DNA of 64,000 bases. Source: Bacillota bacterium (GTDB lineage Bacteria > Bacillota > Clostridia > Christensenellales > CAG-138). Every line of letters starts with the position of its first letter. Position 1 is the stretch's first letter. The position numbers and the translations under genes are program-made. The stretch covers positions 2,489-66,488 of the forward strand of contig JAEWQH010000009.1 of NCBI GenBank assembly GCA_023399275.1, written 5' to 3'. Shown here one piece after another: positions 1-64,000 of the stretch. The notes under the pieces are model-generated. The model did no database searches. It saw nothing but the letters and a program-made list of their open reading frames with translations, and was not told where the DNA came from.

Positions 1-496
1 TGAAAAAATAGCCGTATAAATCCGGCGAAAAGAGCAGAGCGCTCGCGTTTTCGAGCGCGGGATCGCCCTCCCGGACGCGCGCGTAGAGCTGATAGGCCGT
101 GTTGAACGGCATGCTCGCGATACCGGTGCGCGAAAAGAGCCGACGCTGCGGCACGACGGCGTGCACGGCGGCCATGTCCGCCTCGGTTCCGTTGCGGTAG
201 CAGCGCGGGTTGCCGAGCAGCGCACCATTTTTGTCGATCAGCCCAAAGTCCACACCCCAGGTATCGATGCCGAAGCAATCCGCCGCGACGCCTTCGTGCT
301 TCAGCCTGAGAAACGCTTCCTTGAGGTTGCGGTAGAGGCCCAGCGCATCCCAGTAATATAGGCCGTTTTGCTCGATCATCGGGTTATCGAAGCGGTGCAC
401 CTCGGTGAGCTCCACGCGCGCGCCGTCAAACGCGCCCAGCACGGCGCGCCCGTTTGACGCGCCCAGGTCAAACGCGAGCAGCCGCCTTACCTTCAT
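1..496 (-). CDS. FGGY-family sugar kinase (L-fuculokinase/rhamnulokinase-like), N-terminal part; gene runs off the left edge
   Basis: Own translation of the minus strand from ATG at 496: MKVRRLLAFDLGASNGRAVLG...CFGIDTWGVDFGLIDKNG...MPFNTAYQLY. The DLGASNGR and GIDTWGVDF motifs are typical of RhaB/FucK-type FGGY kinases. ATGA stop/start overlap with fucU. Absent from the ORF track because it is open at the edge. Confidence 0.8.
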   Translation of the reverse strand, partial: MKVRRLLAFDLGASNGRAVLGAFDGARVELTEVHRFDNPMIEQNGLYYWDALGLYRNLKEAFLRLKHEGVAADCFGIDTWGVDFGLIDKNGALLGNPRCYRNGTEADMAAVHAVVPQRRLFSRTGIASMPFNTAYQLYARVREGDPALENASALLFSPDLYGYFF

Positions 497-957
497 TTGA
501 TCACGCCCTTCTGCAGGATGATGTTGGCATAGACCGCCTCTTCGCCCGTCTGCACGATCACCGCGCAGGCGTCCGCCTTGTCATAGAAGGCATAGCGCTC
601 ATAGACCGCAACGCTGCCTTCGCCGCGCACGTCGTGCTTGGCAACGATCGCGCGGTAGGTGTCGTGGATCGGGATCTTCATCCCTTTGTCGCGCGCGTCC
701 ACGTCCATGACCATCGCCGGTTCGTCGGTGTACGCATCGAGCGGAATCATCTGCAAGATGGCCTCAAGCAGCGCGGGCACGCCGATGCCGTCCGCGCGCA
801 AAAACGCCGCCCCGCAGCGGATAGCGGCGCTTTTCCCCGGATAGTTTGCGTCGGCCAGCAGGATTTTATCACCGTGGCCCATCTCGCAGAGCGCCCTGAT
901 GAGCTCCGGCGAGAGAATCTTCGGTACGTTGAGCAGCATGTCGGTTTCTCCTTCCAA
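493..957 (-). CDS. fucU: L-fucose mutarotase (RbsD/FucU family)
   Basis: 154-aa ORF (…LCEMGHGDKILLADANYP…) of RbsD/FucU size and motif type. It lies between fucI and the kinase. Confidence 0.85.
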   Translation of the reverse strand: MEGETDMLLNVPKILSPELIRALCEMGHGDKILLADANYPGKSAAIRCGAAFLRADGIGVPALLEAILQMIPLDAYTDEPAMVMDVDARDKGMKIPIHDTYRAIVAKHDVRGEGSVAVYERYAFYDKADACAVIVQTGEEAVYANIILQKGVIK

Positions 958-1043
958 AAGGCATTCGCGCCGTCGGCTGCTTACGCAAACACCGGCAGCG
1001 CGAACGCATTGCTTGTTGTAAATTTGCGGGAAATGCGCCCTTT

Positions 1044-2831
1044 TTACCGATACATCGGCCCGTAGGCAGCGCAGGCGCGGTAGTCCGCACTCTCAAGATC
1101 GTCCGTTCCAAACGCACTCCACGCGGAGGGGCGGAAGATCCGCTCGGCGGATACGTTGTGCATTGAAACCGGGATGCGCAGCATGGACGCCATGGTGATC
1201 AGCCGGTCGCCGATATGGCCGTAGCAAAACGCGCCGTGGTTGGCGCCCCAGTTTGCCATGACGCTGTATACGTCCGAAAACGCGCCTTTGCCGGTGAGCA
1301 CCGGCGCAAACCACGTGGTGGGCCAGGTGCGGTCGGTGCGCTCGTCGAGCGTCCTGTGCACATCCGGCTCCAGCTCGCAGGTGTAGCCCTCGGCCAGCTG
1401 CAGCACCGGCCCGAGCCCGCGTACGATGTTCAGCCGCGCCATAGTGACGGGCATGCCGCCACGCGTGCCGTGGATATAGTGCGAGGAATAGCCGCCCCCG
1501 CGGAAGTAAAACTGATCCGCCGCGCACCAGTCTGTCTCGTCGAGGCAGGCTTTGGCGTCCGCGTCGGTCATCTCATAGAAGGGTTTGATGATGGGTTTCC
1601 CGCTCGGGTCCGAAACCGCGCCGGTGCCGTCCAAAGCCGCCGCGCCGGAGTTGATCAGGTGGATGATGCCGTCCTTGGCGTATCCCTTGAGCTCCTTTCC
1701 GGTGACTCGCTTGACCGCCTCCGGGCTCCAATAGGTGCGAACATCCGCAAAGATGCCGGGGCGGTTGGTCAGCAGATGCTCAAAGAGCATCGTCATGGCG
1801 TTGAGCGTGTCGTTCTCCGTGCCGATCACAAACGCCTCTCGCAGGCCGTTCCAGTCGAACTGGCTGTTGAGCATGGCCTCGAGAAAGTCAAAGTTCGGCT
1901 TATAGTCCGTCCACTGCCGCTGGCCCTGGATGCCGGCGACGATGGCGTTGTGTCCGCAGGACTCCTCGACGAAGCCCAGCTCAGCCAGGCGCGGGTTGCC
2001 GATCATCAGGTCGCGCACGATCATCATGCACTTGACGACGAACTCCCACTGCGCGTCTTTCTCCGCGCGGTCAAACTGCATATCCGCGGGGTTTTTGTCG
2101 ATGCCCTCGTGGCAGTTTTCACGCATCCAGCGAACCGCGCGCGCGAACTCTTCAGGGTCGTAGATGCCCTTGTCGATGCGGCGGAGGATCTCGGTCTCGT
2201 CCACGCTCTCGCTGCGCAGGCCAAAGTACTCATACAGCGTCTGCTGGTCGAGAATGCTCCCGGCGATGCCCATGCACATGGAACCTACCTGCAGGTAGCT
2301 ATTTTGGCGCATGCCTTTTGCCGCGAGAGCCGACTGCGCAAAGAGCAGAATCTTATCCGCAACGTCGCTGGGAACCTCGGTATCCGTCGCATCCTTGACG
2401 TCCCGGCCGTAGATGCCAAACGCCGGCAGGCCCTTCTGCGCATGCGCCGCAAGCACCGCCGCGAGAAACACCGCGCCCGGACGCTCCGTTCCGTTGAACC
2501 CCCATACCGCCTTGACCGTCAGCGGATCGAAATCCATCACCTCTGTGGAATAGCACCAGCACGGCGAAACCGTCAGCGTAATGGAGACGCCCTCGCGCTC
2601 AAATTTCGCCTGGCAGGCGGCGGCTTCTTTCACGCCGCCGATGGTCGTATCGGCGATAACGGTCTCAACGCGTTCGCCGTTTGGATAGCGGAGGTTGTCG
2701 GCAATCAGCTTTGCGGCAGCTTTCGCCATGCTCATGGTCTGGTCTTCCAGGCCTTCGCGCACTCCGTTTCTGCGTCCGTCGATGCAGGGGCGGATGCCGA
2801 TCTTCGGCAAATCGATCGCATATCGGTTCAT
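1044..2831 (-). CDS. fucI: L-fucose isomerase
   Basis: ORF 1044..2906 trimmed to the ATG at 2831 ([26 protein letters not shown]…), which is preceded by CAGGAGGAG. About 595 aa with the characteristic FucI N-terminus and length. Confidence 0.9.
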
Positions 2832-2915
2832 AACAATTCTCCTCCTGTTTGCTGTAATCTGTCTATGTTCGCGCCGGGGTACGCCGGGCGTGTCATGCGG
2901 CTGCAAAAAGCGCGC

Positions 2916-3947
2916 TTACTCCTGATAGATGCGGTTGTGCAGATAGCTCTTGAGGCGGATCACCTGCGGATGCGTCTGCGTTTCACCCGCCATGCGGCGC
3001 AGCAGGATCTCGCCCGCCTTCTGCCCCATCAGCTGCGTCGGCTGCTCCACGATGGAGAGCGGCGGCGAAACGATGCGGCAGAGATCCACTGCGTCGAAAC
3101 CGACAAAACCGATATCCTTGCCGAGGATGATATCCCGCTCGTGCGCGGCGGTCACCGCGCCCATGGTCATATCGTAGTTGGTCACGCACAGTGCCGTCGG
3201 CGGATTCTTCATATCCATAAAGTTGTTGAATTGCCGGTAGCCGGACTCGAAATCGTACCGTCCGATCTGGATGAGGTCCTCGCTGCGCCCCGACGCCGTC
3301 ATCTGCCCCGTCTCCACCTCGATGCCGTAGTCCTCCAGCGCACGCCGGTAGCCGACCATGCGCTCGTTTGCCGTGGAGATGTCCAGCGGGCCGACGATGA
3401 TGCCGATATGCCGATGCCCCGCGTTGATGAGCTGCTCCACCGCGCCGTAAGTCGCGTTGAGGTTGTCGATGACGATACTGTCGCAGACGAAGCCGGGGAT
3501 CGTCCGGTCGACCAGCACCATGGGCATCTCGCTGCCGCGGGAGTTGCGCACCTCGTCCAGCTCCGCTGCGGAGACATGCTGCGCGGCAAGTACGATTCCG
3601 TCTACATTATTATTGCAGAGCACGCGCAGCTTTTCGAGCTCCAGGTCGCAGTCGAAATCGTAGCTGCACACGAAGGACGTATATCCCGCCTCGCGCAGCG
3701 TTTGATCCAGCGAGGAGAGCACGCTGCCAAAGAACGGCACCGAGAGCGTCGGCATCACGACGCCTACCGTCATGGTGCGGTTTGTCTTGAGGCTCCTGGC
3801 GTTTCGGTTGACCCGATAGCCCAGCGCCTCGACCGCTTCGTCGATGCGCTGGCGGTTCTCCTCGCGAACGTTGCCGCCGTTGAGATATTTCGAGATGGTC
3901 GCAAGCGACAGTCCCGAGAATTTTGATACGTCCTTGATGGTTGACAA
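2916..3947 (-). CDS. LacI-family transcriptional regulator (probable fucose-locus repressor)
   Basis: 343 aa. N-terminal HTH MSTIKDVSKFSGLSLATISKYLNG…NRNARSLK followed by a periplasmic-binding-protein-like sugar-binding core. It sits upstream of fucI on the same strand. Confidence 0.9.
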   Translation of the reverse strand: MSTIKDVSKFSGLSLATISKYLNGGNVREENRQRIDEAVEALGYRVNRNARSLKTNRTMTVGVVMPTLSVPFFGSVLSSLDQTLREAGYTSFVCSYDFDCDLELEKLRVLCNNNVDGIVLAAQHVSAAELDEVRNSRGSEMPMVLVDRTIPGFVCDSIVIDNLNATYGAVEQLINAGHRHIGIIVGPLDISTANERMVGYRRALEDYGIEVETGQMTASGRSEDLIQIGRYDFESGYRQFNNFMDMKNPPTALCVTNYDMTMGAVTAAHERDIILGKDIGFVGFDAVDLCRIVSPPLSIVEQPTQLMGQKAGEILLRRMAGETQTHPQVIRLKSYLHNRIYQE

Positions 3948-4126
3948 TGCATTTACCTGCCTGCCGCCGGAGCGGCGCTTCTATCTGAATTCTCTTGTTT
4001 GATTTGACCCGATGCGACCCGCCGGCATCCGCCGTTTTGGCCGTGCGTGTCCGGCAGAGCGGATATCACGCGGACGGGCGGCGCGCTGAACCATGCGGAA
4101 AGCCCCTTGCCCACAGCGGGAACGTG

Positions 4127-4142
4127 AGCGAAATGTTTCGAT
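4127..4142. promoter_or_regulatory. LacI-type operator candidate A (AGCGAAATGTTTCGAT)
   Basis: Near-palindrome CGAAAT|GTTTCG with a central CG-type core, in the leader of the lacI-fucI transcript. Confidence 0.45.
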
Positions 4143-4223
4143 GATTTTTTGTTTTCTGCCGGAGTTGCGCGGTATTCTTCTGAGCCTTACCGATCGTCTT
4201 GACATCAGCTGGACAAGATAATA

Positions 4224-4243
4224 GCGAAACGTTTTTAGTTTCG
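4224..4243. promoter_or_regulatory. LacI-type operator candidate B (GCGAAACGTTTTTAGTTTCG)
   Basis: Has a GAAACGTTTT half-palindrome plus CGAAAC-N7-GTTTCG. Located just downstream of the minus-strand -10 box. Confidence 0.5.
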
Positions 4244-4247
4244 GTTC

Positions 4248-4277
4248 ATTTTAGCATTTTGCGCTTCGCGATGTCAA
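4248..4277 (-). promoter_or_regulatory. Sigma-A-type promoter for the lacI-fucI-fucU-kinase operon
   Basis: Minus strand reads TTGACA (4277..4272), 18-nt spacer, TAAAAT (4253..4248). Confidence 0.55.
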
Positions 4278-4374
4278 GCGGAATCTATGCATCATCCGCC
4301 GTTTCATACAACGTAGTACTTATAATTGTTGTAATATCCGCCGTAAAGCAGCATTCTATCGCCGAAATTAGGTC

Positions 4375-4403
4375 TTGACTTCGCATCATACGAGTGCTAC
4401 AAT
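4375..4403 (+). promoter_or_regulatory. Sigma-A-type promoter for the sugar ABC operon
   Basis: TTGACT (4375..4380), 17-nt spacer, TACAAT (4398..4403). Confidence 0.6.
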
Positions 4404-4411
4404 GCAAAAAG

Positions 4412-4425
4412 ATGAAACGTTTCGT
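4412..4425. promoter_or_regulatory. LacI-type operator candidate C (ATGAAACGTTTCGT)
   Basis: Perfect 10-bp palindrome GAAACGTTTC at 4414..4423, about 10 nt downstream of the -10 box of the ABC promoter. Confidence 0.6.
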
Positions 4426-4717
4426 TTTTGTCTTTCAACAGGCTTCATTCGAGCAAAGCAGGCAAATCACGAAGAATCGCAAGAATGCCCCGGCGTAAAT
4501 CGGCCGTCGCGTCGACGCCAACAAAAAACGCTGTTTCGTCCGAAACAGTCTTCGCAACAACACGTGCAATCTAAAAAACCGCTATCCGGAAACACCCATA
4601 AAAAACGGCTCCATACGGAGTGCTCCTTTTGGCCGCTTGGCGCAGGCAACCATCTTTCCCCCAGGCAAGGCCCGCTCCGCTTCGTCCGTTTGAATCCGCA
4701 GATGATGAGGTGATATT

Positions 4718-6217
4718 TTGTCGGAAACCATACTAAAGATGACGGGGATTCAAAAGTTCTTCCCCGGCGTGCATGCGCTCGACGGCGTAGACCTTGAGCT
4801 GCGCGCGGGCGAGGTGCTCGCGCTGGTCGGCGAAAACGGCGCGGGGAAATCCACACTGATGAAGATCCTGACCGGCATCTATGAAAAAGACGGCGGCTCG
4901 ATTGCGCTCTTCGGCAAGGAGAGTGTGATCCACTCCCCGGCGGAGGCACAGCACCTCGGCATCAGCATCATCCACCAGGAGCTGAACCTGCTGCGCGACC
5001 TCACCGTCGCGGAAAACATCTACATCGGGCGCGAATCCACGCGCGGAATCTTCCTAAATAAGAAAGAACAGAATCAAAAGGCGCAGGCACTGCTCGATTC
5101 GCTCAACCTCAAGCTCGACGCAACCATGCCGGTCAAGCGGCTCACGGTCGCCAAGCAGCAGATGGTAGAGATCGCCAAAGCGCTCTCGTTTCCAAGCACG
5201 CGCATCATGATCATGGACGAACCCTCCGCCCCGCTGACGGACGCGGAGATCCAGGAGCTGTTCGCTTTCATCCGCGCGCTCAAGGCAAAGGGCGTCGGCA
5301 TCATATATATCTCGCACCGTATGGATGAGCTCAAGCAGATCTCCGACCGCATCACCGTCATGCGCGATGGACACACCGTCGGCACGCTGGACACGGCGGA
5401 AGCGACGATGGATCAGATCATCAAGATGATGGTCGGCCGCGTCATCTACGAAGACCCCAAGTCGGCGTCCAACGTCGGCGCGGACAGCGAGGTCGTTCTG
5501 GAGGTTAAAAACCTGCAGTCGGACGACGTGAAAGACGTTTCCTTCGTGTTGCGCCGCGGTGAAATCCTCGGTTTTGCAGGCCTGATGGGCGCGGGACGCA
5601 CGGAGACCGCCCGCCTGCTCTTCGGCGCGGACAAGCGCGACGGAGGCGAGATCCTCATCAAGGGCAAGCCGGCAAAGATCAACTCCCCCGTGGACGCCGT
5701 GAAAGCCGGCATCGGGTATCTCTCCGAGGACCGCAAGCAGTTTGGGCTGTGTCTCGGTCTCTCCGTATGCGACAACACCGTTTTGCCCACGCTGGAGCAG
5801 TTCTCCAAGGGCCCCTTTGTCAACGACCGCGCCGTCGCACGCGCGGCGGGCGAATATATCGACAAGATCGGCGTCAAGACCCCGTCGGTCTCTACGTTGA
5901 TCAAGTCGCTCTCGGGTGGAAACCAGCAGAAGGTCGTCATTTCCAAATGGCTGCTGCGCAACTGCGACATCCTGATCTTCGACGAGCCGACGCGCGGCAT
6001 CGACGTCGGCGCGAAAAACGAGATCTACAAGCTGATGAACCAGCTTGCCGCGCAGGGGAAGTCGATCATCATGATCTCCTCGGAACTGCCGGAGCTGCTG
6101 CGCATGAGCGACCGCATCGCGGTCATGAGCGAAGGGCGCCTCGTCGGCGAGCTCTCGATTGAAAGCGCAAGCCAGGAAAACATCATGTCTTACGCAACCA
6201 TGCGGGAAATGGAGTAA
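4718..6217 (+). CDS. Sugar ABC transporter ATP-binding protein (tandem ABC domains, RbsA/MglA type)
   Basis: 499 aa. Walker A GENGAGKST, second nucleotide-binding domain, LSGGNQQK signature. TTG start 7 nt after GAGGTGA. Confidence 0.9.
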   Translation: MSETILKMTGIQKFFPGVHALDGVDLELRAGEVLALVGENGAGKSTLMKILTGIYEKDGGSIALFGKESVIHSPAEAQHLGISIIHQELNLLRDLTVAENIYIGRESTRGIFLNKKEQNQKAQALLDSLNLKLDATMPVKRLTVAKQQMVEIAKALSFPSTRIMIMDEPSAPLTDAEIQELFAFIRALKAKGVGIIYISHRMDELKQISDRITVMRDGHTVGTLDTAEATMDQIIKMMVGRVIYEDPKSASNVGADSEVVLEVKNLQSDDVKDVSFVLRRGEILGFAGLMGAGRTETARLLFGADKRDGGEILIKGKPAKINSPVDAVKAGIGYLSEDRKQFGLCLGLSVCDNTVLPTLEQFSKGPFVNDRAVARAAGEYIDKIGVKTPSVSTLIKSLSGGNQQKVVISKWLLRNCDILIFDEPTRGIDVGAKNEIYKLMNQLAAQGKSIIMISSELPELLRMSDRIAVMSEGRLVGELSIESASQENIMSYATMREME

Positions 6218-6222
6218 CACAT

Positions 6223-7230
6223 ATGGAATCGACGACAAAACGAAAATGGAATCTGCAAGCCCTGCTTGCGCCGCTCGCGCTGGTGATCCTCTACGTATTT
6301 TTCTCGATCTTCGGCAACAATTTCTTCTCGGTGGATATGGTCAAGAACATCCTCGAGTCGAGCTACTATATCGGCTTTATGGCGTTCGGCGTTACGTTTG
6401 TCATCATCACCGGCGGCATCGACCTCTCGATCGGAACGGTCATGATGTGCTCGGCGCTGCTCGGCGCATATGTGTTTAAACAGCAGCAGTGGCCGCTGAT
6501 CCTCGCCCTGGTGCTCACCGTAGGCGTCGGCACGATCTTCGGCCTGCTCAACGGTCTGCTCGTCGCCAAGCTGCGCCTGCCGCCGTTCATCGCCACGCTC
6601 GGCACGATGATGATGTCCCAGGGCGTCGGCTCCATCATCACCAGCGTACAGTCCCAGACCTGGCCGACCGCCACGGCGGAAATCGGCGGCTGGTTTAAGA
6701 AAGTCTTCATCCGCAACACCTTCTATCTCGGAGACATGAAGATCTCGGGCTTCCCCGTAGGCGCGCTGTGGCTCATCGCCTTCTTCATCATCGCGGCGCT
6801 GTTGCTGCACAAGACCAAGTTCGGCCGCTATACGTTCGCCGTCGGCTCCAATGAGGAAGCCGCGCGCCTTTCGGGCATCGACGTGAGCAAGTGGAAGGTG
6901 CTCATCTATACGGTCTGCGGCCTCTTCGCGGGGCTGGGCGGCATCTTCTACGCCGCGGCATACACCACCATCACGCCAGGCACCGGAAACGGGCAGGAGC
7001 TCAACGCCATCGCCGGCGTCGTCATCGGCGGCACGTCCATGAGCGGCGGCTCGGGCACCATGGTCGGCACGCTCATCGGCGTATTCATCATGAGTGTGCT
7101 CAAAAACGGCCTCTCCTCCTGCGGGTTGCAGGCGCCGTGGCAGACGTTTTTCACCGGCGCGGTGGTCATCGGCGCGGTTTTGCTCGACATCCAGCGCACC
7201 AAGGCCGCCAATCGGGTAAAGAAGAGCTAA
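6223..7230 (+). CDS. Sugar ABC transporter permease (RbsC/AraH family)
   Basis: 335 aa and multi-TM. Contains GGIDLSIGT and the LPPFIATLGTMM motif typical of the family. Starts 5 nt after the ATPase stop. Confidence 0.9.
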   Translation: MESTTKRKWNLQALLAPLALVILYVFFSIFGNNFFSVDMVKNILESSYYIGFMAFGVTFVIITGGIDLSIGTVMMCSALLGAYVFKQQQWPLILALVLTVGVGTIFGLLNGLLVAKLRLPPFIATLGTMMMSQGVGSIITSVQSQTWPTATAEIGGWFKKVFIRNTFYLGDMKISGFPVGALWLIAFFIIAALLLHKTKFGRYTFAVGSNEEAARLSGIDVSKWKVLIYTVCGLFAGLGGIFYAAAYTTITPGTGNGQELNAIAGVVIGGTSMSGGSGTMVGTLIGVFIMSVLKNGLSSCGLQAPWQTFFTGAVVIGAVLLDIQRTKAANRVKKS

Positions 7231-7357
7231 GCCGTCCGGCGGACAGGTCGCTTTCCGCACCTTACCCCCTCGCATCGCGGCTTCCCTGCCGCGGCATCAC
7301 CCGCTCCAAAGCTTACGGCAGATATTGCCGTAGTGAATAAAAAAAGGAGGAACACCC

Positions 7358-8506
7358 ATGAAGAAACTGGTCGTTATTCTTTTGACCCTGGCCATGGTGC
7401 TCAGCATGTTCGCATGCGCCGCGCCCGCCACCACCACCGAGGAAACCGCCCCCGCTGCGGAAGCTACCGCAACCGAAGCGCCCGCGGCGGAGGAACCCGC
7501 CGCCACCGACGAGGAGCCCATGTATATCCCCGTGATGGCGAAGGGCTTCCAGCACCAGTTCTGGCAAGCGGTCAAAACCGGCGCAGAAGCCGCGGCTGCC
7601 GACTATGGTGTAGAGATCTACTTTGACGGCCCCGCCTCCGAAACGGAGATCGACGCGCAGGTCAACATGGTGAAGAACGAGCTGGCGAAGAACCCGAAGG
7701 CCATCGCGCTCGCCGCCCTCTCGACCGAAGCCGTCACCGAGATCCTCGAAGAGTGCGCCGAGAAGGGCATCCCGGTCATCGGCTTTGACTCCGGCGTGCC
7801 GGATGACAAGACCGGCGCCGTGAAAGCCACCGCTTCCACGAACAACGAAAACGCTGCGGCGATCGCCGCCGTGAAGTTTGGCGAGAATGCCGAGCTCGTC
7901 GCCAAGATGCAGGCGGCCACCCCTGAGAATCCGGTCGTCATCGGCTGCCTGAGCCAGGATGCGGTCTCCGCCTCCGTCACCGGCCGCACCACGGGCTTCG
8001 TCAACAAGATGAAAGAGATCGCGGAAACCTATCAGCCGGGCCTCGTGTCCGTGGAAGGCCACACCAAGTGGGAATCCAAAGTTGACGGCGCCGCCATCAT
8101 CATCCGCGTAGAAGTCTCCGCAACGACCGAAGCAACCGCCCTGCAGACCTCCGCGAACTCCCTGCTCGCAACGAAGGGCATCGCGGCCATCTTCTGCTCC
8201 AACGAAGGCGCGGTCGTCGGTTTCCTCGCCGCCACATCCGACGGTGAAGACCTCGCCGACGGCGGCAAGTACGCCGACATCGTCGTTGCCGGCTTCGACG
8301 CGGGCATCGCGCAGAAGACCGCCATCCGCAACGGCTGGTTCTACGGCTCGGTCACGCAGGATCCGTACCAGATCGGCTACAAGGCGGTTGAACTGGCTGT
8401 GAAGGCCGCCAACGGCGAAGCGGTTGCAGACGTAGACACCGGCGCGCAGTGGTACAATGCCGAGAATATCGACGACCCGGACATCGCGCTGCTCGTGTAC
8501 GATTGA
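7358..8506 (+). CDS. Sugar ABC substrate-binding lipoprotein (RbsB-like, PBP type I)
   Basis: 382 aa. AAGGAGG RBS, signal peptide with lipobox MFAC, an A/T/E/P linker, then a periplasmic binding fold (…GFQHQFWQAV…). Confidence 0.85.
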   Translation: MKKLVVILLTLAMVLSMFACAAPATTTEETAPAAEATATEAPAAEEPAATDEEPMYIPVMAKGFQHQFWQAVKTGAEAAAADYGVEIYFDGPASETEIDAQVNMVKNELAKNPKAIALAALSTEAVTEILEECAEKGIPVIGFDSGVPDDKTGAVKATASTNNENAAAIAAVKFGENAELVAKMQAATPENPVVIGCLSQDAVSASVTGRTTGFVNKMKEIAETYQPGLVSVEGHTKWESKVDGAAIIIRVEVSATTEATALQTSANSLLATKGIAAIFCSNEGAVVGFLAATSDGEDLADGGKYADIVVAGFDAGIAQKTAIRNGWFYGSVTQDPYQIGYKAVELAVKAANGEAVADVDTGAQWYNAENIDDPDIALLVYD

Positions 8507-8546
8507 TCCTTCTCCCAACTCCTCAGGTAAACAGTGACCCATGTGA

Positions 8547-8575
8547 AAACGGAGGGCGTACCCCCTCCGTTTTCC
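8547..8575 (+). terminator. Rho-independent terminator of the sugar ABC operon
   Basis: AAAACGGAGGG-CGTAC-CCCTCCGTTTT hairpin followed by a T-rich tail. Confidence 0.8.
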
Positions 8576-8815
8576 GTTGCCGGTGGATTTCTGCAGGCGA
8601 GTGCATCGTCCTCTTTCGCTTTCCCCCGCGGTGTGGTATGCTTCGCTCAGTGAAAGCGAGGGAATCTACTTGCACCGCATGATTCGCGTCATCGATCGAA
8701 AACGAGGTAGCTGCTCGGCACAGTGTCTTGACAGCTGATTGTGCCGAGTATCCGGGTTGTCAATATACTGTGCCTTTTCAAGCCTAACCATTACTTGAAA
8801 AAGGAGCAGTAAATC

Positions 8816-9577
8816 ATGAATTGCGAAAAATTAAAGAATCTATGGCTGGCAGAGGAGACGTGCGCTTTTCAAGGGTGGGATTTTTCCCATCTGGATGGAC
8901 GCTGGCGCTGTGAACCCGCAGAAACAGAATGGGACTACAGCGCCATCGTGATGAAGTATCTGCGTCCGGCGGATCGCTTGTTGGATATGGGCACCGGCGG
9001 CGGAGAGTTTTTGTTGTCGTTGGGTCATCCTTACCAGAACACCGCCGTAACAGAGGCATGGGCGCCGAACATCCGGCTGTGCCGGGAAAAGCTAGCGCCG
9101 CTCGGCATTGCGGTTTACCCGACACCGAAGGACAATCCGTTACCCATCGCAGACAACACGTTTGATATCGTGATCAACCGCCATGCGTCTTATGATCCAA
9201 GCGAAGTCAGGCGCATCTTGAAACCGGGCGGCATCTTCATCACACAGCAGGTCGGCGGAGAGAATTGCATTGATCTGGCGCGTCGCATCAATCTTGAGGC
9301 GCCGACGCATCCTGCGTTTTCGTTGCGCACGGAATTGCCCCGTTTTTTAAAAGGCGGCTTCTCGGTGTTGGACGCAAGCGAGTGCTTCCCGGTGTTGAAA
9401 TTTTTCGACGTCGGCGCTGTCGTCTTCTGGGCCAGGATCATAGAATGGTCTTTCCCCAACTTCTCCGTCGAAAAAAACTTTGACAAGCTCTGCGCGCTGG
9501 AGGACGATCTGCAGCGAAACGGCTTCCTTTCCAGCATACAGCACAGGTTCGTGATCGTCGCTCAAAACACGAAGTAG
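8816..9577 (+). CDS. Class I SAM-dependent methyltransferase
   Basis: 253 aa. Motif I LLDMGTGGGEF, and DIVINRHA after a short acidic loop. AAGGAG RBS. Confidence 0.8.
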   Translation: MNCEKLKNLWLAEETCAFQGWDFSHLDGRWRCEPAETEWDYSAIVMKYLRPADRLLDMGTGGGEFLLSLGHPYQNTAVTEAWAPNIRLCREKLAPLGIAVYPTPKDNPLPIADNTFDIVINRHASYDPSEVRRILKPGGIFITQQVGGENCIDLARRINLEAPTHPAFSLRTELPRFLKGGFSVLDASECFPVLKFFDVGAVVFWARIIEWSFPNFSVEKNFDKLCALEDDLQRNGFLSSIQHRFVIVAQNTK

Positions 9578-9583
9578 TCCCTT

Positions 9584-9615
9584 CCTCCCTTGACAGACGC
9601 CAAGGGAGGCTTTTT
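9584..9615. terminator. Hairpin terminator between convergent genes
   Basis: CCTCCCTTG-ACAGACGC-CAAGGGAGG followed by CTTTTT. Confidence 0.7.
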
Positions 9616-9674
9616 GTCTGCGGCCCGCCGCTTTTGGGCAGCTGGTTTTCCCGCTGCCGAATATGCACCCGCGC

Positions 9675-10589
9675 TCAGTTTTCCTTTGTATACGAAACGC
9701 CGAGCTTGGCGGGCACGCTGAAGTTGCTCCGCGCAATGGTCAGCACGATCGTGAGAATATACGGCAGCGCGATGATGAGCTCATTGGGGAAAATGGTATG
9801 TCCGCTGACCGCCTGTATATAGATCGCCACCGCATCGGCAAAGCCGAAGGCCAGTGTGCCGAGCACGACGCCTTTCGGACTCCAGTTGCCAAGAAAGCAG
9901 ATCGCAAAGGCGATCCAGCCGCGGCCGCCGATGATGCTGCTCGTGAACATGCCCAGATACCCAACGGTGTAAAACGAGCCGGCAAGGCCACCGATGGCGC
10001 CTGCGAGCAGAACCGTGAAGAAACGGATCCGGTTGACGTTGAGCCCCGCAACATCCACCGCCTCCGGGTTTTCGCCCGTGGAACGCAGCGTCAGCCCCAG
10101 CGAGGTTCGATAGAGCACAAACGCCGCAACGGGGATGATCAGATACGCCAGATAGGTCAAAATGTTTTGCTGGAAGAAGATCGGCCCGATCACAGGGATC
10201 TTTGAAAGCAGCGGGATAGCGATCTTGGGCAGCGTGGAGATCTGCAGCGGTGTCGTCGGCACGCCGAAGAGCACACGCTGAAAATAGGCGCACACGCCCG
10301 CCGCGAGGATATTGAGCGCCGTACCGGTCACGACCTGCTGCTGCTTCATATATACGGTTACGACGCCATAGAGCGCAGCCATCAGAACACCGCAGAGAAC
10401 CGCACACAGCAGACCGAGCGCGAGGCTCCCCGTCAGATATGCGCCGACGAACCCGCCCCATGCGCCGATGAGAAAGATGCCCTCGATGGCACAGATCATC
10501 ATGCCGGTGCGCTCCGCGTATACCTCCGCCATCGCACCGAGCAGCAGCGGCGTGCTCATCATGATGGCGCGCGTAAACAGATTGACCAT
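9675..10589 (-). CDS. BMP-family (nucleoside/simple-sugar type) ABC transporter permease
   Basis: 304 aa multi-TM protein with YufQ/NupQ-like organisation. Last gene of a 4-gene operon. Confidence 0.85.
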   Translation of the reverse strand: MVNLFTRAIMMSTPLLLGAMAEVYAERTGMMICAIEGIFLIGAWGGFVGAYLTGSLALGLLCAVLCGVLMAALYGVVTVYMKQQQVVTGTALNILAAGVCAYFQRVLFGVPTTPLQISTLPKIAIPLLSKIPVIGPIFFQQNILTYLAYLIIPVAAFVLYRTSLGLTLRSTGENPEAVDVAGLNVNRIRFFTVLLAGAIGGLAGSFYTVGYLGMFTSSIIGGRGWIAFAICFLGNWSPKGVVLGTLAFGFADAVAIYIQAVSGHTIFPNELIIALPYILTIVLTIARSNFSVPAKLGVSYTKEN

Positions 10590-10592
10590 TCG

Positions 10593-11657
10593 CTATACAC
10601 CCGCCTTTCGCATGCGCCGCTTCTCGGCGCGGTTCTCCGCCCAGCGGCGGACGAAATAGGACATGATCACGCAGATCATCACGATGCCCTCGATCAGATC
10701 TATGATGCTCGCCGGAATGTTCAGGCCCGGCAGGCGGCCCATGGTCGTGCCCATCACGTTTAAAAACCCAAACAGGATCGAGGCAAAGATGCAGCCGATG
10801 GGGTTGCCGTTTGCCAGGATGGCGATGCCGATGCCAAAAGAACCGATCGACGCGTTGAAGTTCTGCAGCAGCATATGCTGCACGCCGTTGATCTCCGAAA
10901 AGCCTGCCATGCCCGCAAGGCCGCCCGCAATCAGAAAAGCCACGACATAGATGCGGCCGGAACGAATTCCGCCGAGCTCGGCGGCGTTGTGATTGTAGCC
11001 CACCGCGCGGATGCGAAAGCCGAGCGCCGTGTGAAACAGCAGCGCCCAGATGAAAACCGCGGTGAGAACCGCGATGACAAACCCCAGATGCACGCGCGTG
11101 CCGGGGATGATGACCGGCAGATAGGCGCTCTTTGCGATCGCGTCGGTCTGCAGATACTCCGCCTTGGTCTCCTGCAGGCCTGTGCGCAGCAGGTAGTCCA
11201 TCAGCGCGCTGACGACGTAGGTGGACATCATGCTTACCAAAAACTCGTTTGCGCGAAACTTCGCCTTGACAAAACCGATCAGCCCGCCCACCGCCGCGCC
11301 CGCGGCAAAGGAGCAAACGAGCACGACCGCGATTAGCAGCGCCTGCGGCACCCGGTCCCCCAGCGCCAGCGAGAGCGCAACGGCCGCGATGGCGCCGGCG
11401 TAGAACTGCCCCTGGGCGCCGATGTTAAATAGATTTGCCTTGTAGGTAAACGCAAACGCAAGGGAGGTGAAGATCAGCGGCGTGGCCTTGACGAAGATCT
11501 CGCCGATGGTATAGCCATCCGACGTGATCTTTTTCACCGCGGCGGCGATGACCTCGACGGGGTTCAGCTTCAAAAACAGCAGCAGGCTCGCGCTGATGGC
11601 GAGGCCAACGATCACCGCGCCGATGTTGTAGAGCGGCACGCCCAGTTTTCGCTTCAT
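10593..11657 (-). CDS. BMP-family ABC transporter permease
   Basis: 354 aa multi-TM, YufP/NupP-like. 4-nt overlap with the upstream ATPase gene. Confidence 0.85.
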   Translation of the reverse strand: MKRKLGVPLYNIGAVIVGLAISASLLLFLKLNPVEVIAAAVKKITSDGYTIGEIFVKATPLIFTSLAFAFTYKANLFNIGAQGQFYAGAIAAVALSLALGDRVPQALLIAVVLVCSFAAGAAVGGLIGFVKAKFRANEFLVSMMSTYVVSALMDYLLRTGLQETKAEYLQTDAIAKSAYLPVIIPGTRVHLGFVIAVLTAVFIWALLFHTALGFRIRAVGYNHNAAELGGIRSGRIYVVAFLIAGGLAGMAGFSEINGVQHMLLQNFNASIGSFGIGIAILANGNPIGCIFASILFGFLNVMGTTMGRLPGLNIPASIIDLIEGIVMICVIMSYFVRRWAENRAEKRRMRKAGV

Positions 11658-13180
11658 GCGCCCACCTCCGTTTTCTCCGGCACGCCCGCCATCAGCAGGC
11701 CGATCTCGGCGGTCGTCTTCTCGCCGTTTCGAAAAACGCCCATCACGCGCCCTTTATACATCACCGCGATGCGGTCGCACAGCTCAAAAAGCTCCGTCAG
11801 TTCCGTGGAAACCAGCAAAACCGCTTTCCCTCGCTCCTTCTCTTCCCGTATGATCCGGTGAATGCGGTCAACCGCGCCCATATCCAGCCCGCGCGTCGGC
11901 TGGTTGAGCACAAGCAGCTTCCTGCCCAGATCCACCTCGCGCGCGAGCACGACCTTCTGCTGGTTGCCGCCAGAGAGGCTGCGCGCCGGATCGCTCGGCC
12001 CCGTCGCCTTCACGCGGTGCTCTGCCATCTTCTCCGCGGTGTAGCGGTTCAGCGCGCGCTGGCGAATCCAGCCTCGGCGCTGCCAACGCGGATCAAAGCT
12101 GCTTTTGAGCAGCATATTCTCCGCTAGCGTCATATCCATCACCATACCGTCGCGGTAGCGGTCCACCGGCACATAGCCCATACCCGCCTCGATCCGCGCG
12201 CGAATGCTCTCGCCGGAGATCTCGCGCCCGCAAAACAAAATCTTGCCGCAGGTGGCCGCCCGCGCGCCGCAGACGATATCGCACAGCTCGTCCTGTCCGT
12301 TTCCGCTCACACCGGCGACGCCGAATATCTCGCCTTCGTGCACAGCGAAGGTCACGCCGTCCACACAGGCCGGCGATCCTTTGCGCGAAAAAGAAACATC
12401 CCGCAACTCCAGCACGGCGGGCGACGCCGTGGTATCTGCATCCGAGGGTGCCTCCGGCGGCTCAATGTCCTGCCCGATCATCAGCTTTGCCAGGCGGTGC
12501 TCATCCGTTTCTTCGCGGCGGACGGTATCCACCACCACGCCGCCGCGCATCACGACGATGCGGTCGGCAACCTCCATCACCTCTTTGAGCTTGTGGGTGA
12601 TGAAGATAACGGCGTTTCCGCGGGCGGCGAAGTCCTGGATAAAGCGCATGAGCACCTCCGCCTCCTGCGGCGTGAGTACCGCCGTAGGTTCGTCCATGAT
12701 GAGGATGCTCGCGTTGATGTACAGCGCCTTGAGGATCTCGATCTTTTGCTGCACGCCCACGGCGAGTTCGCCGACCTTCTGATCGACAGGGATTTCAAAG
12801 CCATATTGTCCGGCCAACGCACGGATGCGCGCATTGCATTCCCTGAGGGAAATGTAGCCGTGTACGTTGCCGAGGATGATGTTTTCGGCCGCCGTATGGG
12901 TAGGCACCAGCGAAAAGTGCTGCTGGATCATGGCGATGCCAAGCTGCATCGCATCCGCCGGCGACTTGATCTGGGCCTCCTCGCCGCGGATGAGAATGGT
13001 TCCCTCGTCCTTCCCGTACAGGCCGTACAAAATCTTCATAATCGTGCTCTTGCCCGCGCCGTTTTCGCCGAGCAGGGCAACCACCTCGCCCGCGCACACG
13101 CTGAGCGAAACGTCCCTGTTGGCGACGACCTTGGCAAAGTATTTGGATACATGGCGGATCTCTACGACAGGCGTTGACAT
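11654..13180 (-). CDS. BMP-family ABC transporter ATP-binding protein (tandem ABC domains)
   Basis: 508 aa. Walker A GENGAGKST, LSGGNQQKV signature. AAGGAGAG RBS. Confidence 0.9.
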   Translation of the reverse strand: MSTPVVEIRHVSKYFAKVVANRDVSLSVCAGEVVALLGENGAGKSTIMKILYGLYGKDEGTILIRGEEAQIKSPADAMQLGIAMIQQHFSLVPTHTAAENIILGNVHGYISLRECNARIRALAGQYGFEIPVDQKVGELAVGVQQKIEILKALYINASILIMDEPTAVLTPQEAEVLMRFIQDFAARGNAVIFITHKLKEVMEVADRIVVMRGGVVVDTVRREETDEHRLAKLMIGQDIEPPEAPSDADTTASPAVLELRDVSFSRKGSPACVDGVTFAVHEGEIFGVAGVSGNGQDELCDIVCGARAATCGKILFCGREISGESIRARIEAGMGYVPVDRYRDGMVMDMTLAENMLLKSSFDPRWQRRGWIRQRALNRYTAEKMAEHRVKATGPSDPARSLSGGNQQKVVLAREVDLGRKLLVLNQPTRGLDMGAVDRIHRIIREEKERGKAVLLVSTELTELFELCDRIAVMYKGRVMGVFRNGEKTTAEIGLLMAGVPEKTEVGA

Positions 13181-13338
13181 GTGCTCTCTCCTTGCGGATA
13201 GACCGGAACGCCGGGATGCGTTTGCAATCCCGCGATGTTTCGCTTTGGATGGCTTTCGCAGCCGGCGTCCGGTCGGATGGTTCAGAGGTTTTTTCCGTCG
13301 TTGTGCCGCGGTCCGCAGAAGCGGGCGCGGCGGGTCAA

Positions 13339-14406
13339 TCAGTCAAACAGCGCCTTGAGATCGGCCGTGCCGGCCTTGAGCGCCTCAACCCCCGCATTGC
13401 AGGCGTCGATGGCTTCCTGCGGGCAGTTCTCGGTGTAGACCGGGAAATAGATGCCCTCGGCTACGCCGACTTCGATGATCTGGTTGCCCTTGAGGTCGTT
13501 GTTGAGCCACTTGTTTATGGCCCAGACATACATCGTGGCATAATCGAAGTTGATGGAGGCCACGACAGTGGCGGGATCGATCGTGGTTTGATCAGAGGAG
13601 TAGCCGACGACCTTCGCCCCCTTCTCGATCGCGCCGTTGATCACGCCGAGGCCGAGCTCGTTTGCATAGGCAAACATCACGTCCGCGCCTTCGTCGATCA
13701 TGTTTTCAGACATCTGCTTGCCCAGCGCGATGTCGCTCCAGCTGTTGGCATACGCAAGGTTGTAGCTCGCGTCCGCAAGGCCGCGCTCCTTGGCGATCGC
13801 CACCGCGGTCTTTCCGTATACGGCCATGAGATCCTGCATCGCCTGATTCGGGTCGCCGCCGATCATACCGAACTTGCCGCTCTGGGTAAGATACCCTGCG
13901 ATGATGCCCGCGAGGTAGGACGCCTCATACTCCTTGGGGAAGAGCGGGCAGAGGTTCGCGCCGTCGCTGTTGGAGCCGTTGACGAGCATAAACAGCGTAT
14001 CCGGATAACTCGCGGCAACGGTTGCGGCCGCTTCGTCAAACTGGGAACCGGCGGCCATGATGATGTCGTAGCCGCGCTCCGCATACTCGCGGAAGGTGGA
14101 CTCAAAGTCGGCCTCGGCAACCGCTTCGACATATTCCATGTTGGTGCCGAGCTGTTCATTGCAGGCGACGACGCCGGCGTAGTTGGAGGCGTTCCAGCCC
14201 TGGTCGTTGATCTGGCCGGGCAGCAGCAAAACGATCTTGACATCCGCCGCGGTTCTCTCTGTAGCGGGGGCTTGCGTCGCCTCCGCCGCGGGAGCCTCGG
14301 TTGCAGTTCCCTCCGCCGCGGGTTCGGTCGTTGCGGCGGGCGCGCAGCCGACGAACAGTGCGGAGACCATGATCAGGGCCAATACGAGCGCGATAGACTT
14401 TTTCAT
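13339..14406 (-). CDS. BMP-family (basic membrane protein / PnrA-like) substrate-binding lipoprotein
   Basis: 355 aa. Lipobox FVGC, A/T/E/P linker, and LLLPGQINDQGWN, typical of the Bmp/Med/TmpC family. GAAGGAGG RBS. Confidence 0.85.
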   Translation of the reverse strand: MKKSIALVLALIMVSALFVGCAPAATTEPAAEGTATEAPAAEATQAPATERTAADVKIVLLLPGQINDQGWNASNYAGVVACNEQLGTNMEYVEAVAEADFESTFREYAERGYDIIMAAGSQFDEAAATVAASYPDTLFMLVNGSNSDGANLCPLFPKEYEASYLAGIIAGYLTQSGKFGMIGGDPNQAMQDLMAVYGKTAVAIAKERGLADASYNLAYANSWSDIALGKQMSENMIDEGADVMFAYANELGLGVINGAIEKGAKVVGYSSDQTTIDPATVVASINFDYATMYVWAINKWLNNDLKGNQIIEVGVAEGIYFPVYTENCPQEAIDACNAGVEALKAGTADLKALFD

Positions 14407-14607
14407 TTGGATCCTCCTTCATTCTCTCTCAAACTATAGCCTTTGAACCCCTTTGTCCGGCTACACTTCGATTGTACCCCCGTGAAAAAGGCCCGCTCAA
14501 TGTGCCCGCATTACGGTTTTGTTGAAAATATTACGCTTCTTGACACAAAGTTCACAATTGAGGCGCAAGCGGTCGCCCGCTTTCGAAAACGGCGGCGCGG
14601 CGGGCCG

Positions 14608-15372
14608 CTACGGCTCCGCCTGCGACCCGGCGGCGAACTTGTTGCGATATTCCAGCGGCGTCACGCCGTATTTCCTGCGAAATGCGCTGCTGAAGTACCG
14701 CGCGTCCGAGAAGCCGACCAGCGCCGCGACGTCGCCGATCTTGCGCCCCACATCCGCCAGATAGCGTTTGGAGCGCTCCATGCGCACGTCGTTGAGATAG
14801 TCTGAAAAGTTCTGTCCCGTGGTCTTTTTGAATAGCTCCGAAAGATAGTTTGGCGAGATGTAGAGCGCGCCTGCCGCATCCCTGAGCGTAAACTTCGCGT
14901 GGTGGTTTTGCTCGATGAGCTCCATCGCGCGCAAAATGAGCAGGTTTTGCACCGGGGCCGCACCCTCCGGCGGCGCAACCTCGCGGCGGATGCGCTCCGT
15001 CCGCTCCAGCAGCTCGCGTTCGATCTGCCCGAGCGCCTGGATGATCTCGTCCGGCGCGGTCGGCTTGGTCAGATACTTGCGCACGCCGAGCTCGATCGCC
15101 CGCTGCGCATAGTCAAAGCGGCTGTAGCCGCTGAGGATGATCACGGGTATCTCCGTGTTGACCGAGCGGATCTCGCGGATCATATCCAGCCCCTGCATGC
15201 CGGGCATACGGATATCCGTAATGACGACGTCCACCTCGTTTTCATAGAGAAAATCCAGCGCGCTCCGCGCTTCGGCAAACACGCCCGCCACGCACCAGCC
15301 CTCGCGCTGGCTCAGCAGCCGGCTCAGCCCTTTCCGAATCTTCGGCTCGTCGTCTACGATGATGATTTGCAT
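14608..15372 (-). CDS. Two-component response regulator, REC + AraC-type HTH (YesN-like)
   Basis: ORF trimmed to the ATG at 15372 (MQIIIVDDEPKIRKG…) after GGAGGCGGAGC. The C-terminus carries an AraC HTH (…VGFSDARYFSSAFRRKYGVTPLEYR). Confidence 0.9.
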   Translation of the reverse strand: MQIIIVDDEPKIRKGLSRLLSQREGWCVAGVFAEARSALDFLYENEVDVVITDIRMPGMQGLDMIREIRSVNTEIPVIILSGYSRFDYAQRAIELGVRKYLTKPTAPDEIIQALGQIERELLERTERIRREVAPPEGAAPVQNLLILRAMELIEQNHHAKFTLRDAAGALYISPNYLSELFKKTTGQNFSDYLNDVRMERSKRYLADVGRKIGDVAALVGFSDARYFSSAFRRKYGVTPLEYRNKFAAGSQAEP

Positions 15373-17171
15373 GCTCCGCCTCCTTCCTGCGCACAGGTCT
15401 GCTCCGCCGGCCGGATCAGCGCCGCTTCGTCGTCCAGCGGCAGGCTGATGGTGACGGAAACACCGCCGCCCAGCCGATTGTCCACCGTGAACGCGCATCG
15501 TTCGCCAAAGTGCAGCTGCAGCCGCCGCGCGACGTTTCGCACACCGATGTTCTTGTAGCCGATGGTGTCGTTTCGCAGCAGCCGCTTGAACTGATAGAGC
15601 TCATCCGGCGTCATGCCGCGGCCATTGTCGCTGACCGTGATGAGCACGCGCCCGCCTTCGCGGCGCGCTACGACGCGCACGGTACCGTCCCGCCCAGCGT
15701 GCTGGATGCCGTGGTCGATGGCATTCTCGATCAGCGGCTGCAAAAACAGCTTCGGCACCTTGAATTTCTCGATGGAGAGGTCGAGGTCCAGCGTGAACTC
15801 CAGCCTGTCCTCCAGCCGGTATTTTTGAATCAGCAGGTAATCCTTGACATAGCGGCATTCCTCCAGCAGCGTCACCATACTGCTCCCCGTGTCCATGCTG
15901 TACTGCATGAGCTTGCCGAGCGCAACGACGATCGCGCTGGCCTCCATATCGTCCCGCTCGATGAGCATCCAGTTGATGGTGTCGAGCGTGTTGTAGAGAA
16001 AATGCGGGTTGATCTGCGCCTGCAGCGCCTCGATCTCGGCCGTTTTCTGCGCAATCTTCTCCTGATAGACCTGATTGACCAGAATGCGGATGCGGTTGAC
16101 CATATAGTTGAACGTCTCGGTCAGCTCTCCGATCTCGTCTTTGCGGTCGTTTTCCAGCTGCAGCTCAAAGTTTTTGTCTTGCACCTGCTTCATGCCGTTT
16201 TTCAGTCGGGCGAGCGGCTTCGTGATCGCGATGGACAGTATGAGCAGAAACAGCGACGCCAGCGACACGGAGATGGCAACCAGAACGACGGTATACTGCT
16301 TGAGCGACCCCGCCTCGGGAAAGAGCTTGCTCTCGGGGATCATCGTGAAAGTGATCCACCCGGTCAGGCCGTTGTATTGCGCGCAGACATAGTATGGCGT
16401 TCCTCCCAGCTCCACGATGGACTTTCGCTCCCCCGCGCGGTAGCGTTCGAGTATGCTTGCGCGCCAGTCGTCATTGACGGTGTTGTCCGCGTAGATCACG
16501 TCGCCGTTGCGATCGGTGACAAAGGTGGTCTGATAGCCCAAGATCTTCTGCTTGGTCAGAATCGCACTGCCGAAGTCGCGCGGGCTGATCTGCACCGCAA
16601 CGAGCCCGACGGTATCCCCGGAAGAATCCCGTATGCCGGAGTAAGCCAGCAGGATCTTCGATTGATCGCCCGGATTGGGATAGAGGTTTTCGGAAAGGTT
16701 CGACCAGATCGTCTTGCCGGGGTATTGCGCCGCGGCGGCATAGAGCGCCGCAAGCAGCGCGGCATCCGGCTGCCGCGTCTCCTCGCCGCTCGCATAGGCG
16801 ACCTGCCCTCCGAGCAAAACGCTTACGTCGCTGATCTCCACAAACGGGCCGAAGAGATTTTCGCACAGGCGCGAGAGTCCCGCGGTACCGATGATGGCCG
16901 GGGCTTGCGCGCCGCTCAGCGCGGCCAGCTCCGCCGCCTCCGCGCTCTGCGTTACGGTTCGCATCAGGCTGTCGATCTGCCGCACCTTGGCATTGAGGCT
17001 TACGTCGATGCGATTGATCGTATCGGCAAGCACGCGTTTTTCGCTCTGGCGCACAACGGTGTCCGCCTTGCTGTAGGATAGCGCGCCGACGACTACCCCC
17101 AGCAGCGCAAGCGGAATCGCGCCCATGAGCAGCAGCTTTTTCCAGAACGATATATTTTTAAAAAACTCCAT
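15354..17171 (-). CDS. Sensor histidine kinase (YesM-like: 2 TM, HAMP, His_kinase, HATPase_c)
   Basis: 605 aa. Motif QINPHFLYNTLDTI, then the C-terminal ATPase region DNGRGM…GVRNV. Its 3' end overlaps the regulator start by 19 nt. Confidence 0.9.
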   Translation of the reverse strand: MEFFKNISFWKKLLLMGAIPLALLGVVVGALSYSKADTVVRQSEKRVLADTINRIDVSLNAKVRQIDSLMRTVTQSAEAAELAALSGAQAPAIIGTAGLSRLCENLFGPFVEISDVSVLLGGQVAYASGEETRQPDAALLAALYAAAAQYPGKTIWSNLSENLYPNPGDQSKILLAYSGIRDSSGDTVGLVAVQISPRDFGSAILTKQKILGYQTTFVTDRNGDVIYADNTVNDDWRASILERYRAGERKSIVELGGTPYYVCAQYNGLTGWITFTMIPESKLFPEAGSLKQYTVVLVAISVSLASLFLLILSIAITKPLARLKNGMKQVQDKNFELQLENDRKDEIGELTETFNYMVNRIRILVNQVYQEKIAQKTAEIEALQAQINPHFLYNTLDTINWMLIERDDMEASAIVVALGKLMQYSMDTGSSMVTLLEECRYVKDYLLIQKYRLEDRLEFTLDLDLSIEKFKVPKLFLQPLIENAIDHGIQHAGRDGTVRVVARREGGRVLITVSDNGRGMTPDELYQFKRLLRNDTIGYKNIGVRNVARRLQLHFGERCAFTVDNRLGGGVSVTISLPLDDEAALIRPAEQTCAQEGGGACKSSS

Positions 17172-17203
17172 CGTCTCCCCCGCAGCGGCCTGTGTTCAAC
17201 TGA

Positions 17204-17232
17204 ATTGTAACGGAATCGGCGCGGGTTGACAA
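17204..17232 (-). promoter_or_regulatory. Candidate promoter for the kinase/regulator operon
   Basis: Minus strand reads TTGTCA, 17 nt, TACAAT. Confidence 0.45.
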
Positions 17233-17255
17233 ATATTTCGTATCCCAACCGGGCT

Positions 17256-19346
17256 TCATGCGCCCGGCGGCGTCACCCAGGGCTTGCTCCCGTCGTTGTA
17301 GACGGGGTCGTCAACGCCCGGCACGAGGTCGGATGTGCCCCAGAACAGCCCATCCGTCCACGGACGCTGCACATCGCTGCCGATGCCGCTGTGCTGCGAC
17401 AGGCTTTCGCCCATGAAGATCATGGCGGTCGAGGCCCCTCCATCGAGGTTATAGGCAACCCGGCAGCCATACAGGTAGAAGAGCTGCGTAAACTCCTGCA
17501 GCGTCATGCCAACGCTGTGATCCTTTTGCCGCCCGTCTACGGTGATCGCGATAAAGTAACCCGGTTCGACCATGCCGAGGCCGCTTCTGGGATTCGCGCG
17601 CTCAAGGTTGCTGCGGCTCGTACTCTTGCCGCGCACGCCGTCGTTGAGCAGCGTCGGCCCAAACGAAAACGTATTGAGCACGCCCTGCGCAAGCAGTTCT
17701 TCGGCGGAGATCGTTCCTGGTTTATAGATCCGGATCGTGAGCTCATCCGGATCAAACGCCATGATATCCTCCGCCTGATTGCGACTGTAGACCTTGCCGT
17801 TGCGCATCAGTATGCCCTTTTGGTCCACCTCCGCCTGAATCAGGTTGTCCCCCGTGATGCCGAGCACCGCGCGGTAGCGCCGCGCCATTCGCCAGGCGTG
17901 CTCAAGCCCCGGCTGGGCCAGTGGGTTATCGTTTCGCACCCCGGCAAAGAAGGCGTCCTCCCCGCGCATGCGGATCTGCGCAACGCAGCAGGTGATCGGC
18001 TCGCCGCTCGCCCGGGTGAGGTGAATGCGGTCTATGAGGATGGAGAGCGTGTCCGAGCGGTACGCCCAGTGCTCGTTTTCGGGGTCGTTTACGACCACCT
18101 CCTGCGGGTCATCCCCGCTGCGGAAATACGCATCCCATGGATCGGGTGTCGGCGTCGGCTCCGCGGATGCGGTCGCCGTGGGTGTCGCCGTCGGCCCGGG
18201 CGTAAGCGCAGGCGCGGGCGACTCTACCCCTTCTGCCGCTCCATCCAGCCGGCCGCGCGCCGTAAGAACCAGCGCCGCAGCCAGGCAGAGCGCGCAGGCG
18301 GCGATCGCCGCGCGTCGAAGCAACGCGCGCCGCCAAAGGAGAATGGCCGCGGCAAGGGCCGCAACGGCGAGCACGCCTAGAACGGCCGCCGTGGTCGGAC
18401 GCGGACTCGCCTCCTCCCGGGCAATGCCGGCCTCTGCGTACGGCAAGCCGTCCGCAGAGGGTTCCTCCGGCGCGGGCGTCGGCGTTTTCACCGGCTCCGG
18501 CGTCGGCGAAACCATCGGCGTCGGCGACGCCGTGGGGCCGAGAAGCGCCGCATCCAGCCCGTCGAACAGGTCGCCGGATGTCGGATCAAACGCGGATTCA
18601 TCCGCGGCGAAGGCGAGGCCGTACTGCGCGCTTGTATAGCCCGGCCCGTCGCTGATCTCGATCGGGTATGTCTCCGGATAGTACGCGTACCCTTGCCGGT
18701 CGAGCGCCAGCGCATTCAACCCATCAAAACGCTCGAGCGGCCGGGTGCGGTCGATCACCACCGGTGCATCGCCGTATTGGTGCGAAAAAAGCCGCAGCAC
18801 CTGCCACGCGCCATACAGCTCCGCGCTCTGCGGATACCGCGTCGCCTCATCGGTGTAGCGCACAGCCTGCACCGTGCAGCTCGATGCAACGATATGCGCA
18901 CCGTGCCCGTACTCGCCCTGCGCATCGTGCGTAAGCACGACGGCGGGCCGATACTGGCGGATGACGCCGACGAGATACGTCGTCACCGCACGGCTGTCCC
19001 AGTAGAGCAGCGCCTCACGCTCCGTACTGGTGTAGACGGAGGAAAACGAGCCAAAGACAGCGCGCACGCGATCCCCAAAGCGCGCGAGCGCGTCCCTCGC
19101 CGCCTGCCGCTGCGCCGCGCCGTCGCTCGAGAGATAGACGACCACGGCGGAGCGCCCCTGTTCCCCGGCATACAGCGGCAGCGCGCCGCCGAGAAAGAGA
19201 TACTCGTCCCCGGGATGCGCGCAGACGATCATGAGGTCCACGCCACCCTGCGCGGATGTGGACTCCGCCGCTCCCGCCGAGGGCGTGAGAAAAAGGGCTC
19301 CCAAAACGACCGCCGCACTCAGGGCGGCCAAGAGTTTTTTTCGCAT
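17256..19346 (-). CDS. Bifunctional-looking envelope protein: N-terminal PIG-L/LmbE-type deacetylase + TM pair + C-terminal phosphodiester glycosidase (NAGPA/DUF2233-like)
   Basis: ORF trimmed to the ATG at 19346 (MRKKLLAALSAAVVLGA…, signal-like). Contains VCAHPGDEYLFLGG and HDAQGEYGHGAH (PIG-L motifs), P/T/A-rich linkers, two central hydrophobic helices, and a C-terminal …ITVDGRQ…YNLDGGASTAMIF… region. Confidence 0.7.
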   Translation of the reverse strand: MRKKLLAALSAAVVLGALFLTPSAGAAESTSAQGGVDLMIVCAHPGDEYLFLGGALPLYAGEQGRSAVVVYLSSDGAAQRQAARDALARFGDRVRAVFGSFSSVYTSTEREALLYWDSRAVTTYLVGVIRQYRPAVVLTHDAQGEYGHGAHIVASSCTVQAVRYTDEATRYPQSAELYGAWQVLRLFSHQYGDAPVVIDRTRPLERFDGLNALALDRQGYAYYPETYPIEISDGPGYTSAQYGLAFAADESAFDPTSGDLFDGLDAALLGPTASPTPMVSPTPEPVKTPTPAPEEPSADGLPYAEAGIAREEASPRPTTAAVLGVLAVAALAAAILLWRRALLRRAAIAACALCLAAALVLTARGRLDGAAEGVESPAPALTPGPTATPTATASAEPTPTPDPWDAYFRSGDDPQEVVVNDPENEHWAYRSDTLSILIDRIHLTRASGEPITCCVAQIRMRGEDAFFAGVRNDNPLAQPGLEHAWRMARRYRAVLGITGDNLIQAEVDQKGILMRNGKVYSRNQAEDIMAFDPDELTIRIYKPGTISAEELLAQGVLNTFSFGPTLLNDGVRGKSTSRSNLERANPRSGLGMVEPGYFIAITVDGRQKDHSVGMTLQEFTQLFYLYGCRVAYNLDGGASTAMIFMGESLSQHSGIGSDVQRPWTDGLFWGTSDLVPGVDDPVYNDGSKPWVTPPGA

Positions 19347-19606
19347 CGGCTTCTCCAGACAAATCCATCCTCTGCGCACGGCGCGGCAAAAAGCCGCCGC
19401 AGCTCCGGCTGATATGCTACCTATTATAGCAGAAAACCCTGCGCGCGCGTTTTTCACCTCACTCCGTGAGAACCGCCGCTTTGCAAAGCGCGGCGCCCCC
19501 GCAGGCCGCCCCCAGGCGGCATCCAACCCGACGGATACGGGCGAAGGAATTGCACTCGGGTCCGCTAAGGCGTATACTGTTGCTATTCTTGGTTGGAGAG
19601 AAATGC

Positions 19607-20578
19607 ATGCTCTATTCTTTGTTTTCGGTTTCCTACGACGTCCGCTGGGTGCTCGCCAGCGTTTTTGCCTCGTTTATTCTCACGTTTTTTGCCATCCGGA
19701 TCGGCATCGGCCGCTTACCCAAGGATCAGGGCAGAAAATACGCCGTCAACAGCGAGCTATCCAAGGGCAAACCGCGCGGTGCGGGCCTGATCTTCAGCAT
19801 CTGTGTCGTTGCCGTGTTCCTCGTGTTTGTTCCGTTTCGTTGGGAATACGTCGTCTACTGCGCGCTGTTCCTGCTCTCGATGCTCTCGGGGTATCTGGAC
19901 GACCGCAGCGTCCAGTCCTGGAGCGAGCTGCGAAAGGGACTGCTCGACCTCGCCATCTGCCTTGCAGCGGCGGGCACATATCTGCTCTTTAACGAGTCGC
20001 ACAGTCTCGCGCTCTTCGGCTGGACGCTCGTGCTGCCCAAGTGGGCGTTTCTGATCGTCGCCACATTTGTTCTCTGGATCTCGATCAACTTCACCAATTG
20101 TACGGACGGCGTGGACGGCCTGCTCGGCTCGGTTTCCGCCGTTTCGATGGCCACCTTTGCCGCCATCTTCCTGCTCATGGGCGGCTCGCTCGACCTCGCG
20201 CAGATGTGCTTTGTATTCATCGGCTCGCTTCTGGCATACCTGGCATTCAACGCTTCGCCAAGCCAGATCATCATGGGCGACGCGGGTTCGCGCACCATCG
20301 GCATCTTCCTTGGCGTGATGGCGCTCAAGACGTATAACCTGCTCTATTTTATCCCCGCCGTGCTGGTGATCGTCCTCGACGGCGGCATCGGGCTGTTTAA
20401 GCTGCTGTTCATCCGGTTGACGAAGATCAAGGGCTTTCTCAAGTCCGTCCGCACCCCGCTGCACGATCACGCCCGCAAGAACATGGGCTGGTCGGACACG
20501 CAGGTGGGCGTGCGCTTCTCGATCCTTCAGCTGCTCGTCAGCGGCCTTTGCATCGCGGCGCTGCTGCTGCGCCGCTGA
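19607..20578 (+). CDS. MraY/WecA-superfamily polyprenyl-phosphate sugar-phosphate transferase (MraY paralog)
   Basis: ORF trimmed to the ATG at 19607 (MLYSLFSVSY…) after GGAGAG. Motifs GYLDD, NFTNCTDGVDGL, MGDAGSR and PLHDH are in the order seen in MraY-type enzymes. Confidence 0.75.
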   Translation: MLYSLFSVSYDVRWVLASVFASFILTFFAIRIGIGRLPKDQGRKYAVNSELSKGKPRGAGLIFSICVVAVFLVFVPFRWEYVVYCALFLLSMLSGYLDDRSVQSWSELRKGLLDLAICLAAAGTYLLFNESHSLALFGWTLVLPKWAFLIVATFVLWISINFTNCTDGVDGLLGSVSAVSMATFAAIFLLMGGSLDLAQMCFVFIGSLLAYLAFNASPSQIIMGDAGSRTIGIFLGVMALKTYNLLYFIPAVLVIVLDGGIGLFKLLFIRLTKIKGFLKSVRTPLHDHARKNMGWSDTQVGVRFSILQLLVSGLCIAALLLRR

Positions 20579-20583
20579 CGCAC

Positions 20584-20613
20584 GAAGCCGCCCGGCCAGG
20601 GGCGGCTTTTTTG
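20584..20613. terminator. Rho-independent terminator (bidirectional position)
   Basis: GAAGCCGCCC-GGCCAG-GGGCGGCTTTTTTG. Confidence 0.8.
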
Positions 20614-20665
20614 TCTGTCAACCGACGTGTCTTTTGTGGGCGGTATATGCCCGCCCGGGCGACGC

Positions 20666-21544
20666 CTAATAGAACTGCGGGCGGCGCGTCATCCTGCCTT
20701 TCATCTGCGGCAAATAGAACAACTCCCGCTCGATACGCATGACCGCCAGCCTGTCGATGCGATAGTTTCGAACCGCCGTATCCTCGTTCACTTCAAAAAA
20801 TTCACTCCAGCGTGCTTCGCTGGCGTTCGGATCCTGATAGGACGGCAAGACGTAGCCAATCTGCGCTTGCTCGCCGCGCAGGAGGCAGGCGAAGATGGAA
20901 TATCCGCTGTTGTCTGCGATGTATGCGCCCTGCTCCGTGGGGTTCGACTGCAGCAGCACGGCGCGCAGGCCCGCCCCTTTCACGATCTCAAACCACTCCG
21001 TCTCGGAAACCACGCCTGCAAGCCGGCTGGCAAGCGCGAGCAGCTCCGGTTCCTCTCCTGCGCAAACGGGGTCTTGCTCCCCCGCCTTCGGCTGCGCGGC
21101 TATCCGCTTCGCTTCCTGCGAGTCGTTTTGCGCCGCCATCCGTTCCAGCGCGACCGAATCGATCCGCAGATGCGCATCCCTCGGCCAGGCGACCTGTTCA
21201 ACGCGGAGCGGGGCGCGAACAGCGATTCCGTCCCGCAAGGAGTCGGCGATCTTGCCAAGCTGCCTCGTCTGGCGGGCGCGCTCATGCGCAGCTTTCGAAA
21301 CGGCGATCGCAACCCACATCAGCGCGGCGACCCCTATCACCGCAAGCACCAGCGCGGCGAGCGACATCCATTTCTCCCCCAGGATTATAACGCCGAGATG
21401 CAGCTCGTTCCCCGCGGATACATCCATACCCGATCCGCCTTGCCCGGATGGAATCCATCCCACAGCAAGCGTCCGCGAAACGGGGAGCACGCACAACGGC
21501 AGCGGCAAAAGCAGCGCAGCGAGCGCTTTCATTCTTCTTGTCAC
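20666..21544 (-). CDS. Hypothetical membrane-anchored protein (operon gene 5 of 5)
   Basis: 292 aa. GTG start 5 nt after GGGAGG, with a GTGA overlap with the stop of the upstream gene. Has a signal-like N-terminus, one clear TM (WMSLAALVLAVIGVAALMWVAIAV), and a ~200-aa domain I do not recognise. Confidence 0.6.
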   Translation of the reverse strand: MTRRMKALAALLLPLPLCVLPVSRTLAVGWIPSGQGGSGMDVSAGNELHLGVIILGEKWMSLAALVLAVIGVAALMWVAIAVSKAAHERARQTRQLGKIADSLRDGIAVRAPLRVEQVAWPRDAHLRIDSVALERMAAQNDSQEAKRIAAQPKAGEQDPVCAGEEPELLALASRLAGVVSETEWFEIVKGAGLRAVLLQSNPTEQGAYIADNSGYSIFACLLRGEQAQIGYVLPSYQDPNASEARWSEFFEVNEDTAVRNYRIDRLAVMRIERELFYLPQMKGRMTRRPQFY

Positions 21545-24500
21545 AAATGCCTCCCTTCGTGGTCCCGGAGCATGCTCAAGGCGTCCTGCAGATACTTATC
21601 GCCGACAGCCTCCAGCGCATTCAGAAAATATCCGTATTTTTTCGGCTTGGCCCCGATGATGCCGTCCACCCCCGGAAGGGTCAACACCGCCGGGTCGTAT
21701 TCATTCGCCCCAAAGCGCCAACCATAGCTCGTCTCTGCCACAACGCGAAACGCTTTTATATACGACGAAACCATATCCGGATCGGTGCATATCTCTATTT
21801 GTCTATATTGCGTCGCCTGATAGGCGGGAAGCTCCGCCGTCTGCTCCAGATTCGGCTCGAATATCGCCTGATTCGTTGCGCCTGCAACAAAGTATTCATT
21901 CGGCACGCTTTGCAGCGCCCCAAACGCTACCTCTTCCTTCGGCCTCTGCGAAAAGCGGCAAACGAACCGCTCGTCGGGTATGTTCAGTTTGCTTGCTCTC
22001 TGAAACAGAAGGCGGATAAAGTGTACCGTCCGCTTGACATCCGGCGTAATCCAACGAACGATCTTCGATCCGTTTCCTGCAAGCAGCATCGAGATCTGCA
22101 GGTTGTCATCTTCCCAATCGAACATCACGGCCGAAAGCCAAACCACCGCGCCGAGATAGAACGCGATCCGCTTTTTGATCACCGAAAACCCCGGAGCGTC
22201 CTGCTCGTATTGCTCTCGAAAAGTCAGGTTTTCCGCGTCGTTCGCGCATCGGTTCATAAATGCTTCCCCCAGATTTGCGGGCTGCAAGGCCGCCGCCGGG
22301 TTCGACGGGTCGCGCGGGATGCGAATGGAGAACAGATCCTCGATCAGGCTATCGCTGTTTCGGGCGGAAAAAGCCTGGATATATTGATCTGGGTTGCGAA
22401 TGACCGTCCTCAAGTTCTCACCGGATTCTCTCATGAGTTTGCGCAGGAAGAAAAAATCCGCCGCACTGAGCGTCTCCAGCAGGATCTTGCGCGCGCCGAA
22501 CGCCAGCGATGCGGCCACCGAGTTTCTCGGTCTGTTTGTACCTTCCTGGCTGATGTAGAGATCTGTCGATCCGCCGCCGATGTCCATGATGAAGTAATTC
22601 TGGTTGAAGCTCTCTTGCTGCACGGAATAGCGAAACGCAGCTTCGCTCTCCGTCAGGCACGTGATCTGCTGAGCGACGGCTGTCGCATGAGGTGCAACCG
22701 CCTCGGCCTGCTGCGGACTCTGCAGCAAAACACCGGTCGATTGGCAGACCGTCATCAGCATGGAATTGAGCGTGTTGAAGTACGACACCCGCATGTTTTC
22801 GTCAAACGCCAGCGGATATGTCGCCGTAAGGGCGATGCTGGCGCAGCCGCGGCAGCGCGCCTCCAGCGCAAGCATCGTCAATAACTGCGTCAGAATTGCA
22901 CAGGTGCGATGCCCGTTCGTCTGATCCGACCGCTGCCACTTGAGGTCGGAGCAAAGCACCGGCCATTTCTCCGGTTCTCGCGCCTCAACAAATGCGCGAA
23001 AATAGATCCAGCTATCGCGAAACACGCGCCGCGGCTGATCCCCGGCGCCGGCATCCGCCAGAATAGTCTGCATCGGCATGCAGGAAGGGTACCGTGCCGC
23101 GCACTGCGGATCCTCCTCCAGCTGCCGGAAGGAATCCTGCGCGTGCAGGGTTCGGCGCCTTACGAAACCCGCTTGGTCCTTCGGCAGATGCAGCGGGGGA
23201 AAGAAATACTTCTCCAGACGCGATGTATCGCGCCCCTCGCTGTCCGCCGCGTTCATCAGCGGCAAGCTCCACAGGTGCACGCCGTCGATCCGAAAAGCGG
23301 CATCGCCATCGATGCTGGCGTAGAGCGTGGTGGCGGACGTTCCGAAGTCAATTGCCGCGTGAAATACTCGCTCGGGCCTGCCCGCCGGGATTTCAGGCCG
23401 CGGACGGATCTGCAGATACCCGATCAGCTGATCATCCTTGCGCAGGGCGCATCGCTCAGGCGCGCTGGAAAGCCGGCTATACAGCAAGGTCCCGTCCGCC
23501 CCATCCTCTTTCGTGTACTGCTTTGCCGGGGTTGCGGCGCTTGGCTCCGACGGCTCCAGCCGATAGCCGTTGATTTCGTCACAGAAGAAATAGTACTCTC
23601 CCCAGCCCGCAATCCTCTGCCGCGGCCAGATCGCGGCGGTGCAGAGGTTTCGAAAGAGCTGGCTGTCGATCTGCGCCGCCAGGTACGTTTGCGTAAGATC
23701 GAGATCGCCCAGCGTGACCGTTACGGTGATGCCGTTGATCTCAACCCCGTTTTTCGAATATGTGGGGCAAATGCTGTAGTCCGGCTCAAGCGCAAGATTA
23801 TCCTCCCAAAGGCGCCAAAAAGTCTCCGTCACCGGTAGGGCTACGAAGAAGTGCGCCGTCTTTCCCTTCCCCAGATCATGGCTGACCAGGCATCTTGGCG
23901 CAATGCCCCCGGCGAACCGATTGGTGTCCAAAAGATTCGGCTGCTCCGACGCCTGATCGATCAACACATAGAACACCCGGTCAAGAAACAGGCGCAGACC
24001 CGTCGGCACGGACACTCCGTTGATCTGCAATCCAACCTGCTCCGCATCCTGCGAAAGAAACGCGCGGAGATTCGTCGTGCTTTGCATGTTCAGCCGGAAT
24101 GCGTCCGCAAGGGCTTTCTCGTAACCAAATATCAGGTCCATATTCTGCGCACCCGCATTCGCGTTCGCGCGGTAGTTTTTGAGCCAGCTGTATAGCAAAA
24201 GCGCATGCACCGGCAGCATGACGGGAGTCTCCTCCTCCGTCTGCTTGCGCATAAGCGGGTAAGCACGGCCTTCACGCTCCTCAACCGGAGCATGCACCTG
24301 CCGATCCGTCAGCCAGGGAATCCGATCCGGATAGACGAACCGAAGATTTCGCCAGGCATCCTTGGTCGGAACCACATGTACGCCCGGAGACGACATCGCG
24401 ATCGGATAGCGCACTCTGTCCGCCTCGACGTAGTAGATAATCATGCTCTCCCAGTCCGCGGCCTGTGGGCGGCTGTTGTACGCCGCGCGGAGATGGGCGC

Positions 24501-24846
24501 TGTAAACGGGATCCGCAAAGCGGATCGTCTGCGAATGGATCTCCACGCCGTAGGACTCCGCCAGCACCAGTATGGCGAGCATGGCGCGCCATTCGCGCCG
24601 GGCGATCTGCTCATACTCCAAATAGCTCGGATCCACCGCCGTGTTGAGCAGCAGCATCTCAAACAGGCGGTGCTGGCTCCAGATGTCCGGCACGGAGCTG
24701 ATCCGGCGAAAATCCGTCTGCTTCGGGCCCTCCTCCTGCCACGCGCTCGAGATGCGAAGCTCCTGGCCGATGTCATGCAGCTTCGAGACATCGCCGCTGA
24801 GGGCAGTATTGTTCGGATGGGACGAAAACCAGTGATAAAACGACAT
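21541..24846 (-). CDS. Large (~1101 aa) hypothetical protein with an Hsp70/actin-fold ATPase module in its C-terminal half (operon gene 4)
   Basis: ORF trimmed to the ATG at 24846 (MSFYHWFSSHP…) after GGAGGCAAGG. Motifs occur in actin-fold order: AAIDFGTSATT (23329..23361), MDIGGGSTD (22561..22587), LLAGNGSKI (22060..22086). I do not recognise the N-terminal ~490 aa. Confidence 0.65.
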   Translation of the reverse strand: MSFYHWFSSHPNNTALSGDVSKLHDIGQELRISSAWQEEGPKQTDFRRISSVPDIWSQHRLFEMLLLNTAVDPSYLEYEQIARREWRAMLAILVLAESYGVEIHSQTIRFADPVYSAHLRAAYNSRPQAADWESMIIYYVEADRVRYPIAMSSPGVHVVPTKDAWRNLRFVYPDRIPWLTDRQVHAPVEEREGRAYPLMRKQTEEETPVMLPVHALLLYSWLKNYRANANAGAQNMDLIFGYEKALADAFRLNMQSTTNLRAFLSQDAEQVGLQINGVSVPTGLRLFLDRVFYVLIDQASEQPNLLDTNRFAGGIAPRCLVSHDLGKGKTAHFFVALPVTETFWRLWEDNLALEPDYSICPTYSKNGVEINGITVTVTLGDLDLTQTYLAAQIDSQLFRNLCTAAIWPRQRIAGWGEYYFFCDEINGYRLEPSEPSAATPAKQYTKEDGADGTLLYSRLSSAPERCALRKDDQLIGYLQIRPRPEIPAGRPERVFHAAIDFGTSATTLYASIDGDAAFRIDGVHLWSLPLMNAADSEGRDTSRLEKYFFPPLHLPKDQAGFVRRRTLHAQDSFRQLEEDPQCAARYPSCMPMQTILADAGAGDQPRRVFRDSWIYFRAFVEAREPEKWPVLCSDLKWQRSDQTNGHRTCAILTQLLTMLALEARCRGCASIALTATYPLAFDENMRVSYFNTLNSMLMTVCQSTGVLLQSPQQAEAVAPHATAVAQQITCLTESEAAFRYSVQQESFNQNYFIMDIGGGSTDLYISQEGTNRPRNSVAASLAFGARKILLETLSAADFFFLRKLMRESGENLRTVIRNPDQYIQAFSARNSDSLIEDLFSIRIPRDPSNPAAALQPANLGEAFMNRCANDAENLTFREQYEQDAPGFSVIKKRIAFYLGAVVWLSAVMFDWEDDNLQISMLLAGNGSKIVRWITPDVKRTVHFIRLLFQRASKLNIPDERFVCRFSQRPKEEVAFGALQSVPNEYFVAGATNQAIFEPNLEQTAELPAYQATQYRQIEICTDPDMVSSYIKAFRVVAETSYGWRFGANEYDPAVLTLPGVDGIIGAKPKKYGYFLNALEAVGDKYLQDALSMLRDHEGRHL

Positions 24847-24871
24847 ATCCTTGCCTCCGTGTTCGTGTCCG

Positions 24872-26449
24872 TTACGCGCGCCGCACGCAGCACTCCGCCA
24901 AAGAAGAGACGAAATACGCAACTGCATGCTCGGGGTCTACGCGCGCCGAGTTCATCTGCGAGGTGATCCGCGCACAGGGGATGCCCAGCATATCACACGC
25001 GGTTGAACCTTCGCGCGCTACGCGCTGAATGGCCTGATAAATCAGCGGCGTGTTTCTCAGCACGTTACCCTCTATCTTCAGCAGTTCGTTCATGCCGTGG
25101 TGATCCAGCTCCTCCAGCCAGCGGAAGATCTGCTTCGTAAATGCCAGCGGCACGCCTACCCCCTCCGTTCGACTGTCATAGGTTTTGTGCAGGTTGCGCT
25201 GCCTGCCCCACACCGTGCGGAGCACCTCCGGCCGGTAATTCCACGGACACCGCCCGCTGACGCGGTAATAAACGCCCAGCATCAGGCAAAAGCGCTCCAG
25301 CCGGAGGATGTAATCCTGCACCGAGGCGATCCGCATCTCACCCGGCAGCCCGTGCGACGCCGGAAAAAACTCGAAACGGGTCAGCGGAAAAGCCGCTTCG
25401 GGAGGAATATCCAGCGTGGGATCGGAGTTGACCCATTTCAGCGGAACATAGACCTTGCTTTGCGCATCTGCCGATGCGGGCAGATCGCCGGCGAAATACC
25501 GGCAGATACCGATGGCCGCCATCAACTCCGCCGGCATGGACGGGTCGTCCTGCCCCTCGTGGTCCTCGCTGGCCCGGTCCAGCCGCACGCCGGCCCATGT
25601 GCCGTCCTCCTTTTTCTTTTCCATCTGCCGCCGGTCGTCGCCCACAAACTGTGCAAATTCCAGTTCGGAGAGCACATCGGACATCTCGTAGTACTTCAGC
25701 GCCATCTTGCTGTTGATGACAAACAATCCGCTGTCCACGTCGGTATCTCTCCCGATATCGAAGTAGGGCAGCATGAGCGTCAGCGCAACGCGCCTTGCAA
25801 ACGGCGCCGTCTCGGTATTGTTTTCGTTGCGGCAGGCGCGCACAAACCGCCGCGCCAGCGTCGGCGCTCCGCTCGCCCCCGTCCCGCCGAATACGGAGCC
25901 GACAAACATCACGCGCAGCTCATCCTGTGTGCTGATGCCGGAAAAGATCGATCTCCAGAACCCGCTCAGGTCGTTCCATTCCCGGTCGAACTGCTCCGCC
26001 CAGATCAGCGAGCCGATGCGCGGCCTGCCCTTGCAGCCCCGGCGCAGCTCCATCGCGCGGTCGTCCCCTCCAAACAGCGCATGAAACGCCAGCGCGTCCG
26101 GCCCCGTGAGGTAATCGTTTCCCACCAGATCGTCAAGCGTGCTGCGGTCGTTGATCGGCGTGGACAGTCTCTCCATCGCATCGATCCCCTTCGGCTTCCA
26201 GCAGGGGCGCTCGGCGTTTTCATCCACGATCACAGAAAGATAGGGAAGCGCTTCGTTGACGCTGCGAATCATCTCCTCCAGCTCAACCCGATCCCCGCCC
26301 GCTACGATGTCCAAATCCACAAGGCGGAGCTCCAGCTTGTACTCCGTCTGGCACAGGTCACTCAGGTACCCGCTCGCAGCCAATGCCACGAGAGACTGGG
26401 CAACGCGCATGCCGGAGCCGCCGATCGCCACCAGAACAAATTTCGTCAT
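24872..26449 (-). CDS. Divergent tubulin/FtsZ-superfamily GTPase-like protein (operon gene 3)
   Basis: ORF trimmed to the ATG at 26449 (MTKFVLVAIGGSGMRVA…) after GGGAGGGGAAGG. Three motifs: AIGGSGMRV (26402..26428), GCKGRPRIG (26012..26038), and GSVFGGTGASGAP (25862..25900), which resembles the tubulin signature GGGTGS/TG. Confidence 0.6.
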   Translation of the reverse strand: MTKFVLVAIGGSGMRVAQSLVALAASGYLSDLCQTEYKLELRLVDLDIVAGGDRVELEEMIRSVNEALPYLSVIVDENAERPCWKPKGIDAMERLSTPINDRSTLDDLVGNDYLTGPDALAFHALFGGDDRAMELRRGCKGRPRIGSLIWAEQFDREWNDLSGFWRSIFSGISTQDELRVMFVGSVFGGTGASGAPTLARRFVRACRNENNTETAPFARRVALTLMLPYFDIGRDTDVDSGLFVINSKMALKYYEMSDVLSELEFAQFVGDDRRQMEKKKEDGTWAGVRLDRASEDHEGQDDPSMPAELMAAIGICRYFAGDLPASADAQSKVYVPLKWVNSDPTLDIPPEAAFPLTRFEFFPASHGLPGEMRIASVQDYILRLERFCLMLGVYYRVSGRCPWNYRPEVLRTVWGRQRNLHKTYDSRTEGVGVPLAFTKQIFRWLEELDHHGMNELLKIEGNVLRNTPLIYQAIQRVAREGSTACDMLGIPCARITSQMNSARVDPEHAVAYFVSSLAECCVRRA

Positions 26450-26465
26450 ATGCCTTCCCCTCCCT

Positions 26466-27023
26466 TTAGCGCGTCGGATAGACCCGCTTGATCTTGTGAT
26501 CGATCCATCTGGACAGCGGCCAGCGCACGACGCAGTTGGTCGCCGGCACCGCATCCATGCAGATGCGCCAGAGCAGCACGCCGCACACAACAAAGACATA
26601 GTACGGCAGCCATAGCTTCAAAACGCTGTCGTTTGCATTGGGCAGCAGGATTCCGATCCAGTTTCCCGAAGACAGCGCATATCGATAGCCGGACATCGCA
26701 GCGGCGCAGACCACGATCAAAAACGCATTTATGATATTCTGCATCCGGGTGCGTGCAGACAGTCGCGGCCCAAAATCCCCTTTTTTCTCATTCACGATGA
26801 AAAAGACCAGATTCAGCAACCAAACAGCCGCGATGCCGCCGGCGTGAATCCAACGCGTCGCATCCGAAAACTGCTGCCCAATCCGCTGCGCCGCGTCGTC
26901 CAGGTAAAACACGCCTGTCAGCGCGGTGCGATACCAGACGGGCGGAAACAGCGCCAACACTGCGGCAGCCAGAAACGCCGTAATTGCGCGCAGTGCGACT
27001 CGTTTTCTGAAAGTTGCATCCAT
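26466..27023 (-). CDS. Small 4-TM membrane protein (operon gene 2)
   Basis: ORF trimmed to the ATG at 27023 (MDATFRKRVALRAITAFLAAAV…) after GGGAGG. 185 aa with four hydrophobic helices. Confidence 0.6.
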   Translation of the reverse strand: MDATFRKRVALRAITAFLAAAVLALFPPVWYRTALTGVFYLDDAAQRIGQQFSDATRWIHAGGIAAVWLLNLVFFIVNEKKGDFGPRLSARTRMQNIINAFLIVVCAAAMSGYRYALSSGNWIGILLPNANDSVLKLWLPYYVFVVCGVLLWRICMDAVPATNCVVRWPLSRWIDHKIKRVYPTR

Positions 27024-27045
27024 AGACAGCCTCCCTCGCTTTTCC

Positions 27046-28836
27046 TTACTGAATTCCGGTCTGAATCTGCTTTGCCTCCACAACGCTGAAAGCCCAGCCG
27101 CCAAAGTCTTCCGTCTCTTCCCACGTGGCTGAACTGAGGTATTTGCCCGGCACGTCGCGCACGACCATGCCGAACATCACCGTCTGAACGCACGCCTCCG
27201 TCTGATCCCGGATCGCTTCGTCTACCAGCGCGATCTGCCCGTCGGCAATCCCCCCGATGAGCAGGTTGGAAAGAAACGGCGTCCTGGCCGTGGTTGCATA
27301 GGTATATCGCGCGGAGGTCGTCGTTTGTCCGTCGCGAACAAACTCGCGGTCAAACGTCTTGAGGTTGAGCGTAAGCGCATTCACCCAATCGGTATCATAG
27401 AGCGCGTTGAGCGTTTCGCGCCGCGGCGTGACAGCGACGCGGACGCTGATCGTGCAAAGCAGCGGTTCATCCTTGGCAAGCTGCGCCGTATCGACCGAGA
27501 GCACGATCTCGATCGTCTCCCCCGCTTCGTCGATCACCGCGCTTTCGCAGCGCACCAGGGCGGTAGACGGCTCCACCCAGTCCGCCTCCGGCTGCGCGCC
27601 TGCGTTCTCACGATATGTCAGCATGCGAATCTGTGTCGTAACGGTGCAGTCCTCCCGTGAAAACGAAATCTGCCCTGCCGGCACTACCAGTCCGTATTTG
27701 TCGACTATGTCTTCGGCCTTCTCCAGGGAATCCGTCAGCGTAAACGGGACCGTACAGCGCACCTTCACGTTCTGTTCGCCGCTGCCGCGCTCAAGGTCGT
27801 AGATCTTGGCAATCGGAACGGCCTCCAGCAACCGCTGGTATGACTCGGGAACCTCCTCTGCGGAAGGGTAACGGATGGCACCCGCTTCATCCGCAAGGCC
27901 GCGCACGAGAAATTGCGCGGGATAGTCGGCCGCGTCATACTGCTGATATCCGAGGGAAAACGAAGCGAAGATGTCGTCCTTATCCCGGCGCGAAACCCCG
28001 TACTCGGAGAAAAACAGCGCATAATGCGGCGTGCTCTCATCGAGCAGCCCTCCGCTCTCCAGTGAGGCGAGCGCTTTTTGCATCGCGCCGAGTACCTGCC
28101 GGTCGTCCCCCATGAACAGCAGGTAGAGCGGATGGCGGAAGTTTCCGTCTGCGTCGCGCTCCTGCACCATATAGTCGCTGAGCTTTCGGGTGCGGCCAGT
28201 CGCAGGATTGACGGGCAGGTTCTCAATCGCGCCGCGAAACTCTCCCACGATGGCGATGATGCCGAGCGTCGCGTTTTCCGGCTGCAGCACCTTGCTGCGC
28301 AGCGCCGTGGCCGCTTTCACGCAGTCGTCCTCGGTCGGGATCATCAGATCCGAAATCAATATCATCAACCGGTCGGAACTTCGCTGGTAGCGCTTCGCCA
28401 TGGCCGTGATGACGGAAGCGATATCGTTGCTCTCTTCTTGAAAGAACGGTTCCTGAACGGCCTCCTGAAAAAATGGTTCGGTGGATTCATGCAGAGACGT
28501 GCCGTTTATGAGGAGTTCGCTCGCGCGCAGATAGGTGCACTCGGCGCCGATGCCGACGCTTGAAACGGCGCTGAGCGCGGCGCGATAGCTCATGCAATAC
28601 TGTGCGACAAAGCCCTTCATGCCAAATCCGTCGTCAACGACGATGTCGTATCGCACCTGCTCCGTCCGGTCTGACTGTGCCTTCGCAGATTGCGGTTCGA
28701 GCAAGTCCAGCCCCCCATACAGCGCTTCTGTCGGCTCCATGATCCCGTATGGCTCCGGTGTTTCCGGTTTTCCGCAGCCGTACAAAGCAAAACAGCCCAT
28801 GAGGCAGATCAGCACACATAGTAACGTCTTTTTCAT
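27046..28836 (-). CDS. Lipoprotein, ~596 aa, with a possible degenerate vWA-like N-terminal domain (operon gene 1)
   Basis: ORF trimmed to the ATG at 28836 (MKKTLLCVLICLMGCFALYGCGKPE…; lipobox LYGC) after GGGAGA. YDIVVDDGFGMKGF and DRLMILISDLMIP resemble vWA beta-1 and beta-4 strands, but the MIDAS DxSxS motif is absent. Confidence 0.55.
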   Translation of the reverse strand: MKKTLLCVLICLMGCFALYGCGKPETPEPYGIMEPTEALYGGLDLLEPQSAKAQSDRTEQVRYDIVVDDGFGMKGFVAQYCMSYRAALSAVSSVGIGAECTYLRASELLINGTSLHESTEPFFQEAVQEPFFQEESNDIASVITAMAKRYQRSSDRLMILISDLMIPTEDDCVKAATALRSKVLQPENATLGIIAIVGEFRGAIENLPVNPATGRTRKLSDYMVQERDADGNFRHPLYLLFMGDDRQVLGAMQKALASLESGGLLDESTPHYALFFSEYGVSRRDKDDIFASFSLGYQQYDAADYPAQFLVRGLADEAGAIRYPSAEEVPESYQRLLEAVPIAKIYDLERGSGEQNVKVRCTVPFTLTDSLEKAEDIVDKYGLVVPAGQISFSREDCTVTTQIRMLTYRENAGAQPEADWVEPSTALVRCESAVIDEAGETIEIVLSVDTAQLAKDEPLLCTISVRVAVTPRRETLNALYDTDWVNALTLNLKTFDREFVRDGQTTTSARYTYATTARTPFLSNLLIGGIADGQIALVDEAIRDQTEACVQTVMFGMVVRDVPGKYLSSATWEETEDFGGWAFSVVEAKQIQTGIQ

Positions 28837-29238
28837 TGAAATCTCCCATCGCATGGTGTCGCCAGCCCAGAAAGGAACGAGTCGGGGGATCGAATGGCAT
28901 CGGCGGGATAGGCACCGGATTTGCCCCATCGTAACATTGCGCGGCTACGCGCACAAGGCGTATAAAAACGCGCATTATTGGGTATTTCCCTCTCGACGAT
29001 CGATCCCATCCCGTCGCAGCGACCGATGAAAAGCCCCTTTGGCGCGATTTCGCCGGCCCGCAGCCCGCTGAAAACGACTGTTTATCGGCAGCCGCGCTTT
29101 GCCCGCCGCCCTTTGGACTGCCGGCAATCCAACGCGCGAAAATACCCTTCTTTGGGGGATAAGCCGTTGCGCCGGCAACGCCGGATTCCATTGATGAAAG
29201 CTGCCGGTCTCTACAATCCCAAGCCGTTTTTGACGCAT

Positions 29239-29274
29239 AAAGAGGGCCTCCGAACCAAATCGGAAGCCCTCTTT
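29239..29274 (-). terminator. Stem-loop downstream of the GH31 gene
   Basis: AAAGAGGGCCTCCGA-N6-TCGGAAGCCCTCTTT, a 15-bp stem with one mismatch. There is no clean U-tract on the minus strand. Confidence 0.5.
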
Positions 29275-29296
29275 GATGATCGATTGGGTCGCAGGC

Positions 29297-31309
29297 TCAG
29301 CGGATCTCGCGCAGCCGCTCCATCACCCGCGCAATTTCGCTGTCAGCGCGGTAAAACACCGGCGGCTCGCCGATGGGCGCGGCGATCGTGACCGCGCCGC
29401 CCCTGTATGACGCACCCGACCAGAGATGCACCCAGTCGTCCTGCGGCAGGTAGAGCATGCGCGTCTGCGCCGCCTCCTCCACGACGGGCGCCACGAGGAT
29501 ATCGCGCCCCAAGAGGTATTCATACGGCTCGGTATACGCCCGCGCGTCGTCGGGATAATGCAAAAACAGCGTCCGCATGGCAGGCAGACCCGTTTCGCAG
29601 TTCTCCGCGCCGAGGGAGACGAGGTAGAGCGAGAGCGCCCGGTGGATGCGGGAAAAGCGCGAAAAGAAGGCTATGGTTTCGTCATCCGCGTCAAACTGCG
29701 TGTTTTCGTCCGGCCGGTTGCCTTCGTGCGTGCGCATTACGGGCGTAAACGCCGCGAACTCGCAGCCGCGCAGCAGCAGCTCCTTTGTGCGGTATTTGCC
29801 AAACAGCGCGGTATAGCCGCCGATATCGAAGGTGAGCATGCCAAACCCGGTCATGCCTAGCGAGAGCGCGGCGTTGATCACGCTCGGCAGCCCGTCATCC
29901 GGCGAAAAATCGACAAACTGGTCACCGGAGAACATCAGCGGAGAGTATCTCTGCGTGCCGGTCGCGCCGGAGCGGGTATAGAAACCGATCTTGCCGAGCA
30001 TGCCGCTCTCCAGCAGCGCCTCGTAGTTGAGCTTTGCCCAGAGCGTGGGCCATTCGTTGTGCGCCGAGATCGCGCTCTGTCCGGAAAAGAGCACGCAGTT
30101 GGTCGGCAGGTATTCGCCGAAATCCACCATCCAGCCGCGCAGACCCAGCGCGATCATGTTCTCCCGGATCACGCTCTTGTACCAGGTGCAGGCGGCGGGG
30201 TTCGTCAGGTCTACAAAGCCGCTGTCGAACTCGCCAAAGTCGATCAGGTAGTCCGTTCCATCCTGCTTTTTGACGAAGAAACCACGCGCCTTCGCTTCAG
30301 CGAAGAGCACGCCGCCCTCGACGAGGTAGGGGTTGATGTAGCCCATCCAGGCGATTTTGCGCGCGTCGTTTGCCGCGATGTCCTCCCGCAGAGAAGGGTA
30401 CGTCTCGCTGTTCCAGCGCCAGTCCCACTGCAGGCGCTTGCCGAAGCTCGTGACGCGCTTGCCGACCCAATCCTGCGTCCAGACCGCTGAGACGGCTGTG
30501 TCCGCGGCAAGCATGCGCTCTAGCTTGCTGCGGCAGGCTTCGGAGCCGCCCTGCATGCCCAGCAGTATGCCGTTGAACATGTATTCCGGCAGCGGCGGCT
30601 GGCGGCCGACCAGCGCGGTGAGGTCGCCCAGCAGCGCCGGATAGCTCTCCTTTGCGCCTATGGTGAGTGAAAATGCGCTCTGCCAAAGGTGGAGTCCGTG
30701 GAATCCCGCGTGGGAGAAGTCCACCTCCGCATAGTCGTAGCCGTGCAGGTGCAGATAATACAGCCGCGAGGAGACAAACGTCGCCTCGGGGTAATACGTC
30801 GTCCAGTAGTCCCCGCCGCCGCCGTCGAGCTGGTCGGCAAGAAACGTTGTGAGCGTTTTTTTGTTTCGGCCGACGCCCTGCTCCATGGTGAAGATCGGGT
30901 AGTTCCTGCCACGCAGGTCGAGGCTCGAGAACTGCTCGCCCAGGCCATAGACGTGCTCGTCCGCCTCGGCGAACACCTTGAGCCACAGCCGGTTGTAACG
31001 CGGGCTGTCGCAGCAGCCGGAGACGTCCAGCCGGCCGCCCTGTTCACGCAGGGTGAGCGTAAACGCCGCGGCATGATAGTCCTTGTAGAGGCGGATGACA
31101 ATGCCGCCCTCATCCTGCACGGCGGTAAACGCCGAAAACGGGATGCGCTCGGCGATCTCGTCCGAGATATGAAAATTGCCGTGGTGCATATCGATCGTCT
31201 CGCTGCCCACGCCGAGATAGAGCATCGGCTCCGCCAGCGTGTGGCGCAGGATCAGCCTTCCGTCGTAAAAAAGCGAAAAGCCGGCTTCGGTTCGGTCGAG
31301 TTTGAGCAT
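29297..31309 (-). CDS. yihQ: GH31 glycoside hydrolase, YihQ-like sulfoquinovosidase
   Basis: 670 aa. As far as I recall the E. coli YihQ sequence, this protein is collinear with it: GNFHISD, YGLGEQFS, MEQGVGRNK, QDWVGKRVTSFGKRLQWDWRWN (30425..30475), GWMVDFGEYLP, MRTHEGNRP, PPVFYRADSE. Confidence 0.8.
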   Translation of the reverse strand: MLKLDRTEAGFSLFYDGRLILRHTLAEPMLYLGVGSETIDMHHGNFHISDEIAERIPFSAFTAVQDEGGIVIRLYKDYHAAAFTLTLREQGGRLDVSGCCDSPRYNRLWLKVFAEADEHVYGLGEQFSSLDLRGRNYPIFTMEQGVGRNKKTLTTFLADQLDGGGGDYWTTYYPEATFVSSRLYYLHLHGYDYAEVDFSHAGFHGLHLWQSAFSLTIGAKESYPALLGDLTALVGRQPPLPEYMFNGILLGMQGGSEACRSKLERMLAADTAVSAVWTQDWVGKRVTSFGKRLQWDWRWNSETYPSLREDIAANDARKIAWMGYINPYLVEGGVLFAEAKARGFFVKKQDGTDYLIDFGEFDSGFVDLTNPAACTWYKSVIRENMIALGLRGWMVDFGEYLPTNCVLFSGQSAISAHNEWPTLWAKLNYEALLESGMLGKIGFYTRSGATGTQRYSPLMFSGDQFVDFSPDDGLPSVINAALSLGMTGFGMLTFDIGGYTALFGKYRTKELLLRGCEFAAFTPVMRTHEGNRPDENTQFDADDETIAFFSRFSRIHRALSLYLVSLGAENCETGLPAMRTLFLHYPDDARAYTEPYEYLLGRDILVAPVVEEAAQTRMLYLPQDDWVHLWSGASYRGGAVTIAAPIGEPPVFYRADSEIARVMERLREIR

Positions 31310-31324
31310 GCCTTGTTCCCTCCG

Positions 31325-32788
31325 TCAATAGATGCCTGCGAGTCTGCCGACCAGGTAGATCGCCCCGGTCATGATGGGCGCCGCTGCCAGCGTCATCACG
31401 ACGCCGCTCTTTGCCATATCCGCAATCGAAAAATATCCCGCGGAGTAGGGGATCACGCTCGTGGGCGTGCTGGTGACGAGAATGAACGCGATGTTCAGCG
31501 TCATCGCCGCCGGCATGACGATGCCGAGCGGAGAGAGGCCGAGCTGGCCCGCCACCGCAATCATGATGGGGATGACGACCGTAGCGGTGACGGTGTTGCT
31601 GGAAAGCCCCAGCTTGAGGATGGAGACGATCAGTATCACGCTGATGATCTGCACCAAAACAGGCAGCGTGCCGATGTTGCCCAGCAGCAGCATCGCAAGC
31701 CACTGCGCCGCGCCGCTTTCGTAGACGAGCATGCCCAGCGATATACCGCTGGCGATGAGCAGGATGCCGCTCCAGGAGATATCGCTCTCCACGTCCTTCC
31801 AGCGGATATCCGTCACGCCGGGGAAGAAGAAGAGGCACGCGCCGAGGATCGCCGGCAGCGAGGTCGGGATCTTGAAGCCGAGCCAGTCTCCAAGCGGTTT
31901 GCTGACGAGCCAGAGCGCGACCGTGAGCAGAAAGATCGCCATCGTGGCGCGCTCGTTGTGCGTCATCTTCGGCAGCGCGGCATATTCGCGCCTGAGGTCC
32001 TCGCTGCTGCGCCGTATGCACGGCATCTCCGGTTTGAAAAACGCCAGCAGGATCCACCACGCGGGCAGGATGAGCAGCAGCATGCAGGGCACGCCGTAGA
32101 GCATCCAGCCTGCAAAGGTGATCTCGGTGTTGAGCATGTCTCGCACAAAGCCAATGGCGAGGCTGTTTGCCCCGCCGCCCGCGGGCGAGCCCGCGCCGCC
32201 GATGAGCGCACCCCATGCCACCGCGATGAACAGCGCTTTGCCAAAGCGGCTCTTGCCGGGCTCGAGCTGCTCTTCCTCCGCGATGGAGCGCGCAAGCGGC
32301 ATCAGCATGGCCGCCGCGGCGAGCGTGGTGATCCACATGCCGATGAGCGCGCCCGCTATGAGAAAACCGAGTATGATATGGCTCGTCTTGTTGCCGGTCA
32401 GCCGCAGGATCATCATCGATATGCGCCGCCCGAGCCCGCTCTTGGTGATGGCCGCGGAGAGCGCGAGCACGCCGATGAAGAAGAGCACCGTATCGTTGCC
32501 GAAGCCGAGTTTGACCACGTTGACGAACGTATCCGCCTTGAGCGCGGCGAGCAGGATCATGCCGATCAACCCGGCGATGTGGAAGGGAATCGGTTCCGCG
32601 ATCCACAGCAGCAGGCAGAAGAATAGCACGCCGAGCACCACGCGCCCCTGCTGCGTGAGCTCCGCGCCGTCGAGCTCGAGCACGCTCTGCGGCAGGGGAA
32701 CGAGGATCACCGCAGCAAGCAGCAGCGCGGCAAGCAGCAGCCAAACGAGTCTGGCGGCGACCGGGGAAGCCGGCTTGGTCGATTTCAT
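31325..32788 (-). CDS. DASS/SLC13-type (ArsB/NhaD superfamily) anion transporter
   Basis: 487 aa and multi-TM. N-terminal …LLLWIAEPIPFHIAGLIG… and a repeated hairpin-type architecture typical of divalent-anion:Na+ symporters. Confidence 0.75.
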   Translation of the reverse strand: MKSTKPASPVAARLVWLLLAALLLAAVILVPLPQSVLELDGAELTQQGRVVLGVLFFCLLLWIAEPIPFHIAGLIGMILLAALKADTFVNVVKLGFGNDTVLFFIGVLALSAAITKSGLGRRISMMILRLTGNKTSHIILGFLIAGALIGMWITTLAAAAMLMPLARSIAEEEQLEPGKSRFGKALFIAVAWGALIGGAGSPAGGGANSLAIGFVRDMLNTEITFAGWMLYGVPCMLLLILPAWWILLAFFKPEMPCIRRSSEDLRREYAALPKMTHNERATMAIFLLTVALWLVSKPLGDWLGFKIPTSLPAILGACLFFFPGVTDIRWKDVESDISWSGILLIASGISLGMLVYESGAAQWLAMLLLGNIGTLPVLVQIISVILIVSILKLGLSSNTVTATVVIPIMIAVAGQLGLSPLGIVMPAAMTLNIAFILVTSTPTSVIPYSAGYFSIADMAKSGVVMTLAAAPIMTGAIYLVGRLAGIY

Positions 32789-32794
32789 AGCGCG

Positions 32795-33685
32795 CTACTC
32801 CCTTTTGCCGAGCGCTTGGGCAAGCAGGGTGCCCACCTCGCGCGGGCGCATGGCGACGCGCGCGCCGGCCGACTCGAGCAGACGTGTTTTGTCCGCGACC
32901 GAGCCTCTTCCTCCGGTGATGATCGCGCCGGCGTGGCCCATGCGCGTACCGGCGGGCGCGGTGCGGCCGGAGAGGAACGCAACGAGCGGTTTGGTGAACG
33001 CGCCGCGCGAGACCGCCTCGGCGACCTCCTCCTCCATCGTACCGCCCAGTTCGCCGATGATCACGACCGCGTCGGTCTCCGCATCCGCCTCAAACGCGGG
33101 TAAAAACTCCGCAAAACGCGCGCCGGGCACCGGGTCGCCGCCCACGCCGATGAGCGAGGAGACGCCAAAGCCCGCCGCAACGACCATCGCCGTGACCTCG
33201 TTGGTCAGCGAGCCGCTGCGGGTCATCACGCCGATACGCCCGGGCTGATAGACGCGCGAAATCCAGTACGGAATGCTGCCCATCATGGCTTTGCCGGGCG
33301 CGATGATGCCGCTGGTGTTGCCGCCGATGACGACTGCGTTGTTTGCCAGAGCCGCCGCGCGGATCTTCGCCTGCTCGTGCAGCGGGATGCCGTCTGCTAG
33401 GGTGACGATCAGGCGGATGCCGCTGTCGAGCGACTCCAGCACCGCATCCAGCACGAACTTTGGCGGCACGAACACCATCGCCGCATCGGCCTTATGTTCC
33501 TTTACCGCGTTTCGAACGCTATGGTAGACCGGCGCGCCGCAGCAGAGCTGCCCCTCCTTACCCGGGGTGACGCCCGCAACCACGCGGGTGCCCATATCGA
33601 CCATGTGCTGTGTCCAGAAGGCGCCCTCCTTGCCGGTGATGCCCTGTACGAGCACGCGGGTGTTTCGATCGATCAGTATGCTCAT
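32795..33685 (-). CDS. Succinyl-CoA-synthetase-like ADP-forming acyl-CoA ligase, alpha (CoA-binding) subunit
   Basis: ORF trimmed to the ATG at 33685 (MSILIDRNTRVLVQGITGKEG…) after GGGAGGGAA. Has the SucD-like catalytic-His region …GTRMGHAGAII. 4-nt overlap with the beta-subunit gene. Confidence 0.85.
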   Translation of the reverse strand: MSILIDRNTRVLVQGITGKEGAFWTQHMVDMGTRVVAGVTPGKEGQLCCGAPVYHSVRNAVKEHKADAAMVFVPPKFVLDAVLESLDSGIRLIVTLADGIPLHEQAKIRAAALANNAVVIGGNTSGIIAPGKAMMGSIPYWISRVYQPGRIGVMTRSGSLTNEVTAMVVAAGFGVSSLIGVGGDPVPGARFAEFLPAFEADAETDAVVIIGELGGTMEEEVAEAVSRGAFTKPLVAFLSGRTAPAGTRMGHAGAIITGGRGSVADKTRLLESAGARVAMRPREVGTLLAQALGKRE

Positions 33686-34809
33686 GCCCGTTCCCTCCCG
33701 CTCGCGATGGCGACGGCTTTTTTCACCGCTTCTTCCGTGTCCGAAAGCCGCTTGAGGCCGATGGGCGCGAAGATCTCGTCCACGCGTTCCTCTCCCGTGC
33801 CGCGCAGGCACGCGACGATGGGACAATCCGGCTTGAGCTCCTGCACAGCCTTGATGATGCCCTCGGCCATCACGTCCGCCCGCGCGATGGTGCCGAAGGT
33901 GACGATGAGGATCACCTTCGGTTTGTTTGCAAGGCAGAGACGCATAGCGGTGCCCGCCTTCATATAATTCGGCCCGCCGAACTCGAGATAGTTTGCAACG
34001 GTGCCGCCCTCGTAGTTCACGAGGTCATAGACGGTGTTTGCAAGCCCGGCGCCCGCGCACATCAGGCTGATATCCCCGTCGAACTCGATGTAAGGGATGC
34101 CCTCCTTCGCGGCCTCGTACTCCATATCGCTACCATAGTAAGCACGGCCCTTTTCATATGCGGCGTGGCGGAACATGGAGTTGTCGTCTATGCTCAGCTT
34201 GCCGTCGCCGGCGATTGTCGCGCCGTCCTTTGTCAGAAACAGCGGGTTGATTTCGATGAGCTCCGCGTCCATGCTGCGAAACGCCCTGTAGAGCGCGGCG
34301 CAGATCCTGCCGGTCTGCTTGAGCGCGTCGCCCCGAAGCCCGAGCCGGTAGGTGAAGTCGTTGATCTGAAACGGCTGCAGGCCCCGGTCGAGATCGATAA
34401 ACTCACGCACGATCTTCTCCGGCATATCGGCAGCGACGCGCTCGATGTCCACGCCGCCCTCGGCGCAGCCCATGAGCACGGCGCGCCCACCGGGCGCGTC
34501 CATCGTGAGCGCAAGATACAGTTCGCGCCCGATATCGACAGCCTCCTCCACCAGCACGGCGTGGAGCGAGGGCACCTCGGCAAAGTAGCGCTGCGCCAGG
34601 GACTGCGCCTCCTCCGCCGTGCGCGCGAGCTTGACCAGCCCAGCCTTTCCGCGCCCGCCGGAGAGCACCTGGCACTTGAGCACGCAGGGCAGGCCGACGG
34701 TTTCCACGGCAGCCGCCGCTTCGCCGGGGCCGGCGATCAGAACCGATTTTGGCACCGGAATGCCCGCGCCCGCGAACACCTCCTTGGCCTGGTATTCAAA
34801 CAGCTTCAT
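33682..34809 (-). CDS. Succinyl-CoA-synthetase-like ADP-forming acyl-CoA ligase, beta (ATP-grasp) subunit
   Basis: ORF trimmed to the ATG at 34809 (MKLFEYQAKEVFAGAGIPVP…), the classic SucC N-terminus. 375 aa. Confidence 0.85.
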   Translation of the reverse strand: MKLFEYQAKEVFAGAGIPVPKSVLIAGPGEAAAAVETVGLPCVLKCQVLSGGRGKAGLVKLARTAEEAQSLAQRYFAEVPSLHAVLVEEAVDIGRELYLALTMDAPGGRAVLMGCAEGGVDIERVAADMPEKIVREFIDLDRGLQPFQINDFTYRLGLRGDALKQTGRICAALYRAFRSMDAELIEINPLFLTKDGATIAGDGKLSIDDNSMFRHAAYEKGRAYYGSDMEYEAAKEGIPYIEFDGDISLMCAGAGLANTVYDLVNYEGGTVANYLEFGGPNYMKAGTAMRLCLANKPKVILIVTFGTIARADVMAEGIIKAVQELKPDCPIVACLRGTGEERVDEIFAPIGLKRLSDTEEAVKKAVAIASGRERA

Positions 34810-34828
34810 AATTCTTCTTCCTTTTATC

Positions 34829-36229
34829 TCAGCGGAGGCTCTGCAGATACGCGCCGAAGACCGCCTCGTCCGTCGGGCGGTGCGGGGTGATCGGCTCGGA
34901 GACCCAGGTGACGTTGATGAAGTGCTTGTAGGTGATGTTCTCCGTGGTGATGTTATTGCCCCATGTGCCACAGCCGAGCGTGACCGTGGAGGGCATGCCG
35001 TTGAAGAACGCGCCGCCGTTCGCCGCGGCCTGCGGCTGGCGGACGATCACGCGGCTGGTCTGCATATGCTCGCCCAGATAATCGATATAGTCGCGGTTGA
35101 AGGTATGGATGCCGCAGCTGTGTCCGCGACCCGAGTTGTCGGTCAGGCGCCTGAGGATCTCCACGCCCTCGGCAAATGCGGCGTATTTCCACAGGGTCAG
35201 CACAGGGGAAAGCTTCTCCTCTGCAAAGAGGTCCTCTTCGAGCGGCATCTCGCCCTCGACCAGCAGCATCACGGTGCTTTCCGGCACGGATATGCCGGCA
35301 AGCTCCGCGATCTTGCGCGCACTCCTGGCGACGATCTCGCCGTTGATGACGAGCGCGCCTTTCTTGTTGAGCCGCCACATCGTATCTTTGAGCTTCTGCC
35401 GCTCTGCGCCGGAGACGAGGTAGCCGCCCTCTGCGGTCAGCGCGGCGAGCATTGCTTCGTAAACGCCCTGCTGGATGACGATGGAGTTCTCGGAAGAACA
35501 GCTGGTGGCGTTGTCAAACGTCTTGCTGGTCTTGATCTTTTTTGCCGCGTCGGCGATATCCGCATCCTCCGCGATGATCTGGCAGGCGTTGCCGGGCCCT
35601 ACGCCGAAGGCCGGCCTGCCGCTGGAGTAGGCGGCCTTGACCATCGGTCCTCCGCCCGTGGCGACGACGAGGTCGATCTGGCGCATCAACTCGCCTGTGC
35701 ATTCGATGCTCGGCTCCTCGATCACCTGGATCAAATCCTCCGGCGCGCCCACTTTCTTCAGCCCCGCGCGCATGAAGTCCACCGCCAGCTTGGTGCTGGC
35801 CTTGGCGTGCGGATGCGGCGCGAAAATGACTGCGTTGCGCCCTTTTAATATGGAGACGGCGTTGCTCGACGGCGTCGCCGTAGGATTCGTAATCGGCGTC
35901 AGCGCGCCGATGACGCCGACGGGCTTCGCGTATTTCTTGATGCCGCGGGCTGCGTCCTCTTCGATGAGGCCGACGCTCTTGACGCGCTGCACGTCGTCGA
36001 TGACGCCGAGCACCTTGTTTTTGTGCTTGGTGATCTTGTCGGCCACCGAACCCATGCCGGTTTCAGAGACGGCAAGCTCGGCAAGCTTTTGGATGTTTTC
36101 GTCGTTGTAGACTTCCCAGGCGATGGCCGTACAGACGCGGTCGATCTGCTCCTGCGTGTAATCGGCGATCTTGGCTTGCGCGGTGCGCGCTTTTGAGACA
36201 AGCTGGGCGATAAGTTCCTGACTTTCCAT
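34829..36229 (-). CDS. CoA-acylating aldehyde dehydrogenase (EutE/PduP/SauS-like)
   Basis: ORF trimmed to the ATG at 36229 (MESQELIAQLVSKARTAQ…) after GGAGGG. 466 aa. …FDNATSCSSENS… carries the catalytic Cys context of acylating ALDHs. Confidence 0.8.
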   Translation of the reverse strand: MESQELIAQLVSKARTAQAKIADYTQEQIDRVCTAIAWEVYNDENIQKLAELAVSETGMGSVADKITKHKNKVLGVIDDVQRVKSVGLIEEDAARGIKKYAKPVGVIGALTPITNPTATPSSNAVSILKGRNAVIFAPHPHAKASTKLAVDFMRAGLKKVGAPEDLIQVIEEPSIECTGELMRQIDLVVATGGGPMVKAAYSSGRPAFGVGPGNACQIIAEDADIADAAKKIKTSKTFDNATSCSSENSIVIQQGVYEAMLAALTAEGGYLVSGAERQKLKDTMWRLNKKGALVINGEIVARSARKIAELAGISVPESTVMLLVEGEMPLEEDLFAEEKLSPVLTLWKYAAFAEGVEILRRLTDNSGRGHSCGIHTFNRDYIDYLGEHMQTSRVIVRQPQAAANGGAFFNGMPSTVTLGCGTWGNNITTENITYKHFINVTWVSEPITPHRPTDEAVFGAYLQSLR

Positions 36230-36293
36230 GTTGCGACCCTCCAGTACATACGGATATGATGGTTGGGGCAGGCCGTCCACCTGCGGCATGCAC

Positions 36294-36324
36294 AGTATAA
36301 CATTGATTAATAGACTAAATCAAT
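36294..36324. promoter_or_regulatory. Divergent promoter/operator region: minus-strand TTGATT-18-TATACT overlapped by the inverted repeat ATTGATT-N9-AATCAAT
   Basis: The inverted repeat at 36302..36324 covers the -35 box and spacer of the aldehyde-DH operon promoter. A plus-strand TTGATT-17-TAAACT (36324..36352) could drive the ROK gene. Confidence 0.45.
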
Positions 36325-36411
36325 TGATTTTTTCACAATTGTTTGATAAACTTGTCGCAGATGTATTTCGCAGAGCGCAGCGGCTCAAAAAACGATCCGG
36401 AGGGCAGAGGG

Positions 36412-37641
36412 ATGAATCACCGTGGCGACAACATGAGCACGGTCAAGCGCTACAACCGCAGCGTGATTCTGCGGCTGCTGCACGAGCACGGGGGCCTGAG
36501 CCGCAAGCGGATCGCGGAGGAGATGTCGCTCACGCCCGCGGCGATCACGATGATCGTCTCCGAGATGATCGGCGAAGGGCTGCTCTCCGAGGGGGCGACG
36601 CTGGAGTCGAGCGGCACCGCCGGGCGCAAGGAGATCATGGTCAACATCAACTTCAAGCGGTTCGCCGCGCTGGGCGTCTCCATCAACCTGCAGGAGGTGC
36701 TGCTCTCCGCAACCTCGCTCGACGGCGCGCTGCTCTTTTCCGAGGCGGTCCCCTGCCGGGCGGAGCTGCCGCTACAGGAAGCGCTGGAGATCGTCGGCGC
36801 GCGCCTGCCGGCGCTGATCGACGCGCACGGGATTGCGCGGGAGTCCATCGTCGGCCTCGGCGTCGGCGTGCGCGGAACGGTGGATGAAAACCGCAGCCGC
36901 AGCATCAACTCCTTCGGCGCGCTGGCGGGAACGGATCTGCCGCTGGCGGAGGCCATCGCGGGAAAGACGGGCTTCTGCACCGCGATGGACAACAACGTGC
37001 GCAGCATGTTCCGCGCGCATATGTTCTTCTCCGGCGAACAGGCCTCAAGCCTCTTTTTCATTCGCTGTGAAAAAGGCATCGGCGGGGCGATCTCGGCGGA
37101 TCACCGCATCCTCAACGGAAACAGCGGCATGTGTTCGGAGTTCGGCCACATGCCCATCGTGGAAAAGGGCGGCAAGCGCTGCCACTGCGGCAAAACGGGC
37201 TGCCTCGAGACCGTCGCCTCGCCGATGGCCATCTGCGAGGACGTCGGCAGCATCTACTCCGCCGAAGGCACGCCGCGCCTCTATGCGCTCACAGGCGGGC
37301 ATCAAAACCGCGTCACTCTGCCGCTGATCATGGATGCGGCGGCGATGGGCGACCTTGCGGTGGACGCCGTCGTGCAAAACGCGGCGAGCAAGCTCTCCAG
37401 CGCGATCAAGGCCGTGGTGTATACCCTTGACCCCGCGCGCGTAGTGCTCTACGGCAGCATCTTCGAGCTGCCGTACTATTACGAAAGTCTGCAGGCACAT
37501 CTGCGCGTAGGCTTCGACCGCGGGGACGGCGAGTATGCGCAAAAGAGCCGCTTCAACCTCCAGCTCGAGGAGAAGGCTTCCTGCGTCACCGCCATCGACG
37601 CATTCTACAAAAACGGCGGCTATCTGCAGTGTGACAAGTAG
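36412..37641 (+). CDS. ROK-family transcriptional regulator
   Basis: ATG at 36412, 7 nt after GGAGGG (an ATG at 36433 is an alternative start). Has an N-terminal wHTH (…NRSVILRLLHEHGGLSRKRIAEEMSL…) and the ROK zinc motif CHCGKTGCLE. Confidence 0.85.
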   Translation: MNHRGDNMSTVKRYNRSVILRLLHEHGGLSRKRIAEEMSLTPAAITMIVSEMIGEGLLSEGATLESSGTAGRKEIMVNINFKRFAALGVSINLQEVLLSATSLDGALLFSEAVPCRAELPLQEALEIVGARLPALIDAHGIARESIVGLGVGVRGTVDENRSRSINSFGALAGTDLPLAEAIAGKTGFCTAMDNNVRSMFRAHMFFSGEQASSLFFIRCEKGIGGAISADHRILNGNSGMCSEFGHMPIVEKGGKRCHCGKTGCLETVASPMAICEDVGSIYSAEGTPRLYALTGGHQNRVTLPLIMDAAAMGDLAVDAVVQNAASKLSSAIKAVVYTLDPARVVLYGSIFELPYYYESLQAHLRVGFDRGDGEYAQKSRFNLQLEEKASCVTAIDAFYKNGGYLQCDK

Positions 37642-37672
37642 CCTGCTTTTCGGCCGAACCAAGACATGGCTA

Positions 37673-37706
37673 CGCCGGCGCAGCAGCTGCGTGCCGGCGG
37701 CTTTTT
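37673..37706 (+). terminator. Terminator after the ROK gene
   Basis: CGCCGGCGCA-GCAGC-TGCG(TG)CCGGCG followed by GCTTTTTA. Confidence 0.6.
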
Positions 37707-37780
37707 ATAGGCAAAATGCGGCCTTTTTCCGCCGGAGGAGCGCTCCATACCAAAAGAAACGGAAGAATTCGACGAATCGA

Positions 37781-37809
37781 GTGACAAACAGCGCATTACC
37801 CGATATAAT
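37781..37809 (+). promoter_or_regulatory. Candidate promoter of the diguanylate cyclase gene
   Basis: GTGACA, 17 nt, TATAAT. Confidence 0.5.
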
Positions 37810-37883
37810 GCCCTCAAGAAAGCGTGTAACAGGCGGCGGATCGGGCCGCGTCTTGCAAGCGACCGACAGAAGGGCGGGATACC

Positions 37884-39854
37884 GTGCAGACGGGTGAATC
37901 CAAGCGTGTTTTCCTGAAGAAGCTCCTGCGTTATTTCGGCTTTCCGCTTGCGGCGGCGGCCTTGATGCTGCTCGTGTTTTTCTTTGCACAGCGCGGGGTG
38001 CTGCGCGAGATCCGCAAGGACACCTACCAGATGCTGCAGGATGCGACGCGCCAACAGTGCATCTCGCTCGAGCAGTATGTCGGGCAGCTGACCACGCGCG
38101 TGACGCTTATCGCCGACTACGACGGCGACACCGGCCCAAACACACTGGTGGAGTCCCTGCGCACGGAGCTGCGCGACAGCGCGGCGGATGTCGAGACAGG
38201 CTATGCCAACCCGGCGGGCGAGCTGCTCTACAGCGATCAAACCGAGAAATACGTAGGCGCGGAGGACTGGTTTTCGCGCAGCTTACGTGGAGAGACGATC
38301 GTGATGGCCGCCTCGCAAAACGAGGACGACGGCCTTGCGGACGTTCGCATCTCCGTGCGCGTAGCAACAAAAAGCGGCGTGCGCGGCGTGCTGTTTGCAA
38401 CGGTCGGAAACAAAAATTTCGCCGCGCTGCTGCAGACGCTCGCCTACGAGGGCGGCGCGGTATCGCTGGTATGCGACTCGGAGGGCAACATCCTCTTTGC
38501 CGAGCAAAAGGAGAGCATCGTCCAACCCGGAACCAGCATCTATGACATCATCAGCGACCGCACGCTGACAAAGGAATACTCTCTGCTGCAGCTGCAGGAC
38601 GCGCTGGGCAGCAACAGCGTCATCCAGTTCCGCTTCCGCTACGAGGGAACGTATTATTACGCCGTCTGCGAGGCGATGGACGTCTGCGACTGGTACACGG
38701 TCTCCATCGTTTCGGCGGATCTGGCGGACACGACCGTGCGGAAGGTCAGCCTCTACCAGGTGGTTATGATCAGCGTCATACTGCTTGTCGGCGTCGCGAT
38801 GGCGGCGCGCGCGTACGAGCACGAGCGCAAGACTGTTCAGACGCTGGAGGCGGATAAGGATCTGCTGCGCCAGAGCGCGCAGCGCTATCAGCTGATCACG
38901 CAGCTTTCCAACGAGGTGTTCTTCCATATCATTCTGGAGACAGGCGAAATCTCGTTTAACGACAGCTTCGAGGCGATGTTTGGCTTTCCGCCTCCGATAT
39001 GCACGGTGCATAACCTCGACCAATGCACCAATATGTTCTTCGAACCGGATCGGAAGCAGTTTATGAATCTGATCGAAAAGCTGCGCGCGGGCGAGCCGAA
39101 GGCGAGCGCGGAGCTGCGCATGGTCAACGCGCGCGGCGCCTTCCGCTGGAAGCGCGTAGAGGTGTTCTCCGTATTTGACAAGAGCATGCAGGCGGTACAG
39201 CTCGTCGGCAAGATCGCCGACATCCACCGCCAGAAGCAGTCCCTGCAGCACCTGATCCGCCAGGCGGACAGCGAGCCGCTGACGGGGCTGCTCAACCGCG
39301 CGGCGTTCGAGCGCAATGTGAAGGGGTTTCTCTCCGGCGAAGGATTCGGCGGCAGCCACGCGCTGCTGATGCTGGACTTCGACAATTTCAAGGCCGTCAA
39401 CGACACGCTCGGCCACGCAAAGGGAGACCGGCTGCTCATCTCGTTTGCCGGCGGCATGCAGCGGCTGTTCCGCTCGGGAGACTACCTCACCCGCATCGGC
39501 GGAGACGAGTTCATGGTGTTCATCAAAAACACCGGCGAGGACGCCATCGCGCTGGATAAGGCGGAGGCGCTGCGCGAAGAGATGGCGGGCCTGAGCCGCA
39601 AGATCGGCGTCGCGGTGTACATCAGCGTCGGCATCGCGATTTACAATCGCGACGGCGAGACGTTTGAAAAGCTCTATCAGGCGGCGGACGAAGCGCTCTA
39701 TCATGTCAAGCGCACCGGCAAGAACGCAATCTCATTCTTCTCCGTACCGGTCGATCCCGCGCTACGAAACCGGCTAGCGACGCAGGCGGACGACGCAAAC
39801 GAGCTCTGCGATATCGGCGGCATGTGCGCGGACGGGGACGATTACGAAATCTAA
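37884..39854 (+). CDS. Membrane sensor diguanylate cyclase (TM-Cache-like-TM-PAS-GGDEF)
   Basis: 656 aa, GTG start. Two TM segments flank a periplasmic sensor region, followed by a PAS-like segment and a GGDEF domain with intact RIGGDEFMVF. Confidence 0.85.
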   Translation: MQTGESKRVFLKKLLRYFGFPLAAAALMLLVFFFAQRGVLREIRKDTYQMLQDATRQQCISLEQYVGQLTTRVTLIADYDGDTGPNTLVESLRTELRDSAADVETGYANPAGELLYSDQTEKYVGAEDWFSRSLRGETIVMAASQNEDDGLADVRISVRVATKSGVRGVLFATVGNKNFAALLQTLAYEGGAVSLVCDSEGNILFAEQKESIVQPGTSIYDIISDRTLTKEYSLLQLQDALGSNSVIQFRFRYEGTYYYAVCEAMDVCDWYTVSIVSADLADTTVRKVSLYQVVMISVILLVGVAMAARAYEHERKTVQTLEADKDLLRQSAQRYQLITQLSNEVFFHIILETGEISFNDSFEAMFGFPPPICTVHNLDQCTNMFFEPDRKQFMNLIEKLRAGEPKASAELRMVNARGAFRWKRVEVFSVFDKSMQAVQLVGKIADIHRQKQSLQHLIRQADSEPLTGLLNRAAFERNVKGFLSGEGFGGSHALLMLDFDNFKAVNDTLGHAKGDRLLISFAGGMQRLFRSGDYLTRIGGDEFMVFIKNTGEDAIALDKAEALREEMAGLSRKIGVAVYISVGIAIYNRDGETFEKLYQAADEALYHVKRTGKNAISFFSVPVDPALRNRLATQADDANELCDIGGMCADGDDYEI

Positions 39855-39872
39855 AGCAGGGAGGGTAAAACT

Positions 39873-40352
39873 ACGGCAGACCCAAATGACGGCGCACAGG
39901 CGCAGGTAAAGCTCTCGAAAAGGCAAAACGTTTTTCAAGGCCTGAAATTTCTTCTCTTTTCCTGTTCGGCGGGGCTGATCCAGGCCGGGTCGTTCGCGCT
40001 GCTCAACGAGACGATCCGCTGGGATTACTGGCCGAGCTATCTCATCGCGCTGACGCTTTCGGTGGTGTTCAACTTCACGGTCAACCGCAAGTTCACCTTC
40101 AAGTCCGCCAAGAACGTGCCGCTGGCCATGGCGCAGGTCATCGCCTACTACCTCGTGTTTACGCCGCTCTCCACCTGGTGGGGCGAGGCCCTCACGCGGG
40201 CCGGGTGGAACGAGTACATCGTGCTTCTGGGCACCATGGCGATCAATCTCATCACCGAGTTTTCCTTCTACCGCTTCGTGGTCTATCGAAACCACATGTT
40301 TACCAACAAAGCCGGGCAGGCGGAGCTGGCAAAACAGCAGACCGAGGAATAG
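39873..40352 (+). CDS. GtrA-family membrane protein; start codon unresolved
   Basis: The track gives only 40062..40352 (GTG start). The same frame is open back to the TAA at 39852 and encodes GtrA-like TM1/TM2 (…FLLFSCSAGLIQAGSFALL…YLIALTLSVVFNFTVNRKFTF). GGGAGGG at 39859..39865 is 7 nt before an ACG codon at 39873. There is no ATG/GTG/TTG in frame before 40062. Confidence 0.5.
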   Translation, partial: TADPNDGAQAQVKLSKRQNVFQGLKFLLFSCSAGLIQAGSFALLNETIRWDYWPSYLIALTLSVVFNFTVNRKFTFKSAKNVPLAMAQVIAYYLVFTPLSTWWGEALTRAGWNEYIVLLGTMAINLITEFSFYRFVVYRNHMFTNKAGQAELAKQQTEE

Positions 40353-40362
40353 GCACAGCAAC

Positions 40363-40400
40363 AAAAAAGGCCCCGAACCGCGAGGAACGGGTGCCTTTTG
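40363..40400. terminator. Bidirectional terminator between gtrA-like and yitT-like genes
   Basis: AAAAAAGGCCCCG-loop-CGGGTGCCTTTTG. Confidence 0.65.
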
Positions 40401-40439
40401 TCTTACCCAAGCATCGAATGCAGGCCGGCCGCCCCGCCC

Positions 40440-41294
40440 CTATTCCATCGGCTTAAATCCTTCGCCGTGCACCTCCGTCGCGTCGGTGACGAAGATGAAC
40501 GCCTGCTTGTCGATCTGCTTGATCGACTTGAGCGTCTGCGAAAAGGAGTTACGCCGCACGACGAGCATCAGCACGTTCTTATCCCGCCGCGTGTAGCCGC
40601 CGCGCCCTTGCAGCACGGTCACCCCGCGGCCGAGTTCTCCGGCGAGCAGAGAGAGGATGTCCTCGCCCCGCTCGGTGACGATATAGATCACTTTGGCGTG
40701 GTCGACGCCCTGCATGATGGCGTCGATCGTGCGCGTGGTGACGAAGATGGTCACGATGGAGTAGAGCGCAACCTCGATGTTGCGAAACACAAACACGGCA
40801 AACACGACCACCGTCGCGTCCACAACGAGCAGCAGCGAGCCGACGGAGAAATTCGGAAACACGCGGTTGAGCAGCAGACTGATCAGATCCGTTCCGCCCG
40901 TGGTCGCCCCTCGCACGAAGATGACGCCCATACCGATGCCGCAGAGTACCCCGCCGAGTACGGACGCCAGCAGGATGTTGTTGCCATACGGCAGCAGAAT
41001 CCGCGAAAACAGCTCGATGAAGCCCGAGAGCAGCAGCGTGGTGACGATGGTCTTCGTCAACGGGCGAAACCCGAGCTTCCACCACGCGAGGATGATCAGC
41101 GGGATGTTGAGCAGCAGCGTCCATGCGCCGACCGACACGGGCAGGAGAAACGCCAGCGCGGTTGCAAGGCCGGAGACGCCGCCGGGCGCGATATCGTTCG
41201 GGATGGTGAAGATCACCAGCCCCGCCGCGACGAGCGCGCTGCCGAAAACGAACGCGACGACGTCGAGTATCCAGCTTCGTACGGTTTGTTTCAT
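40440..41294 (-). CDS. YitT-family membrane protein (with DUF2179 C-terminal domain)
   Basis: 284 aa. …FTIPNDIAPGGVSGLA… is typical of the YitT family; the C-terminal soluble domain ends …EVHGEGF. Confidence 0.8.
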   Translation of the reverse strand: MKQTVRSWILDVVAFVFGSALVAAGLVIFTIPNDIAPGGVSGLATALAFLLPVSVGAWTLLLNIPLIILAWWKLGFRPLTKTIVTTLLLSGFIELFSRILLPYGNNILLASVLGGVLCGIGMGVIFVRGATTGGTDLISLLLNRVFPNFSVGSLLLVVDATVVVFAVFVFRNIEVALYSIVTIFVTTRTIDAIMQGVDHAKVIYIVTERGEDILSLLAGELGRGVTVLQGRGGYTRRDKNVLMLVVRRNSFSQTLKSIKQIDKQAFIFVTDATEVHGEGFKPME

Positions 41295-41364
41295 AGTGTT
41301 TTGTCCTTTTTTTGTGCCGCAAAGCCGCCCGGAGCAGATCCGGGCCGCGGCCGCCCGCGCCAGC

Positions 41365-42486
41365 TTACGGGTTCAGGCCCTTGAGCGCGTCCACGGTGAA
41401 TACGCCGTCCTTGCGGATGAGCTTGCCGTCAAACCAGATCTCGCCGCCGCCGAACGCCGCCGTCTGGATGCAGACGATGTCCAGGTGCAGCTGCGATTTG
41501 TTGCCATTGAACGCGTCGGCATAGGCGCAGCCGGGCGTGAGATGGAACGAACCGCCGATCTTCTCGTCGTACAGCGTGTTGCCGATGGACTTCGTAACCG
41601 CGTTGTTCACGCCGATGGCAAACTCACCAAGATAGCGCGCGCCCTCGTCGGCATCGAGCATCTCATTGAAGCCCGCGGCGTCGCCATCGCAGGAAGCTTC
41701 CTCAATGCGCCCGTTTTGAAAGACGAGGCGCGGATTGTCAAAGCGCTTGCCGTAGCGCATGGCGGGGGTGTTGTACTGCACCACACCGTTGGCGCTGTCC
41801 CGCACGGGCGCGGTGTAGACCTCGCCGTCCGGAATATTCAGCTCACCGTTGCAGGGAACGACGGGAATGCCTTTGATGGAGAAAGTCAGGTCGGTGCCGG
41901 GGCCTTTGATGTGCACCATGTCGGTCTTCTGCATCAGCTCGACCAGCGGCTCCATGTCGCGGCCCATCTGCTCGTAATCCACCAGCGCGGCGGAGAGAAA
42001 GAACTCGTAGAAGTCGTCGTAGCACATGCCGGCCTTCTGCGCATCCGCCTTGGTGGGCCAGTGGAGATAGACCCAGCGGCGCTCGTCGATGATCTTGTCG
42101 CGCAGCGGGCGGCGGATGTTGCGATAGAAGGTCATGGCGGTGGTGTTCACAGCGGAGAGCTCCGCATCGTTTTCGTCCACGCCGATATCCACATGCGCAA
42201 CGAGATGATCCCAGTATTTCGTTTCCCATTCCAGCTGCGCCTCGACGGCAGGGCGGGCAGCCTCCGGATCCTTTGGGTCGATAAAGCCGAAGAACAGGCG
42301 GCTGAGCTCGTCGTCCGAAAGCTTCACAAACGGCACGGCACCGATAGCGTGCGCACGCTTGAGCAAGGATTTGATGAGGGGCTTCGCCGGAATGCCGCCA
42401 TTGATCTCAAAAAGCTCGCCTTTTTGGAGCTTGAGGGAATAGTTCAGGAGCAGATCGGCTAAGCGATCGAGCCGTTCATCACGCAT
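41365..42486 (-). CDS. M29-family aminopeptidase (AmpS/PepS-like)
   Basis: 373 aa. MRDERLDRLADLLLNYSLKLQKGE… N-terminus, and the C-terminal …HLDIV… region characteristic of thermophilic-metalloprotease M29. AAGGAGG RBS. Confidence 0.8.
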   Translation of the reverse strand: MRDERLDRLADLLLNYSLKLQKGELFEINGGIPAKPLIKSLLKRAHAIGAVPFVKLSDDELSRLFFGFIDPKDPEAARPAVEAQLEWETKYWDHLVAHVDIGVDENDAELSAVNTTAMTFYRNIRRPLRDKIIDERRWVYLHWPTKADAQKAGMCYDDFYEFFLSAALVDYEQMGRDMEPLVELMQKTDMVHIKGPGTDLTFSIKGIPVVPCNGELNIPDGEVYTAPVRDSANGVVQYNTPAMRYGKRFDNPRLVFQNGRIEEASCDGDAAGFNEMLDADEGARYLGEFAIGVNNAVTKSIGNTLYDEKIGGSFHLTPGCAYADAFNGNKSQLHLDIVCIQTAAFGGGEIWFDGKLIRKDGVFTVDALKGLNP

Positions 42487-42560
42487 ACTGGTTCCTCCTT
42501 ATGCACATTACGCTCTATTCTATAGTAAAAACTGCCGAACTTCAACACCCCAAAGCTGTA

Positions 42561-42590
42561 TAAAAAGAGCGAAGGCAAAAAACCTTCGCT
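42561..42590 (-). terminator. Rho-independent terminator after the yugP-like gene
   Basis: Minus strand reads AGCGAAGG-TTTTTT-GCCTTCGCT followed by CTTTTTA. Confidence 0.75.
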
Positions 42591-42634
42591 GAATTACGAT
42601 CCGTTTGCTCGGCCGCGGCAGATGTAAACCGCCG

Positions 42635-43333
42635 CTAGTTCCTGCGCGAGCGGTTCGCCATCGCCAGCAGGCGCAGAAAGCTCACCAGCGACGCCACCGC
42701 CGCCCAGACGTAGGTCATCGCGGCGGCGTTGAGCACCTTCTTCGCGCCGTCGCTCTCTTCATAGGTGATATAGTTGCCCTCCTCAAGCATGCGCAGCGCG
42801 CGGGAGGATGCGTTGAACTCCACCGGCAGCGTGACCACCTGAAACACCAGCATAGCGCCGAAGAGCACCACGCCGGCCATGGCGAGGTTGAAGCTGCCCA
42901 TCATCAGCCCGAGGATCACGATCCAGGGCGCCGCATAGGAGCCGATGGACGCCACGGGCAGAATCGCGTTTCGCAGGCGGATCGGCGCGTAGCCCTCCTG
43001 ATACTGCAGCACGTGGCCGATCTCGTGCGCAGCAACCGCTACCGCGGCGACACTGCTCTGCCCATAGACCTGCTGACTCAAGCCCACCACGCCGTTCTTC
43101 GGGTCGAAGTGGTCGGTCAGCGAGCCCTGCACGGCAGTGATCTGCACGGGGCTGTTGGCGCGATCGAGCAGCTGCTGGGCGATCTGCTCCGCGCGCAGGC
43201 CAGAAGCGATCGGCGTCTGCGCAAATTGGTTAAACGTGCGCTGCACCTTGCTCTGGGCAAAGAGGCTGATGCCCATGACCACGAGCAGCAGCAGGATATA
43301 GATGCCGTCGCCCGATCCATAGCCGTAATACAT
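42635..43333 (-). CDS. YugP-type putative neutral zinc metallopeptidase (membrane)
   Basis: 232 aa. N-terminal TM, HEIGHVLQ zinc motif, C-terminal TMs. Confidence 0.8.
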   Translation of the reverse strand: MYYGYGSGDGIYILLLLVVMGISLFAQSKVQRTFNQFAQTPIASGLRAEQIAQQLLDRANSPVQITAVQGSLTDHFDPKNGVVGLSQQVYGQSSVAAVAVAAHEIGHVLQYQEGYAPIRLRNAILPVASIGSYAAPWIVILGLMMGSFNLAMAGVVLFGAMLVFQVVTLPVEFNASSRALRMLEEGNYITYEESDGAKKVLNAAAMTYVWAAVASLVSFLRLLAMANRSRRN

Positions 43334-43570
43334 AGCGGTTCCCCTCCAAAGATACTGTTATGAGTATATCATATCCGGCGGCGGGCGGGGGCAGAGTTCA
43401 AGATCGTTTGCATTTTGACCAAAATTACATCAAAATGGGTCGGAATCCGGCGGCCAAACACGCCGCAAACAACCGGACAGCGAAGAAAAGGGCTTTTCTA
43501 GGCTGCAAAGTGTGGTATACTATCCCTTAACCCCAATCCCCAAATTTCGAGTATGGAGAGGTGTTTTTAT

Positions 43571-44950
<1,380 letters not shown>

Positions 44951-44977
44951 GCAAAAGCGATCGGGTTTTTGAGTTGG

Positions 44978-45027
44978 AATCATCGAGGCTTCGTCCGCTC
45001 CGGGACGGCCTCGATGATTTCTTTATT
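44978..45027. terminator. Terminator hairpin between asnS and the convergent ADH gene
   Basis: AATCATCGAGGC…GCCTCGATGATT (12-bp stem) followed by TCTTTATT. Confidence 0.65.
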
Positions 45028-45071
45028 CGCATCCGGGTTCGGTCTGTCGCGCCGCAGCGCTCTCCCGCACG

Positions 45072-46253
45072 CTAGATCGCGCGTTCGTAGATCGCTCTGG
45101 CATCCGCTTCGAAGATTTTCGTCAACCCGCCGACGGGGCGTTCTTCCCCATCCGGCCCATGGGTGACCGTGCGCGCCATATCCGCAATCTGCGCCGGGTC
45201 GACGCCGAGCTTGATCAGCCGGCTCGGCAGCCCCATGCGCGAATAAAACGTCTCGAGCGCAGAGATGCCGCTTTCGATGGTGGCGGCGACGGCCATCGGC
45301 TGGTCCTCCTCCCCCATGACGCGCACGGCAAACGCATAAAATCGAGCGGGATTCACGCGCCAGACATGACGCATCCACGCAGGGGTCAGAACCGCCAGCC
45401 CTGCGCCGTGGGTCACGCCGAAACGCGCGGTCAGCTCGTGGTCGAGCTTGTGGCAGGCCCAGTCCTGCTCCCGCCCCACGCCGAGCATGTTGTTGTGCGC
45501 AATGGTACCACAGAGCGCAACCTGACACCACGCGTCGTAGTCTGCCGGGTTTGCGACCACCTTTTCGCCGAACGCGAGCAGCGTGCGCAGCGTCGCCTCG
45601 CTCAGCGCATCGGAGAGTTCGGTGTGCTCCGTATTGGAAAAATACCGCTCGAAGATGTGGCTCATCATATCCGCAACGCCGGATGCGATCTGAAACCTTG
45701 GTATGGTTTCAAACAGCGTCGGGTCGATGACGGAGAGCAGCGGGCGGTTCCACTCGCGATTGTAGCCGCATTTCTTTTGCGTTTGATAGTTGCTCAGCAC
45801 CGTGCTGTTGCTCGCCTCGCTGCCTGCTGCGGGAAACGTGAGCACGCACGCCACGGGATATGCGCCCGCGGTCTCGAGGTTTTTTTCGTATATGTCCCAG
45901 ATATCCAGGTCGGGGTTCTTCAGCCCCAGCGCAATGCCCTTGCCGGAGTCGATGACCGACCCGCCGCCGACGCAGAGTACAAGCTCCACCCCTTCGCGCC
46001 GGCAGAGCGCGATGCCCTCACGCACCAACTCGACATCGGGATTTGGAATCACGCCGCCGAGGGAAACGAATGCGACGCCGGCGGCTGTGAGGGAATCCGT
46101 CACACGCCGGAGCAGGCCATTTTTCACCACGCGGTCGCTGCCATAGTGCACAAGCACCTTCTTCGCCAGCGGGGCGATGTGGGCGCCGATCTGATCCGCC
46201 GTACCCTTACCGAAGATCAGGCGCGTCGGGCTGTAAAACTCAAAATTCAGCAT
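45072..46253 (-). CDS. Iron-containing (group III) alcohol dehydrogenase, butanol-DH/YqhD-like
   Basis: 393 aa. MLNFEFYSPTRLIFGKG… N-terminus, GGGSVIDSGK NAD(P)-binding motif and a His-rich metal site. Confidence 0.85.
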   Translation of the reverse strand: MLNFEFYSPTRLIFGKGTADQIGAHIAPLAKKVLVHYGSDRVVKNGLLRRVTDSLTAAGVAFVSLGGVIPNPDVELVREGIALCRREGVELVLCVGGGSVIDSGKGIALGLKNPDLDIWDIYEKNLETAGAYPVACVLTFPAAGSEASNSTVLSNYQTQKKCGYNREWNRPLLSVIDPTLFETIPRFQIASGVADMMSHIFERYFSNTEHTELSDALSEATLRTLLAFGEKVVANPADYDAWCQVALCGTIAHNNMLGVGREQDWACHKLDHELTARFGVTHGAGLAVLTPAWMRHVWRVNPARFYAFAVRVMGEEDQPMAVAATIESGISALETFYSRMGLPSRLIKLGVDPAQIADMARTVTHGPDGEERPVGGLTKIFEADARAIYERAI

Positions 46254-46387
46254 CGTATGATTTTGCTCCTATATCGCTCTGTTTGAAAAAAGCGCCGCCG
46301 GAATGCCCGCCGGCGCAGTTTGCGCCTTTATTATATCAGCCCCGCACCGAAAGAACCAGAGATTCCGGCGAGGCATTTGTGGAGTTG

Positions 46388-46416
46388 TTGCAAACGATTT
46401 TTGTTATTGTTATACT
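46388..46416 (+). promoter_or_regulatory. Candidate promoter
   Basis: TTGCAA, 17 nt, TATACT, upstream of the 46453 gene. Confidence 0.5.
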
Positions 46417-46452
46417 ATAAACGATTACTAGTTTGAATCGTGGAGGTAATAT

Positions 46453-47379
46453 ATGGAAAAGAAGACATCCGTGTCCGATGCAGCGAAGGCGGAGGCGGCA
46501 AAGAAGGCCGCTGCCGCCCGCAAAGCCGCACAGGCCAAGGGTAAGGCGACGAAATCCGCGCCGGCCGCGCCCGCGCCGAAGAAAGTGCCTGTCCAGACAA
46601 AAGAAGCGGCGGAAACTGTAGACCAGGCCGTGGAATCGACCCCGGCATCTGGCGGCGGCAAGGGCTCCGTCAAGGGCCTGCGCATCGGCGCCATCGTCCT
46701 CTGGGTGCTCGCCCTCGCGGCGGAGGTCGCGGCGTTCTTTGCCTTCAGCTATGCCATCCGAAACGGCGCGCAGAACTGGAACGATCCGGAATTCCTGCTC
46801 ATGATCGGCGCGCTCGTGCTCGACGCGATCTTCTGCATCGTCGCAGCGCAGCTCTGGAAGAAGGCAAACCGCATCCGCCCGAGCCTTGCAGACAGCAAGC
46901 TCGTGCGCACGCTCTGGCATCAGCTGGGCGTGATCATGGTGCTCGTGTGCTTCCTGCCCATCGGCATCTTCCTGCTCGCCAAATCCGATAAGCTCAACAA
47001 GAAGACCAAGACCATCCTTATCGCCATCCTTGCGGCGCTGCTCGTCGGCGCGGGCGCAGCCAGCACCGACTTCCAGCAACCGAGCGAAGAGCAGGTGCAG
47101 CAGCTGCAGGAGGAAGCAGCCGCGGAAGCCGTCGGCACCGTTTACTGGACGCGCTACGGCAAGAGCTATCACTTTGACCCGAACTGCCCGCATATCGCCG
47201 GCAAGACGCCCGCCTCCGAGGGCGGCACGCTCTTTAGCGGCACGCTGGACGAGGCCTTTGCAGCCAACCGCTGGGATCCCTGCGACACCTGCGCGGGCGG
47301 CGCACAAGCCAAACTCGACGAAGCGGCAGGCAGCCTAACGGATACGACCGACACAGCCGAAGAACAGCCCGAGGGCTGA
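46453..47379 (+). CDS. Hypothetical membrane protein: Lys/Ala-rich N-terminus, 4 TM, C-terminal Cys/His motif
   Basis: 308 aa. GGAGGT RBS. N-terminal AKAEAAKKAAAARKAAQAKGKATK; C-terminal YWTRYGKSYHFDPNCPHI…WDPCDTC. Confidence 0.65.
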   Translation: MEKKTSVSDAAKAEAAKKAAAARKAAQAKGKATKSAPAAPAPKKVPVQTKEAAETVDQAVESTPASGGGKGSVKGLRIGAIVLWVLALAAEVAAFFAFSYAIRNGAQNWNDPEFLLMIGALVLDAIFCIVAAQLWKKANRIRPSLADSKLVRTLWHQLGVIMVLVCFLPIGIFLLAKSDKLNKKTKTILIAILAALLVGAGAASTDFQQPSEEQVQQLQEEAAAEAVGTVYWTRYGKSYHFDPNCPHIAGKTPASEGGTLFSGTLDEAFAANRWDPCDTCAGGAQAKLDEAAGSLTDTTDTAEEQPEG

Positions 47380-47395
47380 TGCGCAAAGCAACACA

Positions 47396-47430
47396 AAAAC
47401 GGAACCGCCGGCCGGCGGTTCCGTTTTTTC
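47396..47430. terminator. Bidirectional rho-independent terminator
   Basis: AAAAACGGAACCGCCGG|CCGGCGGTTCCGTTTTTT, a perfect palindrome. Confidence 0.85.
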
Positions 47431-47447
47431 ATGTACATGCGGTTTTG

Positions 47448-48242
47448 TTATCTTCCGGCAAAGAGCAGGTGGCTGCTTCTGCCAAGCATCTCCGGCTTCT
47501 CCGAGCAATAGAGGTGGTAGCGCAGATACTGCGCATAATCCTCGTCACCAAGCGCGTTGATCGTGTCCTCCAGCAGCTCGCTCACACCGTCCACAGCAAT
47601 CTCGCGCCGAATCACAACGCCGCTTTGCCAGAGCATTGCGCGCATTTGATCCAGCGTGAAGAACACAAACGGAAAATCCTCCACCTTGAACGAATCGTGA
47701 TCATACGTGTTTTCCGAAAAGAACCCGGGCCGGCAGGAAAGCTCGGTCAGCACCACCATGTCGTTGGAGATGAATGCAAAGAAGATCGTACCGTCCGGCG
47801 TGCAGACGCGCTTCGCTTCGGTTATTGCGCGGGTGCGATCATCGGAGGAGGCGAGGTGATACAGCGGCCCCATCAGCAGCACAACATCAAAGCTTGCATC
47901 TGCAAACATCGAAAGATCCAGCGCGTTGCCCTGCAAAAGCCGCACAGGGTATTCCGCCGAAATCTTCTGTCGAAACACGTTGATATTCACCGCTGAAAGC
48001 TCCACGGCGGTAACGGCATAGCCAAGGCGCGCAAAATGCAAGCTATACGCTCCGGCGCCGGCGCCGACATCGAGAATACGCGCGCCCGGCGCGAGTACGG
48101 ATTCAATCGCACGTGCGGTGGTGATAAACTCCACCTGCGCTGCCTTGTTTCGGTTGAGTCGGGTGCTTTCATCGAAGATCTCGTAGGTAGCGGCGGTCCG
48201 CTCCGCTTCGTTCCAAATAGCCCTAAGCGACTCCAGCTCCAT
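47448..48242 (-). CDS. Class I SAM-dependent methyltransferase
   Basis: 264 aa. Motif I ILDVGAGAGAYSLHFA. Confidence 0.8.
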   Translation of the reverse strand: MELESLRAIWNEAERTAATYEIFDESTRLNRNKAAQVEFITTARAIESVLAPGARILDVGAGAGAYSLHFARLGYAVTAVELSAVNINVFRQKISAEYPVRLLQGNALDLSMFADASFDVVLLMGPLYHLASSDDRTRAITEAKRVCTPDGTIFFAFISNDMVVLTELSCRPGFFSENTYDHDSFKVEDFPFVFFTLDQMRAMLWQSGVVIRREIAVDGVSELLEDTINALGDEDYAQYLRYHLYCSEKPEMLGRSSHLLFAGR

Positions 48243-48279
48243 CCCGTCACCCCCGTTTCGAATCCGCTGCGCACCCTAT

Positions 48280-49620
48280 TTATGGCTGCGCTGTCGCATC
48301 TTCCGGTACACCCTGAGCGGATATTTCCGCGAAAACCCTATCGCGGATCTCCGCCTTGTTTCGAAAATACGGACGAAGCGCCGCAGGAATGGCAACGCTG
48401 CCGTCCGCGCGAAGGTTGTTTTCCAGAAACGCGATCAGCATGCGCGGTGGCGCGACAACGGTGTTATTGAGCGTGTGCGGAAAGTAGTTTCCCGTCTCTT
48501 TGTTTTTTACGCGGATGCCGAGCCGCCGCGCCTGCGCGTCCCCAAGATTGGAGCAGCTGCCCACCTCAAAGTACTTCTTCTGGCGCGGAGACCATGCCTC
48601 CACGTCCACGCTCTTGACCTTAAGGTCGGCCAGGTCGCCCGAGCAGCACTCCAGCGTGCGCACAGGGATGTCCAGCGTACGGAAAAAATCGACGGTGTTC
48701 TGCAGCAGCGTGCCGAACCACGCCATGCTCTCTTCCGGCTTGCAGACGACGATCATCTCCTGCTTTTCAAACTGGTGGATGCGGTATACGCCCCGCTCCT
48801 CGATGCCGTGGGCGCCGACCTCCTTGCGAAAGCACGGCGAGTAGCTCGTCAGCCGCTGCGGCAGCTCGCTCTCTTCCAGAAACGCGTCGATGAACTTGCC
48901 GATCATGGAGTGCTCGCTGGTGCCGATGAGGTAGAGATCCTCCCCCTCGATCTTGTACATCATGCCTTCCATCTCGGAGAAACTCATGACCCCGTCCACC
49001 ACGCCGCTGCGGATCATGAACGGCGGGATATAGTAGGTAAATCCACGCTCCACCATAAAATCCCGCGCATAGGCGAGAATCGCAGACTGCAGCAGCGCGA
49101 TGTCGCCGCAAAGATAGTAGAACCCGTTGCCGCTGGTCTTGCGCGCGGCGTCCAGATCGATGCCGTTAAAGCGCTCCATGATATCCACATGATAGGGGAT
49201 CTCAAAGTCCGGCACCGCCGGCGCGCCGAAGCGCGCGAGCTCCACATTCTCGCTGTCGTCCCTGCCGATCGGCACGGAGTCGTCTATGATATTCGGGATA
49301 ACGAGCATGCGCTTGCGAATCTCCGCCGAGAGCTCGGTTTCGCGCTCCGCCAGACACGCCATCTCGTACGCCATGTCACTCACCTGCGCCTTGGCGGCCT
49401 CCGCCTCGTCCCGCCGGCCCTGCGCCATGAGCGCGCCGATGGATTTGCTGATGGCGTTGCGCTGGGAGCGCAGGTAGTCCGCGCGGGTGTGCGCCTCGCG
49501 AAACGATGCATCCAACTGCGCCACCTCGTCTACCAGCGGAAGCTTGTCCGCCTGAAATTTCTTTTTGATGTTCTCTTTGACCAGCTCCGGCTGTGTGCGG
49601 ATGAGCTTGATATCCAGCAT
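48280..49620 (-). CDS. serS: Serine--tRNA ligase
   Basis: 446 aa. MLDIKLIRTQPELVKENIKKK… coiled-coil arm followed by a class II core. Confidence 0.9.
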   Translation of the reverse strand: MLDIKLIRTQPELVKENIKKKFQADKLPLVDEVAQLDASFREAHTRADYLRSQRNAISKSIGALMAQGRRDEAEAAKAQVSDMAYEMACLAERETELSAEIRKRMLVIPNIIDDSVPIGRDDSENVELARFGAPAVPDFEIPYHVDIMERFNGIDLDAARKTSGNGFYYLCGDIALLQSAILAYARDFMVERGFTYYIPPFMIRSGVVDGVMSFSEMEGMMYKIEGEDLYLIGTSEHSMIGKFIDAFLEESELPQRLTSYSPCFRKEVGAHGIEERGVYRIHQFEKQEMIVVCKPEESMAWFGTLLQNTVDFFRTLDIPVRTLECCSGDLADLKVKSVDVEAWSPRQKKYFEVGSCSNLGDAQARRLGIRVKNKETGNYFPHTLNNTVVAPPRMLIAFLENNLRADGSVAIPAALRPYFRNKAEIRDRVFAEISAQGVPEDATAQP

Positions 49621-49660
49621 ACGATCCCCCCTATCTGTCCGTTCCCAGGATTGCTTTGGC

Positions 49661-51352
49661 CTACATGCGCTCCGGCGCGGCGACCCCGATGAGCCCGAGG
49701 CCGATGGCTACGACGCGCCTCGTCGCATCCGTCAGCGCAAGCCGCGCCTGCCGAAGGGCCGCGTCGTCCGCCATGATGCGCTGCTCATAGTAAAACTTGT
49801 TGAACGCGGCGCAGATGCCCATGACCGCGCGGGTGACCAGATATGGCTCGTTTTTCTCCATCGCCTCGGCGACAGCATCCGGGAACGCGCCGAGCGCGGC
49901 GACCACCGCCGCAGCCTCCGCGTCCGCCAGCTTGCCGTAGTCCACATCCGCCGGCGTATAGCCCGCCTTGCGCAGCACGGAGCAGGCGCGCGCGTGGGTA
50001 TACTGCGCGTAGGGGCCGGTCTCGCCGTCGAAGTTGAGCACCGCATCCCAATCGAACACAACATCCTTGATGCGCCCGTTGTAGAGGCTGTTCCAAATCA
50101 GCGCGCCGACGCCAACCTGCCGCGCGATCGTCTCCTTATCCTCAAGATCGGGGCTCTTTTCGCAGATGATGTCGTAGGTCTTTTCGCAGGCGGCGGCAAG
50201 CACATCCCGCAGCTTGACCATATTGCCCTTTCGGGTGGAAAACGCGCCCTCTGTGCCGGAGACCATGCCAAACGAGACGTGCACGAGATCCTTCGCCCAG
50301 TCGTAACCCATCAGTTCGACCACCTTGAACCACTGCCGAAAATGCAGATCCTGCTGGTAGGCGACGACATAGAGGCACTTGGCAAAATCGTAGGTATCCT
50401 TGCGGTAGAGCGCGGCAGCGATGTCGCGCGTGGCATACAGCGTCGCCCCGTCGGAGCGCAGAATGATGCACGGCGGCATCTTGTACGCGGAAAGATCGAC
50501 GATCTGCGCGCCCTGGTCGAGCTTGAGCAGGTGCTTTGCACGCAGCTCGTCCACCACGCGCCCCATCTTGTCGTTGTAAAAGCTCTCGCCGGCGTAGCTG
50601 TCGAAGCGCACGCCGAGGATCTCGTAGACCTGCTCGACCTCCTTGAGCGTGATCGTTTTAAACCACTCAAAGAGCGCCAGCGCCTCCGCGTCCCCGTCCT
50701 CGATGCGCTTGAACCACGCGCGCGCCTCGTCATCCAGTGCGGGGTTTGCCTCGACTTCCTGATGATAGCGCACGTAGATCTTCACCAGCTCGTCCACGCC
50801 GCCGCGGTCGATGGTCTCGCGGTCTCCCCAGAGCTGGTAGGCCACGATCATCTTGCCAAACTGCGTGCCCCAGTCACCCAGGTGGTTGATGCCCACGGAG
50901 GTGAATCCCATATGGTTGTAGATGCGATACAGCGCGGCGCCGATCACCGTCGTGGGCAGATGGCCGATGTGAAACGGCTTTGCGATATTGACGGAAGAGT
51001 AGTCGATGCAGACATTGCGCCCCTTGCCCCGGTCGGAGCCGCCGTAGCGCGCGCCCTCGGCAAATACGCGCGAGAGCACCGCCTTTGCCTGCGCGCTCCT
51101 GTCGAGGTAAAAGTTCACATAGCCGCCGGCGGGAACCGCGCGCTCGACGCCTTGCGGCAGGATGAGCGCGCCTGCGATCTCGCCCGCAATCACGGGCGGC
51201 GCCTTGCGCAGCGTCTTGGCCAGCTTAAAGCAGGGGAAAGCAAAGTCCCCCATCTCCGGCGCGGGCGGAGTTTCGAGCCAAGTGATCAGTTCCTCCGCGG
51301 GGATGCCAGCAGGGGCGGAGAGCGCAAGGGCGATTGCCTGTTTGAAATCCAT
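49661..51352 (-). CDS. argS: Arginine--tRNA ligase
   Basis: 563 aa. N-terminal add-1 domain, HIGH motif (…NIAKPFHIGHL…), and a C-terminal anticodon-binding domain ending …PERM. Confidence 0.9.
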   Translation of the reverse strand: MDFKQAIALALSAPAGIPAEELITWLETPPAPEMGDFAFPCFKLAKTLRKAPPVIAGEIAGALILPQGVERAVPAGGYVNFYLDRSAQAKAVLSRVFAEGARYGGSDRGKGRNVCIDYSSVNIAKPFHIGHLPTTVIGAALYRIYNHMGFTSVGINHLGDWGTQFGKMIVAYQLWGDRETIDRGGVDELVKIYVRYHQEVEANPALDDEARAWFKRIEDGDAEALALFEWFKTITLKEVEQVYEILGVRFDSYAGESFYNDKMGRVVDELRAKHLLKLDQGAQIVDLSAYKMPPCIILRSDGATLYATRDIAAALYRKDTYDFAKCLYVVAYQQDLHFRQWFKVVELMGYDWAKDLVHVSFGMVSGTEGAFSTRKGNMVKLRDVLAAACEKTYDIICEKSPDLEDKETIARQVGVGALIWNSLYNGRIKDVVFDWDAVLNFDGETGPYAQYTHARACSVLRKAGYTPADVDYGKLADAEAAAVVAALGAFPDAVAEAMEKNEPYLVTRAVMGICAAFNKFYYEQRIMADDAALRQARLALTDATRRVVAIGLGLIGVAAPERM

Positions 51353-51393
51353 CGATCGTTTCCTTAGTTTTCTGATTCTGTTTGTAATGAATG

Positions 51394-51422
51394 ATTATAT
51401 CAAAGAAAGCCCCTTCTGTTAA
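51394..51422 (-). promoter_or_regulatory. Candidate argS promoter
   Basis: Minus strand reads TTAACA, 17 nt, TATAAT, with a TG two nt upstream of the -10 box. Confidence 0.55.
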
Positions 51423-51430
51423 GGGCAAAT

Positions 51431-51482
51431 ATATCCGGCCGGATATGGAATCTGTATAAACCGCGGCCGGTTCGCGGTTTAT
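51431..51482. repeat. Two adjacent palindromes between the divergent argS and ileS promoters
   Basis: ATATCCGGCCGGATAT (51431..51446, perfect 16-mer) and ATAAACCGCG-GCCGGTT-CGCGGTTTAT (51456..51482). Confidence 0.6.
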
Positions 51483-51507
51483 GCACGCGTATTCGGGCGC
51501 GCAGCCC

Positions 51508-51536
51508 TTTACAAACCGCGCAAAAACCGCTATACT
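51508..51536 (+). promoter_or_regulatory. Promoter of the ileS T-box leader
   Basis: TTTACA, 17 nt, TATACT. Confidence 0.55.
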
Positions 51537-51542
51537 GCATCT

Positions 51543-51807
51543 GTTACAGCGTTGATCGGGACAGGCCGGTTTCCATAGATTGTCCGCAAGAGCGAGCCGC
51601 GTATGGTGCAAGGCGGCGGCGGGCGGGAAACGCCGGTATCCCCCGTGAGCGCGCACGCCAAAGGCGAGAGCCGAGTAGCGGGCGACGTATCCCCGCGTTA
51701 AGGGGACTTGAGCGGGCGATTCTTTCGCCAAGCAGGGTGGTACCGCGCAGAGCCGATTTCGTGCTTTTCGTCCCTTCTTCTTCGGGGACGGGAGGCCGTT
51801 TTTTTAC
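51543..51807 (+). promoter_or_regulatory. T-box riboswitch leader (candidate Ile specifier AUC at 51638..51640)
   Basis: Stem I elements AGAGCGAGCC…GGTGCAA. Conserved T-box sequence GGGTGGTACCGCG at 51735..51747. A downstream GC-rich hairpin (CGTCCC…GGGACG, extendable with G-U pairs) is followed by CCGTTTTTTT. ileS lies immediately downstream. Confidence 0.8.
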
Positions 51808-51871
51808 GCGTTTTCCGATGCAACCGAGTTTTTTCCCGAATTATGATACGCAAACAAGGAGAGCGAACCGA

Positions 51872-54800
51872 ATGTACAAAAAAGTATCGAGCGAGCTGAA
51901 TTTTGTCCCGCGCGAGAAGGAAGTGCTCGCGTTTTGGAATGAGCACCAGATCTTCCAAAAGAGCGTGCGGCTCAGAAAGGGCGCAAAGCCCTACACCTTC
52001 TTCGACGGGCCGCCGACGGCGAACGGCAAGCCGCACATCGGCCATGTACTCACGCGCTCGATCAAGGATATCGTGCCGCGCTATAAGACCATGAAGGGCT
52101 TCGACGTGCTGCGAAAAGCGGGCTGGGATACCCATGGCCTGCCCGTAGAGATCGAGGTGGAAAAGCAGCTCGGCCTCGACGGCAAGGAGCAGATCGAAGC
52201 CTACGGCATCGAACCGTTCATCAAGGAATGTAAGAAATCGGTCTGGAAATACAAGACCGAGTGGGAGCATATGTCCGACCGCGTCGGCTTCTGGGCGGAC
52301 ATGGAGAACCCCTACATCACCTACGACAACAACTACATCGAGAGCATCTGGTGGGCGCTCAAGACCATCCACGAAAAAGGCCTGCTCTACAAGGGGCACA
52401 AGATCGTCCCCTACTGCCCGCGCTGCGGCACGGCGCTGAGCAGCCACGAGGTCGCGCAGGGCTATCACGACGTAAAGGAAACCTCCGCCATCGCGAAGTT
52501 CTTCCTGCGGGACGAGCCGGATGTTGCGATCCTCGCGTGGACGACCACGCCCTGGACGCTGCCGAGCAACGTCGCCCTCTGCGTCAACACAAACGAGACC
52601 TACGCTACCGTCAGGCAGGGCGGACAGACCTATATCCTCGCGGAAGCGCTGGTGAAAAACGCGCTCGGCGAATCCGCCGAGATCGTCTCCACCTGCAAGG
52701 GCGAAGATCTCGTCGGCACCGAATACGTGCCGCTGTTTGACCTGCCCGTCAACTTCGGCAGCAAGACCGGCTACCGCGTCGTGGCGGACGACTACGTCTC
52801 GCTTGAGGACGGCACCGGCGTCGTCCACATCGCGCCCGCGTTCGGCGAAGACGACGCGCGCGTGGGCAAAAACTGGGAGCTGCCGTTTGTACAGCTCGTC
52901 AACGCCAGCGGCCACATGACCGGCGGCACGCCCTGGGACGGGCTCTTCGTCAAAGACGCGGACAAGCCCATCCTCGACGAACTGGAGCGCACGGGCAAGC
53001 TCTTTGCCGCGCTGCCGTTTGAGCACAGCTATCCTTTCTGCTGGCGCTGCGACACGCCGCTGATCTACTACGCCAGAGAGAGCTGGTTTATCCGCATGAC
53101 TGCGGTGAAGCAGAAGCTCATCGCCTTCAACCGCAGCGTCAACTGGATTCCAGAGACGATCAAGGAAGGCCGCATGGGCAATTTCCTCGAAAACGTGATC
53201 GACTGGAGCGTCTCGCGCGAGCGCTACTGGGGCACGCCGCTGCCGGTCTGGATGTGTGAATGCGGCCATGTGCACGTGGTCGGCTCCCGCGAGGAGCTCA
53301 CGCGGCTCGACCCCTCCGTCTCCCCCGACATCGAGCTGCATAAACCCTACATCGACGAGGTGACCTTTCCCTGCCCCAAGTGCGGCAAGACGATGAAGCG
53401 CGAGCCGGTGGTGATCGACTGCTGGTTCGACAGTGGGGCCATGCCCTTTGCGCAGTGGCACTATCCATTCGAAAACAAAGAGGAGTTCGAGCGGCGTTAC
53501 CCCGCGCAGTTCATCAGCGAGGCCATCGACCAGACGCGCGGTTGGTTCTACTCGCTGCTGGCCATCTCCACCTGCCTCTTCGATGAAGCAGCGTTCCAAA
53601 ACTGCATCGTCATGGGCCACGTGCAGGATATGGAAGGCCGCAAGATGAGCAAGCACCTCGGCAACGTGGTCGATCCCTGGACGGTGCTCGACGCGCAGGG
53701 TGCGGACGCGGTGCGCTGGTATTTCTACATCGGCTCCATGCCGTGGCTGCCCAGCCGTTTTTCGGCGGAAGCGGTCAGCGAAGCACAGCGGAAGTTCATC
53801 GGCACGTTTTGGAACACCTACGCCTTCTACATCCTCTATGCGGAGATCGACCGGTTCGATCCCACGCAATACCGGCTTGCGGACTGCGCGCTCTCCGAGA
53901 TGGACCGCTGGCTGCTCTCGCGGCTCAACACACTGGTCAAGACCGTGGACGGCCACCTCGACAAGCTGCGCATCACGGAGGGCGGGCGCGCGCTGCAGGC
54001 GTTTTCGGACGAACTCTCCAACTGGTATGTCCGCCGCTGCCGCGAGCGTTACTGGGGCAGCGAGATGACCGGAGACAAGATCGCGGCGTACATGACGCTG
54101 TTTACCGCCCTGCAGACGCTGACGCTGCTGAGCGCGCCGTTTTTGCCGTTTATGACGGAGGAAATCTACCAAAATCTCGTGCGCAGCGTAGACCACGGCG
54201 CGCCGGAGAGCGTCCACTTCTGCGACTATCCCGTCGCGGATGAAAGCCGCATCGACGCGGAGCTGGAGGCGAATATGGCACGCGTGCTGGACATCGTCAC
54301 GCTCGGCCGTGCCGCCCGCAACGACGGCAGCGTCAAAACCCGCCAGCCGCTGGCGCGGATGTACATCCAGGGGGAACCGCTGGGTGAGCACTACGTCAGG
54401 ATCATCACCGAGGAGCTCAACGTCAAGCAGGCGGAGTTCGTCGCGGACGCGTCGGGCTTTCTGAGCTACCAGGTCAAGCCGCAGCTCAAAACGCTCGGCC
54501 CGCGCTACGGCAAGCTCCTGCCGAAGATCGGCGCACACCTGAGCGCACAGGGTGTCGGCAACGCGGTGGTCAAGGCGCACGCCGCCGGCCAGAATTACGA
54601 GACGACCATCGAAGAGGTCTTCGTCGTGCTTGGCCCTGAGGACGTGCTCGTCTCCACCGGCAAGGCGGACGGCTTCGTCGCCGCGACGGATGAGGACACC
54701 ATCGTGGTGCTCGATACCAAGCTCACGCCGGAGCTCATCGACGAAGGGTTTGTGCGCGAGCTGATCAGCAAGGTGCAGACCATGCGCAAGGAAGCAGGCT

Positions 54801-54988
54801 TCGAGGTGAGCGACCACATCGCGCTCTCCTACGAGGGCAGCGCGCGAATCGGGGACATCTTCGCCCGCTTTGGGGACGAGATCCTTTCCGAAACGCTCGG
54901 CGACGCGCTGATCCGCGGCGCGCAGGGCTACACGAAAGCATGGGATGTCAACAAGGAAACCGTCACTCTCGGCGTGGAACGCAGGTAA
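51872..54988 (+). CDS. ileS: Isoleucine--tRNA ligase
   Basis: ORF trimmed to the ATG at 51872 (MYKKVSSELNFVPREKEVLAFW…) after AAGGAGAG. 1038 aa. HIGH (…PHIGHVL…), KMSKH (KMSKS variant), and a zinc-finger C-terminus. Confidence 0.9.
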   Translation: MYKKVSSELNFVPREKEVLAFWNEHQIFQKSVRLRKGAKPYTFFDGPPTANGKPHIGHVLTRSIKDIVPRYKTMKGFDVLRKAGWDTHGLPVEIEVEKQLGLDGKEQIEAYGIEPFIKECKKSVWKYKTEWEHMSDRVGFWADMENPYITYDNNYIESIWWALKTIHEKGLLYKGHKIVPYCPRCGTALSSHEVAQGYHDVKETSAIAKFFLRDEPDVAILAWTTTPWTLPSNVALCVNTNETYATVRQGGQTYILAEALVKNALGESAEIVSTCKGEDLVGTEYVPLFDLPVNFGSKTGYRVVADDYVSLEDGTGVVHIAPAFGEDDARVGKNWELPFVQLVNASGHMTGGTPWDGLFVKDADKPILDELERTGKLFAALPFEHSYPFCWRCDTPLIYYARESWFIRMTAVKQKLIAFNRSVNWIPETIKEGRMGNFLENVIDWSVSRERYWGTPLPVWMCECGHVHVVGSREELTRLDPSVSPDIELHKPYIDEVTFPCPKCGKTMKREPVVIDCWFDSGAMPFAQWHYPFENKEEFERRYPAQFISEAIDQTRGWFYSLLAISTCLFDEAAFQNCIVMGHVQDMEGRKMSKHLGNVVDPWTVLDAQGADAVRWYFYIGSMPWLPSRFSAEAVSEAQRKFIGTFWNTYAFYILYAEIDRFDPTQYRLADCALSEMDRWLLSRLNTLVKTVDGHLDKLRITEGGRALQAFSDELSNWYVRRCRERYWGSEMTGDKIAAYMTLFTALQTLTLLSAPFLPFMTEEIYQNLVRSVDHGAPESVHFCDYPVADESRIDAELEANMARVLDIVTLGRAARNDGSVKTRQPLARMYIQGEPLGEHYVRIITEELNVKQAEFVADASGFLSYQVKPQLKTLGPRYGKLLPKIGAHLSAQGVGNAVVKAHAAGQNYETTIEEVFVVLGPEDVLVSTGKADGFVAATDEDTIVVLDTKLTPELIDEGFVRELISKVQTMRKEAGFEVSDHIALSYEGSARIGDIFARFGDEILSETLGDALIRGAQGYTKAWDVNKETVTLGVERR

Positions 54989-55069
54989 AAATACGCCCGG
55001 GCTTTGCCCGCCAAAACGGTTCCTTCGCGCCAATGATTCAAAAAAATGATGCCATTGCTGCATTTTTGC

Positions 55070-55099
55070 TTGACAAACGTCGGTGCGATTGATTAAAAT
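55070..55099 (+). promoter_or_regulatory. Promoter of the leuA T-box leader
   Basis: TTGACA, 18 nt, TAAAAT. Confidence 0.55.
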
Positions 55100-55105
55100 A
55101 GCGGC

Positions 55106-55389
55106 AATATCCCATATGACCCCAAAAGCGACGAAGGGAACAAGACGCGGTCTCCCCCGCTTAGAGAACCGGCGGTTGGTGCAAGCCGGTGCGGCAGTCC
55201 GTGTGTATGGCTCATCCCGGAGCTTTTTGCCTGAATGATTGCATTAGGGCGAAACGATTGACCCCGTTACCGGTCTCGGCCTTGTTGGAGGCTATCGAGG
55301 GCCGACCGGGAGAACCGGCGGCCGAACCAGGGTGGTACCGCGTTGACACACGCCCCTGACCAAAAGAATTTGGTCAGGGGCGTTTTTTC
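55106..55389 (+). promoter_or_regulatory. T-box riboswitch leader (candidate Leu specifier CUC at 55211..55213)
   Basis: AGAGAACCGGCGGTTGGTGCAA stem I elements. GGCTCAT is a specifier-like context with a purine after the codon. T-box AGGGTGGTACCGCG at 55329..55342. Strong terminator CGCCCCTGACC-N9-GGTCAGGGGCG + TTTTTT. Confidence 0.85.
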
Positions 55390-55423
55390 GTTCTCTGGCC
55401 GCCATGAACAGGAGGAGCTTGCC

Positions 55424-57121
55424 ATGAACACATTTGAGAAGTACATCCCGTTTGAGCCGATCACGCTGCCGAACCGCACGTGGCCGGACAAGCGCATCAC
55501 GCGCGCCCCCGCCTGGTGCTCCGTCGACCTGCGGGACGGTAACCAGGCGCTCGTGGACCCGATGAGTGTGGAGGAGAAGCTGCGCCTGTTTCACACGCTC
55601 GTGGACGTCGGGCTCAAGGAGATCGAAGTCGGCTTCCCCTCGGCATCCGAAACCGAGTTCACCTTTATCCGCACGCTGATCGAGGGCGGCCATATCCCGG
55701 ACGACGTGACGATCCAGGTGCTGGTGCAGGCGCGCGCGCACCTGATCGAGCGGACCTTTGAGGCCATCGCCGGCGCAAAGAACGTGATCCTGCACTTCTA
55801 TAACTCCACCTCGACGCTCCAGCGCAAGGTCGTCTTCCGCATGGAGATGGACGGCATCGTGGGCATCGCGGTGGAGGCGGCGCGGCTGATCCGGACGCTG
55901 GCGGCGCCGGTGATCGCATCCGGCGTCAACCTGCGCTATGAATACTCGCCCGAGTCCTTTATGGGAACGGAGATGGACAACGCCGTTTTGATCTGCCGGC
56001 GCGTCATGGAGGAGCTCGGCGCAACGCCGGAGAACAAGATCATCCTCAACCTGCCCTCCACGGTGGAAAACTGCATGCCAAACTACTTTGCCGACGAGAT
56101 CGAATACTTCATCGGATCGCTGCCCAATCGGGGCAGTGCCATCATCTCGCTGCATCCGCATAACGACCGCGGCTGCGGCGTGGCGACCGCCGAGATGGGC
56201 CTGCTCGCAGGCGCAGACCGCGTGGAAGGCACGCTCTTTGGAAACGGCGAGCGCACGGGCAACGTAGATCTGGTCACGCTGGCCATGAATATGTTTACCC
56301 AGCGGATTGACCCCGAGCTGGATTTCTCCGACATCAACCGCGTCAAGGAAGTCTACGAAAGCGTCACCAGAATGCGGGTTGGCGAGCGCCAGCCCTACGC
56401 GGGCGAGCTGGTCTTCACCGCATTCTCCGGTTCCCATCAGGACGCGATCAACAAGGGCTTCCAATACATGAAGGAGACGAAGAGCGCGCTCTGGGAGGTG
56501 CCATATCTGCCGATCGACCCCGCCGACGTAGGGCGGCAGTACGAGCCGATCATCCGCATCAACAGCCAGTCCGGCAAGGGCGGCGCGGCGTTCATCATGC
56601 AGCAGAACTTCGGCTACGACCTGCCAAAGCCGATGCATCCCGAGTTTGGCTCGGTGGTGCAGAGGGAGACCGACCGGGTCGGCAAGGAGCTCAAGCCGGA
56701 GCGCGTGTTTGAGCTCTTCAAGACGGAGTATGTGGACATCGACGCGCCGTACCGGCTCGTTCGCCATTCGTTTGCGGAGACGACGGACGCCGAGGGCAAC
56801 TCCCACGTGTCCTTTGCGGGCACGCTCGCGCACAAAGACACGGTGTTCGAAGTGGCCGGCGAGGGCAACGGCCCCATCGACGCGTTCTTCAACGCCATCC
56901 GCGGGCAAAAGATGGATCGCTTTACGTTCATCGACTACAAGGAGCACGCCGTACGCAGCGGGTCGGACTCCATGGCGGTTGCATACATCCACCTGCGCGG
57001 GCAGGATGGCAAGGATGTCTTCGGCGTCGGCGTTTCGCACAACATCAGCCTGGCTCCCCTGCGCGGCATCCTCTCCGCCATCAACCGCGCAAAGCGGCTG
57101 GAGCACGCGTCAAAGGCGTAA
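55424..57121 (+). CDS. leuA: 2-isopropylmalate synthase (long, LeuA type 2)
   Basis: ORF trimmed to the ATG at 55424 (MNTFEKYIPFEPITLPNRTWPDKRITRAPAWCSVDLRDGNQAL…) after AGGAGG. 565 aa. HPHNDRG motif. Confidence 0.9.
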   Translation: MNTFEKYIPFEPITLPNRTWPDKRITRAPAWCSVDLRDGNQALVDPMSVEEKLRLFHTLVDVGLKEIEVGFPSASETEFTFIRTLIEGGHIPDDVTIQVLVQARAHLIERTFEAIAGAKNVILHFYNSTSTLQRKVVFRMEMDGIVGIAVEAARLIRTLAAPVIASGVNLRYEYSPESFMGTEMDNAVLICRRVMEELGATPENKIILNLPSTVENCMPNYFADEIEYFIGSLPNRGSAIISLHPHNDRGCGVATAEMGLLAGADRVEGTLFGNGERTGNVDLVTLAMNMFTQRIDPELDFSDINRVKEVYESVTRMRVGERQPYAGELVFTAFSGSHQDAINKGFQYMKETKSALWEVPYLPIDPADVGRQYEPIIRINSQSGKGGAAFIMQQNFGYDLPKPMHPEFGSVVQRETDRVGKELKPERVFELFKTEYVDIDAPYRLVRHSFAETTDAEGNSHVSFAGTLAHKDTVFEVAGEGNGPIDAFFNAIRGQKMDRFTFIDYKEHAVRSGSDSMAVAYIHLRGQDGKDVFGVGVSHNISLAPLRGILSAINRAKRLEHASKA

Positions 57122-57134
57122 GCGGGCGATATGC

Positions 57135-57167
57135 AAAGACGGCAGGCATACCGCCCGCCGTCTTTTG
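57135..57167. terminator. Terminator hairpin between leuA and the convergent htpG
   Basis: AAAGACGGC-13 nt-GCCGTCTTTT. Confidence 0.6.
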
Positions 57168-57178
57168 TTACCCTTCGA

Positions 57179-59059
57179 TTATACCATCAGCTCACAGATG
57201 GCGTTGGAGAACGCAACCGGATCTTCGACGGGCAGCCCCTCGATGAGCAGCGCCTGGTCGTAGAGCAGGTTTGCGTATTTGCCTACACGCGCGTCATCCG
57301 CCCCCAGCCCGGCGAGCACGCCGAACACCGGGTGCGCGGGGTTGATCTCCAGCACGCGCTCGGCCTTGACCGAGCCATCCGACACCGGCATGCTGGCGAG
57401 CACCTTCTCCATTTCGATGGAAAGCGGGCCGTCGCTGGTCAGGCACACGGGCGAGCTCTTGAGCCGGTCGCTCAGCCGCACGTCCTTGACCTTTCCGGCG
57501 AGCGCAGCCTTGAGCGCCGAGAGGATATCCTTGTGCTCCTCCTGCGCGCGTTCCTGCGCACGCTTCTCCTCGTCTGAAACGAGGTTGAGATCCGCGTCGG
57601 AGACCGACTTAAACGTCTTTTCCAGATAGGTACCGAGCATACGCACGGCAAATTCGTCCACATCGTCCGTCATGCAGAGGATATCGTAGCCCTGATCGCG
57701 CACGCGTTCGGTCTGCGGCAGCTTTACGGCGCGCTCCACCGTCTCCGCGCTGACATAGTAGATGTACTTTTGATCCTCTTTCATCGCGTCTACATATTCT
57801 TTGAGCGAGACGAGTTTGTTCTGCGCCGCGCTGTGGTAGAGCACGAGATCGGAGAGGAAATCCTTGTTCATGCCGTAGTCGCTGTACAGACCGTACTTGA
57901 TCGGCAGGCGAAAGCTTTTGTAGAACGCTTCATACTTCTCGCGGTCGTTGTCCATGAGCTTCTTAAGCTCGCTCTTGATCCGCTTTTTCAGCGTGACGGC
58001 GATGGTCTTGAGCTGTCGGTCGTGCTGCAGCAGTTCGCGCGAGATATTCAGCGACAGATCGCTCGAATCCACGAGCCCGCTGACAAAGCCGAAGTAGTCC
58101 GGCAGCAGGTCCGCGCATTTCTCCATGATCAGCACGCCGCTGGAATAGAGCTGCAAGCCGCGCTGAAACTCCTTGGCGTAGAAGTCGTAGGGCGGATTCT
58201 TCGGTATGAAGAGCAGCGCATCGTAGCTGACCACGCCCTCGCCGCTGAAGTGGATGGTGAGCAGCGGATCCTCGTAGTCGTGGAATTTGCTCTTGTAGAA
58301 CTCGTTGTAGTCCGCCTTCTTGAGTTCGCTCTTCGGCCGCTTCCAGAGCGGGATCATGCTGTTGAGCGTCTCATCCTCGGTGATGGTCTCCGTATCCTTC
58401 GGATCGCCGTTCTTCGGGCGCGTGTGCGTGGTCTCCATGCGGACAGGATAGCGGATATAGTCCGAATACTGCTTGACCAGCGAAGAGATCGTATACTGAT
58501 CGAGAAAGCGGTCATACTGTTCGTCGTCCGTGTTGGGTTTGATCTCGAGCGTGATGATCGTTCCGCTGTCGGGCTTCTCCGCCTTGGTGATGGTGTAGCC
58601 GTCGCGCCCCGCGCTCTCCCAGAGCCACGCCTCGTCGCTGCCATAGGCGCGCGAGAGCACCTTGACCTTATCCGCCACCATAAATGCCGAGTAGAACCCG
58701 ACGCCAAACTGACCGATGATATCCACCGCGTCGCCGGTATCATGCTCTTTTTTAAAAGCAAGCGTGCCGCTCTTGGCGATGGTGCCGAGGTTTTCGTCGA
58801 GCTCCTCCTTCGTCATGCCAATGCCGTTGTCGGCAAGGGTCAGGATGCGCTTGTCCTTATCCGCCGTGATGCGGATCTCGAAATCTTCGCGGTTTTTACC
58901 GACCTTGTCGTCCGTCAGCGAGAGGAAGTAGAGCTTATCGATCGCATCGCTGGCATTGCTGATGAGCTCGCGCAGAAAGATCTCCTTGTGCGTGTAGATG
59001 CTGTCGATCATCAGGTCGAGAATGCGCCTCGATTCCGCCTTGAATTGTTTCTTTGCCAT
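57179..59059 (-). CDS. htpG: Molecular chaperone HtpG (Hsp90)
   Basis: ORF trimmed to the ATG at 59059 (MAKKQFKAESRRILDLMIDSIYTHKEIFLRELISNASDA…), the canonical Hsp90 N-terminus. 626 aa. Confidence 0.9.
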   Translation of the reverse strand: MAKKQFKAESRRILDLMIDSIYTHKEIFLRELISNASDAIDKLYFLSLTDDKVGKNREDFEIRITADKDKRILTLADNGIGMTKEELDENLGTIAKSGTLAFKKEHDTGDAVDIIGQFGVGFYSAFMVADKVKVLSRAYGSDEAWLWESAGRDGYTITKAEKPDSGTIITLEIKPNTDDEQYDRFLDQYTISSLVKQYSDYIRYPVRMETTHTRPKNGDPKDTETITEDETLNSMIPLWKRPKSELKKADYNEFYKSKFHDYEDPLLTIHFSGEGVVSYDALLFIPKNPPYDFYAKEFQRGLQLYSSGVLIMEKCADLLPDYFGFVSGLVDSSDLSLNISRELLQHDRQLKTIAVTLKKRIKSELKKLMDNDREKYEAFYKSFRLPIKYGLYSDYGMNKDFLSDLVLYHSAAQNKLVSLKEYVDAMKEDQKYIYYVSAETVERAVKLPQTERVRDQGYDILCMTDDVDEFAVRMLGTYLEKTFKSVSDADLNLVSDEEKRAQERAQEEHKDILSALKAALAGKVKDVRLSDRLKSSPVCLTSDGPLSIEMEKVLASMPVSDGSVKAERVLEINPAHPVFGVLAGLGADDARVGKYANLLYDQALLIEGLPVEDPVAFSNAICELMV

Positions 59060-59097
59060 GAAAAGTGCGCCTCCGTCATGAATTGCAGATACATTTG

Positions 59098-59124
59098 TTA
59101 GCACTCTATATGAATGAGTGCTAA
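59098..59124. promoter_or_regulatory. CIRCE element (HrcA operator)
   Basis: TTAGCACTC-TATATGAAT-GAGTGCTAA is a perfect match to the consensus TTAGCACTC-N9-GAGTGCTAA. It lies between the htpG promoter and the start codon. Confidence 0.9.
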
Positions 59125-59127
59125 TCT

Positions 59128-59156
59128 AGCATACTACGCCGCCGGGCTGTTTTCAA
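59128..59156 (-). promoter_or_regulatory. htpG promoter
   Basis: Minus strand reads TTGAAA, 17 nt, TATGCT, ending 3 nt before CIRCE. Confidence 0.6.
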
Positions 59157-59196
59157 GCGCACGCGCGCGCTTCCACAATATGTTCACATTTACGCG

Positions 59197-59230
59197 CAAA
59201 AAAACAGGCGGGAAAACGCGTTTCCCGCCC
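59197..59230 (-). terminator. Rho-independent terminator after ftsH
   Basis: Minus strand reads GGCGGGAAA-CGCGT-TTTCCCGCC followed by TGTTTTTTT. Confidence 0.8.
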
Positions 59231-59244
59231 GCTGTATGTCTTCG

Positions 59245-61101
59245 TTACGCGTTGAGCTGCGCCGGCGTCCCGCCGGAAACCTCCTTGAGCACGCGCATGA
59301 ACTCTTCGCCCGTAATGGTCTCGCGCTCGAGCAGATGCGCCGCGAGCTTATGCAGCGCGGTCTCGTTCTCCTTGAGGATCTGCTTTGCGCGCTGGTGCGC
59401 ACGCTCCACGATGGCGATTACCTCCGCGTCCACACGCGCGGCGGTATCCGAGGAGCAGGTCATGGCGCCGTCCTGACTCAGGTACGGGTTGTTCTGGCAC
59501 TCAAGCGCGACCATGCCGAACGCGTCGCTCATGCCATAGCGAACGACCATGGCGCGCGCGATGCGCGTCGCCTGCTCGATGTCGTTGCTCGCACCCGTTG
59601 TGATGGTGCCAAACACGACCTCCTCGGCGGATCTGCCGCCGGTAAGGGTGGCGATCTTGTTCTCCGCCTCCTCACGCGTCATGAGATAATGCTCGCTCTC
59701 GTCCACCTGCATGGTGTAGCCGAGCGCCCCGCTCGTGCGCGGCACGATGGTGATCTTATGCACCGGCGCGCTCTCCGTCTGCTTGGCGGCGACGAGCGCG
59801 TGACCGATCTCGTGATAGGCGACGATGCGCTTCTCCTTGGGGGAGATGACTGCGTTCTTGCGCGCATAGCCGGCGATGACCACCTCCACGCTCTCCTCGA
59901 GGTCCGACTGCTCGACGATCTCGCGGTGCAAGCGCACGGCGCGCAGGGCGGCTTCGTTGATGATGTTGGCCAGGTCGGCGCCGGATGCGCCGCTGGTCGC
60001 GCGGGCGATCGCCTCGAAATCGACCGAGTCGGAGATCTTCACCCCGCGGGCATGCACCTTGAGGATGTCCGTGCGCCCCTTGAGATCGGGCAGCTCCACG
60101 TGGATGCGCCGGTCAAAGCGGCCCGGGCGCAAAAGCGCGGGATCGAGCGAGTCCGGCCGGTTGGTAGCGGCGAGGATGACGACGCCCTTTCGCGCATCGA
60201 ACCCGTCCATCTCGGTAAGCAGCTGGTTGAGCGTCTGCTCCCGCTCGTCGTTGCCGCCGATCGCACTGTCGCGCCGCTTGCCGATGGTATCTATCTCGTC
60301 GATGAATACGATGCAGGGCGCCTTCTGCTCCGCCTGGGAGAAGAGATCCCGCACCTTCGCCGCGCCCATGCCAACGAACATCTCGACAAAGTCCGAGCCG
60401 GAGATGCTGAAAAACGGTACGTTGGCCTCTCCCGCAACGGCTTTCGCCATGAGCGTCTTGCCCGTGCCCGGCGGGCCGACCAGCAGCGCGCCCTTGGGCA
60501 GCTTTGCGCCGATCTGCGCGTAGCGCTCGGGGTTGTGCAAAAAGTCAACGATCTCCAGCAGCGCCTCCTTTGCCTCGTCCTGCCCGGCGACGTCGTCGAA
60601 GGTCTTCCCCGTCTGCGCTTCGACATACACCTTGGCATTGGCCTTTCCGAAGGAGAGCGCGTTGCCGATGCCGCCCGGCATGCCGCTCTGCAGGCGCTTC
60701 ATCAAAAACTGACCAAGGCCGACAAAGATCAGAATCGGCAGCAGCCAGCTGATCAAAAAACTCATCAGCGGGCTCGCCTGTGTCGGGATGCTCGCGCTGA
60801 ACGTCACCCCCGCCTGATCCAGGCGATCGACCAGAGAGTCGTCCGGCCAGATGCCAGTCTCATAATAGAGCGTCTTGTCGCCTTCCTCACTGGTGAAGGT
60901 GATGGTTTGCGCGGTCTCGTCGCGGGAGACCTCGCTGACCTTGCCCGCATCCACCATGGAGAGAAACTCGTTGTAGCCGACCTCTTTGATCTCATTTTGC
61001 AGCAGCTGCGGGAATACGAACGCATTGAGCAGCAGCAGCGTGATCATCGCGATGATCGCATAGTAATAGATCGGCTTCTTGGACGGCGTGTGTTCTTTCA
61101 T
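59245..61101 (-). CDS. ftsH: ATP-dependent zinc metalloprotease FtsH
   Basis: 618 aa. N-terminal TMs, AAA+ Walker A GPPGTGKT, a second region of homology, and the HEIGHAL zinc site. Confidence 0.9.
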
Positions 61102-61165
61102 CTGGTTTGTTTCATCCTTATCTTATTCGCGGGGAAATCCGTATCCATCACATGCCGCCGGCGGC

Positions 61166-61717
61166 TCAGTCTCCCATGCCGTGGAACACGAGCTGTTCGG
61201 CCAGTGCGGCCATCTGCGCGGGCGTCTCCTTCATCTGCCGCTCAAACCATGCGCGGATCACGCCGGTAAAGCCGGAGGCGAGAAAGGAAAAGTAGTAGTC
61301 AAACTGCTCCGGATCCTTTTTCTGCTCCCGCTGCCAGTATTCCAGCACGCGATCGCGGATCATGTCGATGAGCTTGTTGAAGAACGCCATGTCACCGTTG
61401 CCACCGAGAAACGCGGCGCAGAGATCCGCATTGGCGGCGAAGAACTCAAACAGATCGAGCATCAGCGCGAGCGGCTCCTGCTGCAGCTCCTCGACCGGAT
61501 GCGCACGCACAATCTGCTCAAACTCGTCAAACACCTCTTGCTCTACCTGCTCTACCATGTCGTAGATGTCGCGATAGTGCAGATAGAACGTGCAGCGATT
61601 GATGTCCACAAGCTGTGCCAGTTCACGCACCGTAATGTCCTTGATGGGTTTTTCGCGCATGAGCTGCGTCAGCCCCGAGCGAAGCTGCATGCGCGTCTTG
61701 CGCACGCGGCGATCCAT
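61166..61717 (-). CDS. TetR/AcrR-family transcriptional regulator
   Basis: ORF trimmed to the ATG at 61717 (MDRRVRKTRMQLRSGLTQLMREKPIKDITVRELAQLVDINRCTFYLHY…). 183 aa. The RBS is weak, so the start is less certain. Confidence 0.75.
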   Translation of the reverse strand: MDRRVRKTRMQLRSGLTQLMREKPIKDITVRELAQLVDINRCTFYLHYRDIYDMVEQVEQEVFDEFEQIVRAHPVEELQQEPLALMLDLFEFFAANADLCAAFLGGNGDMAFFNKLIDMIRDRVLEYWQREQKKDPEQFDYYFSFLASGFTGVIRAWFERQMKETPAQMAALAEQLVFHGMGD

Positions 61718-61886
61718 TTTTTTACGTTCCAAGGGAGCTTGACCTCCGTTTAAAGATTGCGCCGGCTTGTCCGGCAAAAACAGCACTGCATCTAATATAT
61801 AGCATCGCTGCTCATAAATCAACACAGATGGATGGATCTGGTGTTAACGCAACGTGAACTCAACCAGAAACCATGCCCCGCCGCCG

Positions 61887-62915
61887 TCACTTCGGATGGC
61901 TTTGCTTATATTCCTTGACGCGCTGGCGGTAGAGCCCGGCGTTTTCTCCGGAATAGCCGATCAGGCAGTTCGGGTTGGCCGCATAGACCGCGCGCGCCGT
62001 CTCGGCGAGCACCGCGTCATTGACCGCGCGGGTGGCAAGCACAGCCGTCTTTCCGTCGGTAAGCCCGGCTATGATCTGCTTGGAAACAGGGATGCCGTAG
62101 CTGCGCTGCGTACGCTGGTAGATCCAGCCGATGTCCTCATACGGCAGCGCCCAGCCACTCGCCCCACTGAAGAAAAACCGCCGCGCGAGGATCAGCTTTG
62201 CCTTCGGAAAGGACACGCTCTCCGGCGAGGAGAACTCCCTCTCCGCCTCGTCGATCAAGCCCAGCTCATAGAGGCGGTTTTCACTCTTTTGAAAATTCTT
62301 GCGCATGCCGCTGCCCTGCAGCACGGCAATGACGAAAAACAGCCCGAAGAGCACGCCGCCGGCGATGAACGGATACGCGCCGTCATTGTGATCGTTTTCC
62401 CCTTCCGCAAGATAGTAGGAGCCGAAGTAACCCGTCACATCCGCAGCCTCCACCTCATACAGGGAAGCGAGCTCCAGCGCATCGTCCGATGTCAGGTAGC
62501 GCGTCGTCCCCGTCAGCCGAACGGGCAACGGATAGGAGTAGCTTGCGTAGTCCTCCGAAAAATAAGCCTCATAGGCGGCCTGCTGCTCGGAGAGCTTCCC
62601 GAGGGCGGCTTTGTCGAGGGAGAGGATGAACCAGTTGCCGTCGGGGTCCATCGCCTCGTAGAGTGTGTAGTCTTCGTCTCCGGATACGTCCAAAATCCAG
62701 TCTGAAACCAGCTGCGCATCCACATAGCAGTACGCGCCGCTTCCGAGTGAATACGCCATGCGCGCCGGCTCCTCCTGCGGCCTGGTGAACACGTACGCGG
62801 CTGCGAGGATCATGGCGCTGAGCAGCACGGCAAGTATGATCTGCCAAATGCGGAGTGCACGGCTGGGCGCCATAAACTCCGCCAGCGTCTGTTGTTTTAC
62901 TGTCTGTGTCTCCAT
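61887..62915 (-). CDS. Hypothetical two-TM membrane protein
   Basis: Coding-like composition. ATG at 62915 (METQTVKQQ…), or TTG at 62921/62924. TMs are IWQIILAVLLSAMILAAAYVF and FIAGGVLFGLFFVIAVL. I recognise no family. Confidence 0.55.
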   Translation of the reverse strand: METQTVKQQTLAEFMAPSRALRIWQIILAVLLSAMILAAAYVFTRPQEEPARMAYSLGSGAYCYVDAQLVSDWILDVSGDEDYTLYEAMDPDGNWFILSLDKAALGKLSEQQAAYEAYFSEDYASYSYPLPVRLTGTTRYLTSDDALELASLYEVEAADVTGYFGSYYLAEGENDHNDGAYPFIAGGVLFGLFFVIAVLQGSGMRKNFQKSENRLYELGLIDEAEREFSSPESVSFPKAKLILARRFFFSGASGWALPYEDIGWIYQRTQRSYGIPVSKQIIAGLTDGKTAVLATRAVNDAVLAETARAVYAANPNCLIGYSGENAGLYRQRVKEYKQSHPK

Positions 62916-63054
62916 TTTCAACAATTCCCCCCGTATCTGTCGTTCTGTTCAGTATACAGGACGCGCCTGCCTGCGTAAAGAACGCAGCGGGAAAACGTGA
63001 GTATGGCGGGCGCGCGCGGGCTATGCTAGAATGATTGCGGGAGGGCAACAATCC

Positions 63055-64000
63055 ATGCTGAAAATCGCGCAATGCTCCGATCTGTTTTACCCGATCACCG
63101 ATGGTGTAAGCCGCGTGGTAAACGCCTACGCGCGCGCGCTGAGCGCCCTCGGGCAGGAGGTCTATGTGATCACGCCGCTGGTTACGCAGGGGTACCGGGG
63201 CAGCCTGCCGTATGAGATACTCGATTACGTCGCGCTGACCCTCCCTGGCGGAGCGCAGCACCGGGCGACGTCCGCCCAGTTGGACATGCACTACCTCGCG
63301 CGCGTCAGTGCGCATACGTTCGACATCGTGCACGCGCATAGTCCCGGCACCGCCGGTATGGAGGCGGTGCGCCTTGCGGACAAATGCCATGTGCCGCTGG
63401 TCGGCACCTTTCATACGAAGTATATCCGCGAGTATCTGCTCAACATCAAGGACGAGCGGGAAAACCAGCTCTCCAAGTACTTTGCGCTGGATTTCTTCAG
63501 CCGTTGCGACGAGATATGGGTCGCCAGCGCGGAAGCGCGTTCGTTTCTGTACGAGCGCGGATTTGAGGGAAACATCGAAGTATTTGATAACGGCACCGAT
63601 ACCGAAGCGGCGGACGAGCATATGCGCCTTCGCGCACGGGAGCAGTTCCACCTCTCCGCAGCGCCCGCGCTGCTCTTTGCCGGCAGCCTTGAGCAGCAGA
63701 AAAACCTCGCGCGCGTCTTGGAGGCGGCGGCGCTGCTGCGCAGACGCGGCGTAAGCTTTCAGCTCCTCATTGCAGGTAGCGGGCCGGATGAGAAGCACGC
63801 GCGCGCTGTCGCGCGCGAACTCGGTCTGCTCGGCACCGTGCGCTTTTTGGGGCAGATCGCAGATGAGGCTCTGCTCGCCGGGCTCTATGCCGAGAGCGCG
63901 CTTTGCCTCTTCCCCACGCAGCGCATCAGCGCGGGGCTCGCCGTACGCGAGGCCGCCGTGCAGGGCACGCCCTCGCTGGTCATCGCCGGGAGCGTGCCGG
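63055..64000 (+). CDS. GT4-family glycosyltransferase (GT-B fold), 5' part; runs off the right edge
   Basis: Own translation from the ATG at 63055 after GGGAGGG: MLKIAQCSDLFYPITDGVSRVVNAYARALSALGQEVYVITP…IVHAHSPGTAG…LLFAGSLEQQKNL…. Absent from the ORF track because it is open at the edge. Confidence 0.8.
   Translation, partial: MLKIAQCSDLFYPITDGVSRVVNAYARALSALGQEVYVITPLVTQGYRGSLPYEILDYVALTLPGGAQHRATSAQLDMHYLARVSAHTFDIVHAHSPGTAGMEAVRLADKCHVPLVGTFHTKYIREYLLNIKDERENQLSKYFALDFFSRCDEIWVASAEARSFLYERGFEGNIEVFDNGTDTEAADEHMRLRAREQFHLSAAPALLFAGSLEQQKNLARVLEAAALLRRRGVSFQLLIAGSGPDEKHARAVARELGLLGTVRFLGQIADEALLAGLYAESALCLFPTQRISAGLAVREAAVQGTPSLVIAGSVP

Follow-up and report, generated by a model that had tools for sequence, protein, structure and literature searches.

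The 64,000-nucleotide stretch of DNA analysed here (the window) lies on contig C52 of a 128-contig metagenome-assembled genome (94.9% complete, 2.1% contamination) and carries a tightly packed minus-strand operon, 36229..29297, encoding five proteins: an acylating aldehyde dehydrogenase (ALDH), the beta and alpha subunits of an ADP-forming CoA ligase, a DASS-family anion carrier and a GH31 glycoside hydrolase, with successive intergenic gaps of 19, -4, 6 and 15 nt. All five genes named in a preliminary description of this DNA are present, with refined starts. That of the ALDH gene is placed at 36229, behind the ribosome-binding site GGAGGG; an alternative ATG at 36289, placed inside the -10 box, was rejected. 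A promoter scan and palindrome search identified a control block at 36294..36333 (minus strand), in which a sigma-70-like promoter (-35 TTGATT, 36323..36318; 18-nt spacer; TG-extended -10 TATACT, 36299..36294) overlaps a perfect palindrome, AAATCAATTGATTT, and an imperfect inverted repeat, TGATTTAGTCTATTAATCA. The upper limit of the region originally singled out, 36324, coincides with this promoter. The 40-nt block, AAAAAATCAATTGATTTAGTCTATTAATCAATGTTATACT, is identical in six of the eight related loci L012-L019, carries a single substitution in each of the other two (L015 and L019) and is still recognizable in L021; the intergenic sequence flanking it in L012-L019 is variable. This conserved block is a candidate operator.

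Divergent from the operon (36412..37641, plus strand) is a gene for a ROK-family (NagC/Mlc-like) regulator with an N-terminal winged-helix domain, which matches Pfam ROK (120 bits) and MarR/HTH_24 and scores below cut-off against the NCBIfam models for NagC (156 bits) and Mlc (131 bits). Its reading frame is open from 36343, with translation likely to begin at 36412 (MNHRGDN); relatives conserve both this MNHRGD start and the ribosome-binding site. The gene adjoins that of the ALDH in L012-L019 (78-90% identity) and in L021 (54%), and its product is a probable repressor of the operon, acting at the conserved block across the -35 and -10 elements. At the other end, RNA folding of 29100-29310 (minus strand) revealed a terminator-like hairpin at 29239..29274, 23 nt past the yihQ stop, in which a 15-bp stem (AAAGAGGGCUUCCGA / UCGGAGGCCCUCUUU) closes a loop of 6 nt, with AUG after it; the hairpin was not listed by a simple terminator scan, probably because the U-run lies partly within the stem.

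The last gene of the operon (29297..31309, minus strand) encodes a YihQ-type GH31 sulfoquinovosidase of 670 aa. It scores 873.8 bits against the NCBIfam equivalog NF007746 (PRK10426, YihQ; cut-off 553) and aligns without gaps to Escherichia coli YihQ (PDB 5AED; E-value 6e-226, offset +9), with 50% identity over 668 aa. The seven E. coli residues Q262, Q288, R301, W304, D405, D472 and Y508 are all identical, leaving the QQRWY sulfonate-recognition set intact (Q253, Q279, R292, W295 and Y499 in its own numbering), together with nucleophile D396 and acid/base D463. In the alignment to 5AED, the motif QDWVGKRVTSFGKRLQW, exactly at 30425..30475 (minus strand), corresponds to E. coli Q288, R301 and W304, which bears out the sulfonate-recognizing Arg/Trp spacing attributed to it earlier, and GWMVDFGEYLP, previously taken as the nucleophile region, spans residues 392-402 and includes D396. 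The lineage's second GH31, a paralogue used as a control, does not fit this signature: P and F occupy the positions of R301 and Y508, respectively. The nucleophile, acid/base and sulfonate pocket are those of E. coli YihQ (5AED/5OHT), but the gene is set here among genes of sulfo-TK rather than sulfo-EMP type.

The ligase beta subunit (33682..34809, minus strand; 375 aa, starting MKLFEYQAKE; Pfam ATP-grasp_2 and Ligase_CoA) is an ATP-grasp, SucC-like protein resembling SqwK/SauC, and the CoA-binding, SucD-like alpha subunit (32795..33685, minus strand; 296 aa; Pfam CoA_binding and Ligase_CoA) resembles SqwL/SauD and carries the phosphohistidine motif GHAGA at residues 250-254. The two are translationally coupled, the alpha ATG overlapping the beta stop as ATGA, and form the sole SucCD-like enzyme of the genome. 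The 466-aa ALDH (34829..36229, minus strand), assigned as CoA-acylating and SqwD/SauS-like from NCBIfam, structure and homologue matches, has a Cys244 in TFDNATSCSSE that is invariant among 60 homologues. Among the NCBIfam models it scores best against NF047625, for the acylating sulfoacetaldehyde dehydrogenase SauS, but its 546.9 bits do not reach the cut-off of 600. That model is unspecific when used alone, since an unrelated paralogue on contig C20 also scores 468. The proposed reaction, predicted from sequence, is sulfoacetaldehyde + CoA + NAD(P)+ to sulfoacetyl-CoA.

Taken out of context, these proteins could also serve dicarboxylate metabolism, with succinate uptake by the DASS carrier, a succinyl-CoA synthetase and a CoA-dependent succinate-semialdehyde dehydrogenase, yihQ being a neighbour by chance. 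The nearest solved structure to the ALDH (8CEI) is indeed an acetylating succinate-semialdehyde dehydrogenase, the ligase subunits fall just short of the SucC (315/311 bits; cut-offs 370/376) and SucD (329/320 bits; cut-offs 336/353) models, and dicarboxylates are typical DASS cargo. However, ligase beta shares just 38% identity with E. coli SucC, against 56% with the SauC locus of Bilophila wadsworthia (alpha, 70% with SauD), and it falls within a 68-row clade (SH-aLRT 99) of sulfonate context that holds all transketolase-linked copies, including the B. wadsworthia locus and the sulfo-TK clusters of Acholeplasmataceae/Izimaplasma. When B. wadsworthia SauCD was assayed on further sulfonic and carboxylic acids, it was inactive except for residual activity with 3-sulfopropanoate (20%) and malonate (7%) (PMC10413351). 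Linkage of the ligase to yihQ/SqwGHI recurs across many phyla (about 80 genomes compared), and the window's one Fe-ADH reaches only 80 bits against the 4-hydroxybutyrate dehydrogenase model (cut-off 500). A dicarboxylate role is thus very unlikely.

The preliminary description had seen no sulfosugar-cleaving core in the window and had suggested that the core genes might lie elsewhere. Both statements hold: profiles for Transketolase_N, Transketolase_C, LacAB_rpiB, TAL_FSA, GlcNAc_2-epim and PfkB have no match on C52, and the rest of the genome carries the missing genes on contigs C17 (reverse complement) and C103. These share a 17-nt overlap; once joined, they yield a restored SqwH of 315 aa whose alignment to orthologues is gapless (70% identity to L021). 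The joined order, SBP-permease-permease-SqwG-SqwH-SqwI-SftI-like-DUF4867, comprises a sugar ABC importer, a split transketolase (SqwG/SqwH), an RpiB-like isomerase (SqwI) and an SftI/SqvD-like sulfoquinovose (SQ) isomerase on C103, the only match to NF048012 (198 bits, far below the cut-off of 700). That C52, C17 and C103 belong to one organism rests on binning, although the same genes are linked in sister genomes. Sister Christensenellaceae genomes have both halves in one locus and other Clostridia a single contiguous cluster. In L012-L018 (85-89% ligase identity) the order is ROK / ALDH-LigB-LigA-DASS-YihQ / three genes / SBP-permease..., the arrangement of C52 followed by C17. L021 and L024 have ALDH-LigBA-DASS-YihQ-SBP-permeases in one cluster; SqwGHI come next in L021, where they reach the end of the locus, and L024 continues with SqwI-SftI. 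Among the 80 closest ligase loci, at least two of SqwG/H/I lie within 10 kb of the ligase in 33, many of the loci without such a count being short contigs.

These findings bear on the earlier suggestion of a stand-alone module for cross-fed C2/C3 sulfonates, in which YihQ would free SQ for the community and the ALDH and ligase would gain ATP from sulfoacetaldehyde or isethionate, the organism having no sulfoglycolysis of its own. Operon and core do lie on different contigs, and a sample of 150 genomes from the family contained just one with a close ligase orthologue, a patchy occurrence. With a complete sulfo-TK core in the same bin and adjacent in sister genomes, however, this reading is not needed and is extremely unlikely; nor was an isethionate dehydrogenase found linked to the operon, the window's Fe-ADH (45072..46253) being a YqhD-like protein (77 bits to SarD) encoded among tRNA-ligase genes.

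The carrier gene (31325..32788, minus strand; 487 aa, SauI-like) is assigned to the DASS family by TIGR00785 (226.9 bits, cut-off 198.6) and Pfam Na_sulph_symp (184 bits). Its product has VcINDY as its nearest structure; the first hairpin-tip SNT motif reads TTL and the second is kept. DASS genes adjoin the ALDH-ligase genes in 52 of the 80 loci and accompany SqwGHI in 27, and a search of the genome gave no TauE-family exporter. We propose from its sequence and setting that the carrier exports sulfoacetate, a direction drawn from context only, as SauI of B. wadsworthia (41% identity) was proposed to be an importer. A DASS carrier in a genome where no TauE-family exporter was detected, the split locus and patchy occurrence in the family are minor local features.

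In B. wadsworthia, the sulfoacetate utilization genes SauXYZ-SauI-SauS-SauCD, with SauCD and SauS characterized biochemically using sulfoacetate and sulfoacetaldehyde (Liu et al., 2023; PMC10413351), form a locus recovered here (L090) with the published layout, TctABC-DASS-ALDH-LigBA. Families and DASS-ALDH-beta-alpha order are shared with the window (41/58/56/70% identity), but the Bilophila pathway is reductive and ATP-consuming and feeds an isethionate sulfolyase and sulfite respiration. The likeness to SauS/SauT run in reverse drawn earlier holds for SauS but not for the AMP-forming SauT, the proper counterpart being ADP-forming SauCD with SauI (PMC10413351). Were the window's genes to run in the Bilophila direction, as their homologues do, sulfoacetate would be imported by the DASS carrier, activated at ATP cost and then reduced, the resulting sulfoacetaldehyde being desulfonated or the reduction itself serving to dispose of electrons. 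This is very improbable: no desulfonation or sulfite-reduction genes (NIR_SIR without match), Xsc (best match 263 bits, cut-off 676) or assignable isethionate/DHPS sulfolyase were found in the 95%-complete genome, the operon also includes yihQ and, among relatives, SqwGHI, and the organism comes from a lineage of fermentative Clostridia.

An acylating ALDH and ADP-forming ligase also yield ATP from a sulfonated aldehyde in Enterococcus gilvus, where HpfX/HpfYZ act as 3-sulfopropionaldehyde dehydrogenase and 3-sulfopropionate-CoA ligase (PMC11489063; compared by description), downstream of a sulfo-TAL route and the glycyl-radical enzyme HpfG. A corresponding role here, converting 3-sulfopropionaldehyde to 3-sulfopropionate after a DHPS-forming pathway and a glycyl-radical DHPS dehydratase, would involve the same enzyme families and logic, and contig C91 does encode two glycyl-radical enzymes with an activase. 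These score 541-561 bits against the HpsG/HpfG models, far below the cut-off of 1000, are assignable only to the generic PFL2 family and are unlinked to the operon. No sulfolactaldehyde/DHPS route was found: tblastn with E. coli YihR/S/T/U gave no match in the genome, YihV gave only weak PfkB-family matches (26-28%), and no transaldolase was detected. A glycyl-radical enzyme lies near one of the 80 ligase loci vs 33 with SqwGHI, and no Enterococcus locus is among the 80. An HpfX/HpfYZ-type function accordingly carries very little probability. That searches of the genome detected no transaldolase and no phosphoketolase weighs against the sulfo-TK reading itself, with regard to the fate of xylulose-5-phosphate.

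The closest parallel is the sulfoacetate-forming sulfo-TK variant (Chu et al., 2023, Appl Environ Microbiol 89:e0061723), which, as outlined in papers citing it (PMC12890257, PMC11659671, PMC11489063), likewise combines an SQ isomerase, split transketolase and RpiB-like isomerase to form sulfoacetaldehyde with an acylating ALDH and ADP-forming ligase to form sulfoacetate and ATP. Identities to the Acholeplasmataceae/Izimaplasma clusters are 66% for the ALDH (Izimaplasma/Mariniplasma), 57% and 69% for ligase beta and alpha, and 57-60% for SqwG. Relative to that outline, the present system differs in its two loci (yihQ and lower branch on C52, importer and core on C17 and C103), in its DASS sulfonate carrier in a genome where no TauE/SqwE-family protein was found, and in its Christensenellaceae-like Clostridia host; the Mollicutes loci retrieved have no DASS gene. 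Isethionate-forming sulfo-TK clusters of Clostridium sp. MSTE9, rumen Oscillospiraceae, Caproiciproducens and Sphaerochaetaceae (PMC13219744), also with Clostridia hosts, share SqwGH, SqwI, SftI, DUF4867 (SftX) and SmoFGH-like ABC importers. In these, however, SqwF reduces sulfoacetaldehyde and SqwE exports isethionate; in the window genome no SqwF-like gene is linked to the operon, and the oxidative ALDH-ligase pair and DASS carrier take their place.

Gene content, residue conservation, the core genes elsewhere, synteny across about 80 genomes and the ligase clade together make it very likely that this operon provides the SQ entry step and the energy-conserving lower branch of a sulfoacetate-forming sulfo-TK pathway in an uncultured Christensenellaceae-like Clostridia bacterium. 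We infer substrates, flux direction, export and regulation as follows. The C17-encoded ABC system would take up SQ glycosides (sulfoquinovosyl glycerol, for example), YihQ would hydrolyse them, and the SftI/SqvD-like enzyme would isomerize SQ to sulfofructose. SqwGH (C17/C103) and SqwI (C103) would then transfer two C2 units onto glyceraldehyde-3-phosphate, giving two xylulose-5-phosphate and sulfoacetaldehyde. The latter would be oxidized to sulfoacetyl-CoA by the ALDH, and the ligase would convert sulfoacetyl-CoA, ADP and Pi to sulfoacetate, CoA and ATP, the sulfoacetate leaving by the DASS carrier. The earlier call of a sulfoquinovosidase with an ATP-yielding sulfoacetate branch was correct, but the system is an ordinary one, as the pathway is already published and the missing cleaving genes are carried by two further contigs of this genome; the window would represent a further case of the variant of Chu et al. 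(2023).

The five-gene operon proposed in the preliminary description was located in full by ORF listing, family scans and start-codon inspection. On the minus strand it comprises, in order of transcription, an aldehyde dehydrogenase (ALDH; 36229..34829, 466 aa), the beta (34809..33682, 375 aa) and alpha (33685..32795, 296 aa) subunits of a SucC/SucD-like CoA ligase, a DASS carrier (32788..31325, 487 aa) and a YihQ-like GH31 (29297..31309, 670 aa). The genes are separated by 19, -4, 6, and 15 nt, with the alpha subunit starting at its own ATG over the beta stop codon (as ATGA). A 15-bp hairpin (29274..29239, minus strand) 23 nt past the yihQ stop closes the transcription unit, and the next gene downstream is part of a tubulin-like operon with no relation to it. 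The -35 element of a sigma-70-like promoter lies at 36323 and its TG-extended -10 element ends at 36294; this promoter excludes an ATG at 36289 as the ALDH start and explains why the operon had initially been drawn as reaching 36324; the ATG at 36229 is preceded by a GGAGGG ribosome-binding site. A ROK/NagC-like regulator (36412..37641) is encoded divergently.

The GH31 scored 873.8 bits against the YihQ equivalog model NF007746/PRK10426 (cut-off 553; model positions 13-680 of 683) and aligned without gaps to E. coli YihQ (5AED; E = 6e-226), with 50% identity over 668 residues. In the E. coli enzyme we take D405 to be the nucleophile, D472 the acid/base, and R301, W304, and Y508, together with Q262 and Q288, to be responsible for sulfonate recognition. 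All seven are retained at an offset of +9, the two aspartates as D396 (GWMVDFGEY) and D463 (FSGDQF), both in gapless alignment. The peptide singled out in the preliminary description for its sulfonate-recognition spacing lies exactly at 30425..30475 with its Q, R, and W conserved, and the GWMVDF stretch is the nucleophile region, as had been proposed. Equivalog score and signature residues thereby identify the protein as a predicted YihQ-type sulfoquinovosidase. The second GH31 of this lineage provided an internal control: it keeps both catalytic aspartates and W304, with Pro at the R301 position and Phe at Y508. It was considered as an additional sulfoquinovosidase and rejected at the R and Y signature positions; with neither the Arg nor the Tyr for sulfonate binding, the enzyme probably acts as an ordinary alpha-glycosidase. 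Its gene adjoins a GPH-family transporter and is split over two contigs, C65 (26-1594) and C106 (33244-33753); in the related locus L018 it occupies 713-2815.

For the lower branch, the acylating ALDH adjoins, by domain content, a two-subunit, ADP-forming SucCD-type ligase with its catalytic His in a tight operon, and the catalytic residues are present in both enzymes (ALDH Cys244; GHAGA phosphohistidine motif of ligase alpha). The top NCBIfam match of the ALDH was the acylating sulfoacetaldehyde dehydrogenase SauS (NF047625; 546.9 bits, cut-off 600), and its nearest solved structure is an acetylating succinate-semialdehyde dehydrogenase. With its score under the cut-off, the ALDH is named SauS/SqwD-like from context and is no strict equivalog; a paralogue in an aro-gene context on contig C20 reaches 467.8 bits on the same model, so that the SauS model by itself cannot assign the substrate. 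This paralogue (locus L106, about 10.9-20 kb of C20) is 46% identical to the ALDH of the window and is an odd insertion within a shikimate gene row, in the order aroE-aroA-aroC-ALDH-aroD, followed by an HMG-CoA-lyase-like gene and an acetolactate-synthase-like TPP enzyme.

The ligase subunits have SucC/SucD architecture and score below the respective equivalog cut-offs (beta, 315.1 against 370 bits for SucC; alpha, 329.2 against 336 bits for SucD); a second SucCD-like enzyme was not found in the whole genome. Ligase beta is 56% identical to its counterpart at the Bilophila wadsworthia SauC locus versus 38% to E. coli SucC. An IQ-TREE quick tree with E. coli SucC as its root placed it inside a 68-row clade (SH-aLRT 99). 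This clade takes in the Bilophila locus, the clusters of Acholeplasmataceae and Izimaplasma, and all copies linked to a transketolase; separate from it is a Neobacillus/Desulfosporosinus group, the ALDH of which is only about 41% identical. By tree and identity the ligase groups with characterized sulfoacetate-CoA ligases and apart from succinyl-CoA synthetase, the reference being the SauC locus and not an authentic SqwK.

The preliminary description had seen no sulfosugar-cleaving core in the window and offered, as the first of two alternatives, that the core genes lie elsewhere. This is where they were found. In family searches of the whole genome, contig C17 proved to end in a split Transketolase_N gene, and C103 to open with a Transketolase_C fragment that precedes a LacAB_rpiB gene. 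The end of C17 (reverse complement) and the start of C103 have 17 nt in common, and joining them gives back a 315-aa open frame (SqwH) that aligns to its orthologues without gaps over residues 1-311, with 70% identity to that of L021, a locus from a Clostridia MAG. The joined locus encodes a sugar-binding protein, two permeases, SqwG and SqwH (the split transketolase), the RpiB-like isomerase SqwI, a further isomerase, and DUF4867 (SftX). The sole NCBIfam match of the C103 isomerase was SftI (sulfoquinovose isomerase; 198 bits, cut-off 700). The assignment of the window's contig (C52), C17, and C103 to one organism relies on MAG binning. Neither transaldolase (PF00923) nor phosphoketolase (PF09364) was found in the 94.9%-complete MAG, nor were a YihS-type isomerase or homologues of YihR, YihT, or YihU; PfkB matches to YihV were weak, and none lay on the contig of the window. 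A link through the sulfo-EMP, sulfo-TAL, or phosphoketolase routes was rejected, as no YihS-type isomerase, transaldolase, or XFP was found. A full-length transketolase is also encoded in the genome, along with two RpiB genes; the sulfo-transketolase route would yield xylulose-5-phosphate.

The two halves are joined in related genomes. A ligase-beta scan using one genome per species yielded 80 loci, which were searched with 14 proteins of the genome studied here. In the closest of these (L012-L018, mostly Christensenella or Christensenellaceae MAGs; ligase identity 85-89%), the ROK gene and the ALDH-beta-alpha-DASS-YihQ operon are followed by three convergent genes (Gfo/Idh/MocA, NagB-like, and NagA-like), a binding protein and permeases, an order that equals C52 followed by C17. 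Single contiguous clusters of ALDH-beta-alpha-DASS-YihQ, sugar-binding protein, and permeases occur in L021 and in L024 (an Oscillospiraceae MAG), going on with SqwG-SqwH-SqwI to the end of the locus in the former and with SqwI-SftI in the latter. SqwGH, SqwI, and an SftI-like sulfoquinovose isomerase, all present in the genome studied here, are joined to the operon across L012-L018, L021, and L024. Loci from Spirochaetota, Verrucomicrobiota, Halanaerobiales, and others show the arrangement SqwGHI-ALDH-beta-alpha-DASS. Of the 80 loci, 61 encode a closely related ALDH (55% identity or more) and 52 the DASS carrier; at least two of SqwG, SqwH, and SqwI lie within 10 kb in 33, many of the others being short contigs, and 27 carry the DASS gene and SqwGHI together. 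Gene set, ligase clade, and synteny support the earlier reading of a sulfoacetate-type lower branch of the sulfo-transketolase pathway. The module from ROK to yihQ (29297-37641) is flanked here by the tubulin-like operon and a GGDEF gene, and in the sister genomes by the Gfo trio and homologues of C106 genes; these differing neighbors reflect either rearrangement or an assembly artefact. A mobile element was considered as the cause of the changed context and set aside, as no meaningful direct or inverted repeats surround 28.5-38.5 kb.

Comparison of L012-L019 also bears on regulation. A 40-nt block (36333..36294) that covers the -35 and -10 elements and includes the palindrome AAATCAATTGATTT is identical in six of these eight loci, L015 and L019 having one substitution apiece, whereas the intergenic DNA around it is variable. 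Such near-invariance makes the block a good candidate operator for the ROK regulator. The 12-nt AAACAATTGTGA, found 5' of both the ALDH gene and the sugar-binding protein gene, was tried as an operator shared by the two loci and is given little weight because relatives do not conserve it at their ALDH locus.

The convergent trio, encoding a NagA-like amidohydrolase/deacetylase, a NagB-like deaminase/isomerase and a Gfo/Idh/MocA oxidoreductase, lies outside the window at 4930-8105 of C17. In all sister Christensenellaceae loci (L012-L018, about 15.6-18.8 kb) it separates yihQ from the half carrying the ABC importer and SqwGHI. NagB-like genes near sulfo-transketolase modules recur in other phyla, and homologues with 34-59% identity stand beside sulfoacetate or sulfo-transketolase modules in L024, L038, L028, L030, and L072. 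The trio may provide an added entry route by which a modified (amino- or N-acetyl-substituted) sulfosugar is fed into sulfofructose.

The direction of flux was considered from the content of the 94.9%-complete genome. Bilophila-like reductive use of sulfoacetate is unlikely, and excretion the parsimonious fate, given that neither a sulfite reductase domain (NIR_SIR) nor Xsc was found and that both glycyl-radical enzymes on contig C91 match only the generic PFL2/glycerol-dehydratase family; desulfonation was rejected on the same grounds. These enzymes (784 and at least 754 aa) are encoded at about 12.4-19.8 kb of C91 (locus L094), together with an activase and DeoR/AraC regulators. A 3-sulfopropionate branch of the HpfX/HpfYZ type was likewise dismissed, the glycyl-radical enzymes scoring 541-561 against an HpfG cut-off of 1000 and being unlinked, in a genome in which transaldolase and YihS/T/U were not found. 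An isethionate branch fared no better, as no TauE was found and the Fe-ADH of the window (45072..46253) scored 77 bits for SarD, where the cut-off is 700. This Fe-ADH is YqhD-like, not SqwF/SarD-like, and lies amid asparagine-, serine-, and arginine-tRNA ligase genes.

No TauE/SafE-family protein of the SqwE type was found in the genome, so that the one candidate for exporting the sulfonate is the DASS carrier. It scores 226.9 bits against TIGR00785 (cut-off 198.6), and its nearest structure is VcINDY. It has TTL in place of the SNT at the first hairpin tip of VcINDY and keeps the second SNT; across the sulfoacetate-linked DASS clade the first site reads TN, TD, TT, or TA and the second SNT is conserved. 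In this Christensenellaceae lineage, a DASS clade whose first Na+-site motif is degenerate may stand in place of a TauE-type exporter, and sulfoacetate efflux through it could then build an ion gradient on top of the ATP gained by the ligase. That this replacement and the feeding of a second sulfosugar through the NagA/NagB/Gfo trio are jointly two undescribed additions to the pathway is a doubtful proposition.

The operon and core match the sulfoacetate-forming sulfo-transketolase variant (Chu et al., 2023) in gene set and logic, a variant reported from Spirochaetes, Firmicutes, and Tenericutes (PMC12890257; PMC11659671; PMC11489063). The B. wadsworthia locus (L090) carries TctA-TctB-TctC, a DASS gene, an ALDH and two ligase subunits, matching the SauXYZ-SauI-SauS-SauCD layout published for this species (PMC10413351); its proteins share 41 (DASS), 58 (ALDH), 56 (beta), and 70% (alpha) identity with those of the window. 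The genome described here differs in having its sulfo-transketolase pathway in two loci, with yihQ predicted to be co-transcribed with the lower branch and not with the core. These case-specific features, like the DASS carrier as lone candidate exporter and the rarity of the ligase in the family, are modest, and the finding of this cluster leaves known biochemistry unchanged. Conversion of sulfoquinovose to sulfoacetate with ATP formation is a supported prediction for this genome from its gene content, and a search of the literature accessible to us found no report connecting Christensenellaceae to sulfoquinovose degradation.

Sulfoquinovose is made at gigaton scale, and the sulfonate excreted by a primary degrader decides which secondary bacteria can form sulfite or H2S from it. 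Sulfoacetate is a substrate used by Bilophila (PMC10413351). Within the family the sulfoacetate pathway is a rare accessory trait, a close ligase orthologue being present in 1 of 150 sampled genomes. Because its genes can be distributed over more than one locus, surveys based on contiguous clusters would count genomes of this kind as incomplete. On the gene complement described here, a Christensenellaceae-like lineage of the Clostridia would join the producers of sulfoacetate.
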